Positions 1 to 22,330 of a stretch of 22,330 nt of DNA are shown piece by piece. The stretch spans positions 1 through 22,330 of the forward strand of contig CATMOE010000057.1 of the NCBI GenBank assembly GCA_950072105.1. The letters are read 5' to 3'. Each line of letters begins with the position of its first letter. Position 1 is the stretch's first letter. Position numbers and translations under genes: made by a program. The notes under the pieces are model-generated. The model worked only from the letters and a program-made list of their open reading frames with translations. It was not told where the DNA came from and made no database searches. The stretch comes from an uncultured Dehalococcoidia bacterium (GTDB lineage Bacteria > Chloroflexota > Dehalococcoidia > Lucifugimonadales > UBA3495).

Positions 1-1722
1 CCTCAAGGGAAACCCGCGCCCCAGCAGCCGGCGGCGGCGGCAGCAGCGGCGGACCCCGCCCAGCCGGTAGCTCCTGAGAGGAAGGCTTCTGCATCCGATA
101 CTTCGGCGGGCGGCTTCCAGACCGGCGCCCAGGCTCCGGACACGGCAAAACCCACTTTGGTAGCCGTGCCCACAGATGTCATCAAGAGAGGGGGCGTCCT
201 CAGGCAGGCCCACCGGCGCAGCCCTCTTCACTTCAGGATGGACGTGCGTTCCGCCACGGACGAGACTACAGCATCAGCGCCCATCTTCAATCAATTACTC
301 GCCTTGCAGAACCCCGACTTTGTGAACCTTGGGCCCGACTTGGCCGAGTCCTGGGACGTAAGCGCTGACGGCAAGACATTTACCTTTAACCTAGCATCGG
401 GTGTGATCAACCACAACGGGAACCCATGGACGTCGTCCGATGCAAAGTTCACGTTGGAAACATTGGCCTCGGAGACCGAGAACCGGCCTCCCCATGAACG
501 GGTCAGTGTCGGGGGTGTCAGCCTCCTCGAATCCCTTGAAACCCCTGACGAATCGACACTCATCGTAAATCTGGCTCAGCCCGATGGATTGTTCCTGGCC
601 AACATGGGCTTGCAAGAGCCAATGATGTACACCGAGGTCGACTACGATGAAATAGGCTCGTTGGATAATCCCGTTGGAACCGGCCCATTCCGTCTGACGG
701 ACCACCTAGTGGGCGAGAAGCTCGAGTATAGCCGGCATGACCAGTACTTCAAAGATGGACTGCCCTACCTGGACGGAATCGAAACCTTTATCATCCGGGA
801 TGTGGCGGCCAAGTTGGCGGCTTTCGAAGCCGGCCGGATAGACATAATACTGATGGGTAGCAGCCATGGCTTATATGCCGCAAACCTGCAAGTTGTGGCT
901 GATCGCCACCCTGGCGAAATCACTTTTTATCCCGGCCAACACCCGGTGCTCCGGGGCCTAAAGTGGAACTGGCGGGAAGAGGGCCCCTGGCAGGACAAAC
1001 GGGTACGCCAGGCTATCAACTTGGCCATTAATCGAGACGATATCTGCACTGCTCTTGAGAACTGCATAATGGGCGACTATATGCCCTCAAAGACCTTCGG
1101 TGTGACGACTCGTGACGACTTGGCCACTAGACCTGGCTTTGCCCTACCCGGTCCTGGCAAGGAGGCCGAGCTTGCCAAGGCCAAGACTCTGATGGCCGAG
1201 GCCGGATTCCCCGACGGCTTTGAAGTCAAAGCCCTGTGCCGCGACACCTCCGAGTACCGGGATGCTCTGTGCCCATTGGTAGAGTTCTTGCTGCGGGACA
1301 CTTTGAACATCCGGCTGACGCTGGATGTCCAGGAAAGCGGCGCTTGGGTAGAGAAGCATAACTCGGCAGACTGGCTCTTCGAGGCTGGCTCCTCGGGCTC
1401 CGCGCGGGTTGATCACCCCTTCGACTGGCTCGACGAAGCGACTTTCTGCGGTGAGGCCCCCGTAGAGAACATCATCGGTTACTGCAACGAAACTCTGGAC
1501 GATCTGATGCGCCAGATGCGCATCACCTCGGACATTCCTACGTTGAAGACCTTGACTAAGACGACCCTTGATCTCTTCTACGACGACTTGCCTTACCTGC
1601 CATTGTTCTGGCCGGCACGTTTCCCGGTTTACTGGAACTACGTAAAGAACGTTCCGGACGAGCACTTCTCCGGCCAGTATTCCCAGGCGCGGCGTTTGGA
1701 ACAGGTGTGGTTGGATAAGTAG
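1..1722 (+). CDS. ABC transporter substrate-binding protein, family 5 (DppA/OppA-like); 5'-truncated
   Basis: Frame is open from base 1 (PQGKPAPQQPAAAAAAADP..., a Pro/Ala-rich linker), so the start lies upstream of the window. Family-5 motifs: PDLAESWDVSADGKTFTFNL, PVGTGPF, YFKDGLPYLD, DKRVRQAINLAINR, AKTLMAEAGFPDGF. TAG ends at 1722. Confidence 0.92.
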   Translation, partial: PQGKPAPQQPAAAAAAADPAQPVAPERKASASDTSAGGFQTGAQAPDTAKPTLVAVPTDVIKRGGVLRQAHRRSPLHFRMDVRSATDETTASAPIFNQLLALQNPDFVNLGPDLAESWDVSADGKTFTFNLASGVINHNGNPWTSSDAKFTLETLASETENRPPHERVSVGGVSLLESLETPDESTLIVNLAQPDGLFLANMGLQEPMMYTEVDYDEIGSLDNPVGTGPFRLTDHLVGEKLEYSRHDQYFKDGLPYLDGIETFIIRDVAAKLAAFEAGRIDIILMGSSHGLYAANLQVVADRHPGEITFYPGQHPVLRGLKWNWREEGPWQDKRVRQAINLAINRDDICTALENCIMGDYMPSKTFGVTTRDDLATRPGFALPGPGKEAELAKAKTLMAEAGFPDGFEVKALCRDTSEYRDALCPLVEFLLRDTLNIRLTLDVQESGAWVEKHNSADWLFEAGSSGSARVDHPFDWLDEATFCGEAPVENIIGYCNETLDDLMRQMRITSDIPTLKTLTKTTLDLFYDDLPYLPLFWPARFPVYWNYVKNVPDEHFSGQYSQARRLEQVWLDK

Positions 1723-1750
1723 CAACCGCCAGATCAATCACGGAAATTCG

Positions 1751-1783
1751 GGCCGCCCGCGCAAGCGGGCGGCCTTTTTCTTT
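1751..1783 (+). terminator. Intrinsic terminator after the SBP gene
   Basis: GGCCGCCCGC-GCAA-GCGGGCGGCC (10-bp perfect stem, GNRA loop) followed by TTTTTCTTT. Confidence 0.92.
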
Positions 1784-1986
1784 GCCCTGCGGCCTTCACT
1801 CCCCTCTTTGCGCCTGCCCTTACCTGTTGACCTATCAGGCCGGATTTGCGGACGCCCATACCATGAGCCCTTCACACCGGCTTCGGGCTTGGCCATACCT
1901 GCAACGCCGATGCCGTACAACGTTGCCGCGTCCGACGCCACGTCATTGCTCCGAAAATAGAATTGCCAACCTTCAGCCGCACACTT

Positions 1987-2265
1987 TGTCATTCCAGCAC
2001 CAGCCCTTCCGCTGAAGGGAGGCGAGGCCCTGACTTCGTCGCGAGTTCGTGGCAGAGTCGGGAAATCTCAGGTGACCGCTACAGCCAGGCATGAGACTCC
2101 TCTCCTTCCCCCGAAGGATGGGAGTGACACGAGTCTCCCATTTTCGTGGGCTGTCGTGCGGGCGCCAGCCTGCATGAATGATTCCGAGGACCGTAGCGCC
2201 GAGAAATCTCGGGTGGGGCTGGTGTCTCCTCATATCCGGATCGCTCCCCGAGGCCGGAACGACAA
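1987..2265. repeat. Two degenerate palindromic REP/MITE-like units of the GTCATTCC...GGAATGAC type
   Basis: Unit 1: TGTCATTCC (1987-1995)...GGAAATCTC / GAGACTCC...GGAGTGACA (2121-2129). Unit 2: ATGATTCCGAGGACCGTAGCGCCGAGAAATCTC (~2178-2210)...GGATCGCTC...CGGAACGACAA (to 2265). Both lie between two convergent terminators. Confidence 0.5.
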
Positions 2266-2316
2266 TCGCCTAACTGATGGTTTGCAGCGTGGGGATGGAT
2301 CGTTAACCGAGGGCAT

Positions 2317-2353
2317 AAAATCAGCCACCCGTCATTGGGACGGGTGGCTGATT
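2317..2353 (-). terminator. Intrinsic terminator for the collagen-like gene
   Basis: AATCAGCCACCCGTC-ATTGG-GACGGGTGGCTGATT, a 15-bp perfect inverted repeat. The A-run on its left side gives a U-tract on the minus strand. Confidence 0.8.
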
Positions 2354-2427
2354 CGTTAAAGCAACTTATGAAGGGCCGATATTGTAAGGCAGCTAGATTG
2401 CCCTAGCTTTCTCAGACGCGCCTTCCT

Positions 2428-3000
2428 TTAGCCCTCAGGCTTGGCAGTGACATTGAGCGGGGCGCTGGCCCCTCCGTTCTTGCTCCCCAGAACGACTACC
2501 CCGTGCAGCCCCGGCTTCAGCGGGCCGCCTTCCCTCTCCCGTTTTCGAGGCCTGATTTCAACTTTGAAAGTCCCAGAGCTGTCGGCTACAGCACCGCCAA
2601 TGAAGACGTGGTAACCGTCCGGCCCGTACACCTCAACGGTCACGGCCTCTTCGTTTTGCCAGCCTGAGCCGATGACGTTTATTCTGGGACGTCCTTCTTC
2701 AACCTCGTTGGGGGATAACATTATCGCTGCGGGATATACGGAGCTGGGAGCCCCAGAAGCGCCGGTTGGACCGGGAGATCCTTGCTCGCCCTGGGGTCCA
2801 CGCGCCCCTTGAGAGCCTGCGGGGCCATCGACGCCGGGGAGGCCCGGTAGTCCGGGTTTACCGGCGCTGCCGGGATTTCCGGGTAGACCTGGGTCGCCGG
2901 GTACACCCTGAAAACCCGCCGCTCCGGCGCAAGCGACGAAAGCAAAGGTGACTATCGATATTAGTAGATAAACAGGGATCGCTCTAAGAACACGCTTCAT
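2428..3000 (-). CDS. Collagen-like (Gly-X-Y repeat) lipoprotein
   Basis: Basic N-terminus, hydrophobic stretch and FVAC lipobox-like Cys24, then 20 uninterrupted Gly-X-Y triplets (aa 26-85) and a beta-rich C-terminal domain. GAGGT SD upstream. Confidence 0.85.
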
Positions 3001-3079
3001 CTGAATTTTCTTACCTCGGTTTGTTGATCGATCTAGGTCTTTTGAAACAAGCTAATTTGCGCTTATCCGCGATGCGCCT

Positions 3080-3109
3080 AGTATATTTCAGACTAAAAGG
3101 CCCAGTCAA
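3080..3109 (-). promoter_or_regulatory. Sigma70-type promoter for the collagen-like gene
   Basis: Minus strand TTGACT-N18-TATACT. Confidence 0.55.
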
Positions 3110-3257
3110 GCTCGGTTAGCAGTATGGTAGGCCTGTTCTAACTTGCCGAATGCCGCTACGTTTCGGAAATTTTGGTCGCCTTAATTACTTTCCGAGCGGC
3201 CTCGCAGCTCCGTTGGAGCAAGATTGCCATCTCTATAACACGATCGGACGATAGATG

Positions 3258-3286
3258 TTGACGCCTGCTTTCCGGCTGGCTACAAT
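3258..3286 (+). promoter_or_regulatory. Sigma70-type promoter for the VOC gene
   Basis: TTGACG-N17-TACAAT. Confidence 0.6.
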
Positions 3287-3359
3287 CAGGCTGCATCAGA
3301 TACGAATTAGTCCCATTGTTGTACACGGCAGCACGGGGTGATTCAATCGAGGAGGAGTT

Positions 3360-3788
3360 ATGCCAAAGATCAAACACATCGCGATGACTGCTAAAGACCC
3401 GCAAAAAGTCGCCGCCTTTTACATGGAACTGTTCGGTATGGAAGAGGTCGGCCGCAGTGGCGACAGCCACGTGTACCTCAGCGACGGCGAGATGAACTTG
3501 ACTATCCGAAGCTGTAAATCCGAGGGCGACGCCGACGTGGGCGAAGGCGGGGGCGGTTTTGAAGGGATCCACCACATCGGCTTCGTGGTGGACGATGTGG
3601 AAGAATATTCGGAAAAGGCGCTGAAGATTGGGGCAAAGATGCTCTCGCCCGCCAAGGCCGTTGCCTCAGGGGCAAGTACCGGCGGTGGAGCGCCTCCGGG
3701 CAGAGCTTACAGCAATGCCGAGGTCAAGATCAGCGGGCCCAACGGAGTAGTGTTGGACATGTCGGAGGCCGGCTGGATAGGCAACTAG
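3360..3788 (+). CDS. VOC (glyoxalase/bleomycin resistance/dioxygenase) family protein
   Basis: KIKHIAM..D...AAFYMELFGM, GIHHIGFVVDDVE and GPNGVVLDMSE motifs. Strong GAGGAGGAG SD. Confidence 0.88.
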   Translation: MPKIKHIAMTAKDPQKVAAFYMELFGMEEVGRSGDSHVYLSDGEMNLTIRSCKSEGDADVGEGGGGFEGIHHIGFVVDDVEEYSEKALKIGAKMLSPAKAVASGASTGGGAPPGRAYSNAEVKISGPNGVVLDMSEAGWIGN

Positions 3789-3813
3789 CGGGTTCTTCTC
3801 AGACTCAGGAGAA

Positions 3814-4266
3814 TTAATCCTCGGGCGGCAAATAGGCGTTGGGTACGATGGCGCTGCCCTGCCCCACGCCTGTTGTGTCGCCTTTCTGGTTCTGTGCCGT
3901 GATCGCCACCGAGATCTTGCTGCCGTTCGCCTCCCGGGATATCCCGGAAATCTTGCCGGAGAAGGTGATGGTGTCTCCGGGGCGAACCGGCCTCAGAAAC
4001 CTCAGGTCAACCATTCCGCTGTGATTGAACACGTCGGCCCCAAAATATCTCCTCAGCATCTCGATGGCAAAGGTCAGTGACATTCGGCCCGAAGCAACGG
4101 TGCCTTCGGTGCCGAGAACCTCTCTGGCGGTGGCTTCGTCGGTAAATTGAGACGGACCGGATTCACCGGCGCTTCCCTCAAAGAGATTGATGGCCTCTTG
4201 AGTCATTTCCTTAACGATCGGCGTGATATCGTCGTCTATCTGGTAATTCCGGTTTAGCCCCCCCAT
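3814..4266 (-). CDS. MaoC-like hotdog-fold protein
   Basis: TDEATA...GTVASGRM and LRFLRPVRPGDTITFSG...QNQKG patterns typical of the MaoC fold. ATG overlaps the end of the upstream gene. Confidence 0.82.
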   Translation of the reverse strand: MGGLNRNYQIDDDITPIVKEMTQEAINLFEGSAGESGPSQFTDEATAREVLGTEGTVASGRMSLTFAIEMLRRYFGADVFNHSGMVDLRFLRPVRPGDTITFSGKISGISREANGSKISVAITAQNQKGDTTGVGQGSAIVPNAYLPPED

Positions 4267-4673
4267 TTTTTGCCTACCTCTGACGGTTGCTTCAGTTCAT
4301 GGGTGATGACCCGGTCGATCAACCGTCCATCTTCATCCACGGAAACCGCTTCCGTCACGATGTAGTTCTTGCCCCTTCTCAAGTATTTGTCTGTGATCCA
4401 CGCCCTAACGGTTATCTTCTTACCGGCAATGGGAGGGCCGTAGCAATAGAAGGCGCATCTGGCGTTGACCGATCCGTTGTCCCGGTACTTGGCGTTGTAC
4501 TGTTTAACGTCCACTTTATGAGCGATGGTGGGGAAGCCGGCTTCGGGGTCCATGACCCCTTTTCGATATGTATCAATCATCTCTTGGGTCAAAACATACT
4601 CGTATTTTTCGAACGTCTCCCCCACTTCCAAAGCGTCCCAGTCCAGCAATATCTTGTTGTCAGCTTCTACCAT
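4254..4673 (-). CDS. Hotdog-fold protein, probable MaoC-like partner subunit
   Basis: LEVGETF...LTQEMIDTYRKGVMD and PPIAGKKITVRAWITDKYLRRGKNYIVTEAVSVDEDG. Start placed at ATG 4673 (AAGGA SD, upstream promoter) rather than 4733. Confidence 0.72.
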   Translation of the reverse strand: MVEADNKILLDWDALEVGETFEKYEYVLTQEMIDTYRKGVMDPEAGFPTIAHKVDVKQYNAKYRDNGSVNARCAFYCYGPPIAGKKITVRAWITDKYLRRGKNYIVTEAVSVDEDGRLIDRVITHELKQPSEVGKKWGG

Positions 4674-4711
4674 TATCGGCCCGTCCTTTTCAATTCTGAA
4701 GCTATCGGTCA

Positions 4712-4740
4712 AGTATAGACCACAGGCAGTCACCAGTCAT
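4712..4740 (-). promoter_or_regulatory. Candidate promoter for the hotdog-fold pair
   Basis: Minus strand ATGACT-N17-TATACT. Confidence 0.4.
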
Positions 4741-4837
4741 CCCGGCGAGCGCCCAGGTCAAGCCCAATTGTGATATCGTTCACCCTGTTGAAACACCGTT
4801 CCGTATCCTCGGATATCCGCCAATGGAAGGGTATGAG

Positions 4838-5221
4838 TTGAAAGAAGCCGGTTTGGTGATGCTGGGTGGCGCCAGTGGCGCGCTGACCCGTTATATGCTG
4901 CAACAACTTGCTCTGCGCATCGGTTTGACCGGCCAGATCGGTCTTCTGACGGTGAACGTATCTGGGAGCTTTGCGTTGGGGTTGTTGCTGTCATTCTGGT
5001 TGACCAGGACATCGTACCCAACCGGGTTGCAGCTCCTTCTCGCCGTGGGATTCATCAGCAGCTATACGACGTTCGCCACGTTGATGTGGGACAGCTTCCG
5101 GTTGGCGCAGAACGGCTCGGTGTTGATGGCCTTGCTGAATCTTTTCGGGAGTTTGGTGGCGGGTTTGGGCGCTGTGGCCTTGGGATTCCTGGCCGGACGG
5201 CTGATTGGGCAGGTCGCCTAG
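4838..5221 (+). CDS. crcB: Fluoride channel Fluc/CrcB family protein
   Basis: Four hydrophobic segments with GGASGALTRY, VNVSGSFALG and GFISSYTTF motifs. TTG 4838 is preceded by GGAAGGG; the in-frame ATG at 4823 is an alternative start. Confidence 0.9.
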   Translation: MKEAGLVMLGGASGALTRYMLQQLALRIGLTGQIGLLTVNVSGSFALGLLLSFWLTRTSYPTGLQLLLAVGFISSYTTFATLMWDSFRLAQNGSVLMALLNLFGSLVAGLGAVALGFLAGRLIGQVA

Positions 5222-5278
5222 AAGGAGTCCGGAGGGCGGCTTGCTTAGGCCGCTAAAATTAGGATGGGGAACGGGCGG

Positions 5279-5440
5279 TTACTTTCCGTGACACCTTTTG
5301 TATTTTCTGCCGCTGCCACAGGGACATCTCTCGTTGCGGCCGATTTTGCTGGGGTTTTGGGTGGCAAAGGTCCGCTTCTCCTGGCACTGGACGCAGGTGC
5401 AAGCTTGGGGATGTTCCGCGTACCAGTTGGGTCTTACCAT
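5279..5440 (-). CDS. 53-aa SEC-C motif mini-protein with an N-terminal H-x3-C-x-C-x2-C motif
   Basis: Translated by hand (below the ORF-track cutoff): [53 protein letters not shown]. Near-consensus SEC-C motif. AGGTGG SD before the ATG. Confidence 0.85.
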
Positions 5441-5510
5441 CTTCCACCTGATTGGATTCGGCGCGGCGGCAATCAGCCTTGGCCTGGAGTCTGGTTCAAA
5501 CGCTCGTTAC

Positions 5511-5540
5511 AAAAAAAGGGGCCCCAACTTCAGTTGAGGC
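5511..5540 (-). terminator. Terminator-like hairpin in the leader of the SEC-C mini-gene
   Basis: Minus strand GCCTCAAC-TGAA-GTTGGGGC (8 bp, one G-U) followed by CCC-TTTTTTT. Confidence 0.5.
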
Positions 5541-5549
5541 ATTAGAACT

Positions 5550-5579
5550 ATTGTAACATAACCAAAACAGGTTTGGCAA
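5550..5579 (-). promoter_or_regulatory. Sigma70-type promoter with extended -10, upstream of the SEC-C mini-gene
   Basis: Minus strand TTGCCA-N18-TACAAT, with TG-T directly before the -10. Confidence 0.6.
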
Positions 5580-5673
5580 GCGTTTGTGCCTGAAGACGTA
5601 AAAACCCATGGATCACCCGGCTTAGACAGGCCCGTAACGATTTCGTCGTTGGGCCGATGGAGGACCAGATTAA

Positions 5674-7275
5674 ATGGATGATCTGCTGATTCGAGGCGGA
5701 GAGGTGATCGACGGCACCGGCGCGGCGGCTCGCCGGGCCGATTTGGCGGTCAGTGACGGACGGATCGTGACGATCGGGGATTGTGCCGGCCGGGAGGCTT
5801 TGAGGGTTATCGATGCATCGGGTCAGGTGGTGGCGCCGGGGTTCATCGATATTCACACCCACTCCGACTTCACCCTTCCCCTTAATCCCCAGGCGGAAAG
5901 TAAGATTCGGCAGGGGGTAACCACTGAAGTGGTAGGCAACTGTGGATATTCCACGGCGCCGGTATTGCCCGGCCAAGCTGACAAGCTAAAGGACTTCCTA
6001 GCCGCCGGAGCGCCCTGGCTGAGTTTCCGGGAGACCAGCTTCGCCGAATATATGGACACCTTCCCCCAAACGTCGGTGAACACCGTTATGCAAGTGGGCC
6101 ACGCCACGCTACGGTTGATGACGATGGGGATGGAAGATAGAGCTCCTACCGCCCAAGAATTGTCTAAGATGGAATCGCTCCTGGAAGAGGCGTTGGATGC
6201 GGGAGCGTTGGGGATGTCTTGCGGGCTGTTTACTGCTCCGGGAAACTACGCCGATTTTGACGAACTCGCCTCCCTAGCTCGAATTCTGAAACAACGGGGC
6301 GCCACCTACGCATCCCATATCAGGGACGAAGCGAATCACGTCCTCGAGGCCATAGACGAAGCTATATCCGTTGGCGAGACCACGGGTGTGCGGGTTCAGA
6401 TCGCCCACATAAAACTCTCCGGCTTGGATAACTGGGGCCGGACCGAGGAACTGCTGGGGCGCATCGGCGCGGCCAGAGGACGCGGAGTAGACGTTCATTG
6501 CGATCAATATCCCTACACTGCCGGGACCAACCCTCTGCGCAACCTGCTGCCTCTGTGGGTCCAGGCCGGCGGGATTGAGGCCATGCTGGAGCGGCTGGTG
6601 GACCCCCAAGCCATCGAGCGTATGAGGCAGGATATCCAGCGCGACGGACTAACCAATTTCGGCCGGGTAGCGTCTTGGGACGCCGTGCGCATCGCCATCT
6701 CTCCCAACCAGCCGGAGATTGCCGGCCGTACCATAGAGGAGGCCGCCTCGGAGCGTGAGTGTGACCCGCTCACGGCCGCTTGCGAAATTCTCGCGGCTGA
6801 CCAAGGACATACCCGGATCGTGGTTGCGTCCATGTCGGAAGATGACGTGCAGGAAATATTGCGCTCGCCGATGGTGATGATAGGGTCCGACGGCAATTCT
6901 CTGGCTATCCATGGAATTACCAGTCAAGGCAGGCCCCATCCCCGGTTCTACGGGACGTTCGCCCGGGTTTTGGGCCACTATGTCCGTGACCTTGGAATCC
7001 TCTCGCTGCCCCTGGCCATCCACAAGATGACGGGAGGATCGGCCGATGCTCTGAGGATGTACGACCGGGGAAAGTTACTGGAAGGGAACTGGGCTGACAT
7101 CACGGTGTTCGACCCGGCCCAAATCGGCGAAATGGCTTCCTACGACGATCCTCACCAGTACGCCAAGGGCATCTCCACGGTAATTGTTAACGGAAAAGTC
7201 GTCATTGAGGCTGGTGAGCATACCGGCGAACTTCCCGGCAAAGTCTTGCGCCGGGGTCTCAATGGCGTCGGTTAA
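5674..7275 (+). CDS. N-acyl-D-amino-acid deacylase (D-aminoacylase) family amidohydrolase
   Basis: VIDGTG, APGFIDIHTHSD, GVTTEVVGNCG, SHIRDE, AHIK, IGSDG, PHPRFYGTFARVLG. GGAGG SD. Confidence 0.92.
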   Translation: MDDLLIRGGEVIDGTGAAARRADLAVSDGRIVTIGDCAGREALRVIDASGQVVAPGFIDIHTHSDFTLPLNPQAESKIRQGVTTEVVGNCGYSTAPVLPGQADKLKDFLAAGAPWLSFRETSFAEYMDTFPQTSVNTVMQVGHATLRLMTMGMEDRAPTAQELSKMESLLEEALDAGALGMSCGLFTAPGNYADFDELASLARILKQRGATYASHIRDEANHVLEAIDEAISVGETTGVRVQIAHIKLSGLDNWGRTEELLGRIGAARGRGVDVHCDQYPYTAGTNPLRNLLPLWVQAGGIEAMLERLVDPQAIERMRQDIQRDGLTNFGRVASWDAVRIAISPNQPEIAGRTIEEAASERECDPLTAACEILAADQGHTRIVVASMSEDDVQEILRSPMVMIGSDGNSLAIHGITSQGRPHPRFYGTFARVLGHYVRDLGILSLPLAIHKMTGGSADALRMYDRGKLLEGNWADITVFDPAQIGEMASYDDPHQYAKGISTVIVNGKVVIEAGEHTGELPGKVLRRGLNGVG

Positions 7276-7324
7276 GAGACTCGTGTTGCTTCTGACCGGT
7301 GCGAGACGAATCGGACCGTCCCGA

Positions 7325-7333
7325 TGGTATACT
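7325..7333 (+). promoter_or_regulatory. Candidate extended -10 element
   Basis: TGGTATACT about 50 nt upstream of the GTG start; no clear -35. Confidence 0.35.
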
Positions 7334-7385
7334 CGTTGGCCGAGATATTATTACGCAATAAAATCTTTCTAGAGGGTTCGCCAGA

Positions 7386-8855
7386 GTGAGTTCCGAGAAG
7401 GTCATCCAGACAGACGTTTTAGTCGTGGGATCTGGTGCGGTCGGCGTAGCTGCCAGCATTGAGGCAAAGGAGGCCGGCGCCCAGGTAATAGTTTTGGAAA
7501 AGGAAGACCACCTAGGCGGCGCGGCCGCGATCTCCGGCGGAGGTTGCTGCATCGTGGATACACCGCTTCAGCGGGAGAAGGGAATCCAGGACAGTCCGGA
7601 CCTGGCTTTCGACGATTGGATCAGTTGGGGTCAGGGTTCGGCCGACGAAGAGTGGGTCCGCTACTATGTGGAGCAGTCCTGCCAGGAGTTGTATGAATGG
7701 GCCAAGGAAAGGGGGGTCAACTGGGTTGGGGTGAACCCCAATGAGGGCAACAGCGTTCCTCGTTGGCACCGGCCCGAAGGGGGCGGCGGCGGTCTTTGGC
7801 ACGCTCTTTACGCCACGGCTCTGAGCCGGGGTATAGAGTCTTGGATCACTTCCACCGCAGTTCGAGAACTAATCGTGGAAGATGGAAGGGCGGTTGGCGT
7901 CCGGACGGAGAACCTGGAGACGGGAGAGTCCCAGGAGTATTTCGCCAAAACGATCGTCATGGGAACCGGCGGTTTTGCGTCAAACTTGGACATGGTGATG
8001 GAGCACCGTCCCGATCTTAGAAACCATCGGATCCTGGAAGGCTCCCACGTCGGGGCCAAGGGAGATGGCCACCATATCGTGCGAGAGGCGGGAGGTATCC
8101 TGACTCATATGGGTGACATGTGGTTCTACAGTTTCGCCATACCCGACCACCGGGACCCGAACCAAAGGAGGGGCCTGGTTATAAGAGGGATGGCAGACGC
8201 GGTTTGGGTGAACATGCAGGGGCACCGGTTCCACAACGAAGAGCTAACCGGTGGATGGTCGGGGACGAGGGCCATAATGGCCCAGGAACCGGCCCAGTGT
8301 TGGGCAATCATCGATGGCGCCATGCGAGAGCACGTGGTGGTTAGCGACCCATATTACTACCAAGAAGGCATCTCGGTGCGGGACTACGAAAAGGTGGCTG
8401 AACTTCTGGAAGTCTCGCCCTACATCAAACGCGGGTTTACATTGGAAGCGCTTGCCCAGGATATGGACGTGCCGGTGGCCACCCTCAAAGACACCATCGA
8501 CCGCTACAACTCCCACATCGACAGCGGCCTGGAAAACGACCCGGACTTTGGCAGACCAATGGCGGGGCGGCAGAAGATCGAGCAAGCGCCTTTCTATGCT
8601 CTGAACTACGGACCCCTGGCCCGCAAGAATTTTGGCGGGGTTAAAACTGACCTGCGCTGTCAGGTTGTGGACAAGAGTTACCGTGTAATCGAAGGACTAT
8701 TCGCGGCGGGGGAACTGGCCGGTATGGCCGGGGGCCACATCAATGGCAAAGCCGGACTGGAGGGGACAATGCTGGGGCCCGCCCTATTCAGCGGCAGAGT
8801 GGCAGGGGCATGGGCGGCCCGTGAAGCCGGATTCGGAGGAGGATTCGGAGGGTAG
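7386..8855 (+). CDS. FAD-dependent oxidoreductase, FAD_binding_2 family (COG3573/PRK12834-like, ketosteroid dehydrogenase/flavocytochrome-related)
   Basis: DVLVVGSGAVG Rossmann motif, GGAAAISGGG, GNSVPRWH, GTGGF, ARKNFGGVKTD, GLFAAGE, LEGTMLGPALFSGRVAG. Confidence 0.85.
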   Translation: MSSEKVIQTDVLVVGSGAVGVAASIEAKEAGAQVIVLEKEDHLGGAAAISGGGCCIVDTPLQREKGIQDSPDLAFDDWISWGQGSADEEWVRYYVEQSCQELYEWAKERGVNWVGVNPNEGNSVPRWHRPEGGGGGLWHALYATALSRGIESWITSTAVRELIVEDGRAVGVRTENLETGESQEYFAKTIVMGTGGFASNLDMVMEHRPDLRNHRILEGSHVGAKGDGHHIVREAGGILTHMGDMWFYSFAIPDHRDPNQRRGLVIRGMADAVWVNMQGHRFHNEELTGGWSGTRAIMAQEPAQCWAIIDGAMREHVVVSDPYYYQEGISVRDYEKVAELLEVSPYIKRGFTLEALAQDMDVPVATLKDTIDRYNSHIDSGLENDPDFGRPMAGRQKIEQAPFYALNYGPLARKNFGGVKTDLRCQVVDKSYRVIEGLFAAGELAGMAGGHINGKAGLEGTMLGPALFSGRVAGAWAAREAGFGGGFGG

Positions 8856-9051
8856 CCTACAGTCTGGGTGTTTCTAAATCACTGCTCGCCCCTTTACATA
8901 AGGACGTGACGGGGGTGTAAAATATCAGATGTGACATCACCCTCAATGCTCCTAGTCAACTGCCGTACCCCACGTTCTTCTTATATATTTTCTCTTCACC
9001 GATCCTGCCTATTCCGCTCTCGCTACTATCTAAAACTCTGCGAGGTTGACT

Positions 9052-9711
9052 GTGCGACTTGCAATACCTGACGTCTGGCGGCAAAAATTCTCTTTCTTGC
9101 CCAGAGAAAACACCTTCTTTTTCCTACTGCATCAAAGCGCGATGAACATCCAACAGGTAGCGCGCCGGTTACTGGATCTCATGGAAAACTATGAGAATGT
9201 TGAAGCCAAAGTCCAGGAGATCAAGGATCTGGAAGATTTTGGAGACCGGATCATTCATGACATCACCCGGTCTCTACACCGGACTTTCGTGACCCCGATC
9301 GACCGGGAAGACATCTTGGCCCTGGCCGGGAGTTTGGATGACGTGGTGGATGCCATGGACGAGGCGGCTCAGTACACCATGGAATATCACATCGAACAAC
9401 CCACCGAGTCTGCCCGTCTATTGGCCTCCATCATCGTTCAATGCGCCGATGAACTGGAGCAGGCGGTGGCTATGCTATCGACCAGAGGCACAATGTTGAA
9501 AGAAATCCTGCCCCGAGTGGTTGAGATTAACCGGTTGGAAAACGAAGCTGATGGCGTACACAGCAGGGCTAAAGGCGAGCTGTTCAGCAATGGCTTCGAT
9601 GTGATGATGATTTTGAAGTGGCGGGACATTTACGACGATCTTGAACAGGCCACTGATAGGGCGGAAGACGCCGCCGATATCCTGGAAGGAATAGTGCTGA
9701 AGCACTCCTAG
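9052..9711 (+). CDS. DUF47 family phosphate transport regulator (PhoU-like)
   Basis: IKDLEDFGD, LHRTFVTPIDREDI, LDDVVD, INRLENEAD, LEQATDRAEDAADILEGIVLK; lies upstream of pit. GTG 9052 follows GAGGT (TTG 9046 is an alternative). Confidence 0.9.
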   Translation: MRLAIPDVWRQKFSFLPRENTFFFLLHQSAMNIQQVARRLLDLMENYENVEAKVQEIKDLEDFGDRIIHDITRSLHRTFVTPIDREDILALAGSLDDVVDAMDEAAQYTMEYHIEQPTESARLLASIIVQCADELEQAVAMLSTRGTMLKEILPRVVEINRLENEADGVHSRAKGELFSNGFDVMMILKWRDIYDDLEQATDRAEDAADILEGIVLKHS

Positions 9712-9871
9712 TCTTGGCGGGCGCTACAAGAGCGGCAGGTCCGAACTACGTGGAATGGTTTATGGGAAGGTTCAGTTGTTGCCCGCAGGCCAACCGTAAG
9801 GGATTTGCCGCCGAAGAGGTTGATCTGATCTCATTATATTTCGTGGTAGGTGCGGATGCCCGTTCTGACCC

Positions 9872-10885
9872 GTGATTGATCCCACTTCATTGAGCTTTCT
9901 GATCGCGGTAATCTTGATCGCGCTTGCCTTCGATTTCGCGAACGGGTTCAACGACGCGGCAAACGCCATTGCCACCGTGGTATCCACCCGGGTGATGTCC
10001 CCGTTGGTTGCCGTCACCATGGCCGGTGGGATGAACTTCCTGGGCGCTTTGTCCGGGACGGCAGTCGCCAAAGCCGTCGGCAAGGGAGTCGTCGACCCTG
10101 ATTCCGTCACGCTGGTGGTAGTGATGGGCGGGGTGGCCGCTGCCGCGACATGGGTATTTCTGGCCAGCCGGATGGGCTTGCCGGTCAGCGGCAGCCATAG
10201 TCTGATTGCCGGCGTGGCGGGGGCAGGCATCGCCCATCATGGCGGCCCCGGTGTCTTGGTGGGGTCCGGCATCCTAAAGATCGTCTTGGGTCTGGCTTTT
10301 TCCCCCATACTTGGACTTACCGGCGGGTTCGCCATAATGCTGACCATCTATTGGGTGTTCCGCCACGTAAGCCCGGCCATGGTAACGGCGATCTTCAGCA
10401 AGCTACAGATCGTGACGGCGGCGGCGATGGCCTTCAGCCACGGCTCTAACGACGCGCAAAAGACCATGGGAATAATTACCCTGGCCCTCTTTGTAAGCGG
10501 GGCTTACAATCTGGAAACCTTCGAGATACCCTTCTGGGTGATTCTGCTGTCGGCCAGCGTTATGGCATTGGGCACCTATTTTGGCGGGTCACGGGTCATA
10601 CGCACGCTGGGAGTGCGTATCATCACCATGAGACCGGTTCATGGGTTCGCCGCGGAAAGCGCCGCCGCCACCGTCATAGAAGTGGCAACCCGGATCGGCA
10701 TCCCAGTCAGCACCACCCATGTTATTACCTCCACCATACTGGGCATGGGGTCCACCCGGAGGCTCTCGGCAGTACGGTGGGGCGTGGCCAAAGGTATCGT
10801 GTACGCCTGGGTGTTGACCTTCCCGATGTGCGGTGTATTGGGGGCCGGGCTCTACGTTCTGGTCAACCTGGCGACGAAGAGCTAG
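9872..10885 (+). CDS. pit: PiT family inorganic phosphate transporter
   Basis: NGFNDAANAIATVVSTR, GLPVSGSH, FSHGSNDAQKTMG and GIPVSTTH signatures; multiple TM segments. Confidence 0.93.
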   Translation: MIDPTSLSFLIAVILIALAFDFANGFNDAANAIATVVSTRVMSPLVAVTMAGGMNFLGALSGTAVAKAVGKGVVDPDSVTLVVVMGGVAAAATWVFLASRMGLPVSGSHSLIAGVAGAGIAHHGGPGVLVGSGILKIVLGLAFSPILGLTGGFAIMLTIYWVFRHVSPAMVTAIFSKLQIVTAAAMAFSHGSNDAQKTMGIITLALFVSGAYNLETFEIPFWVILLSASVMALGTYFGGSRVIRTLGVRIITMRPVHGFAAESAAATVIEVATRIGIPVSTTHVITSTILGMGSTRRLSAVRWGVAKGIVYAWVLTFPMCGVLGAGLYVLVNLATKS

Positions 10886-11007
10886 TCGCCCCGCCAGGCG
10901 GTACCTGCCGGTTGGTTTCAATCTCTCCTTTTATGTGCTCATTCGAAAAATGATTAGACCCATGGCGTTCTGCGCTAACCCGCAATCGGAGATCTTCAGG
11001 AGGCGGC

Positions 11008-11877
11008 ATGGTTAGAGTGGTCCGAGCAGGGCTCATCCAGGCCGGGATGGGCGATGAACCCGCCGACGATGTGGACCGGTCGAAGAAGTACATGTTGGAG
11101 AAGCATCTCGCTCTCATCGAAGAGGCGGCCGGTAAGGGAGTGCAGGTCCTCTGTTTGCAGGAGATCTTCAACGGTCCCTACTTCTGTGCCGAGCAAGACA
11201 AGAGATGGTACGCGATGGCCGAGGCCGTTCCCGGCGGACCCACAGTGGGACTGATGCAGGAACTGGCCAAGAAGCACGGAATGGCGATGGTGGTGCCGGT
11301 TTACGAAGAGACCATTCCCGGCGTGTATTACAACACGGCGGCAGTCCTGGATACTGATGGGACCTACCTGGGGAAATACCGTAAAAACCACATCCCCCAT
11401 CTTCCCCCCGGCTTTTGGGAGAAGTTTTACTTCAAGCCAGGCAACTGCGGCTATCCGGTATTCACCACCCAACTCGGGAAGATCGGCGTCTACATCTGCT
11501 ACGACCGGCACTTCCCTGAGGGCTTTAGGGAGTTGGGCCTGAACGGTGCGGAGATCGTATTCAATCCCTCTGCAACGGTTGCCGGATTATCGGACCATTT
11601 GTGGGAGTTGGAACAACCGGCAGCGGCGGTGGCCAACGGTTATTTCGTCGGCGCGATAAACCGGGTTGGGCGGGAAAAACCTTGGGACATGGGCGAATTC
11701 TACGGGCGGTCCTACTTCTGTAACCCGCGAGGCCATATCGTTGCCCAAGGCTCCCGTGACAAAGATGAAGTGATCGTAGCCGACCTTGACCTGGATGAGA
11801 TCCGGGAGGTACGGGAAACCTGGCAATTCTTCCGTGACCGAAGGCCCGATACCTACGGCGGGCTGGTCGCGCTTTGA
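11008..11877 (+). CDS. Carbon-nitrogen hydrolase, beta-ureidopropionase/N-carbamoyl-amino-acid hydrolase-like
   Basis: Glu-Lys-Cys triad motifs CLQEIF, YRKNHIPH and ICYDRHFPE, plus WEKFYFKPGN and WQFFRDRRPDTY. AGGAGG SD. Confidence 0.88.
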   Translation: MVRVVRAGLIQAGMGDEPADDVDRSKKYMLEKHLALIEEAAGKGVQVLCLQEIFNGPYFCAEQDKRWYAMAEAVPGGPTVGLMQELAKKHGMAMVVPVYEETIPGVYYNTAAVLDTDGTYLGKYRKNHIPHLPPGFWEKFYFKPGNCGYPVFTTQLGKIGVYICYDRHFPEGFRELGLNGAEIVFNPSATVAGLSDHLWELEQPAAAVANGYFVGAINRVGREKPWDMGEFYGRSYFCNPRGHIVAQGSRDKDEVIVADLDLDEIREVRETWQFFRDRRPDTYGGLVAL

Positions 11878-11926
11878 CGGGATTGGCGGACGGCGGGGAA
11901 CCAAACACTGGTATCCACAGAAAGGT

Positions 11927-11995
11927 GTGGTTCGACAAGCTCACCACGAACGGGGAAAGACGCCATTACCGTTCGTCCTGAGCCTGTCGAAGGAC
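11927..11995. repeat. Palindromic REP-like element, copy 1
   Basis: GTGGTTCGACAAGCTCACCACGAACGGG-spacer-CCGTTCGTCCTGAGCCTGTCGAAGGAC; the arms are imperfectly complementary. Confidence 0.85.
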
Positions 11996-12035
11996 AAGGC
12001 TGCTCGCCGATTAAGAATTCGCGGTAGGCCGGCCC

Positions 12036-12422
12036 CTAATCGGGCAATATAGCCGTGGCCTCGATCTCTATCTTCAGATGCGGCTCCACCAACCCGGCGA
12101 CCTGGACCCGTGTGCTGGCTGGTAAGTTGTCCCCAAAGTATTTCATGCGCACCTGGTGGGTGGCCGCTCCGGCTTCGTGGGAGATTTCCGTCACGAAACT
12201 GGTGATCTTAACGATGTTGTCCAGGGTCCCACCCTCGGCCTCCAAGATCAACTTTATCCGCTTTAGGATCACATCGGTCTGCGCGGCCATGTCGCCGTAC
12301 TCCGCCTCCGTGTCCCGGGCCGTGGCCCCGGATAGAAACAGCATGTTCCCCACCCGTACCGATTGGTAATGGGGTGCGCCGGGCGCCGGGAGTTCCGGGT
12401 AGTTTTTCCTTATGACATCCAT
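12036..12422 (-). CDS. RidA/YjgF/UK114 (Rid) family protein
   Basis: VRVGNMLFLSG, GGTLDNIVKITSFV, PASTRVQVAGL, IEIEATA. GAGGAGG SD. Confidence 0.92.
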   Translation of the reverse strand: MDVIRKNYPELPAPGAPHYQSVRVGNMLFLSGATARDTEAEYGDMAAQTDVILKRIKLILEAEGGTLDNIVKITSFVTEISHEAGAATHQVRMKYFGDNLPASTRVQVAGLVEPHLKIEIEATAILPD

Positions 12423-12467
12423 CGATTCCTCCTCAAGTCCTCAGAGCCTATTCAGGTCCCCAGCGAC

Positions 12468-12582
12468 GTGGTTCGACAAGCTCACCACGAACGGGAGACA
12501 CTTCATCACCGTTCACCCTGAGCTTGTCGAAGGGTAGGGCTGTGTTTGTACAGGCTCACCATGAACGGGGAAATGCCGTTCG
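12468..12582. repeat. Palindromic REP-like element, copy 2 plus a partial third copy
   Basis: 12468-12495 is identical over 28 nt to 11927-11954. Right arm CCGTTCACCCTGAGCTTGTCGAAGGGT (12509-12535). Partial copy ACAGGCTCACCATGAACGGG...CCGTTCG (12550-12582). Confidence 0.85.
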
Positions 12583-12593
12583 CTGTGCGCCGG

Positions 12594-13847
12594 TTATCTA
12601 CTTTCCATTTCGTTTACCAACGCCTCTAAACCCTGGTGGAAACATTCCAGAGGCGCCCTGGCGATGCCCGCGCCCACTTGTCCCGCCCCGGCCTCTTTGT
12701 GGGCGATCCCGGTGTTGATGGCGGGCGATATGCCCGTCTCGACCACCTTTCGCAAGTCGATGCCAGAAGGTACCCCCTGGTAATCAAGGTTGGGGATGGA
12801 TAAGTGGGGATGGTGGCCCAGCGTGATCTCACCCATCTCCTGGGTGTAGTTCAGGGCGTCGCGATATGTTCCCGCTCCGACGAATCCGACGACTGCCGGG
12901 GAGCCGGCCATGGCGAACGCGCCCAACCCCAATGTTTCCAGGATGGCGCTGTCTCCCATGTCAGGATTGGCGTTGTCGCTGGTGAACCCAGGGAAATACA
13001 GTCCTTCCGGCATCAGAGACGGTGCGGTGAACCACCGGTTGCCCAAGGCGCCGATCCTGATGCCGAAGTTAGTGCCGTTTCTGCTCATTGCGGTGATCAG
13101 GGTAGAGCCATTTACAGACGCGGCGGCGTCCATCGCCGACTTCGCGGCGGCCATGGCCAGATTCAGGAAAAACTGGTCATTGCCTACCAGAAAATCGGTT
13201 ACCTCGCTCAGACTTGACTGTTGCGAGGAGCCGCGCACCAGGTGAGGGGCGATGGCCCGAAAAAAGAGGGACGTGGCGGCCACGTTGCGCTGGTGCATCT
13301 CGTCCCCCATGGCCAACGCCTGGGCCATGATAGGCCTCAGATCGACACCGCCGGCCCGGAGCACCGCTTCTCTGAGCGCCGGCGCCAGGGTTTTCTCGAT
13401 CCATCTTAATCGCTCGATAACCGAGTCATCGTTGGCCCCGAACCGCATCACCTTGCCCAATCCCTCGTTGATCGTGCAATAGGACCGATTGCCCAGTGTC
13501 CGGTTCTCCACCACGAACACGGGCATGGAGGGACTAAATATGCCGGTCATGGGACCGACGGCGGAGAAGTCGTGAGCGGGTTGAAGAGACACCGAGCCGC
13601 TGGAAGCCAGAGCCGCCGCTTCCTCCCCGGTGCCCGCCCAGCCTTGATATCGAAGCGCCCCGACGACCGCTCCTTGCATTGGGCTACACATCGCGGGCCA
13701 CTGGACCGGCGGCCCGGCGTGCAGCAGCATCCCTTCGCCTAGCTGGGGCATCACTTCCGACGCCGGAGCAACGTCAATAAGGACGGGGTCGGCATTATAC
13801 ATGTGACTTAACGCGGCCTGATTGGCCTCTTCGATGGTATTTCGCAA
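12594..13847 (-). CDS. ylbE: DUF1116 family protein (YlbE/YahG/AllG-like)
   Basis: LLHAGPP, AVGPMTG, INEGLGKVMRFGA, ALAMGDEMHQRNVAAT, DMGDSAILE, INTGIAHK. Start placed at TTG 13847 (AAGGA SD, just after the upstream stop); the ORF track uses 13877. Confidence 0.9.
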   Translation of the reverse strand: MRNTIEEANQAALSHMYNADPVLIDVAPASEVMPQLGEGMLLHAGPPVQWPAMCSPMQGAVVGALRYQGWAGTGEEAAALASSGSVSLQPAHDFSAVGPMTGIFSPSMPVFVVENRTLGNRSYCTINEGLGKVMRFGANDDSVIERLRWIEKTLAPALREAVLRAGGVDLRPIMAQALAMGDEMHQRNVAATSLFFRAIAPHLVRGSSQQSSLSEVTDFLVGNDQFFLNLAMAAAKSAMDAAASVNGSTLITAMSRNGTNFGIRIGALGNRWFTAPSLMPEGLYFPGFTSDNANPDMGDSAILETLGLGAFAMAGSPAVVGFVGAGTYRDALNYTQEMGEITLGHHPHLSIPNLDYQGVPSGIDLRKVVETGISPAINTGIAHKEAGAGQVGAGIARAPLECFHQGLEALVNEMESR

Positions 13848-13848
13848 C

Positions 13849-14052
13849 TCAGTTAGTTCCTTCGGCGTTAGGATCACTGGATCGCTCCAGGCGGCTTAGC
13901 AAGTCTGTCAGCCGATGGTCCCCTCCGGCGGGGGGCCTCCAATCCACCTGAACCACCGGGAACCCCAACTCCTGAAGGGTGTCGGCAAAGACCTCCAATC
14001 CCACGTTGATGGTGGCGGGAGGGCCGCCGAGCAAATCTCTTTTCTCAGCCAC
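13849..14052 (-). CDS. Stand-alone FdrA C-terminal domain protein (~67 aa)
   Basis: INVGLEVFADTLQELGFPVVQVDWRPPAGGDHRLTDLLSRL matches the recalled C-terminal segment of full-length FdrA. GGAGGTGA SD 5 nt before GTG 14052, which overlaps the fdrA stop. Confidence 0.85.
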   Translation of the reverse strand: MAEKRDLLGGPPATINVGLEVFADTLQELGFPVVQVDWRPPAGGDHRLTDLLSRLERSSDPNAEGTN

Positions 14053-15607
14053 GGGTGTCACCTCCCGGCAAGGGGACGGCGCCGCCGCGGCTGATGGCGG
14101 AGGCGATGCGGGCGGCCAAAGCGTTGCTGTGTACCACCAACGCTCCGGCGTGGGTCAGGGTTTTCTCCTGTTGGTCCATATCCTGAGGATCATCGGGGCT
14201 GCCGCACAGGGCCACCACACAAGCCAATCGGCGGCCGTCGTTTCGAGCTATTTTTTGGGCTTCCAGTATCGCGGGCGACAGTTCGGCGGCTGGGTCGGGG
14301 TGGGCGCCGTAGCCCAGGATCACGTCCAAGAGTACAACTCCCACTTCAGGATCGGCTGCCGCTTGGACCAACGCTTCGCATCGGGATCGGAAGTCGATCA
14401 TCGGGTGAGGACGTCCCACGGTATAGCGGTCGTCCCCCATATCTATCAGCAGATCGCCGCCAACTGGTTCCTGTTCCAGTCCCGAGCCGGCCAGATGTCC
14501 CAGGTCTCTCAGGATAAACAAGGACTCATAGCACAACGTACCCCCGGAATAAAGCCCCCGAATGCTCCGGTGTCCAGGGTCCGAACCGGCGATGATCGAT
14601 TCGATCCGTTTCCTATTTTTGTCGTCTAAAGATGCCCAGCCGGGCGTCTCCTTGCCTAATAGTTTCAGAACCCGGAGGGCCGTACCTTCGAGATTATTTT
14701 CCATGTGGACGTTTCCACGGCTGGCCCGTTTTCCGTGTTCTCCCTGTTCTCCTAGGAAAGATATAACGTATGGCTTGCCACACTGGGAAGCGGCCTCCAG
14801 CACCCGGGCTCGGGCGGATTGGGCGGGAGGCTTGGAGATAAGAACGATGATTTCAGTGGCCGAGTCTTCACCCAAGGCCCTTAACCCTTCAAGCATCATC
14901 GCCCCGTTCACCTCACCGGACAAGTCCCTGCCACCCACTCCCAAAGCGTGGGAGATCCCCTCTCCCGATTCGGCCAGAAGGCAGATCACCTGCTGCAAGC
15001 CGCTGCCCGACGCCGAAACCAATCCAACCCGGCCGCTGGGCACGGCGTTGGCGAAGCCCAGAGGAACGCCATTGATGATAGCGGTTCCACAATCTGGACC
15101 CATCATAAACAAGCCGAGGCTGATCGCCTGCTGTTTCAGGCCAACCTCGTCTTCCAGCGGCACATTGTCGCTGAACAGCAGCACGTTAAGTCCCAGGTCG
15201 AGGGCCTTCCTGGCTTCGCGGGCGGCGTGTTCTCCAGGCACCGAGATCATCGCCAGATTGGCTTGGGGTAACGTCTGTAATGCCCCTTCCATGGAGCGGG
15301 GCCGATAGCCTGCCCCGCCGCCCGTTCGTTGACGGCCGGACATAAGCCGCTGCTGGACCGACGTTATAACGGCCTCTTCCTGGCCGGGCGAGGTCAAATC
15401 GAAAGCTACGATCAGGTCGTTGGGGGTGGCCGACTTTCCACTATCCGCCAGTAGACCTGCCTGGGCCAGTAGATCTTTGTTGTTGTCGGTGCCCATGATG
15501 GCGGTGGCTTGCGCCACGTTTTCCAGCCCTTCCATCTCCTGGGAGAGCCTCATCAAAGCCACCGAATCGCGGTACATGTTCTTGAGGACGTGGTTCTTGA
15601 CCGTCAT
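14045..15607 (-). CDS. fdrA: FdrA/YahF/AllF family acyl-CoA-synthetase-like protein
   Basis: YRDSVALMRLS, ISVPGEHAA, LFSDNV, MMGPDCGTAIING, VGGRDLS, LISKPP, GLYSGGTLCYE, YTVGRPHPMID, LDVILGYGAHPDPA. ATGA overlap with the upstream gene. Confidence 0.92.
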   Translation of the reverse strand: MTVKNHVLKNMYRDSVALMRLSQEMEGLENVAQATAIMGTDNNKDLLAQAGLLADSGKSATPNDLIVAFDLTSPGQEEAVITSVQQRLMSGRQRTGGGAGYRPRSMEGALQTLPQANLAMISVPGEHAAREARKALDLGLNVLLFSDNVPLEDEVGLKQQAISLGLFMMGPDCGTAIINGVPLGFANAVPSGRVGLVSASGSGLQQVICLLAESGEGISHALGVGGRDLSGEVNGAMMLEGLRALGEDSATEIIVLISKPPAQSARARVLEAASQCGKPYVISFLGEQGEHGKRASRGNVHMENNLEGTALRVLKLLGKETPGWASLDDKNRKRIESIIAGSDPGHRSIRGLYSGGTLCYESLFILRDLGHLAGSGLEQEPVGGDLLIDMGDDRYTVGRPHPMIDFRSRCEALVQAAADPEVGVVLLDVILGYGAHPDPAAELSPAILEAQKIARNDGRRLACVVALCGSPDDPQDMDQQEKTLTHAGALVVHSNALAARIASAISRGGAVPLPGGDTRG

Positions 15608-16614
15608 GCTGGAGTTCCAGCCATCCTGCGGCTAAAGGCGATCGAGCTTTGCGCCGCCGGATCTGGGGATGCCTGGTATCGGCCGATTCGCAAACCACAG
15701 TAGATCCCCAGCAATATCCCGGCCAAAGCGTCCCAACCCGACGTGTGTCCCGTGCGGATCAGGTCCAAAGCGGCGTTGACCGTGTCCGAACTGTCATCCA
15801 CACCCAAGAGACATCGCAACAGGCGGTGCTGGGCCGCGCTGCCGTATCCCCGCGCCGACTGCTCCAACATCGCGGCGCTGATCCGGGTGGTCTCGGCGGC
15901 CGCATGCTTGGTGACGCAACCGGCCAGGGCGTCAACGCTGAAAAGTGAAGCCGTATTCTGCATGGCCCTTAGCGCCACCAACATACCTCCTAGTAGATCG
16001 TCGCCCGAGGGCGTTAGGCCCGGCCCCAGACCCACTAGACCAGCCACGCCTTGATCAATAGCTTCCGAGGCGGAACGGGTTAGGCCCCCGCATAATCGGG
16101 ATAGGCGTGGCATCGCCAACTCTGCAACCGCGTTCATGTTTACGATGCCGGACGACCCCGCGTTGGCAATACCGGCGGTGTGGGGGATGATCTCGGCCAG
16201 GCCATCCGAGGGTATCAGTGGATCCACTTGGTCGATCAGGACGTCCAGACGGCGAAGGATTTCATCCTGCGGCGCCGTTTGTCCCACTGGGTCCGGCTCC
16301 CAGATCACCGTTTCTGCCGTAGTGAGCACTAACTCATGGCCAACCACTAAGTCCACGCCATCCGTGTCCAGATGGCAGCCTTCATTGATTCCGAGACTGA
16401 GAAACGTGGTTTTTGAGGGAATTTTTACCGCTAGTGTCAAAGGTCCTTCGCCCAACCCTTGGTCCGCCAGACAAAATACCTGCCCTCCACCGCTTTCCAG
16501 ATAGCAGGACCGCCGGAAGACGGCGAAGACCGTTCCCCAACGCCCTGATCGAGGAACCCGCTTGGCTAAGGGACCGCCCATGGAACTTATTGGGTAAATT
16601 GTGCTCGAAGTCAT
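15604..16614 (-). CDS. ylbF: DUF2877 family protein (YlbF/YahE/AllH-like)
   Basis: LVGLGPGLTPSGDDLLGG, TTRIS and GHTSGWDALAG motifs; next to fdrA. Start at ATG 16614 (GGAG SD). Confidence 0.85.
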   Translation of the reverse strand: MTSSTIYPISSMGGPLAKRVPRSGRWGTVFAVFRRSCYLESGGGQVFCLADQGLGEGPLTLAVKIPSKTTFLSLGINEGCHLDTDGVDLVVGHELVLTTAETVIWEPDPVGQTAPQDEILRRLDVLIDQVDPLIPSDGLAEIIPHTAGIANAGSSGIVNMNAVAELAMPRLSRLCGGLTRSASEAIDQGVAGLVGLGPGLTPSGDDLLGGMLVALRAMQNTASLFSVDALAGCVTKHAAAETTRISAAMLEQSARGYGSAAQHRLLRCLLGVDDSSDTVNAALDLIRTGHTSGWDALAGILLGIYCGLRIGRYQASPDPAAQSSIAFSRRMAGTPA

Positions 16615-16629
16615 TAAAAACTCCGGCCC

Positions 16630-16659
16630 ATCATAGCTTGCCATTACGCACGAATGCAA
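16630..16659 (-). promoter_or_regulatory. Candidate promoter for the ylbF-fdrA-ylbE operon
   Basis: Minus strand TTGCAT-N18-TATGAT; would give a very short leader. Confidence 0.35.
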
Positions 16660-16664
16660 ACTGC

Positions 16665-16692
16665 TTGACACCCCCGCTGTCCCCGTTACAAT
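16665..16692 (+). promoter_or_regulatory. Sigma70-type promoter for pepC
   Basis: TTGACA-N16-TACAAT. Confidence 0.65.
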
Positions 16693-16745
16693 CAACCGAT
16701 ACCCGGCGGAATCCGGCCAGGGATCGCCGGTTGGAGAGCCGAACG

Positions 16746-18122
16746 ATGAGCAGTGATGCCAACAGAACCGATTTAGAGCCTAGCGCCGAGAACGGCGCGT
16801 TGACGATGGAAAGGCTGGAGGAGTTCCGGCAGAGCTTCGATGCCAATCCGTCTAATAGGCTGATGCAGAACGCGGTTACCCAGCACGATGTCAACGACAT
16901 CGCCCTTAACCGGTCGATAGTCACCGAAGCGAACCACACGTTTTCCACCGTGCTGGACGACTGGGGAGTGACCAACCAAGCCAGAACGGGCCGCTGTTGG
17001 ATGTTCGCCGGCCTAAATTTGTTCCGCGCCGGCACCAGAAACATCATGAACGTCAAGCAGTTCGAGTTCAGCCAGAACTACCTGATGTTCTGGGACAAGG
17101 TGGAACGCGCCAACTTCGTGTTGGAAGCAATCATCGAGACTGCGGACCGGCCGGTGGACGACCGCACAGTGGCTTGGCTGCTGCAGCGTTCCATCGAGGA
17201 CGGCGGCCAGTGGGATATGTTCGTCGGCTTGGTGAAAAAGCACGGCGTCGCCCCCAAGACGGTGATGACCGAAACCCAAAGCTCGGCCAGTTCGGCCCGA
17301 ATGAACTCCATGCTGAACTACCAGATGCGTCAAGGAGCAAAGAAGATCCGGGAGTCCTACGCCGCCGAATCCGGCTTGGAAGCGTTGCGCGGGGTCAAGG
17401 ATGAAATTCTCCAGGTGATTCACAATGTCCTATCCATTCATCTGGGCACGCCTCCCAGTTCCTTCGACTGGCAATGGAAAGATAAAGACGGCAAGTTCCA
17501 CCGTGACGGCCAGATGACACCCTTGGAGTTTGCCGACAAATACGTGGACACTCCTTGGGAAGATTACGTTTGCCTGGTTCATGACCCCAGAGAGACCAGC
17601 CCCATGGGCCGCACTTACACCATCGCTTATCTAGGTAACATGGTGGACGCGCCGCCCATCAAGTATCTGAATACGGACATCCAGACCATCAAGGACATCA
17701 CCCAGCGAATGCTGCTTGACGGCAAGCCAGTGTGGATGGGCTGCGACACCGGCAAACAGTCCCATCGGGACCTGGGTCTTTGGGACGCCGACCTGTTCGA
17801 TTACGCCGGCGTCTACAGCGCTGATTTCTCCCTCGACAAGGCGGGAAGGCTGGAGTACCACCAGACCCGAATGACCCATGCCATGCTGTTCACCGGCGTG
17901 GACCTGGTGGACGGGCAACCCCGCCGCTGGAGGGTGGAGAATAGTTGGGATGAAAAGGTGGGCGACAAGGGGTTCTTCCTGATGAACGATTCCTGGTTCG
18001 CCGAGTACATGTTTGAGATAGCCGTCCCCAAGAGCTACCTGACCGCTGACATGCAAGCAGCGCTGGACTTGGAGCCCATAGTTCTGCCGCCCTGGGACCC
18101 CATGGGTTCGCTGGCGGGGTAG
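16746..18122 (+). CDS. pepC: Aminopeptidase C / bleomycin hydrolase (peptidase C1B)
   Basis: TNQARTGRCWMFA (Gln/Cys), FEFSQNY, DGGQWDM, MTHAM (His), WRVENSW (Asn), C-terminal PWDPMGSLA. Start at ATG 16746 with GGAG SD, downstream of the promoter. Confidence 0.95.
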   Translation: MSSDANRTDLEPSAENGALTMERLEEFRQSFDANPSNRLMQNAVTQHDVNDIALNRSIVTEANHTFSTVLDDWGVTNQARTGRCWMFAGLNLFRAGTRNIMNVKQFEFSQNYLMFWDKVERANFVLEAIIETADRPVDDRTVAWLLQRSIEDGGQWDMFVGLVKKHGVAPKTVMTETQSSASSARMNSMLNYQMRQGAKKIRESYAAESGLEALRGVKDEILQVIHNVLSIHLGTPPSSFDWQWKDKDGKFHRDGQMTPLEFADKYVDTPWEDYVCLVHDPRETSPMGRTYTIAYLGNMVDAPPIKYLNTDIQTIKDITQRMLLDGKPVWMGCDTGKQSHRDLGLWDADLFDYAGVYSADFSLDKAGRLEYHQTRMTHAMLFTGVDLVDGQPRRWRVENSWDEKVGDKGFFLMNDSWFAEYMFEIAVPKSYLTADMQAALDLEPIVLPPWDPMGSLAG

Positions 18123-18163
18123 GTCAGCTGATCATTTGTGACGACTATTTGACATGCACGTTT

Positions 18164-18241
18164 CACCCCCTCTCTAACTCTCCCCGTAAAGGGAGAGAAC
18201 AAGTCCCTTCCCCCCTTGTGAGGGAAGGTTAAGATGGGGGG
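18164..18241. repeat. C/G-rich inverted pair of hairpin repeats (REP-like)
   Basis: CCCCCTCTCTAACTCTCCCCGTAAAGGGAGAG followed by an inverted similar unit CCCTTCCCCCCTTGTGAGGGAAGGTTAAGATGGGGG; each unit carries its own hairpin. Confidence 0.65.
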
Positions 18242-18274
18242 CGGTTCCCCGGAAACATTGACCAGAGGCAAGCT

Positions 18275-19423
18275 ATGAAGTTCGGTTTTTTCATGATGCC
18301 GTCCCACTCCCACACCGAGAACCCAACCCTGGCTTTTGAGCGGGATCTGGGGCTTATCGAGTACGCGGAGACTTTGGGATTCGACGAATTCTGGGTGGGC
18401 GAGCACCATACGGGCGGCTGGGAAACCATCCCCGCGCCGGACATATTCCTGGCGGCGGCGGGAACCCGCACCAAACGGATCCGTTTGGGTACGGCGGTGA
18501 TCAACCTGTCCTACCACCACCCATTCGACGTAGCCGAAAGGATGGCTTTTCTGGACCATCTGACCTACGGCCGTGTAATGCTGGGCTGTGGACCAGGCAT
18601 CCTGGCCCCGGACATAAAGCTGTTTGGCCTGAATCCCACGGAACTGCGCCCGATGATGAACGAGTCCTTGGATATCATTCTGAAACTGTACCGCGAGGAC
18701 GGCCCGGTCTCTTACGAGGGCGATTATTGGCAGATCAAGGACATGGAAATCCAGGTCAAGCCCTACCAGCAACCCCATCTGCCGGTATACATGGTTAGCT
18801 CGGGCAGCGGCAACAGCATCCGGGTGGCGGCGGAGCGCGGTCTGGGGGTGATATCCGGGGCGTTCACTCAGCCTGGGGCGATCGACATCACCGAGCAATG
18901 GAAGTCCTACGAGCAGCAGGCTGCGGCAGCGGGGCATCAGGCCAACCGGGAAGATTGGCGGCTGTCCACCAGCATCTACGTGGCAAACTCCATGGACGAG
19001 GCCTTGAACGACGTCTCCCAGGGCATCATGACCGAGGTCAGGGAATACTTCTTCAACAACGGAGGCAAGGTTACCTACGAAGCCTATCCGGGACAGCCCG
19101 CCGAAGAGATCACCGTGGAGCAGATCATAAAGCAGCGCAATTGGATCATCGGGGACCCAGACTACTGCGTGGGCAAGATCAAAGAACTCGAGGAGGCCAC
19201 CGGCGGGTTCGGCGGATTGCTGATGGTGGCGGTGGAGTGGACCACGTCGGAGAAGTGGAACCGGTCTCTGGAGCTATTCGCCCGATATGTCATGCCCCAA
19301 TTCAAGGGCACGCTGAAAGGTATCCAAGGCTCCTACGACCGCATGGTCGAGGACAACCGGCTAGGACTCCTGCCCACGGCCCGTTCTGGGTCTGTAAGGG
19401 TTGATGGTGGGACGGCGGGGTAA
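18275..19423 (+). CDS. LLM class flavin-dependent oxidoreductase (luciferase-like monooxygenase)
   Basis: MKFGFF, AETLGFDEFWVGEHH, RIRLGTAVINLSYHHP, AERMAFLDHLTYGRVMLG, KPYQQPHLP, SLELFARYVMP. Confidence 0.93.
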   Translation: MKFGFFMMPSHSHTENPTLAFERDLGLIEYAETLGFDEFWVGEHHTGGWETIPAPDIFLAAAGTRTKRIRLGTAVINLSYHHPFDVAERMAFLDHLTYGRVMLGCGPGILAPDIKLFGLNPTELRPMMNESLDIILKLYREDGPVSYEGDYWQIKDMEIQVKPYQQPHLPVYMVSSGSGNSIRVAAERGLGVISGAFTQPGAIDITEQWKSYEQQAAAAGHQANREDWRLSTSIYVANSMDEALNDVSQGIMTEVREYFFNNGGKVTYEAYPGQPAEEITVEQIIKQRNWIIGDPDYCVGKIKELEEATGGFGGLLMVAVEWTTSEKWNRSLELFARYVMPQFKGTLKGIQGSYDRMVEDNRLGLLPTARSGSVRVDGGTAG

Positions 19424-19456
19424 ATCCCCCCAACCCCCCTTTGCGAAATGGGGGCT
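19422..19456. repeat. C/G-rich hairpin repeat / possible terminator between convergent genes
   Basis: AAATCCCCCCAACCCCCCTTTGCGAAATGGGGGCT, same architecture as the 18164 units; starts at the LLM stop codon. Confidence 0.5.
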
Positions 19457-19471
19457 TTTCGGTGAGCCCGA

Positions 19472-19945
19472 TTACAGCGAGACGATCTTTCCGTCCACAC
19501 GCCCATCCGCCAACTCCAAGAAACCTATGGAAGGCACCACTTTGAACCGGCGTTTGCCCGCTGCTCCGGGGTTGAAGAATAGGATGTTGCCCATTTCTTG
19601 CTGGAAGGCGATGTGGCTGTGGCCATAGACCACAATGTCAGCGCCCGTATCGATGTAGGGCTGCATCGACGGGTGGCCGGGGCTCTTGGGCACTTTTACT
19701 ATGTGGGTCAAGTAAAAGCTGAAGCCCTCTAGCCTCAGCGACACCTTTTCAGGGTAAAGGGATTCGGGCCCGGTGCGGTCGTTGTTTCCACGGACCACGG
19801 TTATTGGGGCGATCTGGGCCAATGCCTCGATGATGCCGCCGTCGCCGATGTCCCCGGCGTGGAGAATGTGGTTCACGCCTTGAAGCAGTTCGGGCACTCT
19901 GGAGTTGAGGTAGCCGTGGGTGTCGGAAACTACTCCTATCCGCAA
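19472..19945 (-). CDS. Metallophosphoesterase, YfcE/MJ0936 family
   Basis: VVSDTHG, ILHAGDIG, VRGNND, LTH, YGHSH, FNPGAAG. TTG start with GGAGG SD. Confidence 0.92.
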   Translation of the reverse strand: MRIGVVSDTHGYLNSRVPELLQGVNHILHAGDIGDGGIIEALAQIAPITVVRGNNDRTGPESLYPEKVSLRLEGFSFYLTHIVKVPKSPGHPSMQPYIDTGADIVVYGHSHIAFQQEMGNILFFNPGAAGKRRFKVVPSIGFLELADGRVDGKIVSL

Positions 19946-19958
19946 GACGGCCTCCGCT

Positions 19959-21008
19959 TCACAGCATGGCCTCGTTCAGCGTCACTCCGAAGCCGGGAGC
20001 GTCGTTGGGCTGGATGTGGCCGTTCTCGACTACCGGTTCGTTGAACCAGAGTTCGTCCCTGGGCGCGCCACGGTTACCCGGATTCTTCTCGGCCAGATCC
20101 ATGCAGTCGCTGGCCACGATCAAGTGCAGGCCCCAAACCTCGCCGCCGCGGTGGGGGGCGACCGGGATGGAATGTTCTCTGGCGATGTCCAATATCCGCC
20201 GCCCCGCCGTTATGCCCCCGCACCAGGTGATATCCGGTTGCCACAGGTCCAACGCGCCCGCCTCGGCGATGGCGGCGAAGCCGTGGTGGGTGAACTCGTG
20301 CTCACCGCCCGAGATCAGCACCGGCTTCACCGGTTGGCGCAGCGCGGCCTGGCCGGATAGGTCGTCGGGCGTCAGAACGTCCTCGAACCAGTAGATATCG
20401 AACTCGGCAAGGCGGCGGCTCATCTCCAGCGTCACTTGGGTGTCCCATGACAGGTAGGAATCGATCATGATCTTGGCGTCGGAGCCAAAGACCGACCTTG
20501 CCTTAGTAGCCGCGGCGACGGCCGTATCGTAGTCCGATTCATTGCCCGTCCAGCGGTGGGGGAACTTGTGTGCGGTGAATCCCAACTCCCGGTACCATTC
20601 GGTGTCCGGGCCGGTGGCGTAGGCGGGGACCCGGTCTTTGGTTCTTGCGCCGATCATGTGGTGTACCGGCTTGCCCTCGGCCCTTCCCAACAGGTCCCAC
20701 AGGGCCAGGTCCACTCCGCTGAGGGCCATGACCGCGATGCCCTTGCGTCCGTAAGGGAGAGAAGCGTCGTAGAGCCGGTCCCAGGCGGACGTGATGTCGT
20801 CAACGGTGTCCATCGTTTGACCGACAAGAAGCTCGCTGAAGTGGCGGTTGACCACTTCCACCGCCGCCGCGCCGCCGCCGCCGTACCCCAGTCCGGTAAC
20901 GCCGATGTCCGTCTCCACCCGGACGACGATCTGCCAGAAATGGGTCCTCCAGGAAGGGACCACGTGCTTGTAATTGGGGTAGACGGCTTTTACACTGGTT
21001 ATCTTCAT
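19959..21008 (-). CDS. Mandelate racemase/muconate lactonizing family enzyme, L-rhamnonate dehydratase-like
   Basis: YGRKGIAVMALSGVDLALWDL, PAYATG, MIDSYLSWD, WFED, GGEHEFT, QPDITWCGG, VAPH. Confidence 0.9.
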   Translation of the reverse strand: MKITSVKAVYPNYKHVVPSWRTHFWQIVVRVETDIGVTGLGYGGGGAAAVEVVNRHFSELLVGQTMDTVDDITSAWDRLYDASLPYGRKGIAVMALSGVDLALWDLLGRAEGKPVHHMIGARTKDRVPAYATGPDTEWYRELGFTAHKFPHRWTGNESDYDTAVAAATKARSVFGSDAKIMIDSYLSWDTQVTLEMSRRLAEFDIYWFEDVLTPDDLSGQAALRQPVKPVLISGGEHEFTHHGFAAIAEAGALDLWQPDITWCGGITAGRRILDIAREHSIPVAPHRGGEVWGLHLIVASDCMDLAEKNPGNRGAPRDELWFNEPVVENGHIQPNDAPGFGVTLNEAML

Positions 21009-21058
21009 CGTGCCCGCGTATGTTTAAGATGGGCCGCTGGCCCTGAGAGTCAAGGTCG

Positions 21059-21086
21059 ATTGTAGCCGCCAGACGGCGGTAGTCAA
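21059..21086 (-). promoter_or_regulatory. Sigma70-type promoter for the enolase-family/phosphoesterase operon
   Basis: Minus strand TTGACT-N16-TACAAT; the spacer holds the palindrome CCGCC-AGAC-GGCGG. Confidence 0.55.
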
Positions 21087-21113
21087 GAAGTCTTGGCGCC
21101 CCGACGAGATTGC

Positions 21114-21142
21114 TTGACTGGCCATTTGAATTCAGCTATAAA
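21114..21142 (+). promoter_or_regulatory. Sigma70-type promoter for the PHP-ThDP enzyme operon
   Basis: TTGACT-N17-TATAAA. Confidence 0.55.
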
Positions 21143-21194
21143 TACGTGGCGACGCCCCCCGAACTATGCCAGTCAGCAATGAGGAGCCTGTTCG

Positions 21195-21917
21195 TTGGCC
21201 TCGGTCTTCGACCTCCACGTCCACACCAACCAGGGTAGTCTCGATAGCAGCTTGACCCCCGAGGATATGGTGGCGGAGGCTTGCCGCTTGGGTCTCAGTG
21301 GAGTTTTGGTGACCGAGCATATGGGCTGGCAGCGCCCCGAATTTAACGCTTTCGCCAGCCAGCAGAGCCTCCCCCTGATACTCACCCTTGAGGCGTACAC
21401 GCCTTTGGGGCACATCATCACCCTGGGAATCGACCACTACGTAACGGGCTACGCCGGTGGCCTGGACACGATCAAGACCCTGCGCAAGGAAATCGACCGG
21501 GTCGGCGGATTCATGATTCTGGCCCACCCGTTCCGGCACCTCTTCGAGAACCGGGGCAACTACACCCAGAACATCCTGTTCGAAGACTGGGGGACAGTGC
21601 CCCAGACGGCGGAAGAGGCGATACAGCACCCGATCTTCGAACTTGTGGACGCGATAGAGGTGGTCAACGGGGGCAATCTGGAGAAGGAAAACCGTTTCGC
21701 TCAAGAAGTGACCGGGCTCTGGGGCCGCGCCGGGACGGGAGGAAGCGACGCTCATTCGGTCAACGGATTGGGCAAGGGAGTCACGGTGTTTCCGGGAGAT
21801 GTGCGCACCCAAGATGACCTACTCGAGGCTCTAAAAGCCGGGGAGTTCTTCCCGGTGGAGGGCTTCCATCTGGGGCAGCCCGTTGAGTACGGTGGGAGCC
21901 TGGACCAATCTGGATAA
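21195..21917 (+). CDS. PHP domain metal-dependent phosphoesterase
   Basis: DLHVHT, VTEH, GHI, LAHPFR, AIEVVNG, GGSDAH. TTG start with GAGGAG SD. Confidence 0.9.
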   Translation: MASVFDLHVHTNQGSLDSSLTPEDMVAEACRLGLSGVLVTEHMGWQRPEFNAFASQQSLPLILTLEAYTPLGHIITLGIDHYVTGYAGGLDTIKTLRKEIDRVGGFMILAHPFRHLFENRGNYTQNILFEDWGTVPQTAEEAIQHPIFELVDAIEVVNGGNLEKENRFAQEVTGLWGRAGTGGSDAHSVNGLGKGVTVFPGDVRTQDDLLEALKAGEFFPVEGFHLGQPVEYGGSLDQSG

Positions 21918-21954
21918 GCAGACCGCAGAGGATGCACGAAGGAGGAAAGGCCTA

Positions 21955-22330
21955 ATGGACGGTAACACAGCCATAGCGAACATACTGAAAATGGAAGGTA
22001 CAGAGTACCTTTTCTGCTTTCCGGCCAATACATTGATTGAGGCCGCCGCCGTCGCCGGCATCAAACCCATAATGTCGCGTACCGAGCGCACTACGGTGAA
22101 TATGGCCGACGGCTACACCCGCATGACCAACGGACACAAGACCGGAGTGCTTGTCACTCAGTCGGGCCCCGGTATCGAAAACGCTTTCGCCGGCATTGCC
22201 CACGCTTATGCAGAGTCCACGCCCATACTGGCCATACCAGGCGGCACCGCCAACGGGAGATTGGGGCAACCGCCCGATTTCGATGCCATGTCGGCCTACC
22301 GGGGAGTGACCAAGTGGGTGGCGCAGATAA
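21955..22330 (+). CDS. Thiamine-diphosphate-binding enzyme (acetolactate synthase-like family); 3'-truncated
   Basis: Not in the ORF track; translated by hand: MDGNTAIANILKMEGTEYLFCFP...RTERTTVNMADGYTRMT...TQSGPGIENAFAGIAHAYAESTPILAIPG...VTKW. AGGAGG SD; runs off the window. Confidence 0.9.
   Translation, partial: MDGNTAIANILKMEGTEYLFCFPANTLIEAAAVAGIKPIMSRTERTTVNMADGYTRMTNGHKTGVLVTQSGPGIENAFAGIAHAYAESTPILAIPGGTANGRLGQPPDFDAMSAYRGVTKWVAQI

Follow-up and report, generated by a model that had tools for sequence, protein, structure and literature searches.

SEC-C domains of the SecA type bind zinc or iron and dock on ribosomes and on SecB, and the C-terminus of SecA reportedly binds lipids as well. 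According to passages of PMC6620043, the SEC-C domain of SecA cosediments with ribosomes on its own, with relatively low affinity, many species lacking SecB retain it, and the SecA tail is proposed to unlock SecA upon ligand binding. The aromatic residue Tyr893 of this domain is conserved, and a conserved serine (Ser889) has been tied to iron preference (10.1101/613315, in part). YecA (AscA) binds ribosomes through its own SEC-C domain, and its authors called SEC-C domains an evolutionary toolkit (partial text of 10.1101/2020.07.21.215244). A section of a review puts the SEC-C proteins without an assigned function at a dozen or more, so another SEC-C fusion is unsurprising in itself (PMC8076867).

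In this study, we describe a strongly conserved microprotein of 53 amino acids (aa) from marine SAR202 bacteria in which a SEC-C domain follows a second short motif, HxxxCxCxxC. The window is the whole stretch of DNA that was analysed (22,330 nucleotides), and the features of the gene within it are as follows.

5279..5440, minus strand: gene of the 53-aa microprotein (6.1 kDa, pI 9.6), from translation and conservation
5384..5434, minus strand: N-terminal module, residues 3-19 (R-x2-W-x3-H-P-x-A-C-T-C-x2-C), a predicted His-Cys3 metal knuckle matching no library family
5348..5383, minus strand: linker, residues 20-31, variable in sequence and with three main lengths
5282..5347, minus strand: SEC-C (SecA-type metal-binding) domain, residues 32-53, CxCxSx6CH with an aromatic residue at 47
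5444..5449, minus strand: Shine-Dalgarno-like AGGTGG, 3 nt before the ATG
5511..5540, minus strand: promoter-proximal, terminator-like 8-bp hairpin plus U7, kept in both genus mates
5550..5579, minus strand: sigma-70-type promoter, −35 TTGCCA, 18 nt, extended −10 TG-n-TACAAT

The microprotein shares with the SecA metal domain the CxCxSx6CH pattern, the aromatic residue and the basic surface, but that domain is joined to an ATPase, whereas here SEC-C is free-standing, with a separate secA and in genomes without SecB. YecA of E. coli likewise carries a C-terminal SEC-C as a docking tag on a separate protein; it differs in its large UPF0149 chaperone domain and in working with SecB, while the other half of the microprotein is a 17-residue knuckle. 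YchJ (UPF0225; PDB 9l6b) and the PBPRA1643 SWIM/SEC-C family (TIGR04102) are small and, as the microprotein, have a second metal motif besides a C-terminal SEC-C, but the N-terminal site of YchJ is a C4 SEC-C-like motif and a folded core is present. Membership in these families was rejected by score: 27.4 bits against 149 for YecA (about 220 aa), confined to the C-terminal stretch; 15 bits against a cut-off of 120 for YchJ, where only the SEC-C part aligns and which ends in CC instead of CH; and 26.9 bits against 68 for TIGR04102, over model positions 80-107 only. The JGI 'YecA' labels on relatives rest on SEC-C alone, with NCBIfam scores far under the cut-off, and the database labels 'YecA', 'YchJ' and 'SecA' on relatives are wrong. 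What is new is the N-terminal module and its architectures, the SEC-C half being an already known family.

A preliminary description of this locus had reported a minus-strand ORF with both motifs, and translation bears it out: HxxxCxCxxC occupies residues 10-19 and the SEC-C motif residues 34-51, leaving 14 residues between them instead of the approximately 13 given. Its ribosome-binding site and extended −10 promoter are also in place, the former lying only 3 nt from the start codon (AGGTG(G/A) or GGTGA was seen by eye at the same place in several relatives) and the latter matching the consensus at 10 of 12 positions, with the −10 box ending at 5550. This promoter is among three promoter-like sites observed between 4600 and 5800, with 0.5 expected. 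The ORF had been called hidden, which holds for the ORF track, where it is absent, but not for databases, since the exact sequence is in the ESM Atlas and NCBI names relatives 'SEC-C metal-binding domain-containing protein'.

The 53-aa ORF is a real gene under purifying selection. By itself, the HxxxCxCxxC motif is about as frequent as chance would give (a single occurrence, with 4 and 2 in the two 2.6-Mb shuffles) and occurs three times in the six frames of the 4.08-Mb genome, the other two in frames of 20 and 26 codons without SEC-C; therefore, the proof of the gene is its conservation and not the motif. A first homology search returned eight relatives, each exactly 53 aa long, and a profile search retrieved 165 proteins at E ≤ 1e-12. 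Among the best 120 of these 165, the median length was 54 aa and 117 carried both motifs, with the HxxxCxCxxC spacing present in the same number; the NCBI organism names among the matches listed were all Chloroflexi, Dehalococcoidia or SAR202. Selection was measured on 39 distinct intact genes, after removal of a duplicate and of a copy interrupted by a stop codon. pN was lower than pS in all 741 pairs, and the dN/dS check suggested in the preliminary description gave 0.052 and 0.057 against two genus mates. R3, W6, H10, P11, A13, C14, T15, C16 and C19 are invariant in 39/39 copies, so the conservation of the N-terminal motif is upheld; the same is true of the SEC-C ligands C39, C41, C50 and H51 and of S43, and position 47 is Y, F or W in all 39. 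In the 117 two-motif proteins the non-ligand residues R(−7), W(−4) and T(+5) never vary, and the terminal pair is CH, not CC, in 118/118 scored relatives.

The possibility that the gene is only the 3' remnant of a longer one does not stand. A start codon lies 8-13 codons ahead of the His, just before the motif, at 41 of the 42 loci examined, and in-frame stops follow shortly upstream (median 10 codons), which argues against a longer frame. An origin as a secA remnant or fragment was rejected on the closeness of these stops (within three codons in 12/41 copies), the dN/dS of about 0.05 and an intact secA with its own SEC-C tail on another contig. A second SecA_DEAD match (G000:C2:118509-119747, minus strand) lies in a 1086-codon frame where the SEC-C motif was not found by pattern.

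Taking match rows at E ≤ 1.1e-18, a full-length microprotein was present, apart from secA, in 36 of 60 related genomes (24/36 of the family and 12/24 from other families of the order), while 24/60 lacked the SEC-C form and 8/60 any detectable module. Two decayed copies were noticed (L030 in G042 and L129 in G019), one with an in-frame stop in the linker and the other a second copy without a nearby start and missing the last Cys. The absences and the two decayed copies indicate that the microprotein is dispensable. In the window it is flanked by a convergent crcB (4823-5221, plus strand) and a divergent amidohydrolase gene (5674-7275), so that it must be transcribed alone. In four metatranscriptome studies there are RNA contigs that overlap the gene, two of which cover it whole; they are a weak hint only, being strandless, spanning the convergent crcB as well and possibly representing DNA. 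Synteny across loci revealed no conserved neighbours beyond close kin, and no sec or ribosomal-protein genes were found among the nameable neighbours; in some genomes the gene sits within housekeeping runs, 9 nt after enolase and before GAPDH (L015, L021).

Judged by sequence, residues 32-53 are a member of the SEC-C family with every hallmark of the SecA metal domain. Pfam recognised SEC-C (PF02810) at residues 35-53 (E 6.7e-10, 39.1 bits against a cut-off of 20.4) and nothing in the N-terminal half, and the best PDB match of the SEC-C half had E 2e-10; PDB structures of the SecA metal domain are 1sx0, 1ozb and 1tm6. It is identical to the SecA tail of its own genome at 18/21 residues and 48/63 bases. 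A broader comparison of microprotein and SecA tails was set aside, the long set having been fetched with the microprotein's own pattern and thus being biased.

The preliminary description had recognised no named family in the N-terminal motif. This is sustained, since no match to it was found in Pfam, NCBIfam, PHROGs or PDB. The motif is not special to this peptide: the HxxxCxCxxC half is a portable module that recurs in many Dehalococcoidia proteins, nearly always N-terminal and mostly ahead of a membrane anchor. A profile built from 44 N-terminal segments, partly seeded with transmembrane (TM) and amphipathic members, hit 276 clusters (50% identity) at E ≤ 0.001 among 1.84 billion representatives. 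For these 44 members Pfam gave just four single-member matches (E 0.04-0.16) and PHROGs at most 3/44 (E ≥ 0.027), none of them credible; NCBIfam had no match to the microprotein's N-terminal segment, and the PDB none to the profile at E ≤ 10. No description of the family was found in the freely accessible article texts searched. The AlphaFold2 model of the microprotein was poor (mean pLDDT 54.8, pTM 0.26, a low-confidence helix at 20-28) and matched nothing with Foldseek, and no weight was put on either; ESM Atlas matches of the module were all under 0.9 and serve as leads only. The module was detected in 52/60 related genomes, 57/251 genomes of the class and 12/301 of the phylum, all 12 belonging to the same class, and it looks confined to Dehalococcoidia, although two matching long proteins of unknown origin (P0135, P0161) make a wider range possible.

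For 129 of the best 150 clusters (276 in all), the motif is confined to the first 25 residues. Tail classes, assigned there by a hydropathy and moment script, comprised 76 proteins with a downstream TM helix (70 of them with a basic linker), 17 with SEC-C, 19 with a C-terminal amphipathic helix and 38 unclassed, several of which look truncated or frameshifted. The amphipathic class represents 19/57 of the remaining tails, against 355/5700 shuffles. At 20 chosen class-level loci, same-sized siblings with the tail swapped were sorted by eye into ten SEC-C, five amphipathic, four TM and one other. AAW39208.1 exemplifies the TM version. Microproteins of approximately 45-60 aa made of the knuckle and a basic amphipathic helix were seen at L140, L143, L144, L146, L147, L115 and L118. 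The cultured Dehalococcoides mccartyi has a 67-aa knuckle-plus-TM protein, annotated as hypothetical and encoded downstream of a phosphoglycerate-mutase gene (L141:1472-1672 and L142:1418-1618, both minus strand, L145 and L150), and sister genomes have proteins resembling it. In one source it bears the apparently mistaken label 'cobalamin biosynthesis Mg chelatase CobN'.

We presume a likeness between half of the siblings and the zf-HC2 (PF13490) anti-sigma factors, in which an N-terminal cytoplasmic His/Cys motif precedes a TM helix and an outer domain, and we take the zf-HC2 spacing to be HxxxCxxC, which differs from that of the module. An identity as a zinc-binding anti-sigma factor was rejected, zf-HC2 having no match here though it matched two other genes of the genome; a check of 76 genes neighbouring module genes turned up no sigma factor. 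Other resemblances, in our estimation, link a 'DRDY' N-terminal variant with rhomboid N-termini, the amphipathic tails with the tail of MinD and the knuckle motif with plant VAL proteins. The HxxxCxCxxC ligand spacing is identical in the UHRF1 PHD region (PDB 3zvz) and in TRPC channels. In the portion of PMC7683545 consulted, the UHRF1 site with this spacing binds Zn, and the one in TRPC5 is a putative Zn site; it is from this precedent that we infer metal binding by the N-terminal His-Cys3 knuckle. Two metal sites in the microprotein are likely. Those eukaryotic sites are embedded in large domains without sequence match to the module and were treated as convergent.

These observations are best explained, we tentatively propose and at somewhat less than an even chance, if the single-copy, stand-alone microprotein with its two metal knuckles acts as a tether to ribosomes or to the anionic membrane. 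The His-Cys3 knuckle would fold with a Zn ion at its centre, and a conserved partner in the cytoplasm or at the membrane surface would be bound through the knuckle's invariant Arg and Trp. The C-terminal part would be an interchangeable address, either a TM helix, an amphipathic helix or SEC-C, and the last of these, where there is no SecB, would direct the knuckle, together with that partner, to ribosomes or to the anionic membrane near the Sec machinery. The swapping of SEC-C for TM or amphipathic helices in siblings of the same size points to the tail as the address and to the knuckle as the constant working part, and the placement of the module mostly ahead of membrane anchors suggests a tether or adaptor role. 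The microprotein would thus probably be a tiny connector rather than a metal store. The residues between the two ligand sets number just 17-26 across relatives, so the knuckles could pack as one unit, which counts against their working as separate hands. Also against the tether are the absence of conserved neighbours and, among the nameable ones, of sec or ribosomal-protein genes, the low ribosome affinity of the isolated SecA domain (as given in part of PMC6620043) and the dispensability of the gene. With at least 276 clusters, the module represents an uncatalogued family, putatively metal-binding, in a class that includes marine SAR202 and the dechlorinating Dehalococcoides, and the microprotein, which can readily be expressed, offers a minimal natural case in which to study the role of SecA-type metal domains where SecB is absent.

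A first alternative, which we consider unlikely, is a redox- or metal-switched nucleic-acid regulator like Salmonella YchJ, in which the knuckle would hold a structural Zn and SEC-C would bind DNA or RNA according to the state of its cysteines, perhaps at the palindrome near the gene's own promoter. YchJ has an N-terminal Zn site, and the lysines of its C-terminal SEC-C bind DNA after disulfide dimerisation (passages of PMC13377102); the microprotein family is also basic (median net charge +8, n=39), and an inverted repeat overlaps the likely transcription start. But the YchJ switch is a CC pair and this family ends in CH in every scored relative, most knuckle siblings are membrane-bound, and a search of 40 upstream regions found no family-wide inverted repeat or operator (best z 3.1 among many dyads). 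The promoter-proximal repeat itself, which the preliminary description does not mention, looks instead like an RNA hairpin with a U tract (U7, 5540-5511). Such terminator-like hairpins stand a few bases after the −10 box in the window (5511-5540, minus strand), L002, L006 and L024, and the four fold at z −2.3 to −3.9; in them no two-sided covariation was found, with pair counts equal to those of shuffles (four sequences, G010 being out of register). Both genus mates retain the promoter and the hairpin, differing only in the loop, and so does one genome of another genus. The hairpin, limited to a few lineages, may serve in attenuation, as a short RNA or as an operator. Its being a dispersed repeat was rejected, as only 4/25 loose genome matches had a T-rich tail and the clean T7 run occurs only here. 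A hairpin over the Shine-Dalgarno sequence, noticed by eye, was likewise discarded, since shuffled sequences fold as well as the leader (z +0.56) and genus mates do not preserve the arms. The whole window had no Rfam matches at the gathering score. By eye, the L024 leader has a second hairpin-T run further down, and L039 carries about six tandem copies of an 18-nt unit within 200 nt upstream of its start codon.

A metal sensor or buffer, as raised in the preliminary description, would be a small two-site store or gauge of Zn or Fe without a protein partner, and we regard it as improbable. In its favour, predicted ligands make up eight of the 53 residues, four Fur-family matches were found in the genome, and the invariant Ser corresponds to the residue of iron preference in SecA (10.1101/613315, partial text). 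It fits less well with invariant residues that are not ligands in both halves (R3, W6, P11, A13 and T15 in the first) and with a basic SEC-C surface that is fully kept. Two sites are few for a store, a common operator and, among named neighbours, metal-homeostasis genes are absent, and the gene lies in the housekeeping runs of L015 and L021.

Comparably improbable is a decoy or competitor for the partners of the SecA tail, also put forward in the preliminary description, in which free SEC-C would tune SecA autoinhibition or nascent-chain capture and the knuckle would set its stability or availability. The close identity to the genome's own intact SecA tail would suit it, as would the proposal that ligand binding to this tail unlocks SecA (PMC6620043, in part). 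Nevertheless, SecB, the classical partner, was found in 0/60 related genomes, the E. coli control being positive, which makes a SecB decoy unlikely. A free domain of low intrinsic affinity (same passages of PMC6620043) should moreover compete poorly with a tethered one, and a decoy would leave unexplained why 133 of the best 150 proteins have the knuckle but no SEC-C.

We give slightly less credence to the knuckle as a self-acting N-terminal tag (a degron, a metal-gated stability signal or a topology signal) that sets the level of the SEC-C peptide. The module does stand at the extreme N-terminus of otherwise unrelated proteins in 129 of the best 150, some of which carry large outer domains, such as the CAP domain in 10 of them, but many members are only 46-67 aa long, with little beyond the knuckle and an anchor and thus no cargo, and some have two to four copies of the motif.

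An unannotated sibling of 55-101 aa lies between nuoI and nuoJ in 15/15 fetched loci holding those genes (L123, L127, L165, L166, L168-L173, L178, L179, L182, L185 and L188; for example L172:1424-1693, plus strand). It has one or mostly two knuckles and often an amphipathic tail, and its first knuckle aligns with the microprotein family at 96.5% probability. This sibling may be an accessory subunit of complex I or a regulator of it, and its position could derive from one ancestral insertion. For the tether, it and the 67-aa protein of D. mccartyi provide two routes to the partner, the complex I operon sibling being found in 15 SAR202-family genomes. The nuoI-nuoJ spacer of the window genome lacks the sibling gene and any remnant of it (E 0.49), and by eye its nuo operon has no frames of NuoEFG size. 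Of 36 family genomes, 18 have the SEC-C form only, nine the nuo form only, six both and three neither (Fisher p 0.010, overstated since kin are not independent). In the reading to which we assign the lowest probability, the knuckle is a hitherto undescribed docking module, specific to Dehalococcoidia, that serves a single membrane machine, possibly complex I. Were it true, the different tails would deliver a shared docking surface to the membrane, to outer sensor domains or, in the microprotein, to ribosomes and SecA. The SEC-C form would then link the synthesis or export of proteins with the assembly or activity of the respiratory complex, and the partly complementary occurrence of the two forms would reflect overlapping roles.

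Some further observations concern the window itself. The fluoride-channel gene crcB at 4823-5221 (plus strand) has no Rfam fluoride riboswitch match, and it adjoins the microprotein gene in L011 too, in a different orientation. Between 12594 and 16695 (minus strand), AllG, CoA-ligase-like and AllH genes are consecutive, beside a CN hydrolase and a RidA-like gene; this cluster is of the oxamate carbamoyltransferase type, and we take its CoA-ligase-like gene to be FdrA/AllF. Finally, 2428-3000 (minus strand) encodes a protein of 190 aa that has collagen-like Gly-X-Y repeats, a hydrophobic N-terminus and a weak match to an Ig-like domain.
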